From Lytechinus pictus (lineage: Eukaryota), in the NCBI RefSeq assembly GCF_037042905.1, contig NC_087245.1, positions 1,240,001 through 1,304,000 on the forward strand: a stretch of DNA of 64,000 bases, read 5' to 3'. Of this stretch, positions 1 to 64,000 are shown one piece after another. The notes under the pieces are model-generated. The model was not told where the DNA came from and did no database searches. It saw only the letters and a program-made list of their open reading frames with translations. The translations under genes and the position numbers were made by a program. The first letter of the stretch is position 1. Every line of letters starts with the position of its first letter.

Positions 1-158
1 AAATCATCAATTTGGGTGAACTTTGAAGTTCTATAGCAAAAAATCAAGCACATGGACCTATATTAATTTTTGCATATTTCGAATATTAAGGTTCTAAAGT
101 ATCTATGTGCAAAGTTTGGTGAAAATGACATGGATTTCACTTTAACTGTGGAACGTCC
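1..158. mobile_element. Right end of a TTAA-flanked non-autonomous DNA transposon (Kolobok-like)
   Basis: Ends ...GTGGAACGTCC-TTAA; a homologous end recurs at ~7862-7995, also ending in TTAA. Confidence 0.55.
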
Positions 159-162
159 TTAA

Positions 163-2522
163 ATCCTTGTCTATACTAATTCCTAAAAATTGTGTAGTAT
201 TTACATGTTGAATTAAGTTGCCATTAATATATATATTTACTTCTTTTGCACTTTTTTTCGGAGAATTGAACAGCATTACATGGGTCTTTTCATAATTAAG
301 TTGTAATTTATTCGCTTCAACTCATTTGCTAACCTTTGAAAGTTCAGAGTTAAAGTTTTGAGTAAGACATTCCACATCACTGTGTTTATAAAATATATAG
401 GTGTCGTCTGCAAATAACAAACAATTTAATAGTGGAGATACTGAATTTAAATCATTGATGTAAATCAAAAAAGTATGGGACCGAGGATTGATCCTTGCGG
501 AATACCGCAATAAACAGTTTGATAATTAAAGTTTTTAGAATTGAACACTGTAAATTGTTTGCGGTTACTCAAATAACTGTGAAATAAATTTTAAAGTAAC
601 ACCACGGATTCCATAATGAGAAAGTTTTTTTAAAAGTATTTTGTGATTTATGGAGTCAAATGCTTTTTTAAAGTCTAAGAACAGTCCAATAATAATCTCT
701 TTGTTTTCTATTGCTTTTGACACACTCATTAAAAAATCTAAGATAGCATGATGAATGGAATGTCTTGCTCTGAAACCAAACTGTTTATTACAAAAAAAAT
801 GTGTTTTTATCAAGAAAGTTTTGAAGTCGTGTATAGATGCATCTTTCAAAAAGTTTCGAAAATAGTGGTAGTAAGGAAATAGGTCTATAATTTGTAAATA
901 AATCTTTTGGTCCCTTTTTATGTATAGGAATAACTTTAGCAAATTTCAGACCTTGAGGTACAATACCCTTTTCAATACATAAATTAAAATACTGCAAAGT
1001 GGTTTAGAAATAACATGTATAACTGTTTTGACAACAGTGCAATCAATAGAGTCAAAACCAGGAGCTTTTCCATTTTTGAAAGATATAGCAATATTAATTA
1101 TTTCTTTTTCTGTAATAGGTAAAAATAAGCTGTATAGGGACATATTTTACCCAAGAATGATTCAAAGTTGTTACAAGTGTTACTATTATTCATTCCAGCT
1201 ATTTCATGACCAATATTCTTAAAATAATCATTGAAACCTTCAGCGATATTCTTGGATTCACTAACAAGTGTACCGTTACATTGGAATACAGAGGTGTTTT
1301 TATGGAGTCTTTTTCTTTGTAACAGATCATTAATTGTTTACCATGTTTTATTAATGTTTCCTTTAAACATATGAAACTTAGAAAAGTAGTAATCCCTTTT
1401 TGCATCACGTATTTGTTTTGTATACGAATTTCGAAATTTGGTATAACATTCTTTTCTGTGTGATGTAGGATTTTTTATATACTTTTTATGTAAATTATTT
1501 TTTTAGAACACATCTGTTTAAGTTTTTTGTTTAACCATGGTTTATGATTTTTCTTTATTTTTAATCTTCTGAGAGGAAAACATTTATTATAAGTCTCAGA
1601 AAAAAAACTCCATAAATTGTTTATACATATAATTTGGCTCTTCCTGTTATCTGCAAAGCAGATTGTCAAAATCAGTTGAAGATAAAACATTCAGAAAACA
1701 GTCAATATTGATATCATTAATTTGATGTTCATATGTAACAGGTTCATCTTCATATATACCTTTAAAATCAAACATGTCAAATATTGGCAAATGATCAGAT
1801 ATGTCACAGGTTAGTATTCCTGTGGAACTATTGCACATACTTTTTGTAAATAAATTGTCAATCAATGAAGCTGTGGAGTTAGTTATTCTTGTTGGTTTTG
1901 TAATACAAGGAAAAAAGCAATATGAGTAAGATAATTCAAGCAACTCATTACAAGAACTCTGTACATCTAATTTCATTAAATCAATATTAAAGTCTCCAAG
2001 AAATCTACATTCTTTTTTCTCAATATGAACTGTAGACAAAATATTTCCTAAAGTATCCATAAAATGTGCATGTGATTGATCAGGTGGTCTATAGAAGACA
2101 CCAACAATAATGTTCTTTCCTGGTTTTAAAATTTCAATAAAAAGGCTTTCACAATGACAATTGAATACTGAGATGTCATTACGCATGATATATCTTACAT
2201 CATTTCTAATGTCAAATGCAACTCCTCCTTCTTTCCTATTATTTCGTAATTTACTCTCAGTCTTATATCCATCGATATTGAATTCACCTTTTTTACCATT
2301 GTCCAACCATGTTTCAGTAAATGCTAAAAGACCAAAAGAATTATCTAAATGTGACAGTAGAGACGTTATATCATCATAGTGTTTTGGCAAGCTACGGCAA
2401 TTTAAATGCAGGAGTGAAAAACCATGTGTTTTACCTGGGTTTTCATTTGAAAAGTCTTCTGGTGTTACATATATACAGTCATTATCAGCCTCTTCCTGTA
2501 ATATATAACTTTCATCGTTCAC
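163..2522 (-). mobile_element. Degenerate CR1/L2-type non-LTR retrotransposon ORF2 (APE endonuclease + reverse transcriptase), frameshifted
   Basis: ORF 1647-2522 has APE motifs (HLNCRSL, FTETWL, YRPP, GDFNID, PTR, IDN, SDHLP). ORFs in 322-1143 carry RT motifs (KAPGFDSI, NYRPISLL, QFGFR, FLDFKKAFDSI, FADDT) split across frames. Confidence 0.92.
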
Positions 2523-2851
2523 AACAGGTAATGACAGAGCAGAATGCTAGATACATCTAACAGTGACATTATAAGTATGTATCTAAGAGTAAAACAACAG
2601 GAAAAGGATGTAAAAATGCAGTGCAAATATTGAATAACAGCATGAACAGAGAGATCAGAAGTTAATCTTTTAGTAAGAAATAGTGATGGCATGCAGAATT
2701 GGTAGCATACGTAAAGACCAGAACAACAGCAGTATGAATTCATTGCAGTATCTGGGGGAACAGTCATAAAATTAATCTCTTAAATTACAAGTCCAGAATT
2801 ACATGTAAGAGATTACAAATGTTTTGATCTTTTGATGAATTGAGAAGGGAA

Positions 2852-3185
2852 TCAAAGACGGGCAAGATCTGCTTCTGTAGAGATGACAAGTGTTACTGTC
2901 TTGCCACCACTTGCTTTAACTTGGGCAAAGATTCTTCCATCATAGGTCCATGCATTAACAACATTGTTGTTAGTCATCTTCACACTTTTGTAGACTTTAC
3001 GGTACAGCGATTGATTTTTCATAGTCAGGTCTTCTTGTATAGATATGCGTGATCCTTTCAACTTTCTGCGTGATGAAATGACCTGCTTTTTAACACGATA
3101 GCTACAGAACTTAACTATCAGTGCGCGATGTTTTCCTGGATCTGGATCCGTCTTTCCTACGTGATGAAATCTTCAGCTTTTAGTT
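2852..3185 (-). pseudogene. LINE ORF1 C-terminal remnant belonging to the adjacent element
   Basis: IVKF...KLKGSRISIQEDLT...AWTYDGRIF resembles CR1/L2 ORF1 proteins; same strand and directly upstream of ORF2. Confidence 0.7.
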
Positions 3186-4295
3186 CTGCCTGAAAGTATG
3201 ATGACAACAAATTCATCATATAAATAGCTTTTTTCATCCTTGCTTGTAATCGTACACAGCATCTCGGTCCGCCTCGCCGGGTTCAGAGATAATATATATA
3301 TACGTGAGGATGGGATATGCATCCAACATTTCCAACAGTTTTTTTTTATCATTATAATAACATAAAGGCAATTAAGAAGATGAAATCCTGTGACACAAAC
3401 GAGTCAGGCCACATTGGTTAATTTGGTGTGTGTTTTTTCATCCTTCAAAATGACAAAAGTCTGACATTTTGATAAATCCTTACAGTGGCGGACCGTGACA
3501 CGGAGAGACAAAGCGTTGGAGGAATGGAGGGGCACAGCATTGTTCACAAACAATACAGTGCCCCTCCAATCAATTGTCTCCTCCGGGTCACGGTCCGCCA
3601 CTGAATCCTTATATTGGTCGGCTATTATCTTGGTATTCAAAATAGTCCTTGGGTTACATGCAGCCTATATGCTTAGAATGACATCATTATTGTATGACGA
3701 TTTACATTCTTTACATAAAAAGTACGTCGTATATTTACGAATCATTCGGATTTCCCGTCAGTTAGATTTCAAAATGGCCGCCAAAACAACATTTATTTTA
3801 TCCTTATTATATATTACATTTCCCTTTGCCCATAATTGATTTTTTTCCTTCTGTATATCCATAATATTGGGGCAGGGGGGGGGGTTGTTCTGTGACTGCT
3901 TTGGACAGTAATCTATATCTATTGTGAATAAATCAAATATTGGGTGATGCATTTGTTAATACAAGATATATAGAGGGGGTGAGAGGGGGCGGACAGAGAA
4001 AGAGAGAGTGGGAATCCAATATACACTCCACGTACAATGTACAATTTTAGTCAGATTACAAAAAGTTTGTGTATTATAAATACAACATATTTATTGTTCC
4101 TTACAAATTCAGCAGCAATCACCTAAGGATAATAATTGATGTTAATTGTCTCTTCTGCGATCCAATTTAATTTCCAATAAATGCAATTGAGCTATATTGC
4201 ACATATTATTCAGGTAAATTGGATGTGGTTCCGTGTGTTACTAGGAATAGGATTTCTCCAGACTCTATTGGGTTCGTTAAGTGAATGTATATATA

Positions 4296-5263
4296 CAGTG
4301 CGTATCAAAAAAAGTTTACACTTTGAAAAAGCCCTGGGAATTAAATAATATACAACATGTTGGTATTTTTTGCATTTATATTCTTTGGTTTGGGTCTCAT
4401 CTATCCAATGAAAGTAAAAGTTTTGACAGAATGTTACACTTGAGTGAGCACTGTCCATTTTCGTAAAGCTCGCAGAAATCTGTTTGCGCAGAAATGCTCG
4501 TTTTTACGCTGTGTCAAGAGGAAAGGGCGAAATCAAACTTACCCTGCGAAACATTTCTCATACATTTCCCTTGCACTTTTAGTCAATTAAAATAAAACGG
4601 ATACATTCAAGCATTTTGTAACAATTTTGCCACCCAAATTGAAATTTCAACTCTTAGTATATAAGCACCTTTACCCTTTTGTCCCAGCTGGATCTGAGGA
4701 AAAGTTTATATCAGACATCTTCAGCATTTTCCACTAAGTTTGTATTATTTAAAGTGGGTTTACATTTCATTTTTCATGTAATACTCGTTTCTCTACACTT
4801 TTCCCAAGTTTGACAATGATTAACAAAATGAAAATCAAGCCTAGGCCAATTTAAAAAAAAATCACATGCAGCTCAGTGTAAAACAAGTATCGTCACGATG
4901 GCCTTGGTGTGTGGGGGAGTGGGGTGGGGAGCAATGCACACTTCGAAGTGTTTTTGGCAAGGAAACAAGTTTAAAAAGGTAAAAGATATCTTCAAATCAA
5001 TTTTACTAGCTAAATTCCATGTATTCTTCATGATTAAGGTCTACTTTTATTCGCATAAGTATTTCAAAGTTCTGCGCAAATCATTTTTTACTAACTTTTC
5101 AAAGTGTTGCTCACTCAAGCGGAAATATTTTTCGACAGTTATATCGTCATTTGCTTAAATGGGTCTGTACCAATGTTAAAATGTGGAAAAAATTTAAGGA
5201 TATTAGAAATGTATAATTTTATAGGATTTTTTTTAAGTGTAAACTTTTTTTTGATACGCACTG
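4296..5263. mobile_element. Tc1/mariner-like MITE
   Basis: ~28-bp TIRs CAGTGCGTATCAAAAAAAGTTTACACTT at both ends, flanked by TA; no coding capacity. Confidence 0.85.
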
Positions 5264-5781
5264 TATATGCATATATGTGTACAGTTTGAAGTTATGATAA
5301 TCAAGAAGTGCAGATTAGAAATTATCTATGCACTCTAAAAATATATAGGTTAAAAGTGCTCCATGAGGGGAATTATGCGTCCTTCCATCATTGGGCATCT
5401 CCTTAGGGCATTTTTATTTATCCAGTGTAATGAAAATTTTGCCCATTTCAAAGTAATTGCTGCTTATTTTTTGACCTTACAGGACGATATGCTTCCCGCA
5501 TTGGGTATATAAAATACTGCTCGAAGTGTTTTGACTCATGATTACCCTCGTGGTGGTAAACATGTTACCCAATATTTTTTACAGTGTGAGTAAAATTGAT
5601 TTTTGGGGTTAATTTCAGGTTTGAAAAAACATAGATTAGACTAAAAATGCGCAAAATACATTAAAAATCGAGGGATGGGGCAACAATACAATGGCCGCGG
5701 AATATGGGGGGGGGGTGGGCTTTCAACAAACGTGTACAAAAATGTAACAACGACCATCTGATTATGTTTTTGCATGGTCAG

Positions 5782-6970
5782 TGTTACGAGTCATGTCTAT
5801 CAATGCCAGTGACCCAAATATTTTGTCTTGGTCATGAATCTTTTTCTTTTGTCCATAGTAATGTAGTGCAGTTGGCTATTAGCACATTTTCATTTGTGTG
5901 TTCCATACCTTGCATAACTCGGTGTTAGGCAGCTTTAAATAGGCTCTCTTGCAAGTTCTAATTCTGATCCCTATTCAATGCTAGGATGGTTCAGATAGTT
6001 TTCTTGCAAGGTTTTGTTTATAAGCAAGTGAATGCAATATTTAAGTAGATTGGGTTTAGATTGGAATTCTTATATGGGAGGAACCCTAGTTAGAATTGAT
6101 AGTTGTCACTTAGGAATCGGAGAGGCAGGACGTACCTCCGATCGAGTTCTCTCTAAGAGCAGCCGCCAGCAGCTAGCCTGCTAGGGTTTGGTAGCATCAG
6201 CTAGGCCGACATGGTCGGGCAACGACGGCATGTTTAGGCCGTACATCTAGAAACAAGGCGTGGCAGTTTCTTATATTTTTTCTAGCTATGTTGCACCACA
6301 TTTGTCTGTACTGGACATGGGCTGCTCCGGTCTTCCAAGCGTTCTTGTCACCAGTTAAACTATGGCGTTGACGGTGATGTCGACAGTTTTAATGATGTCC
6401 ATTGAGTGAAGGCGTTTCTCAAGCATAGAGGTGTAAACCCGATGTAAACTACAGTATGATGTAAAGTCTACACTAGTCAAGGTGAGTCAGTCAAGGCGAA
6501 CGTCGAAGGACTTCGGCCATGTTAGACGGTCAACGAGTTGATTCCAATATTACCAAGAAGTTCTTCAGATCAGGTTCCATATTTTAAAGAAATGAAGATA
6601 TAGAAAAAATAAAAGAACTTTTGGACTTTAAGCAGTAACACAGTAAACTGTTTGGTTATATTTAGATATATCATTTATATAATGAATTGATCAGGAATAG
6701 TAACTGTTAATGGTTGCATTACTGGATTGTCACGGTATTGCAAGGTATGATCTCCGTTGGATTTGATGATTGTTTTATTTTGAATACTTTTCCATATTTT
6801 TTTGTTTTGAAGTAATGTAATTGTTGTTCCAAGGAACACTTGAACTTGAAGATTGAAATTAAATCTAATTTCCTTAAAATATTGTCTCCATTGTTACTTT
6901 GTCTGAGTTCTGTATTTAAGAAGTTGCCACTGGACCAACAAGTCATCACACCCTCCCCATGGCTGTGACA
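5782..6970. mobile_element. Solo LTR (~1.19 kb) of an LTR retrotransposon
   Basis: Starts TGTTAC and ends GTGACA; exact 5-bp duplication GTCAG at 5777-5781 and 6971-6975; internal AATAAA near 6608. Confidence 0.7.
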
Positions 6971-7282
6971 GTCAGCCCGCCACCCCCACCGCCCCCGTAA
7001 GTTAAGTATATCATCCGTGTTCAGTGATCGGTTACTACTTCTCTCAATTTAGACTTGTTCATGTCTATATTTTGGTATTCTGTTAAACTATTGAAGTTTT
7101 ATTCCACTACAATGCTTGAAAATATCTCCCCAATTGATTAAAAATCACCCTCTTGGTCTAGATCCGCCAACATAGCTGTATCTTTTAAAAAGAATTTGCT
7201 GCCTTTAACATGCCAAAGGTTTGCCTCTGTTTCAAATTAGATATCCCTACATGTAAGTATGATTTGTACTACATGTATTTCC

Positions 7283-7860
7283 TAAGGGGGTTTCACACCG
7301 AGATCTGCGTAGAGTTGCGTAATCACTGCGCTGCTATTTGTGTTGCCTACGCAAGTCTATATACGCAACTCTACGCAAAATGGGTACGCGGGAGGAACGC
7401 AACAAAATGAACATGTTTTGCGCACTGTTGGCGTAGAGCCAGGTCTACGCAAGTCTACGCAAGCCTACGCAACAATACACAATTGTACACAACTGCAACT
7501 GTACGCAGCTCCTACGCAACACTACGCCCAAATTATGTTTCTCACTTTTTAAAACTTGCACATGGAATGGCTGAAAATAATTGTATCTCTATTTAAATAG
7601 AGTAAAATTCACTGAGCAATACGCAGAAGATTCATTAAAACAAATTAGCAATATTTTCACTTTCGTAGCGTTGCGTAGAGTTGCGTAGAGACTACACAAC
7701 ACTACGCCTCCGTTTGTTCTGACTTCGCAGCTCTTCCGTCGCCAGTCTACGCAACTTCACGCAAAATGGGTACGCGGGTGAACGCAAAAAAAAATCAAAC
7801 ATGCTTAAATTTTTGCGCGCTGTTGGTGTAGAGCCAGGTCTACGCAACTGTACGCCACTA
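7283..7860. repeat. CTACGC/GCGTAG-rich MITE-like remnant with internal duplication
   Basis: Many CTACGCAA motifs; ~110-bp segment at ~7350-7460 recurs at ~7745-7855. Confidence 0.5.
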
Positions 7861-8119
7861 GCTCTATAGAAAAAAATCAAGCACATGAACCCATGGTAAT
7901 TCTTGCATATTTCAAATATTCAGGTTCTAAAGGGTTTTTTTGCAAAGCTTGGTGAAAATGACATGGATTTCACTGTAACTGTGGAACGTCCTTAACTTTT
8001 TAAAATAGCAATATTTTGTGAAAACAGTTTATGTGCATTTTGTCATGAATATTGATTAGGTGGTTTGGTGATGAAATGTCCCCTCTTTCTTTTTTCTTAT
8101 GTTAGAAAGTCAAAAAGGG

Positions 8120-8158
8120 GCCTAAGCTTTCGATCCTAGCAGAATCTTCGTCGGAGGC
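8120..8158 (-). ncRNA. Minimal type-I hammerhead ribozyme (variant core CCGACGA)
   Basis: Minus strand reads GCCU-CCGACGA-A-GAUUCU(GCU)AGGAUC-GAA-AGCU-U-AGGC: 4-bp stem I, 6-bp stem II, palindromic minimal stem III. Confidence 0.75.
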
Positions 8159-9083
8159 AAAATGACAAACATATAAAGTGGAACAACCATAATATAGACC
8201 ACAAACAAGCTACAGCAACACTAGAAATAAGGAGACAAAAGGGGCATTAGTGAGTAGAGAAGACCAATCAGGTTAGTGAAGGGGATGAAAGAAAAGGAGT
8301 AGGCAGACACAAAGGGAAGTTAGTGTAAGTAAGGCCAGTAAAAGACCTCAAGCCAAGAGGGATTAAGATAATGAGGCAGGCAACATCAAACAGGATCTGG
8401 AACAAAACAGTGATAGAGGGATGAATAACAAGAGAATTAGTGAGAGGTGGGTCAAACAGGTTACAAAGAAAGGCATAATAAACTGGTGCATAAGAGTGGG
8501 GGGGGGGGGGAAAGGAAAAGAATGGGGAACAACTGATAATGTGCAAAAGACATATAAGTATATATGATAAAGCATTAAACAAACTAAGAGAAGAAGGTAA
8601 GTGTAAATATGTATCTACAAGTGATATGTATATAAATATATCAACAAAAAAAAGAAATGTATATGAAAAATATAAATACACATATATGGTGTAACTGATA
8701 TTGTAATCCGCTAGGTGTGACGGGAAAAAAACATAAGACTATATAGTAGGAAAAAAAAAAAAAAACTGTATATATATGTGAAAAAGAGGAAGCAAATTGC
8801 CTAAAAAGGTAAAAGCAAATATAGAAGAGAGGGGGTGTATTATGAAGAAACCATAGTATACATGTAAATAAGCAAATGTGGTAAATCTAAAAGAGGTGAG
8901 TGGAGAAAAAAAATATATATATAATCATTATTATATCGCCTGAATAAGGAAGGAAAAATTGGAGCTGAGCTTGTATGAGATATGGGAGGAAAGTAGAGGA
9001 AGAAACTATAATGTTACTATTCAAAAGAGCTGAGGGGAAAAATTATATGTATATATAAATTGAAAGTGGATAGGAAAGAATAA

Positions 9084-9848
9084 TCAGTCGTTCCCCTCTT
9101 GGATGTTCAGGCCATGAGGTTGGGTGGTGCGAAGTCGTCTCATCCAGAGTTTCTCTCTGCTAGTACGGACTGAGTCAGGACGGGCACCTAAAGATTCGAT
9201 GCCCTGCAGCATCATGTCAGTGATGGAGTGGTTGGGGAGGTTAAAATGGCGGCCAACTGGAGTGTCCAGCTTTGCTGTGTTGACGGTGGATCTGTGCCCG
9301 TAGAATCGTTTCTTGAGCGTGGTCTTGGTTTCCCCTATGTATTGTACCCTACAAACTCTGCAAGTGATGAGATATACAACATTAGTGGTAGTGCATGTGA
9401 TGTTGCCCTTGATTTGGTGAGACGGGCTGGTAGAGTTGCTGGTGAAAGTGTCGCCCTCGTGAAGGTGTATTTCACATATGATGCACCTGTTGCTGGTGCA
9501 TTTGAAGGTGCCATGCTGTATGGGAGAAGAATGGTTGGTGAGGGAGGGCACTTCAGCACGAACAATGAGTTCCCTGAGATTCGGTGGGCGTCGGTATGCT
9601 AGAAGGGGAGTATCGGGAACGGCCTGTTGGAGACGATCAGAAGTGTGTAAAATGTGGTGGTTATCACACAGGATTTTGCGGAGAGGGGGTAGATTGGGAT
9701 GGAAGGTGGTCACAAGCGGTATTCTGTCGGTAGTCTCCTTGTCACTTTTAGGTTTGAGAACTTCAGATCTGGGGAGAGAACGAACTTTGTTAATTGCCAG
9801 TTGGACTGCCCTGGCCCCGTGGCCCCTGGCACAGAGATGTTTCTGCAA
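9084..9848 (-). CDS. Penelope-like element C-terminus: RT thumb/linker, Cys knuckle and GIY-YIG endonuclease (truncated)
   Basis: RIPLVTTFHP, AYRRPPNLRELIVRA, CTSNRCIIC, NVVYLITC..C..QYIGET, RFYGH, E..W, PHGLN. Confidence 0.9.
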   Translation of the reverse strand: MQKHLCARGHGARAVQLAINKVRSLPRSEVLKPKSDKETTDRIPLVTTFHPNLPPLRKILCDNHHILHTSDRLQQAVPDTPLLAYRRPPNLRELIVRAEVPSLTNHSSPIQHGTFKCTSNRCIICEIHLHEGDTFTSNSTSPSHQIKGNITCTTTNVVYLITCRVCRVQYIGETKTTLKKRFYGHRSTVNTAKLDTPVGRHFNLPNHSITDMMLQGIESLGARPDSVRTSREKLWMRRLRTTQPHGLNIQEGND

Positions 9849-10079
9849 ATTCCATTTTCTTATGTCATTACATTATATCATAATTATTTCATATTTTCAT
9901 ATATGCGTGTACGATACGTCTCTCTGATAATAAAGTAAGTTGCAGCAATGAACATCCAATGCATTAATTTTGTTACCAATCCTTTCTTTTAATTCTCGGA
10001 GGACAAAATTCGAAGAAAAAAATCTAATCTAATATAATATAATAAAAAAAAAGTCGGGATATGATACCATCATATCCCT

Positions 10080-10680
10080 AAGTGTGCAAACCGGGTGAAA
10101 CCATCCCTTCCTCATCCTTCTAATAAATTTAAATAGTAGGCCTATTAATTGCTTTTTAGGTGTTCCCACTTTTAATAGTGCTGTTAATGTTTTTCGCTCT
10201 ATATTGCGATTTTCTTTTCTTCTTCTTTACTTTTAATTAGCTTTTCTTGTATCTCATCAGCAGTTGGTAGTATATGATTCCCCCTTCCGTGATATGTAAA
10301 GAATTTAATAAGTAAAATAATATGATTAAATAGTTGTCTCTTTTCTGCTCTCTCTTCTAATCCAATATGGATATCCTTCTACTGTAAGCTTTCAAGAATT
10401 AGAAAATTTAGTACATTGCTACACAATCTCCACAATATTTTAACCATTTCACATTCATAAAATAAACGTCTATAAGTTTCTTCATCTTTACCGCAAAAAA
10501 GCATTCATTAGTCGATATAAATCGAAACCTATATAAATGGTGGTTAACAAAGATATTGATATTGTATGATAATTTATATTGAAATTCTCTCAACTAATTA
10601 TCTAATGTGCGAAATCTTGGACGACAAAATACTTTTTCAATTATTTTGGTTACATGTGAGGGTGTGTGTGTTTCTCGGTA
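10080..10680 (-). pseudogene. Decayed 3' end of an L1/Tx1-like LINE ORF2 (Cys-rich zf-RVT-like region)
   Basis: LREFQYKL...N..LYRF...NECFF followed by frameshifted sequence. Confidence 0.5.
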
Positions 10681-12539
10681 GTTCACATACTCAAAAAGTT
10701 AATATCATAATCCGTTCCTCAAATATATTATATTGTAGTTGATCATCGAGCATTGACGAATCTAATTTGTTATCAACAATGGGCCAAATATTAAATGATA
10801 ATGACATTCACGTTATCCTTTGCAGAGATCAAAGCACCGAGAAAGGAAAGTGGCAACGCAAATAACGATCACTAACACAAATCAAACACCAAATCTTTCT
10901 CCGTGGGGGTGTGTATATCAGGCAGGGGGTATATATCTCACTTATAATAAACACAAATACCATAAAATACTGAACTTCTGCGCCCTTCCATTCTAACTCC
11001 CAACTGCCTGATTTTATTCAAATTCAAGCCTATTTTACTTACATTACTTTTATGGAGTGGTAAAGCATGTGTAGCGAAATTGCCAAAATGTTTATTCTTT
11101 ATCATGTTAACAGTTCGAATGTTTGCATTGCTGGTACATAATTACGTTAAGTGTGCTTAGAAGTAAGTTACAAAGAAATTCATGTTAAGAACAACCAATA
11201 CTGTGAAAAAAGGAAAACTGTCCAACAACGCAATACTGTCCCCGCAACATCCGTAACTGTCCATACGGCGGACTTGTGGAAAATCGCCATGAATACTTAT
11301 GGTCTGTATCCAAGCTACGAATAATCAAGTTTTGTTATGGTTAGGCCTGCTTGCATAAGTCTGTTTTCGTCGCGACTCCCAGCAGAAGTCTTGATAGCGT
11401 ATTCGTTTTTTTTTTTTTAGTTTCAATACGGATCAGTTACGTTTAGTTATTTCTATATATTTACGGCCCTGTGGATACCTGTGTCTGTCCATCAACTAGC
11501 TGTCCGTATAGTGGTGGATGTAACTCAAGATGTGACTGTTGCTTAAGTCGATTAAGTAGAGTAGCTCCGAAGATTCTTTTTTGACGAATTTTAATTAACC
11601 GTTTGTCTGTTTGTCTCATTCACTCCTAAAGAAAAAAAAATTATATTGGAGTGAGCAAGAATTATAAGCAGAAAAATGGGAGATCGAGGCTGTGTATCAA
11701 TTTCCTGCGGAAAGACGATAGCTTTCATATAGCATGGTGTTGGTTGATTTCACAGACAAATTTGCTTTGAGCCAACCATTTGCAAGGGTTTCAGTGGCTT
11801 ATAACAGATAGCTCGAGAAAATCACTAACCATATCTTTCATGAAACGCCCCCACTATTTTTTTCATGAAACGCTTCCGATGTTTCTGATTGGCTTAAGTG
11901 AGACTGTGTCGCTATCCTCAATTTCCAAATACAATACCTGCTCAGCACATTTCTTCGCATTTACCGGCAGTACTTACCTGAAGGTTTGGCCTCCTCGCGA
12001 TCGGTTGTATTTTCATAGTGAACGCACAATCGTATGCCTTTATCATGTTTATTGTCGTTCGCAGGTCTCTGGTCTTAAATTCTTTCAAGATCAAGGCTAT
12101 GACCTCCTCTCTCTGGAATCCGCGTGTATATGCAGATTGATTACTTATACATTCGATCATTCTGAGTTGGACCATGGACCTTTACAGCTGGAGGAATGAG
12201 TGATGATGTACCTTATAGGATAAACAGATGCTTCTGAACAGCAAAGGGAAACAAGACAGACTCTTACTATACATTTTACTTCATCTATTAAAGCAGTTTT
12301 TTGTTTCCTATAACCATGAACCTACTAGCAGGTCCATGCTATAACCAAATTATTTAGTCAACCTCACAATACCGTCCGGCCATATTGAGAGGCACCCTTG
12401 CCAACAAGATTTCTTGGTTTGTTTCAACATCCCAACCATCGAGTTTTGAGAGAACGGTGAACAATTTCCAGTTTAATCGATACGCGTACTGGATATAATT
12501 TATTAGAGGTCTGGCCAATTTTTACATCATATTGCAACA

Positions 12540-12621
12540 ATGGAACATTATCTTATGTTTATTGTGAGCCTAATTGCTTCAAGAGGTATCCCAGCATTTG
12601 CAGAGACTCTGGAATTTCAAG
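12540..12621 (+). CDS. 7TM receptor coding exon 1 (signal peptide)
   Basis: Translates MEHYLMFIVSLIASRGIPAFAETLEFQ, then G|GTAAAA donor; the phase-1 intron matches the acceptor at 16610 and keeps frame. Confidence 0.75.
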
Positions 12622-12918
12622 GTAAAATAAGTTCAAAATATATTTTTACAATCATGTAGGGCCGGGCCTATGTACATCATCCTAAGTTTATAGGCATAAT
12701 TGTGTATGCGATCAGTAACGCGACCATTAACCCCAAAGGATGGATTATTGTGAATGAAAATTTTCTCACAAAATATGTATAAATTCATTCTGAACCTTCT
12801 CACGTACAGATGAATTTTCGTGGGATATTACTGATGAGCCGTTCATCTAATGATGTGAAAGATTGATTGAAGGGGTGTAATGTGCTCCTTATCCAGATAG
12901 AAAGATGAAAAGGTCAAG

Positions 12919-13391
12919 AAAATTGAAATTGATGAAGAAATGACAGAGAAGAAGAAGCATTTTTTTGTGATTTATGAATAAATTTCGTATAAATTAGCAT
13001 AAATAATTTTCTGGTCAAAATTTCTAAATTCTGTGTAGAACCTTGGTGAACCTCATGTTGCTCTCAGATGGAACCAAAAAGAAAAAAGAAATCAAACTCA
13101 GTCAACAAATAAGTAAGAAGCATTTTTAGTGAGTTTTGTAAAATATGCATAAATCAGCATATTTAATGAGTTTCAAAATTCTGTGTTAAAAAGCAAACAA
13201 ATTGAAACTTATCAACAAATGAAGGAGAAAAATAATTTTTTGTGATTAATGAATAATTTTGCATAAATTAGCATTAATAATTTTCTAGTCAAAATTTCAA
13301 AATTCTGTGTGGAAGTTTGGTGACCCTCATGTACCTCTACCAGATATATAACAAAAATTGGTCAACAAATAAAGAAGAAGAAGCATTTTTT
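12919..13391 (-). repeat. Partial copy of the 14165-15105 element, in inverted orientation
   Basis: Reverse complement of ~14553-15018 with high similarity. Confidence 0.85.
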
Positions 13392-14164
13392 AGTTAATAA
13401 CTAAATACCATAACCCGAAAGTTTTCCTTTTCAATCAATGAGAATTTACATAAAAATCATAATGTAATGACATGTAATGGTTAAACAGTATAGGAGAAAA
13501 TGATGCTAGAAGTTGGCAAAGAAAAGCACACAACAACAACAATGGAGATAGGGTACATCATATACTAACAGTGTATAATCTTTTTTTCTTTCTCGGCATT
13601 AAGTGACTTCCTTTTATTGCTTGTATTGTATGATTATGTCTGTTGATTAATTATGGGTCCAAATTCAAACGCATAATATAAATCACAATAATCTTCATCT
13701 GCTGTAATCAGCTGCTGTGATTATTTAGTTAATCCTTTTCATTTCTCTGCATTAAGTGACTTTCCTCATATTTATTGTATTTTTATATGTCTGTTGATTA
13801 TGCAGAATAAAATCACCTTATCCGAAACGCACAGTAATCCATGTCACTTCAAATAACAAAATAATAAATGATAAAAAACAACTTCACAATGGTTAAAGAT
13901 CATCTGATCACAGGAGAACGGAATCAAATGATAAAATGCCAGATATGTTCCTTATTGCAAGGTGCATTTGCCCTAGGTGTCAGATATTTTAGAAATGTAA
14001 TTATGTATGAATGTATAATATAATTTATCAGCTGATTACTTTGGCAATATTTATTCCTACATGTCACTGAAGTACACGAAAACAATGCTAGGCAAGACGT
14101 GATCTTACACTTGTCTTCAATTCTTCAAAGTGCAGGATTGAGCCTATCGTAAGCATGCATTGTG

Positions 14165-15105
14165 TTATGACGGCCCTTCCGGCGGCCCGGATGAGCTTAT
14201 ATGCCGTGGCGTGGCCTCCATCGCCCGTCGTCTGTCGTCCGTCCACAATTTCAAAATGCTTCTTCGTCATTTCAAGTCCGATTTCAATTCTGTTTGCGTT
14301 ATATGATAGCAATAGGTGGGGATTCAGAACTTCTATACAGAATTTTGAAACTCATTAAATATGCTAATTTATGCGTATTTTTCAAAATTCACATATAATG
14401 CTTGTTCTTCTTTATTTGTTGACCGAATTTGTGTTTTTTTTCTTCCATCTGGTAGAGCTTCATGAGGTTCACCAAACTTCAACACAGAATTTTGAAATTT
14501 TTACTTGAAAATTATATATGCTAATTTATGCGAATTTTAACCATAATCACAAAAAATGCTTCTTCTTCTTTCTTTGTTGACCAATTTTTGTTATATATCT
14601 GGTAGAGGTACATGAGGGTCACCAAACTTCCACACAGAATTTTGAAATTTTGACTAGAAAATTATTAATCTAATTTATGCAAAATTATTCATTAATCACA
14701 AAAAATGTTTTTTCTCCTTCATTTGTTGATAAGTTTCAATTTGTTTGCTTTTTAACACAGAATTTTGAAACTCATTAAATATGCTAATTTATGCATATTT
14801 TACAAAACTCACTAAAAATGCTTCTTACTTATTTGTTGACTGATTTTGATTTCTTTTTTATTTTTGGTTCCATCTGAGAGAAACGTGAGTTTCACCAAGG
14901 TTCTACACAGAATTTAGAAATTTTGACTAGCAAATTATTTATGCTAATTCGAAATTTATTCATAAATCACAAAAAAATGCTTCTTCTTCTTTGTCATTTC
15001 TTCATCAATTTCAATTTTGTTTCCTCAACAGTGTCAACTGGCTGAAATTGTGTTAAATTTCATTGCAAGATGCCGGATGAGCTCTATATCATTGATGTGC
15101 TAGTT
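14165..15105 (+). mobile_element. DINE-1/Helentron-associated-like non-autonomous element with internal tandem repeats
   Basis: CCGGATGAGCT near both ends, GTC/GTCC microsatellite near the 5' end, internal ~120-140-bp subrepeats, ends CTAGTT. Confidence 0.55.
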
Positions 15106-15114
15106 TAGATAAAT

Positions 15115-16058
15115 AAACTCCTCAAAAAAAGTTTGGAGATCTGAATTTGATCGATAATCCCTCCTTGGTTTTAGTAAATTTCAATGTGTAATTAATATTA
15201 ATGAATATATCATTTAATTATCTTTAAAATGATACCCTACATGATATGATTATGGTTCACATGGAGGCGCAGTGCCTTGAAATGTGGGGCAAGGTCAAAA
15301 TTCAAAAGTGGCAAAATGACACAATATTGAAAGTCACTGTTCTTTTTTCCGTGGTGATGAGTGAGTTTCTCAGCGGTTTCTTTTGACTTTGATCGATAAT
15401 CCCTCCTCAGCTTTAGTAAATATCAATGTGTGATTAATATCAATAAATAGATCATTTAATTTTCTTTAAAACGATACCCTTCATGATATGATTATGGTTC
15501 ACGTGGAGGTGCAGTGCCTTGAAATGTGGGGCAAGGTCAAAATTCAAAAGTGGCAAAATGACACAATATTGAAAGTCACTGTTCCTCAGTGAGTTTCTCA
15601 GCGGTTTCCTTTAATTGTTTTCATGCACCAATCAAACACACCTCTGCACAAGCAAACACATAACAAACAAACAAACATGCATGGGTATTTCAAACCACGA
15701 CTCAGACCATGTTATCTCACATAACCACCACTACATAAACCACAACAAAACAAAAAAATGAAGAAGCAGGGGCTTGATTTGAATGGATTTTCATCTCTAT
15801 TGACACAGACAAAAGAATCATGTTCTGTATTGACCCTTCATGACTATTTCTGCTCGTTTTGCAGCTTTTCAATTTAGACCTTATCCAACACTTTTGGATC
15901 CTGCTCTTTTCGTGATGGCATGATCATAACAAGCATGGTATCATTTTAAAGAGAATTAAATGATCTTTTGAATGGTATCAAATATGCAATGTGTAAAATT
16001 GGGAGTTGGGAGAAATTAATGGCCAAACTGAGATTTCCAAACTTTTTTTGAGGGGTTT
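15115..16058. mobile_element. TA-flanked MITE (Tc1-like) with internal 241-bp-period duplication
   Basis: TIRs AAACTCCTCAAAAAAAGTTTGGAGATCT / AGATTTCCAAACTTTTTTTGAGGGGTTT; ~15147-15343 recurs at ~15388-15584. Confidence 0.7.
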
Positions 16059-16610
16059 ATAATGTAATGACACCTTCCCAGTATGGATTTCGCCAAGTGA
16101 TATGTTAAGAGCTTCATCCTTAAAAATCAAATGACCACCACTGAAAACCAACTACAAGGAAATAAATCTTTAATATAGGGAGCCAGAAGCTTGAATAAAT
16201 TACCTGATGACGTAATAAATAACTAGATTTGACATATTTAAATTGGACGCAAGAGTAGTGTGATCCCCCCCCCACACACACTTTTTGTGTTTTGTCGGTT
16301 TTTTAATGAATGCTTTCTCTTTCTTGTAATATTGGATGTTTTACTTGTACATTGAATCGTAATATTTTGTATGTCTCAATTCATGTAAATTTTTTTATCA
16401 TACACAGACGTTCTAAAGAACAGCCATTGGGTGATATACGTGTACCGTGTCGAAATAAAATAAATTAGATTAAATGAAATTACATCATTCTTTTTTTTTA
16501 TCAATACATGTTCGTTGATTGATATCCAACATGCAGCTATCTTTGGGAAAATTGTATGCCTATTTTAAGTGTGTATTTTTTTAACATTAAGTTTTAATTA
16601 CCCTCCACAG

Positions 16611-18796
16611 ATATCTTAACGTGTGAACGTGGAGACGGGAATCACACCTCATCACTCGACCTGACATGTCCGAATCGTGATCATCCCTTCAGCTGCAAGA
16701 CGGAGCATAAAAAGACTTGCCGATGCGATTCAAACTGTTTCTTCTTTGAAGACTGTTGTCCAGACATTGAGGGGAAGGCCCCGAGTAACCATAGTAACTT
16801 GTTCAACAAATCATTCAAACCTTATATAACATGCAGTGGTGTAGTTAAAACAAACTACAATGATAAACCTCCAACTAACTCATCATATATGTATTACCTA
16901 ATCTCAAAATGCCCTGAATACGTTTCATCGGAAAGTACGGTTAAACAGAACTGCGAATTGTCATCTTATGCAGGTCCTGATGTCCTTATCACCCCAATAT
17001 ATGTAAGAGGCGTTGGTCATTTTAAGAATGTATATTGTGTTATATGCCATGGCATTAAACCTCAACCTGGTGATTTACATGTATGGAGGTGGAATTGGAA
17101 ATGTAAGCGCGATGCTATTTTTGGAGACGAAGGAAATGAACCCAGTTCAAGCGATTATGAGAATGATGAACCGGCTGAGATTCCAACCAACTTTGACTTC
17201 AAAGGGGCAGGATGCAAACATTATTTGAATTACACGGAAAACTTTTATGCGCAAGTATGTGAAAGTGTTGATGTTTCCATGTGTTCATCTATTTATTCCT
17301 CCAAGTACAGAGCGCAAGTCAAATGTCCTCCTTATCTTGCTCCCATCAAATATCATGGTATTACATACAAGAACTTAGCATGCCTCTATTGCAATGTCGA
17401 AGAATATGAGGTGGATATATGTACAGAAAAAGAAGTTTTATGTAGGTCAGTAGAACCAACGCAAGAAGTGGCCGGTAAGGATACCGGAATAGGAAGTTTA
17501 TCAGATTATTTCGTATTCGGAAACAAAGCTGCCTTTCGAAGATGTTTGTGCAATCCAGATCAATTTTTCAATGAAGAAACAAGGCAATGCCAGGATATCC
17601 ACTGTCCGCATCTTTTTTCTGAATACAGCACTAAAAGTAAGGTTTGTGTAGATTTGGACCAAGGATTCAATACACGTTTGTCATTTAATGCATGTGGTAA
17701 CCCTCAAACAAGTTTACTTTCATTGGATGACACAACAATCCTCTGGGAGATAGTAGAATCTCTCATTCTGGATATTCCATACAACACACTATCCATTATC
17801 CGCCATGATCGGAGCAGAATTTACTGCAACAATATCGATGGACACATCGAAAGTACTGGTTGTAACAGTGATGCAAAGGAGATTGAGTGTCGTGTCTATT
17901 TTCAATATGAAAAAGACTCTTTACCTGATAAGAAAAACAACCACAGTGAACATTGTTCTTCTGATGGACTATTAATCGGCAATGTATCCTACCAATATTT
18001 ACCGTCATTCGGCAACATCTGTGTGACAAATATAGCTTTAAGAGTAGACCAAGGCTGTGAGATTATGTTTTCTACCGAGAACGAATGTTCGTCAGAACTT
18101 TTTCAAAGAACGAACTCTACCCGGGACTCTACCATGTCTAGAGAAATACTGAGTATCGTATCGTTGATAGGAAGTACTTTCTCAATGCTTGCTTTGCTCT
18201 TTGTTATCATCACGTATTCTATGTTTTCGAAACTCCGCAGCCTAGCAGGAAAATCACTCCTTTGCCTGTGTTCCGCACTCTTTGTATCATATTTATTGAT
18301 AGCTTTAGGAAATGTTAGCAGGAACATCAGTACTCTCTGCATCGTCATGGCCGTCTTCAATCATTTCTTCTTGCTCTCGTTTTTCTTCTGGATGAACGCT
18401 CTTGCTCTTGACTTTTGCCGGACTTTTGGCACATGCGCCACATTAAAAAGGAGGAGTAACTCCCAAAAGTCGTTCATCAAATTTTCTCTTTACGCCTGGG
18501 GCATTCCAGCAGCTATTGTTGGTGTTGGCCTCTTCATCGATAAGTTTACCACCCTTGACTATACGTACGGAAGCAGCAACCATGGTGGTGGTGAAATATG
18601 TTGGTTGAACGCTAATTGGTATTCAGTTTTATTTGGCGTTGGCCTACCTATGGCAGGACTCTTAATCATGAATGTGGCTTTGTTCATTGATACTGTAATA
18701 GGAATAAAGCAACAAAAGAAGGCAGGTGAGATAGCAAGGAAGTCAGAAAGTTCTGCTGCACATAAAACTGCGAAGGAGGTTTTGCTTTTCATTAAG
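16611..18796 (+). CDS. 7TM receptor coding exon 2: somatomedin-B-like domain, Cys-rich ectodomain, TM1-5 of a class B (adhesion/Methuselah-like) GPCR
   Basis: CCACAG acceptor; CRCDSNCFFFEDCCPD is in frame with ORF 16799-18853; LRSLAGK, HFFLLSFFFWMN, YAWGIP and CWL motifs; AAG|GTAGGC donor. Confidence 0.92.
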
Positions 18797-18844
18797 GTAG
18801 GCAAACACAATTGTCTGGTTTTATACTTTTTTGACAGCTTTGTA

Positions 18845-19077
18845 CATTGTTAAAAATAATTTAAACAACGCTGTTTAATGTGTGAATCGCACAGTAGTTC
18901 ACATTTTAAACAAGTGTTTAAAATCTTAAACAAGAAAGTTTAAATTCAAATATTTAATTATCAATAATTTAAGCATGGTTGTTTAAGATTTTAAACACTT
19001 GTTTAAACTGTTTAGACAACTGCTGTGCGATTCACATAGTAAACAGCGTTTTTAAATCTGAATTATTCTTAACAGTG
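18845..19077. mobile_element. Palindromic MITE, TA-flanked
   Basis: CATTGTTAA...TTAACAGTG termini; near-complete fold-back. Confidence 0.7.
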
Positions 19078-19106
19078 TAATAGTGTATGTACTATGTAAT
19101 CATTAA

Positions 19107-19717
19107 AGGACAAGTCCACCCCAACAAAAAGTTGATTTGAATAAAAAGAGAAAAATCCAACAAGCATGACAAGTATAACACTAAAAATTTCATCAAAATC
19201 AGTTGAAAAATAAAAAAATTATGACATTTTAAATTTTGCTGGATTTCACAAAACAATATGCACATTATGGTCCGTATATGCAAATGAGGAGACTGATGAC
19301 ATCATCCACTCACTATTTCTATTGTATTTTGTTACATGAAATATTCTAATTTTCTCCTCATTATCAAATGAAGCAATGATTAATTCCTCCCTGAGCCTGT
19401 GGAACTAGCATTGTTTAACACTATATGGTTCAGTCAAGTTGATCCTTATTGTCAAATATGTAAAACAAAAAATGAAATATTGTATATATGATTCAAACAA
19501 AAAAATATAGTGAGTGGAGGACATCGTCGACTGTCTCATTTGCATATCACTGAATCGTGCATATCACTGTTTTGTGAAAAATAATCAAAACTTTACAATG
19601 TCATAACTTTCTTAGTTTACATCCGATTTTGATGAAATTTTCAGCGTCGTCATGGTCGTGCTAGTTTGATTTTTCTGCATTTATTCAAATCAACATTTTC
19701 TGGAGTGGACTTGACTT
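19107..19717 (+). mobile_element. TTAA MITE family A (Kolobok-like), copy 1
   Basis: TTAA-AGGACAAGTCCACCCC start with long TIRs; ~610 bp. Confidence 0.85.
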
Positions 19718-20205
19718 TTGATAGTATATTTTTTGCATTTTCCCCTTTTTTATATGCTTTCCAATCTGAATTAAGAGAAGATCAGTATTTGCAATGTATA
19801 TGCTTATCTTTTCTTCAATGTAATTTATAGAAATATCTGTCACATGTACCTTGTTATGATTATTTTCATTTTATATATGATAACGCAAACTATTTATATT
19901 AATTTTGATAATGCATGAATACAAAATTCTGTATCCATCTATTTAGGCAAGTTTGTTTTAAATATTTTAATTTCTTAATTTCTTACGCATTGTGTCATTA
20001 TCCAATTGATTATCATATATTCTTCTGCAATTCAGCCTTAGGCTGCGAATGAATTTTCAACAAACCATTACCATACCATATACCATTGTATGTACTATGA
20101 AAGTTGTTAACAGATCATAAAAGCAGCGGATATATCCCACATTAAATAATGTCTTATTTTATTTTACCCTTGGGCAAAACAGAGGTTTATCTAATGATAT
20201 AGGTA

Positions 20206-20273
20206 TATAGGCGGATCTGGGGGGGGGGGCGAGGGGCCCGTCCCCCTATTGGCGAAGGCTGGATCCGCCCCTG
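20206..20273. mobile_element. 68-bp ends-only derivative of the GGCGGATCC-TIR element family
   Basis: Left half matches the start at 56929; right half is the reverse complement of the start at 57252. Confidence 0.7.
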
Positions 20274-20499
20274 ATATAGTCATTGAGGTGGTTCAACCAA
20301 CCCAGTCTCACGATATTTCAAGCAGTAAACAAGGGGATAGATTGGCAAAACGAGGAAGAAGGGGAAAGAAAGCATAACCCCGGCTATTCAAGTAAAAAAA
20401 TAACGCAATCTTTGAGTTGTCTGCCCCCCCCCCTTAGATATCCTGGCGACGCCCCTAAGACATGTATTATGATTGAATGCAAACAGGCACCTAGCTTAA

Positions 20500-21082
20500 A
20501 GGGATGGTCCGGGCTGAAAGTATTTATAGCTTAATAAATAGAGTAGAATTCACTGAGCAAAATGCCAAAAATTTCATCAAAAATCGGATAACAAATAACA
20601 AAGTTATTGAATTTTAAAGTTTAGCAATATTTTGGGAAAACAGTCGTCATGAATATTCATTAGGTGGGCTGATGATGTCACATCTCCACTTGTTCTTTTG
20701 TATTTTATTATATAAAATGAGGTTTATTCAATTTTTTTCCTCCAAGAAGTAGACAAATTGGAATGACAATGATTTAGTGCATTAGATATTTATTGCTGCA
20801 ACTTATTTCATTATAAGGGAGAAATATTATTCACACAAGTATGAAATAATGAAAAAAAATATGATTTTATGTAATAACATAAGAAAACGGAAAGTGGAGA
20901 TGTGACATCATCAGCCCACCTCATGAATATTCATGACGACTGTTTTCACAAAATATTGCTAAACTTTAAACTTCAATAACTTTATTATTTGTTATCCGAT
21001 TTTGATGAAATTTTCGGCATTTTGCTCAGTGAATTCTACTCTATGTATTAAGATATAAATATTTTCAACCCGGACCATCCCT
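20500..21082. mobile_element. TTAA MITE family B (Kolobok-like), intact copy
   Basis: TTAA-AGGGATGGTCCGGG...CCCGGACCATCCCT-TTAA with ~190-bp TIRs; decayed relatives at ~21752-22285 and flanking the Penelope-like element. Confidence 0.9.
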
Positions 21083-22379
21083 TTAACCCGAACTAGGCTA
21101 GACTTTGGGGCTATGCTATAGGGGGGGGGGGGCATTTGAGAGGTAATTGAGCGGTTTACAGCTACCGTATTCGAAACAATACTACTATCATGACTATTGC
21201 CAGATATCCTCTACAAGACTGATTAATACAATTTCTGAAATTAATTGTGTTTTCAATAGGTAATTCTGCTAGTTTATGCATAAGATGAAAGATTTGCTCT
21301 GATTAAATACTGCTCCAGAATTGTTAATTTTCTATTCACATTTTTTAATTTCTAGACTTTATTCTGATCATACAAACAAGACAAAATTGATTGAGTTTAA
21401 TGAGTAAAAGTGGAAATAAAGATAAGCCTTACATTTAGGAATATTAGATAAAAAAAAAAAATTACATTGAATTTGTACATGATTTCACGTTCTTGTGCAG
21501 TCTGGAATCTGGCATACACTTTTTCAGAAAAAAGTTGCGCAAGACTTGAAAGAAAAAAGCATGTGGATAATGCGGCGCCAGGTTTTTCGCGTTACCGATT
21601 CATTGCGAAAAAAATGTAGAGGGTATGGATTCCAGCCCAGCCTTTTTAGGGTTAAACTAACACATCCCGACCATGAACCCTTTATCTATGGCTAGCATGG
21701 TTTGGTTTCAGAGGGTACATGCTATAGACTGGACCGTGTAAATGTAACAATTGAAGGGATCGGCTGAAAATGATATGATATGAACGGATACAGTAAAATC
21801 AGAAAATTTCATCAAAATCGGACAAGGAATAACAAAGTTACTTTGGTGAAACCATGGAGCTATCTGTGTTTTATAGCTCCATGGTGAAACAATATATTCT
21901 ATGCATTTCTGCATGAATATGTAATAAACAAGCCAATGATGTCATATCCCACTTGTTTTTTTCTTCTTGTATTTAATGATAAATAATACCAACATGCGTC
22001 CTTCATGTCCTAATCTGCAACTTATTTTGTTGCAAGAGAGACACATCATACACACAATATCATAAAAAAGGAAAGTGAGGAATGACATCATCAACTCACC
22101 TACTGAATCATTCATGACGGCATGGATGTAACTGTTTTCACAAAGTAAATAATGCTAATCCTCAAAAATCAGTAAATTCGTTATTTGTTATCCTATAAAT
22201 ATTGATGAAATTTTCAGCGTTTTGCTCATTGAATTTTACTCTATTTCTTATAGGTATATTGATTTTCAGGCTGGAGTTCACATTGAAAGTGCTTACCATG
22301 CAGGCGTTCTTGAAAGTGCATATACATTTGTATTTGGTTTCTGATTAATTTTGTCTTGTTTGTATCTTTCCATTTTCAG

Positions 22380-22640
22380 ATTTGTAGCGTGATGGGACTG
22401 ACCTGGCTATTAGCCTTTATTAAAGGCTTTGTTGATAATATCTGGCTCTCTTATTTCTTCGTTGTCGTCAACTCCCTTCAGGGTGTCTACATACTAATAA
22501 CGTTCGGTCGGAGTAGAAAAATCAACACCCTTTGGAAAGAAAAATTGGGAATTAAACCATGCAGCCCCAAATCAAGTAACCGGACTACTAACTATACAAG
22601 GTTCTTTAAATCTAGTTCAAGCAAGGATGAAAGCTTATGA
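22380..22640 (+). CDS. 7TM receptor coding exon 3 (TM6-7, C-tail)
   Basis: Polypyrimidine tract and TTTCAG acceptor, phase 0; MGLTW and NSLQGVYI motifs typical of class B GPCR TM6/7; ends in TGA. Confidence 0.92.
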   Translation: MCSVMGLTWLLAFIKGFVDNIWLSYFFVVVNSLQGVYILITFGRSRKINTLWKEKLGIKPCSPKSSNRTTNYTRFFKSSSSKDESL

Positions 22641-23573
22641 AAATGGGGGAAAAATTTAATGAAAAAGTTGCCTGATTTAAATTTGAAACGGTCATCGTAA
22701 TAATTTTCAGCCTATGGAGTACACATTAAAAGTGCTCAATTCCTTAGTTCTATTGATATTATGTAGTGAATATTAATATTCCCCCTAGACTTCTTACCAT
22801 TATGATTATATCTTAATGTGTTAAGTGCATTGAAATATTAATGGAATGCGCTATATAAATGTAACTTGTATTGTATATATGGATTTAGTCTAGTATTTGA
22901 AGGGACATTGTAAATATACATAGGAATAAAAAAGTATTTATTTATTTGTCCATGAAATGGAAATTTGTATTGTTTACATGTGGTTGTTAGAAACATAATT
23001 AGATACAGTTTATTGTATGGAATTATAGAAAATGCAAAAATAACAATAAACATGTATATTATATGATTATAAGAGAATAATTAGCCTTTAGAAATATGCT
23101 TATTTTTTCTGAGCGGAATTCATAAGAATATTTGACAAAATTATTTGATTGCAATTATGGGGATATTTTTTGTCATTATTAGATTGATTTAATTATAAAG
23201 GTAATATAAATAATCTTGTGCCAACATAACATTTCAATAATTCCCTATCGTTTCAGATTTTCAAATTATATGATTTCAATTTTTATTTTAAATTATCAAT
23301 TTCGAAATTGCTACGGACAGAGCGCTTACGCATACGATGGTATGTGTTATATATCGAAGAGGGACCAAAAATCTTAATGACACTGTTCTGATCGTACATC
23401 TGTCTTTAAGGTTAACGACCTTAATACGATTTGTAAAGAAATTATATTACCCGGGATTACCCCCACGCTTAACAAAATTGTAGAGGCTACGGAGATCGTT
23501 TCCGAACGATAAACTTTCGATAGTTGCATGTCATTCCAGGCTGATCGTGCGATTATATATCGGATACGAGCTA

Positions 23574-23977
23574 CACGGGGGGGGGGGGCAGTCAAATGTA
23601 TTGCTGTACACATGCGTGACCAAATTACTTCCAAACACCCCCTAAACGAGTTTTTCTCTGTGTGCAAAATAACCCCCTAAACAAAATTTTTCGCGGTCTT
23701 CATTTGCACATTTTGGCCCCTAAACAGGTTGTCGCCAGACTATGACCCCGGGGAAAATGCTTGGAGAAAAACATACTCTAAATACGTTTGACCCCGCGAT
23801 TGACCACTGACCAGCCTTTCAAAACCACCCTTTAAAAAAAATCATTGTTTTTTATACCCTTAACGGGTGCACGCGCGGCCCGCAGCCAAAACTGAAAAAA
23901 AAAACGCCCCTTTAAACGCATTTTTTTGGTCACGCATGCGTACAGCAATATATTTGACTGCCCCCTTCACCCCCTGG
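23574..23977. mobile_element. MITE with poly-G/poly-C termini and 8-bp TSD
   Basis: TIR (G)nCAGTCAAAT.TATTGCTGTAC; ACGAGCTA at 23566-23573 and 23978-23985; second copy at 51410-52460. Confidence 0.8.
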
Positions 23978-24334
23978 ACGAGCTATAGGGTCATGATGTT
24001 CGAAGACCAAATGGAAACGGGTTTATTACGATGTTCTTCTCTACGTTCGTGTTCTGTTATGGCCATTTTAAGAACCCAGAAAAACACAACTCAAAGTCAT
24101 TTAACATGAGATCAAAGCATGCCAAGGAGCTGACCATCACTAGGCCAAAATTTTAAAGCGAATTCCTTGGCGGTAGATCTCCCGCCCATCTAAAATTCTC
24201 AGGCCTCGACCGCGCGATCTTGCTGAAATCAGAACACAGGGATCGAGACGTTATCTACCATTTTCTTTTCATAGCGTTTTTTTCTCACTAAACGAATCAT
24301 TAGGTACTAAAATATGCTAATTAATGAAAATCCA

Positions 24335-24591
24335 TAATTTATTGTTCGAAATAGACATTAAACATGTTAAATGAATACTCCGAAAATTTGCTTTGCCCAA
24401 TTGATCGTGGGCCCGGCAGCCGCTGTGCAGCGCCTGATCGACGAGGCTCTATCCCTTTAATCGTTGAACGCCAAACAGGGTAGCAGCAACTCCCATCTTT
24501 TAACGTCTTTTGGTCTGACGCGGCCGGGGTTTGAACCCCCGACCTCCCGGTTGTGAGACGGACGCTCTACCAACTGACCCAACACACCGGT
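24335..24591 (-). mobile_element. tRNA-derived SINE
   Basis: Minus strand ACCGGTGTGTTGGGTCAGTTGGTAGAGCG...GGTTCAAACCCC gives Pol III A and B boxes, followed by a non-tRNA body; 3' limit approximate. Confidence 0.75.
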
Positions 24592-24699
24592 ATGCGTAAA
24601 TCTGATTTTTTTTTTTGCTATTGATTGATTGCTTTTATTTCTGCATTCACTGCATCAGATGTAAGCTTACATGGTAATTTGTACATACTGTTATATGTA

Positions 24700-26270
24700 A
24701 TATTATATGACAAAATTAATTAAAGTTGTAGTATAAACATTGGATCAATAGTATTTTTTAATGTATTACTCATTAAACAAAATGACAGTTTAAAAGAATG
24801 CAGAAGACCGCCACCGTGAGCGATTAGGCTTGATATTGATGGCGTCATCGTAAAAAGACAAGTATTTCTTCATTGATCAAGTGGGTGCAATGCAGGTGCA
24901 GTTGCAGTAGGCAGCAGTTGATGTTTCAACCTAAGAGAGTGATGCATAAGATGACGTTTCTTTTAAGATAAGCTTTCAAGGAGTATATTGTTGAGCATGA
25001 TTCAAAATTGTTTGGAAAATTGCTCCAAATATCGGGACCATATAAAGTCTAATCGATTTATGAGTTATATGCAGATTGGATAGGAGTGGACAGTGGACAG
25101 AACTGTTAAACCTATTAAACATAATTATCAAAAAATGCAGGGAGTTGATTATTAATGTACTTGAACATAAAGATTGCTATTTTTATCGTATTTATGTAAA
25201 AAATAAAGTTTTAAGTTTATGCAACAGGGGGTCAGTGTGAGCTGAGTAATGTGACCCTGTACACAAACGGATTTGTACAATAAGAATAATGTTTAATGAT
25301 AATAATACATGAGACTTGTATAGCGCACTTTCCACCTTGATTAGATGTTCAAGGCTCTTCAGAGCAGAACAACAAAATATGTCTGAACAATAAGTCAATG
25401 TCTATCAAAAAGCACTATACAGGTATGTTTTCAGGTTGCCCTTGAAGGTGGTCACTGAAGTCTGGGTTTTAAAACTCTAATGAGGAAGAAGGAATTTTAA
25501 CTTGGAAATTATCCCAGTACTTTTTGAAACACACCTTATAACATGATGTATGTGTTCCAGGTCAAAAATTCATCTATGATTACACCTAAAAATGTTATTT
25601 TTCTGTTCTAATGGTGTGCCGTCAAATGTTAATGTAAATCGATGTGTTATTACTATTGGAATGATGTATAAAATACATGAATATGCCTAGTATTAAGGGA
25701 AAGTTTATTGGTTTTGAACCAATTTGATACGTTGTTGATTTGTCGTATTTTTTTATAATTTGTTATATAATGAATTAAGTTCTTTGTGAGAATAAGATAT
25801 ATGTGTGTCGTCAGCAAATGGGGAAAAGAACAAGTGAGAGGAGGTTTGGATAATGTAATTAACATACAGTAAAAATAAAAGTGGGCATAAAATGAAACCC
25901 TGAGGAACACCGCAACGAACAAAAAGGAATCAGAGGCTTGCCATCGATTATTTAAGTAATCTTTAAACTATGAAAGAGATTTACCACTTATTCCATAATT
26001 GAGTTTAGAAAGTAAAATATCGTGGTTATGGGTGTCAAATGCTTTACTAAGATCACAGAAAATACAAATCACGTGTTCTTTGTTAGCTATGTCATTTGTA
26101 AATTTGTCATAAATTTGAAGTAATAGGCCCTACTAAATCTGTTAAGTAGTTTTTCCTGAAACCATATTGATTGGAGTTAAGAATTTTGCATTTGTTGATA
26201 AATTTAAAAGTCTCGCGTAACTATTTGTTCTCGGATTTTTTCAAACAATATAAATCTCCAAATGTGTTTA
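24700..26270 (-). pseudogene. Heavily decayed CR1/L2-type RT and 3' region
   Basis: Fragments DLSKAFDT, NWFKTNKLSLN and HYSAHTDPL; similar to 60011-60553. Confidence 0.7.
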
Positions 26271-27816
26271 TTATAGTGGTGCATTATCTTTGATTTTTTT
26301 TAAATAAGCTTACATGAAAAAAATAATCAAATTTCAAATTCAAATTCAAATTCATTTATTTCACTTCCATCAAACAAAAACAAATTGTATACCATATATA
26401 AAACATAAATATTTGTATCCGTTGCAAACAAAATTAATTATACATATGTAGTGAAAAAAAAAAAACACTTAGACGATTTGGGCAACACATTGTAGGTTTT
26501 AAATATATATACTATTTTTCAATATAAATTAAATTAAGATGGAAATGGAGGGGCCCACTAAAAAGCAATGCTTGTACAATGTGGGCCCCTCAAGAAATAG
26601 ATAACACAACAAATAACAAAATGACAAAGTATAAATACAGATAATCAAATGAGAAAAGAATGAATAAATGAGAGGGAAATACTCACAAAATAAATACAAA
26701 GTAATAAAAAATATACAGTTTGGTGAAGGACAAAACAACCCGTCCTAAAAATATCTACCCTTCCCACCCCCCCCCCCCCCCCAGAAAAACTTGAGAAGAA
26801 AAAAAAAAAAAAAGGGAAAAAGGGGGGAAAAAGGGGGATAAATACCAAATTTAATTTGGTATTTATTTTACTGATTCTTCTAAATATTTATGCATTTCTT
26901 TAATTTATGTTATGTGTTTATTTGACTTCTTCGGCTTTATTTTAAATCGGTTTTAAATTTGTCGAATAGTAGAAACTAATTTATTTGAATTGCTAATCCT
27001 CTTCTCGGTGAGCAAGTGAATTTTGACTTTCTTCTATTAAGTTTGGTTATCTGGTATTCTTTCGCTAACTTGAAGATGGTTCACATGTCCACCGTACTCT
27101 TATGATTGAGCAACACATCAAGATTCTTTGTATGATGACGATATATATTCTGATAGCTTCCTACTTTCGGTATCCTTTTTTTCCAGGGCACTTCAATTTC
27201 GCCCCATCCTTTCCTCGTTCATTTGCCAAGTACCCAATATTAAAATGTTACCTTTTATCCTCTGTATATCCGTATGTTATGGAGTTGCAATATAAATTTC
27301 TGCTATATCATATACTATTTTCAATTCGTGTCAATGACTATTGTATTTCTACTATTGTGTGAATATTTTTGATTTATATATTTGATGTAAATATTTCTTA
27401 AGGGAATACAGGACTCTCTGGCAGAGCTGGTGCTCCGTTTGCCATTATGGCGACGACTATGCTAGCATGCATCAGCAGCCAATCACAATCAAGGCTTTCA
27501 CGGCAATAGGTTGGCCGTAATCGAACTGACGATACTCTGTTCAAATAAAAGTGAAATAAGAAAAAAAAAACAGATTTGCATTAAAATTTCATTTATCGTT
27601 TTATTCTTCATCTTTATCTTATTCTGTTTTTTCTCCTGTCCTTCCTTTTCTTCTTTTACCCCCCCCCCCTTTTTTTTTAGTGCCGCTAAGAGGGGGGTCC
27701 GTGGTCCCTTCGGCAACCCTCCTTGGGTCCAGCTATGAATAGGATCAAATTAAACGAGCATAACAATACGATACAATAAGATATTAAATTTTGATTATTA
27801 CGGTAATACAAATCCA

Positions 27817-28120
27817 TGTTTGTAAATCCCAGCCATGGCCTGTTTTCCTTCAGCAAGATATTAACCGATATTGTGCTGCACTCTAAATGAAGTGAATGGG
27901 TGGGTACCCGGTAGGATATATTCCTCGATTCGTAGTAGACTTTATGCAATAATAGCTACGTTGTATAAATGGACCAAAGGACCCCATTGGACATGTTGGA
28001 AATAAGCCATCTCGGCTTTCATAAGATATCCTGTCAAGGTACTTTTTTATACTTTGCATTATTCATGTACTTGTTATCTTTTACCTGACAAATAAAATCA
28101 ATCAATGAATGAATCAATCA
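27817..28120 (+). mobile_element. 5'-truncated SINE sharing its core with 38914-39249 but with a different tail
   Basis: AATCCCAGCCATGGC...AGCAAGA...GCTGCACTC...GTACCC is shared; ends AATAAA(ATCA)n. Confidence 0.6.
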
Positions 28121-29269
28121 AATTATTACAATAAAGTGACTCGCAAATCGCCCATGCAATCTACTCTGTAGTGCTAAAGGTAGAGCTACCTGAGAAGGCA
28201 GCGATACCATTTAGATTTTTCCGACTGGAGGCTTTTCCACAAATTAGGACTTGCATGAGCAAAGGATCACCAAGTTATTTTTTTTACTTTTGGAATTACA
28301 GGGACCCCTAATGGTCGTATTGACAAATAAAAATGCATTGCGGTGCTGATACGTGAATGCAATAAAAAGCGCATCGAAAAAGGGTGCCAGTAGAGAAAAT
28401 TTGAAATAGGCGTACGAGCACATTTATCGACATGATTGGCAATGTGATCATACGAGCAGCAGCATTTTGAAGCTAATGAACTGATTCCGGGGTAAATTGC
28501 AAAATGAGAAAATGATTTATTACACAATCACGTAAATTAACCTGTCATTTTTTAAGCTTTCGCTTCGTCAGACCGTGCGTTTTTCTCATGTCTACACACC
28601 AATCAGATAAACCTTGTTAGAAATAAATACCAGCGTGAAAGATCATGTGTAAGGGGGGGGGGGGTCGTATCGCAATATAATTAGGTATAACTTTCAAAGT
28701 AACTAGATAGAATGGCGACAACATATTGATCCTCCATCCCCCCCCGGCTCAAGTAAGGATTGACGCCCAGGTATTAATGTACAGTAAGAAGAATTAGTAA
28801 AATATTTAAAAACAAGTATATGAAATAGGCACCAAGCAGAGCGCCATGAGAGGCGTGAACATCCATCACCAGGCGAGCGCACCCACAAAAAGTGATTATA
28901 ACTTACAGCTTAAATTGGTAGTTAATCATATTTCTTGGAATAGAAAGACAATTTAAGGGAATAATTTTTTTTGCTAAATTGTATTTCAAATAAAAAAAGT
29001 TGGCACTTGGCATCCTTACATGTCATGCATAGATAGAACTGTTAAACTGTAATGCAAAATACCATAACTTTGATATTTTCATCAAATTCAGATGAATTTT
29101 CAGTATTTTGATTGTTTATTATTTTATTCCATACATTGAAACGCGGGTGACAGATACACAGAACAGAAAAACTGAATGATATTTTACCAAATGATAACAT
29201 CGGCATTTATGTGCCCTGAGCGATTCCATGAATGGTTGTTTTTTACCCTCTTTTTGTATATAGCTGTAT

Positions 29270-29278
29270 ACTACTATA

Positions 29279-29364
<86 letters not shown>

Positions 29365-29442
29365 GTACTACTACTACTACTGCTGCTGCTACTGCTACTA
29401 TTATACTACTACTACTATTACCATGGAGCTAATAGCTCTATG

Positions 29443-29497
<55 letters not shown>

Positions 29498-29543
29498 TAC
29501 TACTACTACTACTACTACTACTTCTACTACTGCTACTACTATA

Positions 29544-29596
<53 letters not shown>

Positions 29597-29662
29597 AAAC
29601 TACTACTACTACTACTACTACTACGTCTACGTCTACTAATACTACCATCACTACTACTACGA
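29270..29662. repeat. (ACT)n microsatellite, interrupted
   Basis: Directly visible. Confidence 0.98.
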
Positions 29663-32600
29663 CTTGGAATCATGCAGCAACTAAAATGTTAAAGAAATTT
29701 CATACAAAGGGAACATGATCGGTTTCCATTTCAATCTAATTTCAAGTCAAACGATTCAAATACAGTAGACATTTTCACATTTTCACCAAGGTGAATTTGT
29801 CACGGAAATCATGAATAATCATGAATTCACAATACTGTATGCTATCTTTCACCCTTTGAGACTTCAATTTTATCTTCAATCACTTGGTAAGGCCAATGGG
29901 ATGGTTATCTCTCTCATGTATAATTTGAATATAATGATGGCATCAGAATACCATCTTCTTTTGGCATCTGCATACATGTTTACCTCACCGCTATCTTCCC
30001 CCTTGTACTAATCATCATTAACCTGTAAACGTTATTAACCCCACATAATTTCCAGGTAAATTATGTTTTTTACAATCATCTAACGATAGAAGCCTGAATA
30101 GAAATTGAAATTTGTAAAATGAAAATTTGCAAAATGACGAAACTTGGTATGTAGTACTCATGTATTTAGAACTTACTCGTTTGTTGAAACCAGTGCTGAA
30201 AATCATCTTTTACAGTTTTAGTAATAGAATCGATGTATTGGCAAGCAGTGATTATTCCTAGAATGCAGTTTTCAGTCGCGATTAGTTTAGAGACAAAGCC
30301 GCCATCATTATTATGTCAGGTTATTTAGAATAAAGAGAGAAAAATCGAAGATGATAATGAAGCATACCATTCATGATTTCATTTAAATGTGTTAGTAAAC
30401 AGTGACATGTAGTAAGCTCATGGTGAAACACTCTTTAACTTGCCATGCTTGCCTTGTGCGTCTCAATATCTGAAATTCTTGTTATAATATGCGATGAGTA
30501 AAACGCGATATGTCTTAAGTTATACGGTAAATGAGTAAGAAAAATTATAAATTACTTTATCTATTCAATATTACAATTACAAATATGAAAATCTGCATGG
30601 ATGTAAAACAAGAAATATAATTATGTGAAACATCAGTTGCTTCATTTTCATACCATCCATAATGTGCACATGATATAGCTAAGGGTGTATCAAACTCATC
30701 TTCGATTTTTCCCCCTTTGATGACTTGTGTAAAATAAATTGACCATATGGACTGAAACTTCGACAACAACAATAACGTCAAAATATTATATAGGCCCATA
30801 TCTAGCATCATAAACCTGATGAATAATTTACTGCTTCAAAGAGAACCCCCTTATTATGACACTGCTCAATTTAAATGCAATTCTTTGCTCCGAGCGTTTT
30901 TCCACTCCCTTTTTTATTTGTTTGATCAGCTTTGTTTAATGCTGTCACAATCATTTAAAGATCGCTTCCACCTAAGCTTCACTGTAATTGAATAACTCGT
31001 AACATTTTGTATTACCCCCCCCCCCACAACTAATGAAGATGAATTGATATAATCGGTAGGATTGGTCAATACACCGAATAGATCGAAGGAGCATCTCATT
31101 TCCATGTATTAAAATGGTTTTACAGAGATCTATGATCAGAGATGATTTTAAGTGAAGGTTTGAATAATTTAAAAATTACGCGGACTTATCTTAATGGTCA
31201 GCGCATGAGACAAGACAGGTGGAAAGAGAAGCCTATTATGTTTCATTTGCATGTTTGTTCTTTTGTATTCTTTGTCTTGTGAATTAAGCAAATGTACCTA
31301 TATTTTGTATTTTTCAATAAGTACTGTACTGGCAAATATGAATTGTTGTGTTTAATAAGCTCGCTCGGATGCTTTGAACGCTCACAAAGCTAACAAATTA
31401 ATAATGATACCATACCTCTAATCATTTTATTGTGTTTGAATTATTATTCTGTATCTTGATGACAATATAACAGCTCTAGATAGAAATAGTGTCCAGTGGA
31501 GCCCTGGATATTTATGATATGAATCTTATATTCAAGATTCATTTTCAAATCTCAAAGAATTTCCATTCTATTCTTAACTTAAATTCAAATATCTATACGG
31601 ATTTCATCTAAATCCAGCGCTCGGTTGGCCACCATTTACAACCAATCTGGAAATACTTTCAATGTATTGAGGATTTAACGTCATTCTTGTTTTTAATTTG
31701 GCTCAGTTTCTCATATATACGCTTAATATTCAATACATTATAGTTCAATCAGATGCTGTTTGGCCGCCAAAGTGATCGGACAAGAGGTATTCTGAGTCAT
31801 CGAATTTTATATCCTTATATCCTAGACAAAAAAGACACCTATTTCACAACATAATGGCTCACTCGCTTCCATTATATAAGAATATTTGGCCACGTGGTCG
31901 TATAAGTCACCCAAAACATTATATTAATTGACTTGGTACACATCATTATAATCACCATCCTGCTCGTATGGGGTCGTTGCATGCTTAATTTGCCTCTAGA
32001 CATGCTAGACGGCATAAACCTATACCATGCAGTCCACTTATTTGATGTCATCTCCGATAACGAATTGATGCTCATCTATGAAAACACATACTACTGTAAT
32101 TAAGTTTATAGAACTTTCTTCATTAAGGCAGCTTTATGGAGATAAATAATTATACTCAAGTTTTCCTTTTTTTAATTGCAAACATTGGCAATCCTGTTGC
32201 TGTTTGCTGTATCGGGTAGTAGGTTTATATCCATTGACCTTTTTATTTGTTCCTTGTCAGTTCCTCTATTCAATTAAATGAATAAAAGAGGAAGACTTGT
32301 CTATTCTCCTCGTGAAATTGTATGTAGGCCAAATGAATAACTAAACTCGTTGGGTTGTTGTAAGGTTTCCATAGTGGTTTCACGGCACACCATGTATTCT
32401 TTCGTTGGCATATTATGTTGGTCCTGAAAAATGTCTTGTCGTCAGCGGGAGAATATCTATTCTCTGTCCAAATTCGAAAAAAGGCATAAGTGTATACATG
32501 TAAATCATAAGACATACTTTTATCTGATGAATACAATATATAGGCCAACAAGATTCAGATCTCAGGCTGTCTTTTTGATATAGTGTCGATCCGCATATTT

Positions 32601-34100
32601 CTTCGGTTTTCCTTTCCTCTTTTCACAACATTTACATGTACATTTGTTTTGAAAATCATTCCCTGTACCTCCGCTTCTGAATTGTTTATCTTAAAGGCAA
32701 AGTTCACGGAACATTTTTTTTGGGGGGTCAGATAACTGTGACCCAATAGACTGGAGATGGAGCTCGGTGGTATCACTGTAATGATTGATGGTTTCTATCA
32801 TTCCGTACAACTTTGGTTTATCCAAATATAAAGCGGTGAAGATAATTTTGATCACGATGATGCTAAAGAAAGTCGCCCAGATGATGTAAATTTTAGGCCG
32901 ATTTCAATGAGCATGCTATGATGAAGTAAGGCGTTATTTTAATCTTATGATTTTTTTCAACCTAAATTTATTTGAAATTTAAAACTTTAACATAAGACTG
33001 CATAGACGTTTTTTAACTAATACCCTGTTCTAAATACATTTATGGCCCTTTTTCAGCACTCAGTGTCTCCCGCTGTATACGCTAGCCTGGCCTCGAGGTA
33101 TTATATATAATTTATATTGAGGTTCTCACGCAACACTTCTTTAAAAAAAATGTTTATCACATCCACTTTGAGGATTAAATTTGATCAGATTGGCAATATG
33201 AAGATACACTGAAAAATAAACGATCTACTCTAATTTTAAAAGACACTTTATCAAGGGGCTCTGAATAGAATGTCCATTAGGAAATGAAAAGCTTTTTGTT
33301 ATTTTGACATGAATATTGGCATTTTGTATAAAAAAAAAAAAAAAAAAAAAAATATTGTTATGTTTGAGAGATTCCATCATTTTTATACGAATCTAGTATT
33401 CTTTATTTAAATAATTTTATTGGGTGCTCCTCTGACAAAATTATATTCTTTTATAAATTCCGTGTGCATTACTGTCGATGAATTATTACTCATGTCAAAG
33501 TCCTTTTCATGCTGCATCCTGGGTCTGTCATTTTTCACAATCACACTTTGATAATACTTTGTAAAAAAAAAAAAAGGTTCTACTTTATTACCACATCAAA
33601 GAACCAGAAGAATTCTTTGAGCTTGAGATTTTGTTATATCGAATAGTCTTTACAAATGGCATATCAATAATAGTACATGTACTGTGATATCTAAAGTTAT
33701 ATGATAGTATTTGCACAAGACATTACAATACAACTAGAGGACGGGATAGTAGTAATTTGTAATTCATAACTCACAGCATACTTGTTTTTCTATGCCGGGC
33801 ATGGTTAGAATATATTCCATTTTTACTTTATAGTATTCGGTGTTTTATTTTGCTCACATAAAACTTTAGTTGAATATTCTTGGGTTTTTTGTGTTTACAT
33901 TTCATTTATATTCGTTTTGTATTGATTGTAGTTATAATTGTTTGGTTGCTTCCATTTCTTAATTGATTTACGCTGTATCTACGATACGATCCATCCTCGA
34001 TTTACAGTGATTATGCTATTATGTATTTAGTCTTTTAAAAGACAAATTTGTGTGTACATAATGTCTTTTTGTACAGGACCAAGATTGAAAACAATGTCCT

Positions 34101-34324
34101 CAGGGGCGGATCCAGGATTTTTTGCAGGGGGGGGGGGTGGGCACATTTTCCAGAGGAAAGGGGATTACGTCCACGAAAAGTTTTGACAAGAAAGAAAAAA
34201 GGGTCTTCACTTTTAAAAAGGGGGGAGGCACACTTCTGTTTTAACGGCATTTTTACATTACTAATTTTAATTGTGCCTCTCAAAAGGGCGGCACGTTAGA
34301 CTGTGCCCCCTGGATCCGCCAGTG
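34101..34324. mobile_element. hAT-like MITE
   Basis: CAGGGGCGGATCCAGG / CCTGGATCCGCCAGTG TIRs; 8-bp flanks AATGTCCT / AGTGTCCT (one mismatch). Confidence 0.7.
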
Positions 34325-37300
34325 AGTGTCCTGATCTTGTTAATAATTTATTACGTTGATGTGAAATTAAACTTTGAATAACAAGCTCTTAAAGGTCATG
34401 TTGAAATTCACAGGAATTGATAAATGACAAGACTTCACATTAAAAAATACAGTCTCAATCTAAAAGAGATAAAGGATATTGAAAAAGCTGTTAATTTTGA
34501 GGAAGGTTATATTAAAAAGTGATGGATAGTAACTTTCTTCATGCTTTGAGGATTGATCGACTTCATTAATAAACGAATTAGTGAAGGTAGATTATTTCAA
34601 GCTGCAGCGAAAAATGTTCATCAGTCTGGAATTTTAATCGAAAAATGTGTTTTACTAAAACCCCATGTCGGAGGTGGAGCAAGCTATTTGATCGGCAATG
34701 ATCAATATCATGTCGTTATCATGATAATGAATATCTTGCAAAGAGAATTGAAGCGAAAAGTGATGTGACAGTTGAAATTGGATTGCTCATTACGCGTCCA
34801 TTTAATTAGCGTGTAATGTGCATGAGCTTGGTGATAAAGGCTATTAGCATGATTAAAACGTCATTGAATCGAACAAATGATATTTTCCTATACAACAAGA
34901 GTTGTAAATGGTAACATTATACCATAATATATCATTCCGATAAGTTGCGAGTCAATATACCCACACTGTAAAAGTCGGGATCTTAAAACTGACACCCCTG
35001 GTGTTCCTATATAGAGGACCACATCCTGAGGTCTTAAAACATGTAAAATGACACCCCAAAAAATCGAACACCAAACAGTGTGAAAATAACAACCAAAGTT
35101 TGTTTTTCTAAACCGGTAGGTGTTCAAGCATAACCTGATAATACCGAAGTTTAGCACTGCTGTTGTCATCGGTATCTGCTCGGTGTTTCAACGAATTATT
35201 GTTGTTAAATCATTGACCCTGTGATTTCATGACGATCATTTTGATCCTGTACTTAAAAAATGTATCGATGACCGTCATTTCTGCAATGAGAAGCGAGGGA
35301 CAGAGCTAAAAACTGCTTTTCGCCAAAGAAACGAGTCGAAAGACATGAGAAGAAATTTCCACAATAGATTGACGCAGGAATTCAATTTAAAATATAAAAA
35401 AAATACTCGTCTTTTTTTGTAATTATTGCACTTTATAGAAATAACAGTTTCATAAACATAACCCATTCGCAAATTTAAAGGCCATCGATTCCTGGAACTA
35501 AGAGCTTGAGGGCGTTATTGGATAAACCAAGGACTGTAACTGTCTTTGTATACGCACTGCAAGTTTACCCGGACAAAAATAGCCGGAAAAAAAATGTTTT
35601 AAAAATATATTGGTGAAGGTTTAAAGAAAATCCATCGAAGATTTCAAAATTTAATAGAATTTAAGTGAAATGTCATTTTCAAAAAAAAGAAAGGGAAAAT
35701 GGGTTTTATTGTACCTTCAGTATATCAACAAACTAATTTTTCTACATCCGCATCCGAAAGAAGAAAGTATTTAGTCATCAAGAACCACTAAAAATTAAAA
35801 TGTATGCAATTTATAGGACATTACATATTTGGCGGCTGCTCGTATATGACATAAAAAACTGAAACTTCTAATAACTTTCTTAATCTTTAATGGATTAAAA
35901 AAAAAAAAAATTCGTCGGGGTGAAATATTCTTTCAATTATTATTTTCGGCAAAGCAGTTCTGGTTTTTCTCGCTATGAATTACGATCTTGATAGAGTAAC
36001 TTTTAAAACATTTTTATTGTTATATAGCATGCAAAATATAATAATTTCTACATCTATTGCCCTGCCCTAATTATGATTTGCTGTGCAAACCCTTTATTCG
36101 GTGAAAGTTGTCTGAATATGCAGCCTATAGGGTCACTGCCTTTGACTTGTGTATAGAAGAAAAAAGCTTTATATGTGCAATAGTGTCGTGATTTCTGAAT
36201 TTTTATCGCCTAAATCTTGACGTGGTCGTGTCGATTCGCAAACTAGATAGACTTGCCCCTGAAAAGGTCAAGGAGGTAGAGCGGGTGCCTGGCCTCTACC
36301 TAGGGGAACTTCACCCTGGAAGAAAAGTTTGTTGTAAACATGATGACAAAAAAACAAACAATGGTGAAGGTTCGAGGAAAATCCATTATAATTTATTAGA
36401 ATTATTAGAATGTTAAGTTTCTGATGGGTGACGTCATATACGAGCAGCTGTCCAACGTGTTATGTAATACAAAATGCATAAATGTCATTTTTAAAATGAT
36501 TCTCGACGACTTATCTTTTTTTCTTTTTAGCATCCGATGTGAAATGATTTGTTTATTGATATACTAATGGTACAATAAGACTTATTTTCAATTATCTGAG
36601 AAAATGACATTTCACCGAATATTTTACCATACTGTATCTAAAAAGCTGCTCGCATATGACATCACTAATCAAATTCTAATAACTTTTTTATCCTTTGATG
36701 GATTTTCCTCGAACCTAAACCGATATTGTTTATTATTTTTTTCTGCTATTTCAGGGCTAACTTCTCCTTTCATCACGTTTTGGACCCTCACCCAACCAAT
36801 ACCTACTGAAGCCGCGTTTCAACAGCGACTGCATGAATACGTTAACCCCTATCTACATCAGACAAACGACATTAACCGAAGTCAAATGATTTTAATGTTT
36901 TACTGAACTTGTAGCTGCACGGAAGATTAAGTATTTACAGGCTACCGCATATTAAAATAATAATTCAAAAAAAAATCGTCGAGCACTATGGAAGCACATA
37001 AGACTGGTCCGGTTGTGATTGTAAGGCAGCCGGTCTTACCATGGTCTTACATAGTTATTGTGAACTTGATTGGGTCTGATGTTGTTTGAAGGTTTGCATG
37101 GTGGTATGTACAATCGCTGATGTGGTTTACGGTACACCATGTGTAGTGTCATAGAAACAGTGGATAGAAGAAGAGAAGAAAATGGATAGGCGAGAAAGTG
37201 GAGATTTGAGAATAGAGTATTCTTTCTTGTAAGTAGTCCTGAAAAGGACTGTAAACCAGGAAAGATTGAAGAGTTGAGAACAGCTTGAGTAGTAGAGCCG

Positions 37301-37352
37301 ATGAGGAGATGCTGGCTTGAGTAGGCGAGTAGAGATGATGAGTAGTAGAGAG

Positions 37353-37393
37353 ACTCGACGTTTCGGGCAGGTTGACTGTCCGTCTTCAGGAGT
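37353..37393 (-). ncRNA. Minimal type-I hammerhead ribozyme, canonical core
   Basis: Minus strand reads ACUC-CUGAAGA-C-GGACAG(UCAAC)CUGCCC-GAA-ACGU-C-GAGU: CUGANGA and GAAA boxes, GUC cleavage triplet, 4-bp stem I. Confidence 0.9.
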
Positions 37394-37593
37394 GTTTGCA
37401 TGGTGGTATGTACAATCGCTGATGTGGTTTACGGTACACCATGTGTAGTGTCATAGAAACAGTGGATAGAAGAAGAGAAGAAAATGGATAGGCGAGAAAG
37501 TGGAGATTTGAGAATAGAGTATTCTTTCTTGTAAGTAGTCCTGAAAAGGACTGTAAACCAGGAAAGATTGAAGAGTTGAGAACAGCTTGAGTG

Positions 37594-37626
37594 AGACGGA
37601 CAGTCAACCTGCCCGAAACGTCGAGT
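37594..37626 (+). ncRNA. 5'-truncated copy of the same hammerhead (CUGA lost at the inversion junction)
   Basis: AGACGGACAGTCAACCTGCCCGAAACGTCGAGT is identical to the 3' part of the intact motif. Confidence 0.75.
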
Positions 37627-38913
37627 CTCTCTATTACTCATCATCTCTACTCGCCTACTCAAGCCAGCATCTCCTCATCGGCTCTACTACTCAAGCTGTT
37701 CTCAACTCTTCAATCTTTCCTGGTTTACAGTCCTTTTCAGGACTACTTACAAGAAAGAATACTCTATTCTCAAATCTCCACTTTCTCGCCTATCCATTTT
37801 CTTCTCTTCTTCTATCCACTGTTTCTATGACACTACACATGGTGTACCGTAAACCACATCAGCGATTGATTGGGTCTGTACACGCGATAATCGCTTTTGA
37901 ACCAGCCCCCCCCCCCACAAAAAATTAAAAAAAATAAATAAAAAAATAAAATTTGAAAAAGATACTTGTTCCTGTCTCTGTATGTCGTCAACAAAATTCC
38001 TCTCTTATCAGTCACTATACCGACTGTTTATTTTTGCAAAATCATATAATGTATATATCTTTCTGCCCCGGGCCTGGTCGTTATCTCTCCATTAGATTTA
38101 TCTTGCTCTTTTTCTAGAAGAGAACAATATTTAGCTTTTCTCCAGAACTCAGACCTGTAATGCCAAACGGTCGCATCAAAGAAATCGGTTGTTAATCGTA
38201 ATAAATTTTGTAGGTCGGGGACCAGTCTTACAAAGAGTTGCCATTGATCCGATCAACCACTACGATGGAACTCCAGGAACATCAACTTCTAAAATGCATG
38301 TTTCTTCAAAAAAAATCTAGACATGTATATTCATATATTCGTATTTTCTTGAAAATTTAGTGTGCTTTTCTTTTTTAACATAGGACAAAAATTTGCAAAA
38401 AAAAGAGCAAAATTCCTTTATTTTTTTTTGGCTTGTCAAGATTTTCCTCCGAAAAATTTGCCCCCCCCCCATTTGGAAAATCCTGGATCCGCCCCTGGCG
38501 TAATAATTATCATGGTTATCCGCTTCCTTTGGAGCTTTAAGTGAAACTCCATTAACAATATTCTATGAACTCAAGGGTGGAGTATACCCTTCTATGTACT
38601 CCAATACATATAATGGCTAAAATGTCATTTTCCCCAAAAAGTTTTATTTCAAATTAATTTTCTTGCAACTTGTTGCCAATTTGAAATCTACATGGTCTTA
38701 GCATGGTCTTAGTTATCTCAATTTATAAGCAGCTATAACTTTCTTATTGCCTGTCGGATTTCTTTCAAACGTTCATCATTCTGTTTAATCTATTTTTCTC
38801 CTTCCCAAAATAACATTTTATAGCCAAGGCAGGATTCCCCTTTAATTATTGCTCTCATGCATAACAGGCGACATAGGCCTAGATTCGTCTATTTTCTTTT
38901 AATCTGTCATTGT

Positions 38914-39199
38914 GGAGCGTTGTGGCCCAGTGGATTAGTCTTCTAACTTTGAAACAGAGGGTCGTGGGTTCGAATCCCAGCCATGGCGTAATTTCCTTTA
39001 GCAAGAAATTTATCCACATTCTGCTGCACTCAACCCAGGCGAGGTGAATTAGTACCCAGCAGGATTAATTCCTTGAATGCATGAGCGCTGAAAAGCAGCT
39101 CGAGCTAAAGCCGGGGTAATGATAATAATAACAATGCGCCCAAGGCTCGGAATAGAATATTTCTAGATAGATGGCGCTATATAAATGCCTATTATTATA

Positions 39200-39246
<47 letters not shown>

Positions 39247-39249
39247 TAT
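38914..39249 (+). mobile_element. Full-length tRNA-derived SINE with LINE-like tail
   Basis: A box TGGCCCAGTGG, B box GGTTCGAATCC, central domain, then GCGCTATATAAAT and a (TAT)n tail. Confidence 0.88.
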
Positions 39250-39645
39250 CCGTTCATATCTTTCTTCTTTTGGGCATGAAAATTCTACACCTACATCCAT
39301 CATGCTTTCATAGTGATTGTTTTATTCAGTTTTGCAAGGGATTTTTGGAAGTGGCCCCCCGAGGGAGTGCCATATAATGCATGTTCCATGCATTTCAAAC
39401 TGTGTTCGTGTAACGAACAGATCACGAGATGGCAGTACACAAGTATGCCAGTCAGAAACATTCATTTCATGCGTCTCAAATTTGACAGATCTTGAAGAGA
39501 AAATGTAAATTTCCAAGAGAATATCGGCATTATCATCATGGAAGCTTATATACCAGTCACTCTAGCAGGTAATGCTGGGCATGCTGGGAGGGGGAGGGAG
39601 GTGGGGCGGGTGACAACTCGGGTGAACGTAAAGAGTGAAGCTTAA

Positions 39646-40233
39646 AGGAAAATGAAACCTTTGGAACAAGGTATAGCTTGTGTGAAAACAGAAAAATCAA
39701 AGAAACAGATCAACGAAAGTTTGAGAAATATTGAATGAATAATAAGAGAGTTATGAGCATTTGAAGTTTAGATAATTATTGTAATGTAGAACCTCCCATT
39801 GGCAATGCCCCAAAGATGTGTGATATCACATGTGAACAACTTTCACATTGCTTTCATATATATTTCACTTAAAATGCCTCTTTTATCACATCTATCAGTA
39901 GATCATTTATTCTTTCTATAGGAGGGCTTGTAATACAGATTTTCAAAGAAGATATTATGGATAAAGAGTTTGTATCACCATAAGCAAGAGCAAAAAGATA
40001 CATTTCGGGGGTATTTTTATAGTCCATCAAAGGGAAAGTTGTTCACATGTGACATCACACATATCTGTCGCATTGCGGCAATGGGAGGAACTCCATATCA
40101 TTAGTGATCATAATATTCAAATGCTCATAACTTTCTCATTATTTGTCAGATTTTTCTCAAAATTTCTTTGATCTTATTCTTTGATTTTTTTCTTTCCACA
40201 CAGGCCCACTTGTTCCTAGGGTTTCATTCCCCT
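39646..40233. mobile_element. TTAA MITE family C (Kolobok-like)
   Basis: TTAA-AGGAAAATGAAACC...GGTTTCATTCCCCT-TTAA with long imperfect TIRs. Confidence 0.8.
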
Positions 40234-40299
40234 TTAAGTACATTTTAGTTTTATTCTCATTAAAAAAGGGATAATTTACCTCACAAAGCATACAGAAAC

Positions 40300-41020
40300 A
40301 ATGCGAGCGTAAATCATGAGCCTGAATCTTTGACTATTTCATGTATTTAGACTTAAAAAGGGCACATTTTATGCATTTTTGTAAAATTTCAAAAACATGC
40401 GTATCCATTTAAACTCGTAATTCGAGCGCGAAGCGCGTGCTGATTTTTTTGTATATATATATATATATATATACACACAGACTTGAATATTAATATTTCA
40501 AGGGATCTTTGCTCATGAAGAGGATACTAAATACTGACCCGAAATGATTCATGACGAGAATTCATAATTCATCACTCAAATAATGCGAGCGCACGAGAAG
40601 GGCGAATCGCGATACAAAAAATTGTTTACAATCCGATCTGAAAACGAGACAGTTTTAAGGACTGCTTGCTAAGTCTCATGAAAATGATTTGAATCTCACT
40701 AATCTAATAATGCGAGCGTAATAAGCACATGATAAAATTCTTATATACATTTAATTGAAAAGGATCGTTTTAAGCACCGTTCAACTTGTAGGAAAATCGT
40801 TAACATTACGTTTCTCACAAATAAATAATGCGAGCACAAAACACAAGCTATAGTTCTTTAAAAAAAATAATAAACCAGAAAATGAGACATTCACAAGACT
40901 TTTTGTAATTATGTACAGGGTGTGCATCTGACTAAACAATAATGCGATTTCAATTTGCGAGCTGAAATTGTTAATTAAAATGACCTAAAATTAGTGATTA
41001 TAAGGACCGTTTTGTAGGAA
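40300..41020 (+). repeat. Decayed ~100-bp-unit array (AATGCGAGCGCG motif) related to 57252-59568
   Basis: Periodic TAATGCGAGC motifs. Confidence 0.65.
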
Positions 41021-41192
41021 CTCCAGCACGAAATTTAGAGATTAATCGCTAATAAGACAAAACAATTCTGATTGGTTCCCGGTCAGATTACTGAGCAAAT
41101 GCGCATGCACCGATGATTGTGATAGGTCATTTCATTTAGCTATTAATCGATAACCCTTTGCGATACAGACCATGAACTCTAGCATTCAGAAC

Positions 41193-41792
41193 AGGTCAAG
41201 TCCACCCCATGATTTGAATAAAATAGAGGAAAATCAAACTAGCATAATGTTGAAAATTTCATCAAAATCGGATGTAGAATAAGAAACTTATGACATTTAA
41301 AAGTTTCTCTTATTTTTCACAAAACAGTTATTTATGCACAACTCAGTGACATACAAATGGGACAGTCGATGATGTCCCTCACTATTTCTTTTGTTTTTTG
41401 TTTGAATTATGAAATATTTTATTTTTTACAGATTTGACAATAAGGGCCAACTTGACTGAACCATACAGTATAAAAATAACGCTACATAACTCCACATGTT
41501 CAGGGAGGAATTAATCTTCGTTTCACTTGACAATAAAGAGAAAATTTGAATTTTTCATATTTCATATAATAAAATACAAAAGAAATAGAGAGTGGATGAC
41601 GTCATCAGTTTCCTCATTTGCATACCGACCAGGATATGTATATAACAGTATACTGTTTTGATAAATTATCGGAAATTTAGTATGTCATAACTTTCTTAGT
41701 TTACATCCGATTTTAATGAGATTTTCAGTGTTATGCTCGTTGGTTTTTATCTTTTTATTAAAATCAACTTTTTGTTGGGGTGGTCTTGCCCT
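41193..41792 (-). mobile_element. TTAA MITE family A, copy 2
   Basis: Reverse-orientation homolog of 19107-19717. Confidence 0.85.
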
Positions 41793-41795
41793 TTA

Positions 41796-41957
41796 CAGGG
41801 GCCGCGGAATGGTTTTCAAAGTGGGGGGGGGGGCTGAGCCAAAGGGGAGGGGCTGACCATGCAAAAATCACAATCATATGGTTATTTTTACGTTTTTGTA
41901 CATGGTTTTGGAAAAAAGTGGGGGGCTGCTCCCCCCCCCCCGCTTCCGCGGCCCCTG
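41796..41957. mobile_element. 162-bp MITE with 5-bp TSD
   Basis: Perfect TIRs CAGGGGCCGCGGAA; CTTTA at 41791-41795 and 41958-41962. Confidence 0.8.
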
Positions 41958-41963
41958 CTTTAA

Positions 41964-42080
41964 TAGAGAGAGTTCGGCTAAACTCAGTTTCTATGGGTTA
42001 CCAACATGCATGGCGCATTTCAAAAGAAGTTCTGCCATGTCGGTAACCCATTGAAACCGGGTTGGCCAAAGTCTCTCTAT
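41964..42080. mobile_element. Short palindromic MITE
   Basis: TAGAGAGAGTTCGGCTAA...TTGGCCAAAGTCTCTCTA fold-back in TTAA context. Confidence 0.6.
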
Positions 42081-43611
42081 TAATGGCTCTGCTATATAGA
42101 GCATTTTGTATTTTAGAGCACACCTATAAAAAAAACAAGATCGAAGCACAGGGGTACCTAAAGTCGGGGTTATGCCCCCTTACCTCCCCCTCCTCCTATA
42201 GAAAAAAGGTAAGAGAAATGACAAGGAAAATGCTCCCTCTGTCTCGCTTCGTTTCTTAGAAGTTCTAAGCCAGGGTACTTGGGGATCCCCCGAAATTTCT
42301 TTCTTTTTTTTGCGAATTAAAAAGGAGTTCTTTTTCGTGGGAGCGTTTCCCATAATTATGTATCGAATCTTTTCGTCTCTTAAAGCTAAGGTTACACCAA
42401 AACCAAATTCTCCCTAATAAATTCGGACTGATTCTGATGAAGTCGGTGGCTCGAATGAAATTTGTTGTCGTGAGTATTCTGTTCTCCCTCTGCGAATGTG
42501 AGAAAATTCGGGAAGGAATCGGGAACATTCCCGGAGGAATTCGAATCGTTTTGAAATGTTCAAAACCAGCTGAATAACCTAAAAATACTCCCGAATGTGG
42601 GCACAACAAATTTCATTTGGGTCTCATACTGGATGTATTCGGATGAGATTCGGTTGGATTAGGGGAGGCATTCGGAGTATTCTGTGCTGAATCGGGACCT
42701 ATTCGGGACCCATTCGTCTCTATTCGGGGAGCTCCCCGAATCAGAGACGAATAGGTTCCTAATCCACCAAATCCATCCGGATCAGGCCGTCTTCGGGCAA
42801 AATCGGTACGAATTTATTCGGGAGAATTCGGAATTAGTGTGACCCTATATAGTTTTATCTGTAATCGTATCTATTACTGCAATTGAATTAATTTCTCATC
42901 TCAGATCGAATCTGTATATTTGAATTGCATTAATATTCGATCACAGATAAGAGTAAAAAAAGTGAAAAGATTCGATTTAAGAATAAAATACATAATTCGT
43001 TATAGTAATAAATTTCTTAACAGATAAAAGTCGAAAGAAACCATTAATTTTAATTTACGTTATTCCTCTCTCAGACATGTCAGAGAAAGAAAAACGTTCT
43101 ATTTCATGCTTGTTAAAATTATCATTAAACGCATATAGAAATATATTCCAATCTGCTTGTCAGATACCTTTATAATAATTATAACAACCGTGAGCATAGT
43201 AAGTTCACTTATGCTTAAAGTGTTTCGAAACGCCTTTTTGGCAGCCCTATCAATGGTCTCATTACCGCTAATATCACAGAGTGAATCAAATCTTAAGAGA
43301 CACACATAATATTCTTCCAATTTTAATAAAATTTCATTTACAATAGTGCATTTAATGAAATAGGAATCAATCATGTAGCGCGAACAAAATAGTCGCTAAA
43401 ATGACAATTTAAAACATAATTTATATATACATATACACACATGGTTTTTTTTTGGTATAAATGTACCTCACGTAGGTTGCGTGAAACTCAGAGTTGCAAT
43501 TAAATTTGATGAACCTCCAGTCAACCTTGTGAACTTGTGTTTATTATTCAAAGCTCTTCCTGTGAAGGACACCGAGCACTCTATATACAAGGATAGAATT
43601 CCCGAAGTAAA

Positions 43612-43647
<36 letters not shown>

Positions 43648-44165
43648 TGTTGGTGTGTAGATTTTCAAGAGGGAAACAATCGATTTATTTAACTTCAGTA
43701 AAATTCTTTTTTTTTTTGCAATTCAGTTTTAGTTTTCATTTCATTAAAACAATATGATAAAAAGATATACAGACAAAAAGAAGAACAAATAAAACATATC
43801 ACTGGAAAATTAGCAAAAATGAAACAGGTTATAATAATAGTTGAGTTGGTATATATTTATAGCACTACGGTTGATAGAGAATTAATAAAATAAAACACAC
43901 ACTTAAAGGCTATATGAGTAGGCGTCAAGCACCGACCCTTTTTTACATTTGCAAATTCAATTCAATTTATAATTCGATCGATAGTTTATAAGAATTATTG
44001 GCATATAGGTCCTATATACACAACAACAAACGCAATTCAGAATAAAATATAATCCCTTACGGGCATACAATAATAATAATAGTATAATCCCTATACTAAG
44101 CTTTAATTCAGCACAAATTACATCTTAGTCTGTAAGCTTTTTAAGAGTAATAATAGATACTTATA

Positions 44166-45236
44166 CAGTGCGCCCCACAAAAAACGAAACCGAGATTTAT
44201 CGATGATTTATCATAACTTAATCACCAATACAATAGACAAATTACCTACCATTGTAAAGCTTAGAATATCCTATTTCATCTGAAATTACTTAGATTATTT
44301 CTCATTCACGCATGAGTGAGCAAAAACAATTTCAAGAGGGGATACCAAAAAGTAATTTGGCGGGCTGTATCTGGGTTTCAAAAAGAAAACCACATTTTCA
44401 AAAAGTTCAATATCTGCTCATTAATTTGATACCTCAATTACAGAAAATGGTCAAGAAATAACAAAGTTCTGGTTATTTGAAACAAGGCTTGAATTTCAAT
44501 AATTTCATAAAATTAAGAGGTTCTACAGGCTAGCGTTCAAACTCACTTGACACTCCGTTTTGTTGACGATCAGCCATGCATTAAGTATTTTGTTAACCAT
44601 GCGATACACTCTAAATTACAGGGATTTAAAATTAGTCCACATGGACTGTAGTTAGGGACCAATCGAATTCCGGATTTAATTGAATCCTTCAGATTCCTTT
44701 TTTAAATCTCGAAAGATTTAAATTTAATTTAAATTTAAATCATTTGAGATTTAAATTTAAGTCTTTAGGATTAAAACAAAATCCAGAAATCGATTGGTCC
44801 CTAACTACAATCCATCTAGACTTATTTTAAATCCCTGTAATTTAGAGTGTAGCTTCTGTGGGAAACCGGTGAAAACATGTTTGTTTAATGAAATTATGGA
44901 AATACAAGAATTGTTTCGAGGATCATAACTTTTTTACTTCTTGACCATTTTTTTGTGATTAAGGTATCAAATAAAAGAGCAGATATTGAACTTTTAAGGC
45001 ATGTGATTTTTTTTTTGAAATTCAGATACCCCCCGCCAAATGAGTTTTTGGTATCCTTTCTTCAAATTGTTTTTGCTCACTCATGCGTGAATGGGGAATA
45101 ATCTAAGTAATATCAGATGAAAGAGGAGATTCTAAGCTTTACATTGGTAGGTCAATGAATTGTCTATTGTATTTGTGATTAAGTTATGATAAATCATCGC
45201 TTAATCTCGGTTTCGTTTTTTTTGTGGGACGCACTG
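44166..45236. mobile_element. Tc1/mariner-like fold-back MITE with ~350-bp TIRs
   Basis: TA-CAGTGCGCCCCACAAAAAACGAAACCGAG...CTCGGTTTCGTTTTTTTGTGGGACGCACTG-TA. Confidence 0.88.
44607..44849. mobile_element. Nested palindromic MITE, TA TSD
   Basis: TA-CACTCTAAATTACAGGGATTTAAAA...TTTTAAATCCCTGTAATTTAGAGTG-TA. Confidence 0.88.
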
Positions 45237-45737
45237 TATAGCGCCCAGGTCTACCTTTCGGCGCTCATATGTCACTAATATACATGGACAATAATTGAAA
45301 TTAAGTAGAAAAAGAAAGAGAATAGAACTTTGAATTCTCCTGAACATAACACACTATCAAATTTTAATGGGAGAGGAACAAAATAAGTTTTTTGTTTGGA
45401 CTTGAATTTTATTAAATGAAATTTGACGTAATTGGATATAGTCAGTTGATTCCATAGCTTGATCCTATGACTGAGAAAGCATGACCCCCCCCCCCCCCCC
45501 ATCGTTGTTTTCTTCTGGGTGTCCAGAGCAGTCAATTGGCAGCCAGTGTAGGAATGGACAATTGGGAAGATGGAGTCGTATTTTGTTACTGTACGTGGCG
45601 TAAGTTAAAATAATCGTGATTTCATTATCATCACCATAGCCTCGGATAAGGGATTTGAGAAAAACGCCAAAATCGAGGTCACTTTTAAAGAAAGCATCCT
45701 TAATTAATACACCAAATTTTAGGAAACAAGCCTAACT

Positions 45738-46368
45738 TTATTCAGGTATAAAACGATGTGGGTACATTTCATTATAGCTATCCACACACTGAGCTATTAT
45801 ACGGACGATATCTTGGGTTAGATTTTGAGGAAGCGGTTGAGGGTCTGTCTGTGCAAATCCTGAGCTCTCGTAAGCTCGCTTAAAAGTCTGTGACTGTGAC
45901 ATTCTTTCGTTAGTATGTGCATCGGGGCAGCCATTTCTCCAGGACTTGATAACATCTGTGGATGCATCCCATTCTAGGAGTCCATCTCGATACTCAACAT
46001 CCATTACCTCACATATCTTCTTGATGAATGGTTTTGGGTTGGCCAAGAAGTCTTCAGTATCAATGATCAATGGGTTTATTCCTACGTTGGTGAAGTGCTT
46101 CCATAAGGCATGCATCTCCCCAAACCAGTGATGAGTTGGATACGTAGGGTGAACCTTCTCAAGGTCGGCGTCGGGTGGTAGATCGACTATATTTTTCATG
46201 ACCATTTTCCTAAACGACGATATCACCCTTGTTGGATCCCTGATCACTAAGATATGTCTATATCCCTTAGGAATGTAATCGTAAGAATCATAGCTTGCCA
46301 CAGCCATCTCTTTGACAACGACAGTACGTCTTTCAGAATCCTCAAGGGCATTCCTCACACCTCCATAT
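45738..46368 (-). CDS. Sulfotransferase-like P-loop protein, coding exon 2
   Basis: TTTGCAG acceptor, phase 2 (AC|A = Thr); VVKEM, ILVIRDP..VISSF, IIDTEDFLANP and LLEW motifs; ends in TAA. Confidence 0.85.
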
Positions 46369-46461
46369 CTGCAAAGTAACCAGAACAAGAATAGCATTTT
46401 CAACATCTTATTCCAATTTCTAATGTTTCAATTTTGATTTTATCCATGGTATTAAATGGAC

Positions 46462-47260
46462 AACAAGAGTGTCGCTAAGGCGAGCACATAATACGCCCGC
46501 CTGTTACGCCGAAAATGGAGTTATTGGTCAAGCAAGAAAAGTGGAGGGTGGCGACTTCACCTTTGACCTTCTGGCCTCAAAATCAATAGAATTCCAATGA
46601 TCCGTGCTAGTATCATACACACCAAATTGAGCTTAGGTTATGTTAAACTAAAGTTATCGCGTTTAGAAGGACTTCAGAAGGGTAAGATGAAAACGTGTCA
46701 CTGTGACCTGGACCTTTGACCTTTTGACCCCAAAATCAATAGGCTTCCTGGGATCCATGCTAATATCATACACAAACAATTATGAGTCTAGATTAAGTTA
46801 AACGTGTTTAGAATAAAAAGTTAACGGATGGACGAACAGACGGACGGACGGACACCGAGCGTGATATCATAATACGTCCCGAATACGTCCCGTCAAGGAC
46901 GGGCGTATGGCAAGCCGTTTTAAAAATTTATTCACATTTTCTGATATCAAGAATTAGATTCCTTGATTAGAATTAGATTTCTTGATATCAAGAATTAATT
47001 TCTTGATATCAAGAATTCAATTCTCGATATCTAGAATTCAATTCTTGATATCAAGAATTTCCATTTATTAACCACATAAAATCATTTTTCATGTCAAGAA
47101 TTCAATTCTCGATATCAAGAATTCATTTTTTATATCAAGAATTAATTTCTTGATTTCTTTGTTATCAAGAAATGAATTCTTGACATCAAGAAATTTAATT
47201 CTTGATATAAAAAAAATGTGAATAAATGTTAAAACGGCTTGCCATACGGGCGTATAAAAA
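46462..47260 (-). mobile_element. DINE-1/Helentron-associated-like element (interrupted)
   Basis: Sub-terminal ATACGCCCG inverted repeats, (GGAC)n microsatellite, TGACCTT subrepeats, terminal stem-loop GTGTCGC..GCGAGCAC, A-rich ends. Confidence 0.7.
46907..47245. mobile_element. MITE with an internal array of palindromic ~21-bp units
   Basis: TIR ATGGCAAGCCGTTTTAA; ACGGGCGT at 46899-46906 and 47246-47253; internal (AATTCTTGATATCAAGAATT)n. Confidence 0.85.
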
Positions 47261-47554
47261 GGAAATCACTGCAACAAAATACCTACCTTGTAAGTTCAAA
47301 ATAAGAAGTGTCATGGTGAAAATATGTTTTCACGTTTGATCGCTACGCTTTCTTGGAAATTCTCGAATGTTTTCTGGTATGCTTTCACATTCATTCTGGC
47401 TCTTTTTCTTATCTCTTTAGTCTAATCCTAATTTTACATGACAAATAGCTGCAGAGCTCAAATGTTCGTTCACAAAATAGGGATTTTGCCCTAGCGTAAA
47501 GTACATGTAGGAGAAAAACCCAAAAGAAACATTATGATTATAGATAAAACTTAA

Positions 47555-48157
47555 AGGACAAGTCCACCGCAACAAAAACTTGATTTGAATAAAGAGAGAA
47601 AAATTCAACAAGCATAACACTGAAAATTTCATCCAAATCGGATGTAAAATAAGAAAGTTATGACATTTTAAAGTTTCGCTTCATTTCACATAACAGTTAT
47701 ATGCACATCTCGGTCGGTATGCAAATGAGGGAACTGATGACATCACTCACTCACTATTTCCTTTGTATTTTCTTATATGAAATATGAAATATTTTTATTT
47801 TCTCGTCATTGTCATGTGAAATGAAGTTTCATTCCTCCCTGAACACGTGAAATTCCATTATTTTAACATTTTGTGCTTCAGGCAAGGAGGTCCTAATCAT
47901 CAAATTCGTAAAAAAATGAAATATTGTATAATTCGAACAATAAAAACAAAAAAAATAGGGAGTGAGTGACATCATCGACTCTCTCATTTGGATGTAACTG
48001 GCTCGTTCATATAACCATTTTGTTAAAAATAAGCGAAACTTTGAAATGTCATAACTTTCTTATTTTACATCCGATTTTGATGAAATTTTCAGCATTGTGC
48101 TTGTCTGATTTTTCTCTATTGATTCAAATCAAAAATTTTCTGAGATGGACTTGACCT
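47555..48157 (+). mobile_element. TTAA MITE family A, copy 3
   Basis: Same termini and body as other copies. Confidence 0.9.
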
Positions 48158-48290
48158 GTAATGCCAGTTGTGATAAAGATTTCAAAATGAGTTCATACAA
48201 AATCAAAATTACCACCCAAGTGTCTGTAGGTAGGAATATAAAAAAATATTAGGCAATTATTCTGGAAGAAAGTGTGTAATTTCTATTTAA

Positions 48291-48893
48291 AGGTCAAGTC
48301 CACCCCAACAAAATGTTGATTTGAATCAATAGAGAAAAATCAGACAAGCACAATGCTAAAAATTTCATCAAAATCGGATGTAAAATAAGAAAGTTATGAC
48401 ATTTCAAAGTTTCGCTTATTTTTAACAAAATAGTTATATGAACGAGCCAGTTACATCCAAATTAGAGAGTCGATGATGTCACTCACTCACTATTTCTTTT
48501 GTTTTTTATTGTTTGAATTATACAATATTTCAATTTTTACGAATTTGACGATAAGGATCTCCTTGCCTGAACCACAAAATGTTAAAATAATGGAATTCCA
48601 TGTATTCAGGGAGGAATGAAACTTCATTTCACGTGACAATGACGAGAAAATCAAAATATTTCATAATTCATATAATAAAATACAAAAGAAATAGTGAGTG
48701 AGTGATGTCATCAGTTCCCTCATTTGCATACCGACCGGGATGTGCAAATAACTCTTTTGTGAAATGAAGCGAAACTTTAAAATGTCATAACTTTCTTATT
48801 TTACATCCGATTTTGATGAAATTTTCAGTGTTATGCTTGTTGAATTTTTCTCTTTTTATTCGAATCAAGTTTTTGTTGGGGTGGACTTGTCCT
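48291..48893 (-). mobile_element. TTAA MITE family A, copy 4
   Basis: TTAA on both sides; inverted relative to copy 3. Confidence 0.9.
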
Positions 48894-49135
48894 TTAAAAA
48901 ACATGGAATTCGAACACGATGTCGGGTCTTTTTCGAAGCAAAAACCCATCAAAGAAAAACTTAGTTATCGATTTTTTCATATTTAATAACGACAAAATCG
49001 AGCTGCTCCCCAACATGTCATGTGATAGATATTCCATAAAATGCAATTTTCTCATAAATTGCCAATGTGGTGGGTATATCAGCATACATATCATTTTACA
49101 CAAACGACTATGAGGGATATGTTTTAGTGGTGCCA

Positions 49136-49550
49136 GGTAAAAATGGCAGAGGTAATAATGGCAGAGGTGAAAAAGGCAGAGGTAAAAATGGCAGAAGTAA
49201 AAATGGCAGAGGTAATAATGGCAGAGGTAAAAATGGCAGAGGTAAAAAATGGCAGAGGTAAAAATGGCAGAGGTGCAAATGGCAGAGGTAATAATGGCAG
49301 AAGTAAAAATGGCAGAGGTAATAATGGCAGAGGTAAAAATGGCAGAGGTAAAAATGGCAGAGGTAAAAATGGCAGAGGTAATAATGGCAGAAGTAAAAAT
49401 GGCAGAGGTAATAATGGCAGAGGTAAAAATGGCAGAGGTAAAAATGGCAGAGGTAAAAATGGCAGAGGTAAAAATGGCAGAGGTAATAATGGCAGAGGTA
49501 AAATGGCAGGGGTTATAATCGGAGAGGTAAAAATGACAGCTCTAGGTAAA
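49136..49550. repeat. 15-bp minisatellite (GGTAAAAATGGCAGA)n, roughly 26 units
   Basis: Directly visible, with variants GGTAATAAT and AGTAAAAAT. Confidence 0.97.
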
Positions 49551-50214
49551 ATATGGCCTTAAACCCACATGCAATGAATTGTCAAAAAGCCAAAGTCAAA
49601 GTATCTATCACATGACATAATGTTAAAACTCTTGTCATAACTTTCGCCGGTCAAGTGAGATCACCCGCTCGACCCCCCCCCCCCTTCCCCTAATTTGAGA
49701 TATCTCCATATTAGATGCATTATTTTGTAAAGAATAATCTACAAGTCTAGCTGCCTTATTTCATTTCCAATCAGTGAGATTGGAAATGAAATAAGGCATC
49801 ATTGATTTAGGAAATTAGGCACAATATAAGGCCTATACTGAACGAAAATATTTGAGCTACAGGCAGCCTGGCTGTATGGAATCTTACTCTACGTACGGTC
49901 TGTGTAATTTATTATATTATGGTCTTTCATAATTATTTCCAGTTGAACGCCTATGAAGTAAAATCTTTTTTCCTTCTTTCATTTTGTATGATACTGAGTG
50001 TTGCTGTGTTAAGTAGACTATTCTCTGAAAAGAAATAAGCAATAGACTTTATAGGGCCATGTGTATATTTTGTTTTCTGTAAGCGTGTATTACGTTATTT
50101 TGATTGGGTCTGCAGTCACCCCAACCCCCTTGTATTTTTTTTTTCATTCATTTTTTATTTATTTTTATTTTTAACAAGTGCACACCTAGTTACCAAGAAT
50201 GTGTATAGCATTTT

Positions 50215-50330
50215 CATTTATTTGAATGCAGGATAAAAGAGCTTGCTCACGGGCATAGGTGCCGCGGCCGGGATCAAACCCCGGACATTCCATGTATAGT
50301 CAGGCGCCAAGACCACTCGGCCACTGCACC
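50215..50330 (-). mobile_element. tRNA-derived SINE head, decayed
   Basis: Minus strand GGTGCAGTGGCCGAGTGGTC...GGTTTGATCCC (A and B boxes), then GTGAGCAAG core. Confidence 0.65.
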
Positions 50331-51409
50331 TATTGTGTATTGTGTTTGTACCTCGATAGGCGGGGTGTTGTGGGTTTTTTTTCTGTTTTCTTTTTTTTTT
50401 AATCACAGCGTCTGAAATCGCACATTTCACTTCTTCATAACAATATATTATTCTTCATCAGTTTATTATCATCTGAAATAAACTCATTAATTTAGCTGTA
50501 ATGATTCGAAGTCCCTGTTTTGAAAACACATTCCACTGTTTGATTTATAAGATTGTACTGTCCTTCATTTTTAAAATCATAATGAAATTTAGGGTTGATA
50601 TACGAGCATATAATAACGCAATGTTATTACATAGACGTCCTATGCTATATACAAAATGCGATGTCTCATTGTATTAAGGTTCACAAGGAGGGGCATTATT
50701 ACGTAACAGTTTTCGTGCATCGTGTTTGCACTGCCCTATTCATCACCCTCGACATAATTTGTTCATCTTCTTTTGTATGGCATCTTGTTGAGTTCTGCTC
50801 CTGTTAGGCTTTGGACAGTATGAGCTGAAACATGTTCGATTTTCTTTTAGTGCCAGGTCATTTGAATGGGGGGGGGGGGGCAAAAGTTCAATATTGCATA
50901 TATATCGAACGCCCACCTCCTCATATATTTAGTCTGAAAATTAAATATATATATAACGATGCTGCATTTCTGCGAGTCAGCTTCGCAATTATTTACATCG
51001 AAATTTCACAGTTTTCTAAAGGTATTTGTTTTTAGAGAACATGCATATCGATCGGGTGTTCGGGTGCATGGGGGGGGGGGGGGCTATCAAGACATCCCTA
51101 TATGAAAATCAATTTCAGTTGCGGCTTATTGCGAGGGATCGAGCATAGATTCCAATTAAGCGAGAGGATTTTTGTTTGTACAATATAGCCACATTGCCCC
51201 GAGCATGCATCTTTTTATATTATTATTTATACTTACCTAAGTATAAAGATAGATACTTACCTATAAAGAAAGAAGGGGATCAATACAAATTTAAGACATC
51301 CTTGAAGATTACGAAGAAACAAATTCGTAAAATTCATACTGAGCAGAATTTTAGGCCTATATAATTACGACACATAGCACGCTTCTCCATATTATCTAAA
51401 CGATCCAGG

Positions 51410-52460
51410 CCCGGGGGGGGGGGGGGGACAGTCAACTGTACAAATGCGTGACCAAATTATTTCCCAACACCAACTAAACGAGGTTTTTTTTCTGTGTGCA
51501 AAATAACCCCATAAACAAGTTTTTTTTCGCGGGCTTTAGTTACACGTTTTGGCTCTTAATCAAGTTGTCGCCAGACCCCGGGGGAAAAACATACTCTAAA
51601 CACGTTTGGCTTGTCTACAAAAAAACTTTGGAAAAAAATAATAAATACGTTTGACCCCGCGACTGACCTGCATTGACCAGTCTTTCAAAACCACCCTTTA
51701 AAAAAAATCGGTGTTTTTTTATATACCCTTAACGAGTGCACGCGCGGCCCGCTTCCAAAACTGAAAAAAACCCATCTCTTTAAAGGACAAGTCCACCCCA
51801 ACAAAAAGCTGATTTGAAGAGAAAGAGAAAAATCAAACATGAATAACGCTGAAAACTTCATCAAAATCGGATGTAAAATAATAAAGTTATGACATTTTAA
51901 AGTTTTGCTTATTTTTAACAAAATAGTTATATGAACGAGCCAGTTACATCCAAATGAGAGAGTCGATGATGTCACTCACTCACTATTTCTTTTGTTTTTT
52001 ATTGTTTGAATTATACAATATTTCAATTTTTACAAATTTGACAATTAGGACCCCCTTGCTTGAACCACAAAATGTTAAAATAATGGAATTCCATGTGTTC
52101 AGGGAGGAATTAAACTTTGTTTCACATGACAGTGACGAGAAAATCAAAATATTTCATATTTCATATAATAAAATACAAAAGAAATAGTGAGTGGGTGATG
52201 TCATCGGTTCCCTCATTTGCATACCGAACAGGGTGTGCATATATAACTGTTTAGTGAAATTAAGCGAAACTTTAAAATGTCATAACTTTCTTATTTTACA
52301 TCCGATTTTGATGAAATTTTCAGTGTTATGCTTGTTTGATTTTTCTCTTTCTATTCAAATCAGCTTTTTGTTGGGGTGGACTTGTCCTTTAAACGCGGGT
52401 TTTTTTTTTGGTCACGTGTTGTGTACAGCAATATATTTGACTACCCCCCCCCCCCCCCCG
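51410..52460. mobile_element. Second copy of the 23574-23977 MITE, interrupted by family A copy 5
   Basis: Colinear with 23574-23977 on both sides of the insertion. Confidence 0.85.
51784..52388 (-). mobile_element. TTAA MITE family A, copy 5
   Basis: TTAA at 51780-51783 and 52389-52392. Confidence 0.92.
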
Positions 52461-52897
52461 ATCAAGGGAGGTCAGCCAGTTTGGAGGGGGGGGGGTGAGT
52501 TTCAATATACTGACGGTGTACTATTGCTCCCATACGTATACCCCGTGGTGCCATCGCTGGGAGAAGGACACGGGAAAAATACAAGAAGCATTGGGCTACA
52601 GGAAACATGATAGATACGTATATCAGTCAGGTTGAAAATTTTAGTGCATGTAGACCGCGGCAGAACAGATGATATGATGGCGCGGTTTCTGATCACATGG
52701 CCCTGAACTATGTCAAGATCATGACAGTAATCAAAATACATGAACTTACTATTACTATCTAAGTATTACTCTACTTCTCATAATAGGCTACAATGGTGGG
52801 AAAAAGCCGGGGAAAAAGCCAAGCCCGGGAGGCAAGGAGTGACAGCGTTTCCCATACCACGGACCTACTACTGACTCCTCGCCTCGGATCTTTTTAA

Positions 52898-53500
52898 AGG
52901 ACAAGTCCACCCCAACAAAAACTTGATTTAAATAAAAAGATAAAAATTCAACAAGCAAAACACTGAAAATTTCATCAAAATCGGATGTAAAATAAGAAAG
53001 TTATGACATTTTAAAGTTTCGCTTCATTTCACAAAACAGTTATATGCACATCTCGGTCAGTATGCAAATGAGGGAACTGATGACATCACTCACTCACTAT
53101 TTCTTTTGTATTTTATTATATGAAATATGAAATATTTTGATTTTCTCGTCATTGTCATGTGAAATGAAGTTTCATTCCTCCCTGAACACGTGGAATTCCA
53201 TTATTTTAACATTTTGTGCTTCAGGCAAGGAGGTCCTAATCACCAAATTCGTAAAAATTGAAATATTGTATAATTCAAACAATAAAAAACAAATGAAATA
53301 GTGAGTGAGTGTCATCATCGACTCTCTCATTTGGATGTAACTGGCTCGTTCATATAACTATTTTGTTAAAAATAAGCGAAACTTTGAAATGTCATAACTT
53401 TCTTATTTTACATCCGATTTTGATGAAATTTTCAGCATTGTGCTTGTTGAATTTTTCTCTTTTTATTCAAATCAACATTTTTATGAGGTGGACTTGACCT
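52898..53500 (+). mobile_element. TTAA MITE family A, copy 6
   Basis: TTAA on both sides; inverted relative to copy 5. Confidence 0.92.
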
Positions 53501-55074
53501 TTAAGCTTGATTTACCCCTTTCCAAACTTAGAGTGTATTACCGAATGAAATACCTCCCAAACATAATAATTTCAGTTTACCCTGGCCTTTTCTATTCTAA
53601 AATTGTGATATATCTGACAGTACAACTGAGAACTTGACCGAAAGAGACTTTTTTTGCCAAATCATGGAATGATAATGATTCCCATAATGATTACGAGTTG
53701 AGAAAGGATTTAGTTGTTTACATTTAACCAGTTTCCAAATATTAGCTATAAAGATTACTTCTTCGTCACGGAATTGTTCGCTCAAATTAAACCATTTTCT
53801 TACATTATTTTGTAACTGCCACAAAAGGCGTCGCTGAGAGGGGAACAACTAATCCTTGAAAATGCATCTTCTTGAGGATCGCTTTTCTGGGCATGGACGA
53901 TTGACGAAATTCGTTGAAATTTCGATGTCTATAATAAAAGTGGCGATTATGGGCCGTTTCTTATGTATAAGTTTGTATAAGATAAGAGCATTTTACAGCA
54001 AAAAGGACAGGTTTTGATCGTTCCCCTAGAGAAAGGTTTGGGACATGATTCATCGCAAAAATGACAAAGTTTTATCACGAAATTATTAGTGTCTTGCAAA
54101 TATGCCTTTATTGCCAAGGCAACAGGATGAGAACATCGAGCGCAAGAGAGAGAGAGAGGGGGGGGGGGTTGGTGGGGAGAAAGATCATGGGTCACATGAC
54201 CCTCGATCTCAGAATTCCGCTGAATATTGGCTTGTCTATATACCCGGCACTATAACCTTTACGGAGAGAACGGTGGTTATATCATGGAGTTATTATGGAA
54301 CCCTAGGTCCATGTTTTAATTTAATTAAATGTTATACTTTTCAAGAAGCCTTTTTATTTATGTTTTGTTTAGTGCATGCCCCAATTTCATTCATTTGATT
54401 CAACTCTCTTGTCATAACTATGTGCCAACGTTTATTACTTCTGTTTGTTTTGTTCTGTTGAAATACTTCACCTTTTAATGATTTCTTGCTTTGCTTGAAT
54501 ACAATTTTTGTTCATATTGTGTTTTCCAATGAATTTGGAAATAAACACTTAAATTGAATTGAATTGACTTAAATTAAATTGAATATGAACACGTCTCTAC
54601 ACAGAACTGATTTTATTACAAAACCATTAAGCTTATTATATATAAAGTACTTTCAATTTGAGAAACAAAGGTGTAGTGGGGGTATGGAAATCAGATAATA
54701 TTCAGTACATATTCTCTGTTTGTCTAACTTTGATGGATATAAAGGTCTATTTCCACAGTGTTTCCACAGACAACATATCCATTAATTTAGCAAAAGCAAG
54801 ACAAGTGTATAATAATAATATAACTCAAGAACATAATTATTTTGTGAGTAAAAAAAAAATTGACACCTCACAAGTCCCTAATTAAAGAACAAAATGTGAC
54901 ATAAGCACATTATTATGACCGGAAAGAGTATCCTAAACCAAATTCTTTGATACCATAATGTGAATTAACTTCACGCTTGGATAATCATAATTATTTGCAG
55001 TGATGTAAATGTTGATTTGCGCCAAATTGAGGCATGAATCCAGAAGTCAATGATGTCATATTATTGTTCTCATA

Positions 55075-55223
55075 TTATATTCATTATTATTATCATCATC
55101 AGATCAACATCATCACCATCATCATCATTATTATCATCATCATCAACGTCATCATTATTATCATCATCATCATTATCATCATTATCATCATCATCATCAT
55201 CATCATCATCATTATCATCATTA

Positions 55224-55261
<38 letters not shown>

Positions 55262-55900
55262 TAGTACTTAGCTGTAGTAGTAGTAGTAGTAGTAGTTATT
55301 TTTTATTTATTAAAATATCTTTATACAGGATAACAGGCTCAGATTGACTGTTTTTCAGCCTGGTCCTGTTAACATGAAATAACAATATATACATAATAGA
55401 TAAAAGAGTAACTTGGGTTCTGTACAGTAATGAGTGAATTCAATAACATTTAAAATCAGAATTATCACTAATACAAAATTGTTCAAAGATATAATACACT
55501 ACCAGTCACAATTCCCAGACTCACCACTACCTGCCTCAGCAAGAGAACAATAGAATCAGTGGACCAAATCCATTGCTCTCCGGCCGAAACAGGCAATCCC
55601 GACAGGCAATAGTGATTCAAAGAATGGTGACTGGTACTGTATTAATTTTTTTGAATTGATTAAATGGGGAAACTATCCTGTAGAGTGTAGACAATACAAT
55701 AACTGTGAAATATAAATTAAGATGTATGATATCATTGACATAAATACAAAATTCAACAAAGTTTATGAAGGAAATTAAGAATATAATTATGATTGAGCAT
55801 ATCATACTAGACTGAAGTATAAAATTTTATAAAATTAAAAGTAGTAGTAGTAGTAGTAGTAGGTATAGGTTTAAGTAGTATAGTAGTAGTAGTTGTATTA

Positions 55901-55964
<64 letters not shown>

Positions 55965-56010
55965 TAGTAGTATAGTAGTAGAAGTAGTAGTAGTATACAG
56001 TATAGTAGTA
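55075..56010. repeat. (ATC)n/(GTA)n microsatellite split by a ~540-bp minus-strand LINE 3' fragment (~55298-55840)
   Basis: GTA repeats on both sides; the insert begins with a (TTTA)n-type tail. Confidence 0.7.
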
Positions 56011-56049
56011 TCACCATTCTTATTATAATAATCATTTAATTTTACTTAC

Positions 56050-56351
56050 GTGAGGAGCTTTGGATCTACTTTCATCGGTGGGGAATTCTTTTTCTGTTTT
56101 GAACTTTCATTCTGTATCTTCTCCAAGAGTTCTTCATTGGGCTCCTTAGGCATGTCTTGACCAGTGTCTTTCTTGACCTTAATACTGGTCATACGACAGA
56201 GGTTGAAAGGTTCAAACCATACTTGGGTATCTTCATCAAGGAAACTAAGACATTTGGCTAAGACAGTTGATCCAGTGCGAGGGAGACACCATAATATCAA
56301 TCTCCTTGGCCTTCCCTGCATCACATTATTGCTATTTATTGATGAAGTCAT
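56050..56351 (-). CDS. Sulfotransferase-like P-loop protein, coding exon 1
   Basis: RLILWCLPRTGST (PAPS-binding-loop-like) and WFEPF; AC|GTAAGT donor in phase with exon 2. Start ATG uncertain (56405, 56351 or the downstream MQGR ATG). Confidence 0.85.
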
Positions 56352-56541
56352 GTTGTCCTTCACCGAGTCGAACCAGTACAACTGTTTCCAGAAAAGCTTA
56401 TGCATTAGACCGATGCCTTCAAGTTTAGTGGTTCAACAACGATAGTACAGTCAGAGCATATCGAGATTAGGCATCAGAGCGTGAATTGTGTCTTATCGAT
56501 CGACCAATAATAAGCGTTTCAAACCAGGGACGTGCGTGTTA

Positions 56542-56690
56542 TACCTCGGTCACATTTGCTCTACGGCGGCCGTACGGCGAGTCGAAAACAGCCGTTTTAT
56601 TCATTTATATTCAAACCACCTGTAAAACTGTTAAAACGACTGTTTTCGACTCGCCGTACGGCGCGCCGTAGAACAAATGTGACCGAGGTA
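56542..56690. mobile_element. PIF/Harbinger (Tourist)-like palindromic MITE
   Basis: ~50-bp near-perfect TIRs TACCTCGGTCACATTTG...; TTA at 56539-56541 and 56691-56693. Confidence 0.85.
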
Positions 56691-57251
56691 TTAGGATGGA
56701 TAGGAACTTTATTTGGCTACAGTTTCCAGGGGCGTAGCTCCGGGTGGCCCCCACATCTGGTGTACCCCCCCTGAAAGAAATATTCTGCTGGATAAAGAAA
56801 ATGGTAGGGCCTTAGTTACATAGCATCATTTACATTTTTTTACTTCTAATTTCTCTGACAATGAGAACACAGATTTGAAACGGAAATATCATAACAATCA
56901 CTATACCTATATATCATGCTTTATCACACATAGGCGGATCCAGGGGGTCGAGGGGCCCAGCCCCCCCCCCCCTCTATTGGCGGAGCAACAAAAAAAGGGG
57001 AAATAATTAAGAAAAAAAGGGGAGAGAGAGAGGAGGAAAAGGAGGAGGAAAATGAGAGGAGGAAGACGAGTGAATGAAATAAGGTGAGGGGAAGACTTGC
57101 CCCCCCCCCAAAAAAAAAAAAAAAAAAAAATCTTTCATGTCAGTACATAAAAGTTTCGCTCGCGCTTCGCGATCGTATATCTTGTTCGATGATACATATC
57201 TTGTTTATAGGCTGATATGGACCTTAAAATGATCAAGTTTTGAAGTCAATA

Positions 57252-59568
57252 CAGGGGCGGATCCAGCCTTCGCCAATAGGGGGGGGGGGCCGGATTTTTT
57301 TCAGTCATATTTTCCCCGATCGGCCGCTCGAAGATGATTTTTGGTTTCTTTGAAGGGGTATTCCTAATAGTCACTTCTTAGCTTTATTCTTATGAATAAA
57401 CATTAATATATAATATCCTTATTTATATAATGCGAGCGCGAAGCGCGAGCAAATTTTTTTGGGAAATCTTATGTATTTTTTCCTAAAATTTTGAACATTC
57501 TTGGCAATGTTTGTTATCCTGAAAAAGATGTGTATGCAAATGAATAAATACTACGAACGTGAAGCGCGAGCAGAAATGAACTGATGGAAAAGATACATGT
57601 TAAAAACTGCTTGCAGTTAGCCATGAAGACGTTACATATTTTAAAAATCAAATAATGCGAGCGCAAAGCGCGAGCTGAAATTTGTTGACATTTTTACCTA
57701 AGGAATGGAAATTCTAAGCACTTTTTGTAACTCAAAAGAATAGATATATAATAAACAAATTGATGCGAGCGCGAAATTTCGAGATTTAGACCTACTAAAC
57801 GAGACACTCTATTCAAGTTTTGTAAATCATGAAAAGGATGAGAAAGTGGGGATTTTCCTTACATTAATAATGCGAGCGCAGAGCGCGAGCAGAAATTTTT
57901 TATATAGGTTTTGAACTCATTATCGAAAAGGTACCTGTTAAGGACTGCTATTGCACTCAGTCTTGAAGACGTTACATATTTCAACAATCAAATAATGCGA
58001 GCGCGAACCGCGAGCTGAAAAATTTTCACATTTCCACATAAAGAATGTAAAATTTAAATCAATTTTTGTAATCGTGAACAGGATAGGTATATAATTAAAC
58101 CAGTTATTGATGCGAGCGCAAAGCGCGAGTTGAAAAAAAGTCGAGATTTAGACCTAAAAACGGGACACTCTATTCATGTTTTGTAAATCATGAAAAGAAT
58201 GAGTAATTGGAAATCTTCCTATATACATTAATATTGCGAGCGCAAAGCGCGAGCAGAAATTTTTAATATACATTTTGATCTAATAAAAAAATGATCTATT
58301 AACGGCTGCTTGCAGTTAGCCCTGAAGACGTTACATATTTCAACAACATATTTCAAATAATGCGAGCGCGAAGCGCGAGCTGAAAATTTTGACATTTCTA
58401 CCTGAAGGATAAGTATGTAACTAAACAATTGATGCGAGCGCATTGCGCGAGCGGAAAAATTCGAGATTTACACCTAAAAATGGGACACTATATAATCATG
58501 TTTTGTAAATCATGAAAAGGATGAGTAATTGGAAATCTTCCTACATTAATATTGCGAGCGCAAAGCGCGAGCAGAACATTTTTGATATTGTGAAATGAAA
58601 CTGGATAATGATTTAAACAGAGAACAGGCTGCATATCTGAATAAACATGCGCGCTCGTCTTTCAGATTTAGACCTAGAATCTGAGTGGGCGTTCTAAATA
58701 CCTTTTTTATCATGAAAATCGATAAAGTGAGCGCGAAGCGCGAGCTTAAAATATTTGATATTCCGATCTGAAAAGGGTTAATTTAAGCTCTGTATTTCAA
58801 GCACTTTGTAGGAAAATTGTAAGGTGGATATGGATCACATTTAAAAAAGAGCTTATATGTTTCATTATTATTACTTTGAGTTTTGACATATAGGACCAGG
58901 ACATTCCAAGAACATTATGTCATTATATGAAAATGATGACTATATCTTCTTATTTCTCTTTCTAAGCGCGAGATGAAACTTGTCAATATTCCATTCTGAA
59001 AAAGGGACAATTTGATTATCAAATTAATATCTTATTTATTAATGTAATAAGCCTAATATGAGAGCGCGAAATAACTGGACATTTAAAGCACTTTTGTTTT
59101 TATGAAAAAGATGCATGATTTGATATATTTTCAACAATCAATGCGAGCGCAAATCGCGAGCCGAATTTTTTATATTCAGACCATAAAACAGAAAGTTTTA
59201 CACAGCACTTTTAAAAATAAATTTGTAAATCAAACAAAATAATGAAAGTTCGATTTCCGAGTTGAAATACGTTTTCTATGTTGACTTCAAATTTTGATAT
59301 TTAAAGCTCCAAATTGATATGTAAATCACCTAAAAGGCAATGCGAGCGCGAAGCGCGAGCGAAAATTTTTCATAGTGACATGAAAGATTTAAAAAATTAT
59401 TTTCCTAGTCTTCCCCTCATCTTATTTTATTCAGTTGTCTTCCTCTCCTTGTGTTTCCCTTTCTTTTTTCTCCTTTCTTTTCCCTTCTTTTTCTTTTTTT
59501 CTTCCTTTCCCCCTTTTTTCTTTTTTTTTGCTCCGCTAATAGGGGGGCCCCCCCTGGATCCGCCTATG
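57252..59568 (+). mobile_element. Inner 2.3-kb non-autonomous TIR element carrying a satellite-like array
   Basis: CAGGGGCGGATCCAG...CTGGATCCGCCTATG; CAATA at 57247-57251 and 59569-59573; more than a dozen ATGCGAGCGCGAAGCGCGAGC motifs at ~100-bp spacing. Confidence 0.85.
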
Positions 59569-60004
59569 CAATATACAAAACATAATTCAGCTCGGACATC
59601 GAACAAATTTACAATTTATAAAAAAAAATCCTCTGTAATAAGTTTGTTTTGTTGTCCAAATATCAAATTTTCAGCTCACGCTGCGCGTTCGTATTATCAT
59701 TTGCCAAATTCCTATTGTCTTCGTGTATTCCATAAATTTTTCATATCCCTTTTCAGGTGTGATTGTCAAATCAGCGGCGCTGAGCGCTCGTAATTTGATT
59801 GGTGAATAATGTATACCTCTATAGTAATTTTATAACAAACTTTTCAAAATTCCCTTCAGTTTCAAAAATTTCAACTCGCGATTTGCGATCGCATTAATTG
59901 TTCAAATTATTTATTAACCCATGCATTCTATTCATAATCACAAAAGTGCTTAAAATGTCCAGTTTTCATCAGGCCTTAATCACAATATTCACAATATTCA
60001 CAAT

Positions 60005-60925
60005 ATTTCCATGATGGCATCCAGAGGAATAGGAATTTTGTTTAGATTAAAATATTATCTCTCCAAAAAATCATTATTTATGCTTTATAATTCGTTCGTT
60101 TTATCCCACTTATCTTACTGCAACTTAGTATGGGGGTATAGTAGTAAGGTAAAAATAGAAACGATTTTCCGTCTCCAAAAGAAAGCACTCCGCATATGTA
60201 CTCATTCACATTTCATTGCACATACTGATCCAATATTTCACAACTTAAAGACATTGAAAATTGAAGATATTAACATTTATCAAACCGCCATATTTATGTT
60301 TAAATTTTCATCCAATATTATCCCGATTCCATTTCGCAATTTTTTTGTTTACAACAAAGACATTCACAAATATTCAACACGACATTCAACAGATCTTCAC
60401 TTAACCAACCCAAGAATATTACTCGCTCATAAGACGATACGCCACCATGGCCCAGATATTTGGAATGCATTGCCACATGATCTTAAACAATGTACATCTC
60501 TCTATTCGTTTAAAGCTTCGTTGAAAAAATTTCTTATATCTAAATATACCTAATTTGATTCACCTGCACTCACCCACATGCACACACTTGCAATTCTTTT
60601 TACCATTTTTTTCTACCAATATATATATATTTTTAAATCTTATATTTCGTGACGATCAATTTATCAAATATGATTTATGATGGTTTTCATGTAGCCCCCT
60701 CTCCTGGCTGCTATTGCTTCAAGCACCTTTGTGCTTATAATAGCTGGCCCCTGTATTTTACCGAACTATATCACATGCTTAGGTATGATTTAATTATCAG
60801 TCTTTTCTGTATTATTTACAATGTATCTCTTTAATTGTCACATTTAAATTGTATTCATTCAATTATGTGAACATGTTAATTTATTATTGATTTATGAATA
60901 AAATGCAGAAACACCTGCAAAAAAA
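60005..60925 (+). mobile_element. 5'-truncated CR1/L2-type LINE (ORF2 C-terminus 60011-60553 plus 3' UTR)
   Basis: LYNSFVLSHLSYCNLVWG, RLQKKALRI, HTDPIF, GPDIWNALP, SFKASLK; AATAAA and A-rich end. Confidence 0.88.
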
Positions 60926-63900
60926 AACAAATTTCGCGCTCTCATTAGGTTTATTTCATCAATAAATAAGATGATTACATTTTCATGAATTTCTTATAAT
61001 CAAATCGTCTTTTTTCAGAAGGGATATCGACAAGCATTATCACGCGATTAGGAAGAGTCCATGGGAAGAGGAATATGAAGATAGTCATCATTTTCACATG
61101 ATGACAAAATGTCCTTAGAATGTTCCGGTCCTAGGTCAAAAAGTATAGTAAAAATATCAGCTCGCACTTTGCGTTCGCGTCATTTATTAAGTGCGATTCA
61201 TATCCACTTCACAGTTTTCCTACACAGTGCTTGAATTACTTTTCAGATCGGAATTCCAAATATTTTGAGCTCGCGCTTTGCGCTCGCATTGTTGATTTTC
61301 ATGATAATTTTGTTTTAGAATGCCATGATAAATCTCGCGCACGCATGTTTATTGTTCCCAATTTTAGATCAGAATATAAAACTGCTCGCACTTCGAGCTC
61401 GTATTATTAATGTAGGAACATACCCAAATTACCAATCCTTTTCATGATTTATAAAACATGAGTGTCCCGCTTTTTTTCCCGCTCGCGCTTCGTGCTCGCA
61501 TTGTTTAGTTATATACCTATCCTGTTCATTATAGCAAAAAACAATTGCTTAGAATGATTTTTTTTTAGGTCGGGATGTCAAAAATTTTCAGATCGCGCTT
61601 CGCGCTCACATTATTTGATTGTTCAAATATGTATTGTATTCATGGCTGACTGCAAACAGTCCTTAACTGGTTCCTTTTCGATCAGACCAGAACGTATATG
61701 AGAAATTACATAGCTACATACACATCTTGTTCAGGATCACAAACATAGCCAAGAATGTTTAATTTTCAGGTAAAAAATACATGAAATTTCAAAAAAATAA
61801 ATAAATAAATAGCTCGCACTGTATATAGGGCTCATGAGATTATGCTGTTTTATATAGCTAAGACGTGGATGTTAGGACTATGGGCCCCTCCAAAGAACCA
61901 AACAAAACCCAACTTTGAGCCGCCAATCGGGGATGTGTAAAAATGCCCCCCCCCCCCCCCCCCCATTGGCGAATAAGCTGGATCTGCCCATGCGAGTATG
62001 AGTCATGTTCATGATGTTCGTCCGAAAAGTATTGGGAATGATAACACAGGCCATTGATCCTCCCACTTCACACATATTGGGAGGGGTAATGAGCATGAGA
62101 GTATCCCCCCCCCCACAGCCTTAACAGCTAACTTTGTTTTGGACTTTGATCAGACTACAAATCTTAGACTTGTATTATTTCAGTCTTGCCTCAATTTCTG
62201 ATATGAATAATAACTAAAATTAATAACCATTTATGCTAATGAGCCAAGTGTGGATAAAATACGCCCCTCCCCACCCCCACCCATGCCCTCGATATCACTG
62301 CCCAATGCATCCCCAAGACGCCCGCCAAGATTAGTCTGCTATGCAGACTTTGAAGGGCTCGTGAGGCGAAGCGCTGCGAGCGAAGCGATCCATTTCAGCT
62401 ACAGTAAAACTAGTCTGCTATGCAGAATCGTTAAATCAGCTTTGGTACACACACTGCAGATGTGGGTCTAAATTTTGTAGACTACGCCAAGATCACGAGC
62501 GAGATCGAGAGTGCGCGCGAGCTCGGTGGCCTTTTGTACCGGTACCGTACCGGTCCCGGGTACCTTATATACCGGGTACTATTTATATTTGCTCCGACCT
62601 TTATTTTACCACCGCAAGTTTCGCTCACGTCGATCAGGATCACGTCGCTTCGAAATCTTGCATGGTGTTTTGAATTATTTGACTTGGACAATTTAGTTTT
62701 CAAAGACTCAGTACCGATATGTAACGTACCGTACCGTACATCATATTTTGAAACGGAATCGCCATGAGCAGCAGGGGGAGCTACAGTCAGAAAAAGGTGA
62801 GGACTTTCTCATTTCCCCCCAAACACATTACGGTACCGTACCGCCAGTACAAACCTCGCCAGCAGTTCCGGGGCGCGCGGCGGCCAGGGCCGGGTCGGGC
62901 CGCGAAATTATTTTTCCCACTGGAGTTCCGGACCCCAATGAATATTCATAACCAGTACTACAGTAGAGAGGCGCACAGCTAATATGGGAGACTCTCTAAA
63001 GGAGACAATCTCCCATATTGGAGACTTGCTTTGCAAAATAACAAAAGAAACAACATCAACAGACAACAAAATCATGTTAGGGTGTCTGGAGAAAAAAATT
63101 ATTTTTCTTATTTCAAGAAAATATCACATTTTCTTTGTGAATTTGAAGAGAAATTACCTTCAGACTGACAGAAATGTAACATTTTTGAAAAAAATCCAAT
63201 TATTGGCTGCAAAAAAGAAGAATGAAATTAGGTAAATTTTCAGCATTTCTCTGCCATAGACTGTGTAGTTAAGAAATGGACACACACAAATCCAAATTTT
63301 TAGCTTCCGAGAGCTGTTATAAATTTATTATTAATGCCAAAAACTTGTCCATAAAGAGTCCAATAGGATTTTTTATGCTCTATCTGATGGTATGATTTTT
63401 ATAAAGATTTGGAAACCAGATCACAATGAAAAATTGCGACAAAGTGAAAAAAATTGTGCAAAACAGAAATTTCATTTTCCCATAGAAAACGCATGGAGAA
63501 ATGGCAATTTCAACACACACAAAAATAAGGGTTTGCAATTTATCTCTAAATCCTTATTTAAAATGATCATATAAACTTGTCCTTACTGTCAAAAGAAGCC
63601 CCTGAATTTTCTCTTTCCATACATGCCAAACACAAGTTAATAATCTATTCAGATCACATTTTTCTAGTAGCCTGAACTTCCCCGAAAAAATGTGCCATAT
63701 TTTCCCCTAAATTAGCCTGTTTTATGCTGACACTTTTCAGTGTGGCTTCAGACACTTTTTTCCACCCAAAATTTTGCCCCATGGGCATGGTATTTTAATG
63801 TTGCATGAGCCTGGGCCTGGGGTCGGACTCGAAGTAGCCAGGCCAGGGCCACTCACACTAGTACGAGGTTAGTATATATATATACTAACCGAACCGTGTT

Positions 63901-64000
63901 TGACCCTTGATTTCGAAGTAGTCTGCAAACATCGCTTCATTGCTGAAGTAATATTTGCCGAAACTCCTTCTCGCTACTCACCGGGGCTCTTTCCGGTAAG

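Follow-up and report, generated by a model that had tools for sequence, protein, structure and literature searches.

Hammerhead ribozymes in the termini of Penelope-like elements are an established system, minimal type I motifs having been described there in 2014 (Cervera and De la Pena, 2014; PMC4209133), and the sequence-only reading of the locus presented here rightly took them as such. The published consensus of these minimal motifs includes an extra nucleotide, a palindromic helix III and U17, which is frequent in Fig. S3 of that work, the core variant reported is U3-A8, and truncated Penelope copies with single 3' motifs are listed, including a sea-urchin example (PMC4209133). Even canonical minimal motifs cut poorly (PMC4209133), and the proposals for a role in Penelope-like elements extend from the processing of tandem transcripts to hitch-hiking (PMC4209133; PMC8557442). 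In Anolis, the Penelope hammerhead cut only with protein present, catalytic mutants of the element inserted unchanged in vitro, the main substrate being uncut RNA (PMC11167929). Regarding the core substitution that concerns us here, U4C is reported to lower considerably the activity of a viroid hammerhead in vitro, yet to permit infectivity (PMC3088659, citing Ambros and Flores, 1998); in pairwise mutagenesis, all single and double mutants of the CUGA turn, the C-G swap excepted, had low activity (PMC9901934), and the text supplements of that work hold no per-mutant activity value for U4C. A literature search returned U4C in conjunction with hammerhead in a single paper, on the viroid, and the dimeric Penelope variants of Lunse et al. 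(RNA Biol 14:1499) may include C4.

The window, i.e. the whole stretch of 64,000 nucleotides from Lytechinus pictus that was analysed, contains a truncated element of this kind on its minus strand, the parts and surroundings of which are the following.

8006..8102, no strand assigned: older host repeat, insertion target, left part, resuming at 9855-9949; both flanks match 20792-20961 in register
8092..8102, plus strand: target-site duplication, left copy, 11 bp, identical to 9855-9865
8103..9853, minus strand: 5'-truncated Penelope-like retrotransposon copy (C-terminal piece of the ORF, 3' UTR and hammerhead), bounded by the duplication
8109..8166, minus strand: distal closing stem predicted for helix I, 4 bp formed by 8163-8166 and 8109-8112, enclosing an internal loop
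8120..8158, minus strand: minimal type I hammerhead motif, in which core position 4 (8153) and the free position 7 (8150) are both C
8123..8124, minus strand: predicted cleavage site after U17, by hammerhead numbering, 21 nt inside the 3' end of the element
8125..8128, minus strand: palindrome of helix III (AGCU), whose pairing is predicted to require two copies
8159..9083, minus strand: 3' untranslated region or pseudo-LTR body, 925 nt, fast evolving by comparison with relatives
9084..9851, minus strand: last 255 codons of the ORF and their stop (RT thumb end, linker, GIY-YIG endonuclease), no internal stop
9282..9380, minus strand: GIY-YIG motif region (Pfam PF01541, residues 165-197 of a 262-aa frame)
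9474..9500, minus strand: C-x4-C-x2-C zinc-finger-like linker (C118, C123 and C126 invariant in 20 aligned proteins)
9855..9865, plus strand: target-site duplication, right copy, 11 bp, identical to 8092-8102

The 11-bp flanks are identical, and at 20.8 kb the host repeat, uninterrupted there, contains their sequence once, from which it follows that the element is a 5'-truncated insertion with a target-site duplication. The span first proposed, 8103..9850, is correct at its left end and falls short at its right, the true limit being 9853, where DNA likeness to relatives begins (blastn); the protein match begins at the NLQ codons, and the nearest protein, P0041, runs on upstream with RT sequence. 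The motif had been placed about 930 bp past the GIY-YIG stop on the same strand, and the measured distance is 925 nt. Apart from the vicinity of the motif, most of this 3' UTR cannot be aligned with relatives that are 83% identical in protein. The host repeat of the element is related to MITE-like copies near 20.6-22.2 kb, and many MITE-like repeat copies in both orientations occupy 47500-53500 and 19100-22250 of the window. Elsewhere, long inverted repeats (280 nt, 96%) flank about 1.4 kb at 12992-14949, probably a DNA transposon, and a G+C-richer stretch at 6197-6560 looks by eye like the remnant of another retroelement, its 63-aa frame having no Pfam match.

The piece of ORF identifies the kind of element concerned. 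Its Pfam GIY-YIG match (E 1.7e-4, 22.3 bits) lies just below the cut-off of 22.6, and the YIG, Arg, Glu, Asn and CCHH residues of the endonuclease are invariant in the 20 aligned proteins. A linker of the form C-x(2-5)-C-xx-C that joins RT to EN marks Neptune/Nematis as against Penelope/Poseidon (PMC8557442); by this linker and the C-terminal GIY-YIG, the element is assigned on sequence to the Neptune/Nematis-type EN+ Penelope-like elements, of which its full-length relatives also have the RT ahead of the linker and the DKG motif, the tree having been built without named reference elements. The piece shares 83% of its residues with the last 255 of a 905-aa RT+EN protein (P0001) and is 95% identical to P0041, whose source name is Lytechinus variegatus, and its dN/dS is about 0.15 against the lineage of L002, L005 and L006. 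As to full-length RT+EN copies, a search for which had been proposed, RT sequence is borne by relatives (83%) and by the named protein pieces P0041, P0046 and P0060 at 87-95% identity, further pieces with RT sequence lying at 87-96%, while an intact full-length copy of the family itself was not seen. One relative, L010, has an ORF of 890 codons together with a hammerhead and what by eye is a likely 5' intron (GT...AG). The hammerhead lies 3' of the ORF in the window copy, L005-L009 and L014, and upstream of it in L010; in no single locus of those analysed is it present at both ends.

The motif announced for the minus strand, GCCU-CCGACGA-A-stem II-GAA-AGCU-U-AGGC, was recovered as written at 8120-8158: a 4-bp stem I, the core CCGACGA, an extra A, a stem II of 6 bp including two G-U pairs and closed by a 3-nt loop, GAA, AGCU and U17. 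With both strands of the window searched, a loose type I descriptor that tolerates one core mismatch matches only there, a strict descriptor matches none of 40 windows simulated with the dinucleotide make-up preserved, and a covariance model built from six relatives, the window copy excluded, likewise finds this motif as its sole match in the 64 kb, at 61.3 bits (E 5.6e-14, by rough calibration). The Rfam hammerhead families have no match in the window at gathering threshold. With the published Penelope minimal hammerheads (PMC4209133) the motif shares its terminal-repeat position, a short helix I (4-5 bp), a long helix II with G10.1-C11.1, the unpaired nucleotide after A9, A15.1-U16.1 followed by the palindromic 15.2-16.2 and H17 (AGCU then U), as well as the occurrence of a single 3' motif in a 5'-truncated copy. 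The CUU triplet, initially listed as a deviation, is no such thing, U17 being ordinary for the class (PMC4209133, Fig. S3). The U-to-C change in the CUGA box is real: the canonical core C3-U4-G5-A6-N7-G8-A9 with G12-A13-A14 is broken at position 4 and nowhere else. The window family thus differs by C4 from the U4 found in 56/56 representative rows of Fig. S3, a uniformity of limited reach since searches for a conserved core would have missed C4. The oddity of the motif is C4 alone, the Penelope hammerhead system being known and U4C having a viroid precedent. The predicted distal closing stem has a pair probability of about 0.7 in a 68-nt fold; by eye, its two arms can pair in L005-L008, do not match in L009 and L010, and cannot be made out in L014. 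Identity as a non-LTR retrozyme was considered and rejected: a single motif is joined to a coding fragment here, as against non-coding tandem repeats with a hammerhead per unit.

A second hammerhead of the window had served as the point of comparison for the first. At 37111-37868, a unit of about 300 bp with a partial tandem and an inverted copy bears a minimal hammerhead with a canonical core near 37350-37390, in a layout resembling the partial-tandem and inverted arrangements of Penelope insertions (PMC8557442). The topological match claimed between the two motifs holds insofar as the extra nucleotide and the 4-nt palindrome are present, and fails as a special likeness, both being traits of the class (PMC4209133). 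Since topology is the class consensus, it says nothing on a helper relation. We consider it quite improbable that the Penelope family at 8103-9853 is the autonomous helper of the repeat at 37.1-37.9 kb. Two minimal type I hammerheads do occur within one window, and Penelope elements have been proposed as helpers of animal retrozymes (10.64898/2026.07.22.740005); the suggestion that the class of helper exists in this genome is true in a generic sense, without any sequence link to the 37-kb repeat. As had been remarked, the two share no evident sequence: blastn gives no match between them, the best local score of the repeat against the 3' region of the element is 23, equalled by 128/300 shuffles, and at E 5 the family covariance model does not match the 37-kb region. 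The terminus of a helper is often matched by its published non-autonomous derivatives (PMC8557442; 10.64898/2026.07.22.740005), and in Xenopus 24/57 retrozyme families are homologous to known elements at their termini, nearly all of them Penelope-like (10.64898/2026.07.22.740005). Such homology being missing here, another family is the likelier source, and the 37-kb motif by eye resembles another listed echinoderm family, represented in Fig. S3 by the rows S. purpuratus (2) and Patiria (PMC4209133).

Relatives of the element place C4 in time. A metagenome scan gave 17 related loci among 232 candidate stretches, and protein-based scans gave one distant locus among 53 candidate stretches of genome contigs and none among 17 of viral contigs; a motif pattern search had no match in either the genome or the viral contigs. 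A recognisable sense-strand motif is present in 9/18 loci (L001, L005-L010, L014 and L017). In L002-L004 (84%) and L011-L013 the sequence ends 184-712 nt past the ORF and holds no motif, and none was found in the distant relatives L015, L016 and L018. All seven close homologous motifs (L005-L010 and L014, from elements at 60-83% protein identity) have U4, as do the more distant ones of L001 and L017; five relatives (L005-L008 and L010) carry the canonical core CUGAAGA, L009 has an unpaired C3/A8 and L014 a compensated U3-A8. In a quick tree, the window groups with P0041 (98), as sister to L005/L006 (92) and within a set with L007/L008 (96), and a lineage thus nested among U4 carriers means that C4 is derived. 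The altered cores of L009 (1708-1748) and L014 (1246-1286) sit within near-identical stems, and from their sequences the hammerhead core looks labile in this clade. A conserved box headed by AAGCAGTTT lies about 45 nt 3' of the hammerhead in L006, L007, L008 and L010, the window copy ending before it; it may be an optional tail or a second start site of reverse transcription. In L005, on a low-coverage metagenome contig, the Penelope 3' end abuts by eye a bacterial aminotransferase-type ORF (about 2820-3571), a junction that is probably a chimeric assembly.

Besides, C4 could be followed across the family in contigs from 4/24 sequencing runs (X1, X6, X10 and X14, with four coded organism labels), aligned to 8050-8420 at 82% likeness, with 5, 359, 4 and 1727 contigs in the four runs; differences were listed from 4% of depth, summed depth not being copy number. 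At position 4 (8153), no alternative letter reaches 4% of depth in any of the four runs, contigs being prone to drop rare variants, and U4 copies below 4% may exist. The only motif site listed as variable is the free position 7 (8150), where X14 has A over 55% of its depth (71 contigs), while the sites of the stem, GAA, palindrome and position 17 are unchanged at the 4% level in all four. The CCGACGA core, whose fixation had been raised as a question, is hence fixed at C4 as far as contigs show, and not at position 7. One contig of X1 (304 nt) and one of X10 (225 nt) span the motif, each departing from the window by a single letter, at 8228, outside the motif. The window copy lies near the majority form of its family. 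In X14, eight UTR sites are near-fixed for a letter other than that of the window, and C4 has been kept, so that X14 represents a separate lineage and C4 is family-wide and older than that split. Summed depth of the aligned contigs is higher over 8115-8166, which again is not copy number. That C4 would be a private decay mutation of one dead copy is consequently very hard to uphold: U4 in 7/7 close homologous motifs of other lineages and the 5' truncation of the window copy would suit it, and the uniformity of 8153 in the four runs speaks against it. A T-to-C change at 8153 moreover creates a CpG, the opposite of the usual decay by methylation, and counts further against it.

The reading that we favour, at a probability of roughly one half, is that the terminal hammerhead of this young Neptune/Nematis-type family, with its shared U4C, would be a weakened ribozyme, slow and dependent on dimerisation or on protein. 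A master element would have gained C4 and gone on producing copies. Support comes from the viroid, in which U4C permits infectivity, and from Anolis, in which insertion in vitro ignores cleavage (PMC3088659; PMC11167929). The viroid variant has the same core substitution and is reported to be much slower in vitro yet infectious; unlike this sequence variant, the window family has a fixed change, in a genomic retroelement and in a minimal dimer-type motif. The low activity of CUGA-turn mutants and the poor cutting of canonical minimal motifs are the caveat to a weakened ribozyme, activity by this analogy being possibly nil.

Whether the motif has been kept by selection bears on this reading and on its rivals. 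The covariation alignment comprised seven motifs, L008 being left out as identical to L007 and L001 and L017 as members of other motif families. In it, 96.7% of cells pair, and both sides have changed in 3/13 pairs: C3-G8, one pair of stem II and the inner pair of the palindrome, the last with both sides changed in three of the seven motifs and broken in one. The covariation score is 0.227 vs. 0.116 in shuffles and far lower values in slid controls, none of 500 shuffles scoring as high and paired cells likewise exceeding 500/500, a control that overstates support and gives no true probability because the seven sequences are few and related. At position 17, U, A and C occur and G does not. The stems and the palindrome thus covary across relatives, mostly of U4 lineages, where covariation across copies had been put forward as a check. 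Against L005, the motif differs at 3/39 nt and synonymous sites at 39% (P 1e-5; dN/dS 0.155), a comparison that shows long selection on the motif, mostly within U4 lineages. After C4 arose, no fixed change is counted vs. 1.2-1.4 expected (P 0.24-0.30, not significant). The long-term covariation would also fit the idea that C4 is compensated, whether by dimer context, by distal stem or by element protein, such that cutting equals that of the U4 relatives, as would the compensated U3-A8 core of L014 and the need of the Anolis hammerhead for protein (PMC11167929); yet C4 came without an accompanying change, the free positions 7 and 17 excepted, and the published U4C data are of lowered activity (PMC3088659; PMC9901934), which makes full compensation improbable.

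Regarding chemistry, the motif folds no more stably than shuffles (z -0.28), longer contexts no longer keep stem I in their minimum-energy fold, and nearest-neighbour energies disfavour the catalytic dimer, at -22.9 kcal/mol, relative to an alternative dimer at -32.2 kcal/mol. The palindrome cannot form helix III within one strand, so cutting would need two motifs (PMC4209133), which come together in a tandem or double-pLTR transcript (PMC4209133). The covariance model finds no partner for the window copy in the 64 kb, and the solo copy is probably inert in cis.

Insertion may make few demands on the cut. Immediately left of 8102, X6 and X14 lose depth about 30-40 fold, and loose ends sit at 8102; many copies reach about 21 nt beyond the predicted cut and were thus likely copied from uncut RNA. 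In the window copy, target-primed reverse transcription would have begun about 21 nt past the cut site on uncut RNA and stopped early. This recalls PAc, the Poseidon element of Anolis carolinensis, in which copying starts internally, downstream of the hammerhead, on an uncut substrate; PAc belongs to another clade, has a canonical core and carries a hammerhead that overlaps with the start codon, whereas in the present clade the upstream motif of L010 lies about 240 nt ahead of the ORF (PMC11167929 for PAc). If insertion does without the 3' cut, a slower core would be tolerated.

The same independence of insertion from cleavage in vitro (PMC11167929) lends itself to a further reading, a serious one though short of even odds, by which the family hammerhead is catalytically dead and C4 was fixed by descent from one master since cleavage is dispensable, the stems persisting by recency or the fold marking protein binding or the start of copying. 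CUGA-turn mutations gave low activity and no rescue (PMC9901934), Naiad elements proliferate without canonical hammerheads (PMC8557442), L009 has an unpaired C3/A8 core, and constraint after C4 is not significant, all of which agree with a dead motif; stems, GAA, palindrome and position 17 staying constant at the 4% level while the free position 7 varies do not, nor does the viroid, in which natural U4C keeps some function (PMC3088659).

For the biology of the family, a rather doubtful but consequential proposition is that it kept transposing through at least one lineage split with U4C fixed, either because cleavage is dispensable, the fold acting as a signal by which the element's protein lands or primes, or because the ribozyme was favoured in a slowed form, since the RNA's 3' end would then survive to be copied. 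A U4C family of this kind bears on the question whether Penelope elements need the cut, and it implies that searches based on CUGANGA miss whole families. Together with its near-identical relatives of canonical core, the C4 family constitutes a matched natural pair for a cleavage assay and, if the proposition is true, a fixed-U4C family would be a natural experiment on the purpose of Penelope hammerheads.

Follow-up and report, generated by a model that had tools for sequence, protein, structure and literature searches.

Penelope-like elements (PLEs) are characterised, in the available part of PMC8557442, by truncation at the 5' end, partial tandem repeats, an inverted copy next to the element, a tail of 30-40 bp at one end and a hammerhead motif (HHR) in their pseudo-LTRs (pLTRs). 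For a lizard PLE studied in vitro it was established that both strands are cleaved and extended and that two adjacent internal start sites of reverse transcription give rise to the tail, and it was observed that HHR mutants still insert and that RNA-seq ends are absent at the HHR site (PMC11167929). Minimal HHR motifs are, in the portion of PMC4209133 at hand, mostly single or, in pairs, located on opposite strands, and the accessible sections of PMC7229834 set these minimal variants apart from the HHRs of retrozymes.

Here we describe an insert at positions 37066-37878 of the window (the whole stretch of DNA that was analysed, 64,000 nucleotides), which an earlier reading made from the sequence alone had taken for a retrozyme-like element. 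The insert is a real and young tandem-plus-inverted copy of the tail end of a PLE, an element of a kind that is already known. Very probably it represents a single, dead-on-arrival insertion of an endonuclease-positive (EN+) PLE, consisting only of the terminal 315-nt HHR-bearing pseudo-LTR piece.

Layout of the insert

The terminal unit is numbered S1-S315 on the minus strand, S1 being the 5' edge of the HHR and S315 the 3' end of the element. The insert is composed of the following pieces:

37066-37078, no strand: left copy of the TSD, TTGATTGGGTCTG, an exact 13-mer that recurs at 37866-37878
37079-37393, minus strand: complete terminal unit S1-S315 (PLE pseudo-LTR end), running from the HHR 5' edge to the element 3' end
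37079-37110, minus strand: tail, a 32-nt 3' extension of the unit that the inverted arm lacks (S283 against S315)
37235-37250, minus strand: short hairpin AGTCC-TGAAAA-GGACT, kept between diverged subfamilies and recurring in both further copies of the unit within the insert
37353-37393, minus strand: sole complete minimal (PLE-type) hammerhead of the insert, assigned by sequence reading, MFE fold and the criteria in the available part of PMC4209133
37394-37592, minus strand: second, incomplete unit of the tandem (S104-S302), 100% identical to 37092-37290 (blastn placement)
37593, no strand: single-base filler that separates the tandem part from the inverted arm
37594-37868, plus strand: tail-less inverted arm S9-S283, a 275-nt inverted repeat (S9-282 by blastn)
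37866-37878, no strand: right copy of the TSD, its first 3 nt shared with the end of the inverted arm

At this level the observations of the sequence-only reading were borne out. The 302-bp period corresponds to a direct repeat of 199 nt (37092-37290 and 37394-37592, 100% identity, spacing 302), the inverted third copy to 275 nt of the minus-strand unit repeated on the plus strand (37111-37385 versus 37594-37868, 1 mismatch), and the single substitution between copies to 37345 G / 37634 T, which was found by reading the sequence (the repeat program rounds the match to 100%) and of which the form at 37634, in the inverted arm, is derived. The two copies of TTGATTGGGTCTG are identical and offset by 800 bp as described; the true duplication measures 10-13 bp, because the first 3 nt of the right copy overlap the end of the inverted arm. 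The locus is indeed non-coding. The open frames of 130 and 118 aa in the window copy matched no Pfam family. The copy holds no PLE ORF but only the terminal 315-nt piece, the tail of which includes the start codon of the PLE ORF (ATG at 37099-37097, minus strand, placed from the autonomous element described below).

The partial second unit lacks both the HHR and the final 13 nt of the tail, and the tandem junction that it forms with the first unit (S302 to S1, spanning 37380-37403) is unique in the genome. Tandem Repeats Finder reported no repeat for the insert, merely ~1.66 units being present, and the flanks of the insert showed no useful repeats within the window. The unit end ATGTTGTTTGAAG is common to 15 of the 17 copies displayed (other loci and the window), the other two varying in the first letters. 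The hairpin at 37235-37250 lies within a near-invariant block, TACAGTCCTTTTC.GGACT, in an alignment of the reference with six units of ~68-83% identity. Histone3 matches from Rfam (E = 0.069) correspond to this hairpin and carry no histone signal, and the matches to MIR5048 (E = 7e-9) and MIR529 (E = 1e-5) are artefacts of the long inverted repeat, far under the gathering scores.

The autonomous element and its family

One locus in the same genome, L031, is a full-length copy with an open frame of 903 aa, in which we found RVT_1 (E = 8.4e-12) and GIY-YIG (PF01541, residues 690-800, 25.8 bits with a cutoff of 22.6, E = 1.3e-5). A scan of the whole L031 protein at E <= 0.01 did not report the GIY-YIG domain. 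L031 is flanked by its own 13-bp TSD, CAAGTCTGCATTA, and comes with a partial pLTR upstream as well as a 5'-truncated copy in inverted orientation. Its frame is closest, among named proteins, to uncharacterised sea urchin RT proteins (81-93% identity), and in at least two genomic copies the full-length frame is uninterrupted. The three pieces of the insert match the L031 end at 98.2-99.0% (98.7% over 317 aligned positions for 37079-37393 against reference positions 2879-3194). The short HHR unit has not diverged from the end of the autonomous element. By sequence, the insert is the 3' terminus of an autonomous element with RT and GIY-YIG in the same genome. The proposal of a recent insertion by Penelope-type machinery was upheld, whereas that of a separate retrozyme family built on 302-nt monomers was not, the supposed monomer sharing 98-99% identity with the last 315 nt of the PLE.

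The anatomy of the family was derived from 40 loci picked solely by an exact HHR 36-mer, 34 of which were at least 85% identical and together provided 61 arms. The 5' ends of the arms lie at S-5..9, that is at the HHR edge, in 46 of the 61, and the 3' ends fall at two sites ~35 nt apart (25 at S311-315 and 25 at S275-288, with 11 elsewhere). Inverted arms are found in 22 of the 34 loci (our own tally) and a TSD of 10-15 bp in 17, the other 17 having no clear TSD by a simple script. The two 3' sites, the 5' ends at the HHR edge and the 10-15-bp TSDs make up the signature published for insertions of PLEs (PMC8557442, PMC11167929). The insert shows the usual anatomy of its family: a TSD of 10-15 bp, an S315 arm, an inverted S283 arm and a head-to-head meeting near the HHR 5' edge.

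Genome-wide, exact or near-exact patterns in 812 Mb gave 503 HHR-bearing copies and 71 native body-to-HHR junctions. The standard partial-tandem junction, from tail to body, occurs 6 times, and the window-type S302-to-S1 junction once, in the window itself. Head-to-head HHR pairs with a spacer of at most 30 nt number 21, which served as positive control for the gapped pattern search, and five of these share an identical junction, read as S1 joined to S2. Same-strand HHR pairs at a distance of 286-346 bp were absent genome-wide (0 with exact 16-mers). Of the points that the sequence-only reading had proposed for a genome-wide check, many copies and linkage to RT/GIY-YIG (via L031) were found and tandem arrays were not. 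About 80-85% of the unit copies are unattached to an ORF. That reading had also held that, with all other copies attached to Penelope ORFs, the insert would be a detached pseudo-LTR, and in the spirit of this test a detached pseudo-LTR is what it is.

The long near-perfect inverted repeat could also mark a DNA transposon of the fold-back or MITE-like kind, bounded by long terminal inverted repeats, or be an artefact of assembling a palindromic repeat, given that PLE structures are known to trouble assemblies (the available part of PMC8557442). We consider this extremely improbable: the arms are asymmetric with a one-sided tail, TSDs within the family range from 10 to 15 bp in length, the sequence is that of a retroelement 3' end, and the same architecture is repeated at many loci, which lie on different contigs and have different flanks.

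A further explanation, in which a rearrangement after integration, such as replication slippage or a local duplication, added the 199-bp piece to a plain solo or inverted PLE, would make the period unrelated to reverse transcription. It would agree with the uniqueness of the S302-to-S1 junction and with a short homology, seen by eye, between CCATGCAAAC at the end of the unit and CCAAGCGAAC, which natively precedes the HHR. Identity across the duplicated 199 nt is, however, 100%, and the entire composite lies inside one TSD. Moreover, small same-strand duplications of other kinds occur at the arm junctions of further loci of the family (L068, L040), as do fillers such as GAGACGGACA, and this variety points to stuttering during insertion, which leaves a later rearrangement distinctly unlikely.

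For the PLE insertion that we favour, the course of events can be inferred from the anatomy of the insertions and the in vitro work on the lizard PLE (PMC11167929). The PLE protein would cut both target strands, and both strands would prime reverse transcription, at the two neighbouring internal start sites. One of the cDNAs would reach the RNA 5' end (S1), jump once to a second template at S302 and copy as far as S104, after which the two cDNAs would be joined head to head. The jump from S1 to S302 would produce the one-off 302-bp period; it rests on one case, since the S302-to-S1 junction, in which the last 13 nt of the tail are skipped, is non-standard. The numbers for the family (two 3' sites separated by ~35 nt, 5' ends stacked where the hammerhead begins and far more head-to-head pairs than tandems) fit the insertion model obtained in vitro for the lizard PLE, here in the genome of a distant animal, a sea urchin by the closest proteins.

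The clustering of 5' ends at S-5..S9, which are ends of DNA copies only, suggests that the main template RNA may start with the opening base of HHR helix I, and the stacked ends provide a concrete place to seek the transcription start of the element. The A of ACUCCUGAAGA corresponds to window position 37393 on the minus strand, the putative 5' end of the template. The sequence at S1, TCA(+1)CTCC, resembles an initiator motif by eye.

The hammerhead motif

The complete HHR of the insert, which the sequence-only reading had located correctly, reads on the minus strand from 37393 to 37353, in order, ACUC, CUGAAGA, C, GGACAG, UCAAC, CUGCCC, GAAAC, GUC and, behind the predicted cut between 37357 and 37356, GAGU. 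Helix I is formed by ACUC/GAGU, an unpaired C follows A9 of the core CUGAAGA, helix II (GGACAG/CUGCCC) contains an A.C mismatch at 37379/37367, and the 3' part consists of GAAA, C15.2 and G16.2-U-C17. The core boxes are present and the MFE fold of a 49-nt stretch gives exactly helices I and II, with an unremarkable energy (z = -0.25). The motif is minimal: it has no helix III loop, and helix I is closed solely by the remainder of the unit. The check with Rfam hammerhead models that had been advised gave no match, neither at the gathering threshold in the whole window nor at E <= 10 in 36900-38000, as expected for a motif without helix III hairpin. Dimer folding with ViennaRNA gave no helix III dimer; the double hammerhead is a pseudoknot there and unscorable. 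A type III topology cutting at S1 was dropped, as no complementary helix III strand was seen upstream by eye. Short pieces ending at S42-44 (L051, L059, L061 and L067) were considered as marks of the cut site and rejected, since they end 5-7 nt past the predicted cut.

We found the HHR conserved beyond neutral expectation. In a second subfamily, sampled by a query that left out the HHR and ~70% identical elsewhere in the unit, the whole motif is kept in 14 of 28 copies, and these have the same 36-nt HHR sequence, bar scattered point changes and single-base indels. Sixteen exact copies carry A-U in helix II instead of A.C, and those that can be placed are more diverged ones, ~96% identical to the window unit. 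The youngest subfamily, window included, carries the A.C mismatch, and this weakened helix II agrees with the published dispensability of cleavage for insertion (PMC11167929).

A unit that begins with an HHR and is present in 1.66 tandem copies might point to an independent, non-autonomous non-LTR retrozyme, whose 302-nt monomers would be excised by the HHR, circularised and copied in rolling-circle fashion by a Penelope-type RT. The large share of ORF-free unit copies would fit this, as would the reported derivation of animal retrozymes from PLE pLTRs (10.64898/2026.07.22.740005, in the part available). Copying from a 302-nt RNA circle was, however, not supported. The junction that defines the period has a single genome match and is located at the HHR 5' edge, 37 nt from the cleavage site; since it is not at the GUC site, ribozyme cleavage and ligation cannot have formed it. 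The 13-nt end of the tail falls outside the supposed circle, and no same-strand HHR pairs occur at the corresponding distance. The locus contains one complete HHR, as the second tandem unit stops short and the inverted copy begins within the CUGA box (at AGACGG, lacking C3-A6), so that no monomer could be excised from a transcript. The motif is moreover of the minimal PLE type, whereas retrozymes are defined, in the available part of PMC7229834, by an HHR of canonical type I that has loop contacts.

Reads were compared with the flank plus first unit only, using three RNA runs (X11-X13) and DNA contigs (X1), and depth on the unique flank (36700-37059) was zero in all of them. The RNA runs, with a depth of ~160-225 from reads that are 95-99% alike and seemingly unstranded and that leave the flank uncovered, showed no pile-up of molecule ends at 37356/37357. 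The back-joint from 37393 to 37092 expected for a 302-nt circle was absent among the 15 listed of 30 joints in this ordinary RNA-seq, again with the flank uncovered, which may also speak against a retrozyme. The retrozyme reading is largely refuted by the genome counts, and we regard it as very improbable. As far as the sequences tell, the PLE RNA carries the HHR as a conserved passenger or feature, and neither self-cleavage nor a role of cleavage or circles is indicated.

It is conceivable, though unlikely, that the HHR acts mainly as a dimerisation module at the RNA 5' end rather than as a nuclease, and that it thereby keeps a pair of template RNAs head to head within a dimeric RT-endonuclease complex. 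The HHR would complete helix III only with a second copy, via the ACGU palindrome, and with both target strands primed the cDNAs would meet at the hammerheads. If true, such a role would account for the weak catalysis of metazoan PLE HHRs as well as for the inverted head-to-head insertions that are typical of PLEs.

For annotation, the PLE insertion is of little consequence, being one further truncated copy among hundreds in the genome. It does serve as a worked example that a tandem period with a hammerhead does not equal a retrozyme, and that genome-wide junction counts settle the question quickly.

Comparison with known systems

The motif resembles the minimal HHRs in the available part of PMC4209133 in its CUGANGA, GAAA and GUC boxes, a nucleotide left unpaired between A9 and 10.1, the pairing of G10.1 with C11.1, a helix II that is long (6 bp) and a helix I that is short (4 bp), the lack of a helix III loop (the palindromic ACGU permitting a dimeric helix III only) and its occurrence chiefly as single motifs or opposite-strand pairs. 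It differs from them, within the same limits, in the A.C mismatch in helix II of the youngest subfamily, to which the window belongs, and it is a predicted motif.

With animal non-LTR retrozymes, as presented in the parts available of PMC7229834 and of a 2026 preprint (10.64898/2026.07.22.740005), the unit shares a length of ~300 nt, the non-coding HHR-bearing character, the relation to PLE pLTRs and the presumed mobilisation by PLE proteins. Unlike in those retrozymes, there are no tandem arrays and no second HHR on the same strand, the HHR is minimal and lacks helix III and the loop 1-loop 2 contacts of canonical type I, and the unit is undiverged from the end of the autonomous element.

In the lizard PLE (PMC11167929) the ORF begins within the HHR, whereas here the HHR is located ~260-295 nt upstream of the start codon. 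The closest likeness is to EN+ PLEs (Penelope/Poseidon-type organisation) in general, which is a likeness by features. As in these elements, so far as the available descriptions go, RT is combined with a C-terminal GIY-YIG in one ORF (L031), the ORF starts within the pLTR end, the pLTR arises from a partial tandem with an adjacent inverted 5'-truncated copy in one TSD (window and L031), a tail of ~32-35 bp is present at one end (in the window S315 at the left and S283 at the right), and 5' truncation is heavy with a variable TSD length. The window copy is unlike them in that it is without any ORF.

In twin priming of LINE-1, both target strands prime cDNA, which leads to an inverted 5' part inside one TSD. 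The family described here is like LINE-1 in that cDNA would be primed on both target strands. It is unlike LINE-1 in that the PLE arms start at specific internal RT start sites of a PLE RNA and usually span one and the same sequence, which gives a palindrome and not an inversion of contiguous sequence.

Structure and source of the insertion

The insertion at 37066-37878 consists of pieces of one terminal unit, numbered from the 5' edge of its hammerhead (S1) to the 3' end of the element (S315), between two copies of a target-site duplication (TSD).

Pieces of the insertion (window positions)
37066-37078, left TSD copy, TTGATTGGGTCTG
37079-37393, minus strand, complete unit, S1-S315 (S1 is the A of ACUCCUGAAGA, S315 the final base of the element)
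37393-37353, minus strand, hammerhead motif, ACUC / CUGAAGA / C / GGACAG-UCAAC-CUGCCC / GAAA-C / G-U-C, then GAGU
37394-37592, partial second unit, S104-S302, 100% identical to 37092-37290
37593, one base of filler
37594-37868, inverted arm, S9-S283, single mismatch (37634 T versus 37345 G)
37866-37878, right TSD copy, repeating the left copy

The 302-bp spacing, the inverted copy, the one substitution between copies and the 13-bp duplication claimed in the sequence-only reading are all present. Tandem Repeats Finder called no repeat at the insertion because it holds fewer than two units, its open frames (130 and 118 aa) matched no Pfam family, and the 64-kb window contains no further copy of the family. 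The right flank is rich in A/C homopolymers. The nearest recognisable coding piece, about 8 kb away, is an open frame at 45738-46427 (minus strand) that matches sulfotransferase families (PF19798, E = 1.5e-6; PF13469, E = 3e-6) and probably represents a host-gene exon. The 2-kb bin 8001-10000 lies far off the rest of the window in GC skew (0.306) and AT skew (0.13).

When the genome was searched with the monomer of 302 nt, 58 matches were scored out of 1192 first-look candidates, with identities of 90-100%. The plus-strand left end of 17 copies, namely that of the window and those at 16 other loci, was always (G)ATGTTGTTTGAAG or a close variant, and on the opposite side 8 of the 17 continue into a common sequence. 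The full-length reference copy L031, flanked by a 13-bp TSD (CAAGTCTGCATTA), comprises a 5'-truncated inverted copy, a partial upstream pseudo-LTR (pLTR, S66-S315), a 903-aa open frame that starts at an ATG some 20 nt from the end of the pLTR and contains RVT_1 (E = 8.4e-12) and GIY-YIG (25.8 bits, exceeding the cutoff), and S1-S315 after the frame. Identity between the window pieces and the end of L031 is 98.2-99.0%, and we conclude that the unit is the terminal piece of an autonomous Penelope-like element (PLE). Of the proposals made from the sequence, those of a recent insertion, of a hammerhead and of Penelope machinery are borne out. Among named proteins, RT proteins of sea urchins come closest (81-93% identity); other PLE families of the same genome share 54% and 38% protein identity, and uninterrupted full-length frames occur in at least two genomic copies. 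Judged by these sequences, the parent element is apparently young.

Insertion signature and proposed mechanism

Forty loci were selected solely by the exact hammerhead 36-mer; six were less than 85% identical to the reference, and the remaining 34 comprised 61 arms. Arm 5' ends fell at S-5 to S9 in 46 of the 61, more than 20 nt into the body (the element upstream of the hammerhead) in five and further inside the unit in ten, while 3' ends fell at S311-315 in 25, at S275-288 in 25, at S30-50 in eight and elsewhere in three. Arms on both strands were present at 22/34 loci (hand tally), and a clear TSD of 10-15 bp at 17/34. The window insertion, with S315 on the left, S283 on the right and a 13-bp TSD, is a typical family member, its sole oddity being the additional partial unit between the arms; other kinds of small same-strand stutter were found at two loci (L068 and L040) and as fillers at head-to-head junctions.

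From sequence identity, end distributions and junction counts we infer the following steps. The PLE protein would nick both target strands about 10-13 bp apart, with priming on RNA at S315 for one strand and at about S283 for the other. The first cDNA would run to the RNA 5' end (S1), jump once to S302 of another template and stop at S104; the second would run up to S9, after which both cDNAs would be joined. That 5' ends pile up at S1, five independent head-to-head junctions read as S1|S2 among them, argues for a template RNA with a discrete 5' end. The native sequence at S1, TCA(+1)CTCC, fits the initiator consensus, and transcription may start there. Pieces of 280-315 nt, the dominant form in the genome, would result from initiation at the first pair of RT sites if the upstream pLTR's S1 were the start of full-length RNA.

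Subfamilies otherwise about 70% identical keep in common a hairpin, AGTCC-TGAAAA-GGACT (37235-37250, again at 37537-37552 and in the inverted copy), and, close to the 3' end, the blocks ACACATGGTG.ACCGTAAACC and CCACCATGCAAACCT; these are candidates for an RT-binding or initiation signal. In L031 (5145-5175 and 5455-5482), the 15 nt that precede the hammerhead (CCAAGCGAACACTCA) are similar to the 3' end of the element itself (CCATGCAAACCTTCA), and the body sequence following them resembles the unit start in antisense; an old, diverged tandem copy of the pLTR unit may make up the region upstream of it.

Other arrangements were found elsewhere. Two copies (L012 and L026) are truncated 10 nt upstream of the hammerhead, followed by a (TGT)n microsatellite and then a common flank; the cause is either insertion into a repeat that bears a microsatellite or a segmental duplication. 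A preference of PLEs for microsatellites has been reported (PMC8557442). A large tandem/inverted PLE complex at G000:C10:11884867-11903402 holds seven matches to the ORF of a different PLE family (54-58% protein identity, 2826-bp spacing); four lie on one strand, three on the opposite one, and they meet head-to-head at 5'-truncated copies. At another locus (L104 496-1314; G000:C2:4958195-4959013), a tandem array of 12 copies (68-bp period, 97% matches) was amplified from the GCTTGAGTAG-rich stretch directly after a second-subfamily PLE hammerhead; its unit lacks the hammerhead, and it exemplifies a PLE pLTR piece turned into a minisatellite.

The hammerhead motif

The computed fold of the 49-nt hammerhead stretch gives exactly helix I (4 bp) and helix II (6 positions, one A.C), with an energy not better than that of shuffles (z = -0.25). 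The Rfam hammerhead scan proposed from the sequence found no match at the gathering score nor at E <= 10, as expected for a motif without a helix III hairpin; A15.1-C15.2-G16.2-U16.1 form a loopless palindrome, ACGU. In a second PLE subfamily, only about 70% identical outside the hammerhead and sampled with a query leaving the hammerhead out, 14/28 copies retain the whole motif as the same 36-nt sequence barring scattered point changes and single-base indels. The motif is conserved between subfamilies.

Helix II is backed by the variant 37367 G>A, which replaces the A.C mismatch with A-U. This A-U state is the majority in the RNA and DNA runs of one organism (three RNA-seq runs, one DNA contig set) and has 16 exact copies in this genome. 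Four of five placed A-U copies share only about 96% identity with the window unit, and two of these lie on either side of a full-length copy with three stops in its ORF match; they look older than the 99-100% copies. The A.C version occurs in at least 100 copies, and the weaker helix II is therefore found in the lineage now most successful.

RNA circles, retrozymes and known elements

The proposal of an independent retrozyme or RNA circle is not supported. The tandem junction of the window, S302 joined to S1 (<= 2 mismatches), was found once genome-wide, in the window itself, against 71 native body-to-hammerhead junctions, six standard tail-to-body tandem junctions (the tail being the 3' extension at one end of an insertion) and 503 hammerhead 36-mers (<= 3 mismatches). 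A genome-wide gapped search found no same-strand hammerhead pairs at 286-316 or 316-346 bp spacing and 21 head-to-head pairs with a spacer of <= 30 nt. By these counts there is no 302-nt retrozyme family in this genome; the genome-wide monomer search proposed earlier turned up many copies and the linkage to RT and GIY-YIG (L031). The tandem junction of the insertion is at the hammerhead 5' edge, 37 nt from the GUC cut site, and was therefore not formed by cleavage and ligation; the last 13 nt of the element also fall outside the supposed circle. The partial unit lacks the motif and the inverted arm starts at AGACGG, so that with a single complete hammerhead a monomer is not excisable.

Three RNA-seq runs and the DNA contig set of one organism were mapped to 36700-37393. 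None of the four gave any depth on the unique flank, and they are therefore uninformative on the locus itself. Per RNA run, 362-460 reads mapped to the unit, on both strands and mostly 95-99% alike, running into heterogeneous flanks (loose-end agreement about 0.5). With reads of this similarity and a flank at zero depth, no pile-up of read ends was seen in the RNA runs at the predicted cut (37356/37357), and a 302-nt back-joint was absent among the 15 joints listed (15 more exist). As weak evidence, the RNA reads lend no support to efficient cleavage or circles.

The insertion is of a known kind, the observation being confirmed and its interpretation partly supported. Purified lizard PLE protein cuts and extends both target strands, reverse transcription begins at two neighbouring sites inside the RNA, set apart by the length of the tail, insertion is normal with hammerhead core mutants, and no RNA-seq reads start or end at the cut site (Frangieh et al., PMC11167929). 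Li et al. (preprint 10.64898/2026.07.22.740005) propose that retrozymes originated from PLE terminal repeats by local tandem amplification, and Cervera and de la Pena 2020 (PMC7229834) separate the minimal hammerheads of PLEs from the canonical type I motifs that tandem retrozymes carry. Minimal hammerheads were defined in pLTRs of metazoan PLEs by Cervera and De la Pena (PMC4209133). These lack helix III and have a long helix II, a 4-5-bp helix I, an unpaired base following A9, G10.1-C11.1, a palindromic 15.2-16.2 and low in-vitro activity in dimers only; the window motif agrees with all structural features listed there. Craig et al. (PMC8557442) describe heavy 5' truncation, partial tandems that give pLTRs, an adjacent inverted copy with 5' truncation, a tail of 30-40 bp that is often present at just one end, and pLTRs carrying hammerheads, and the insertion signature of the present family is exactly as described there.
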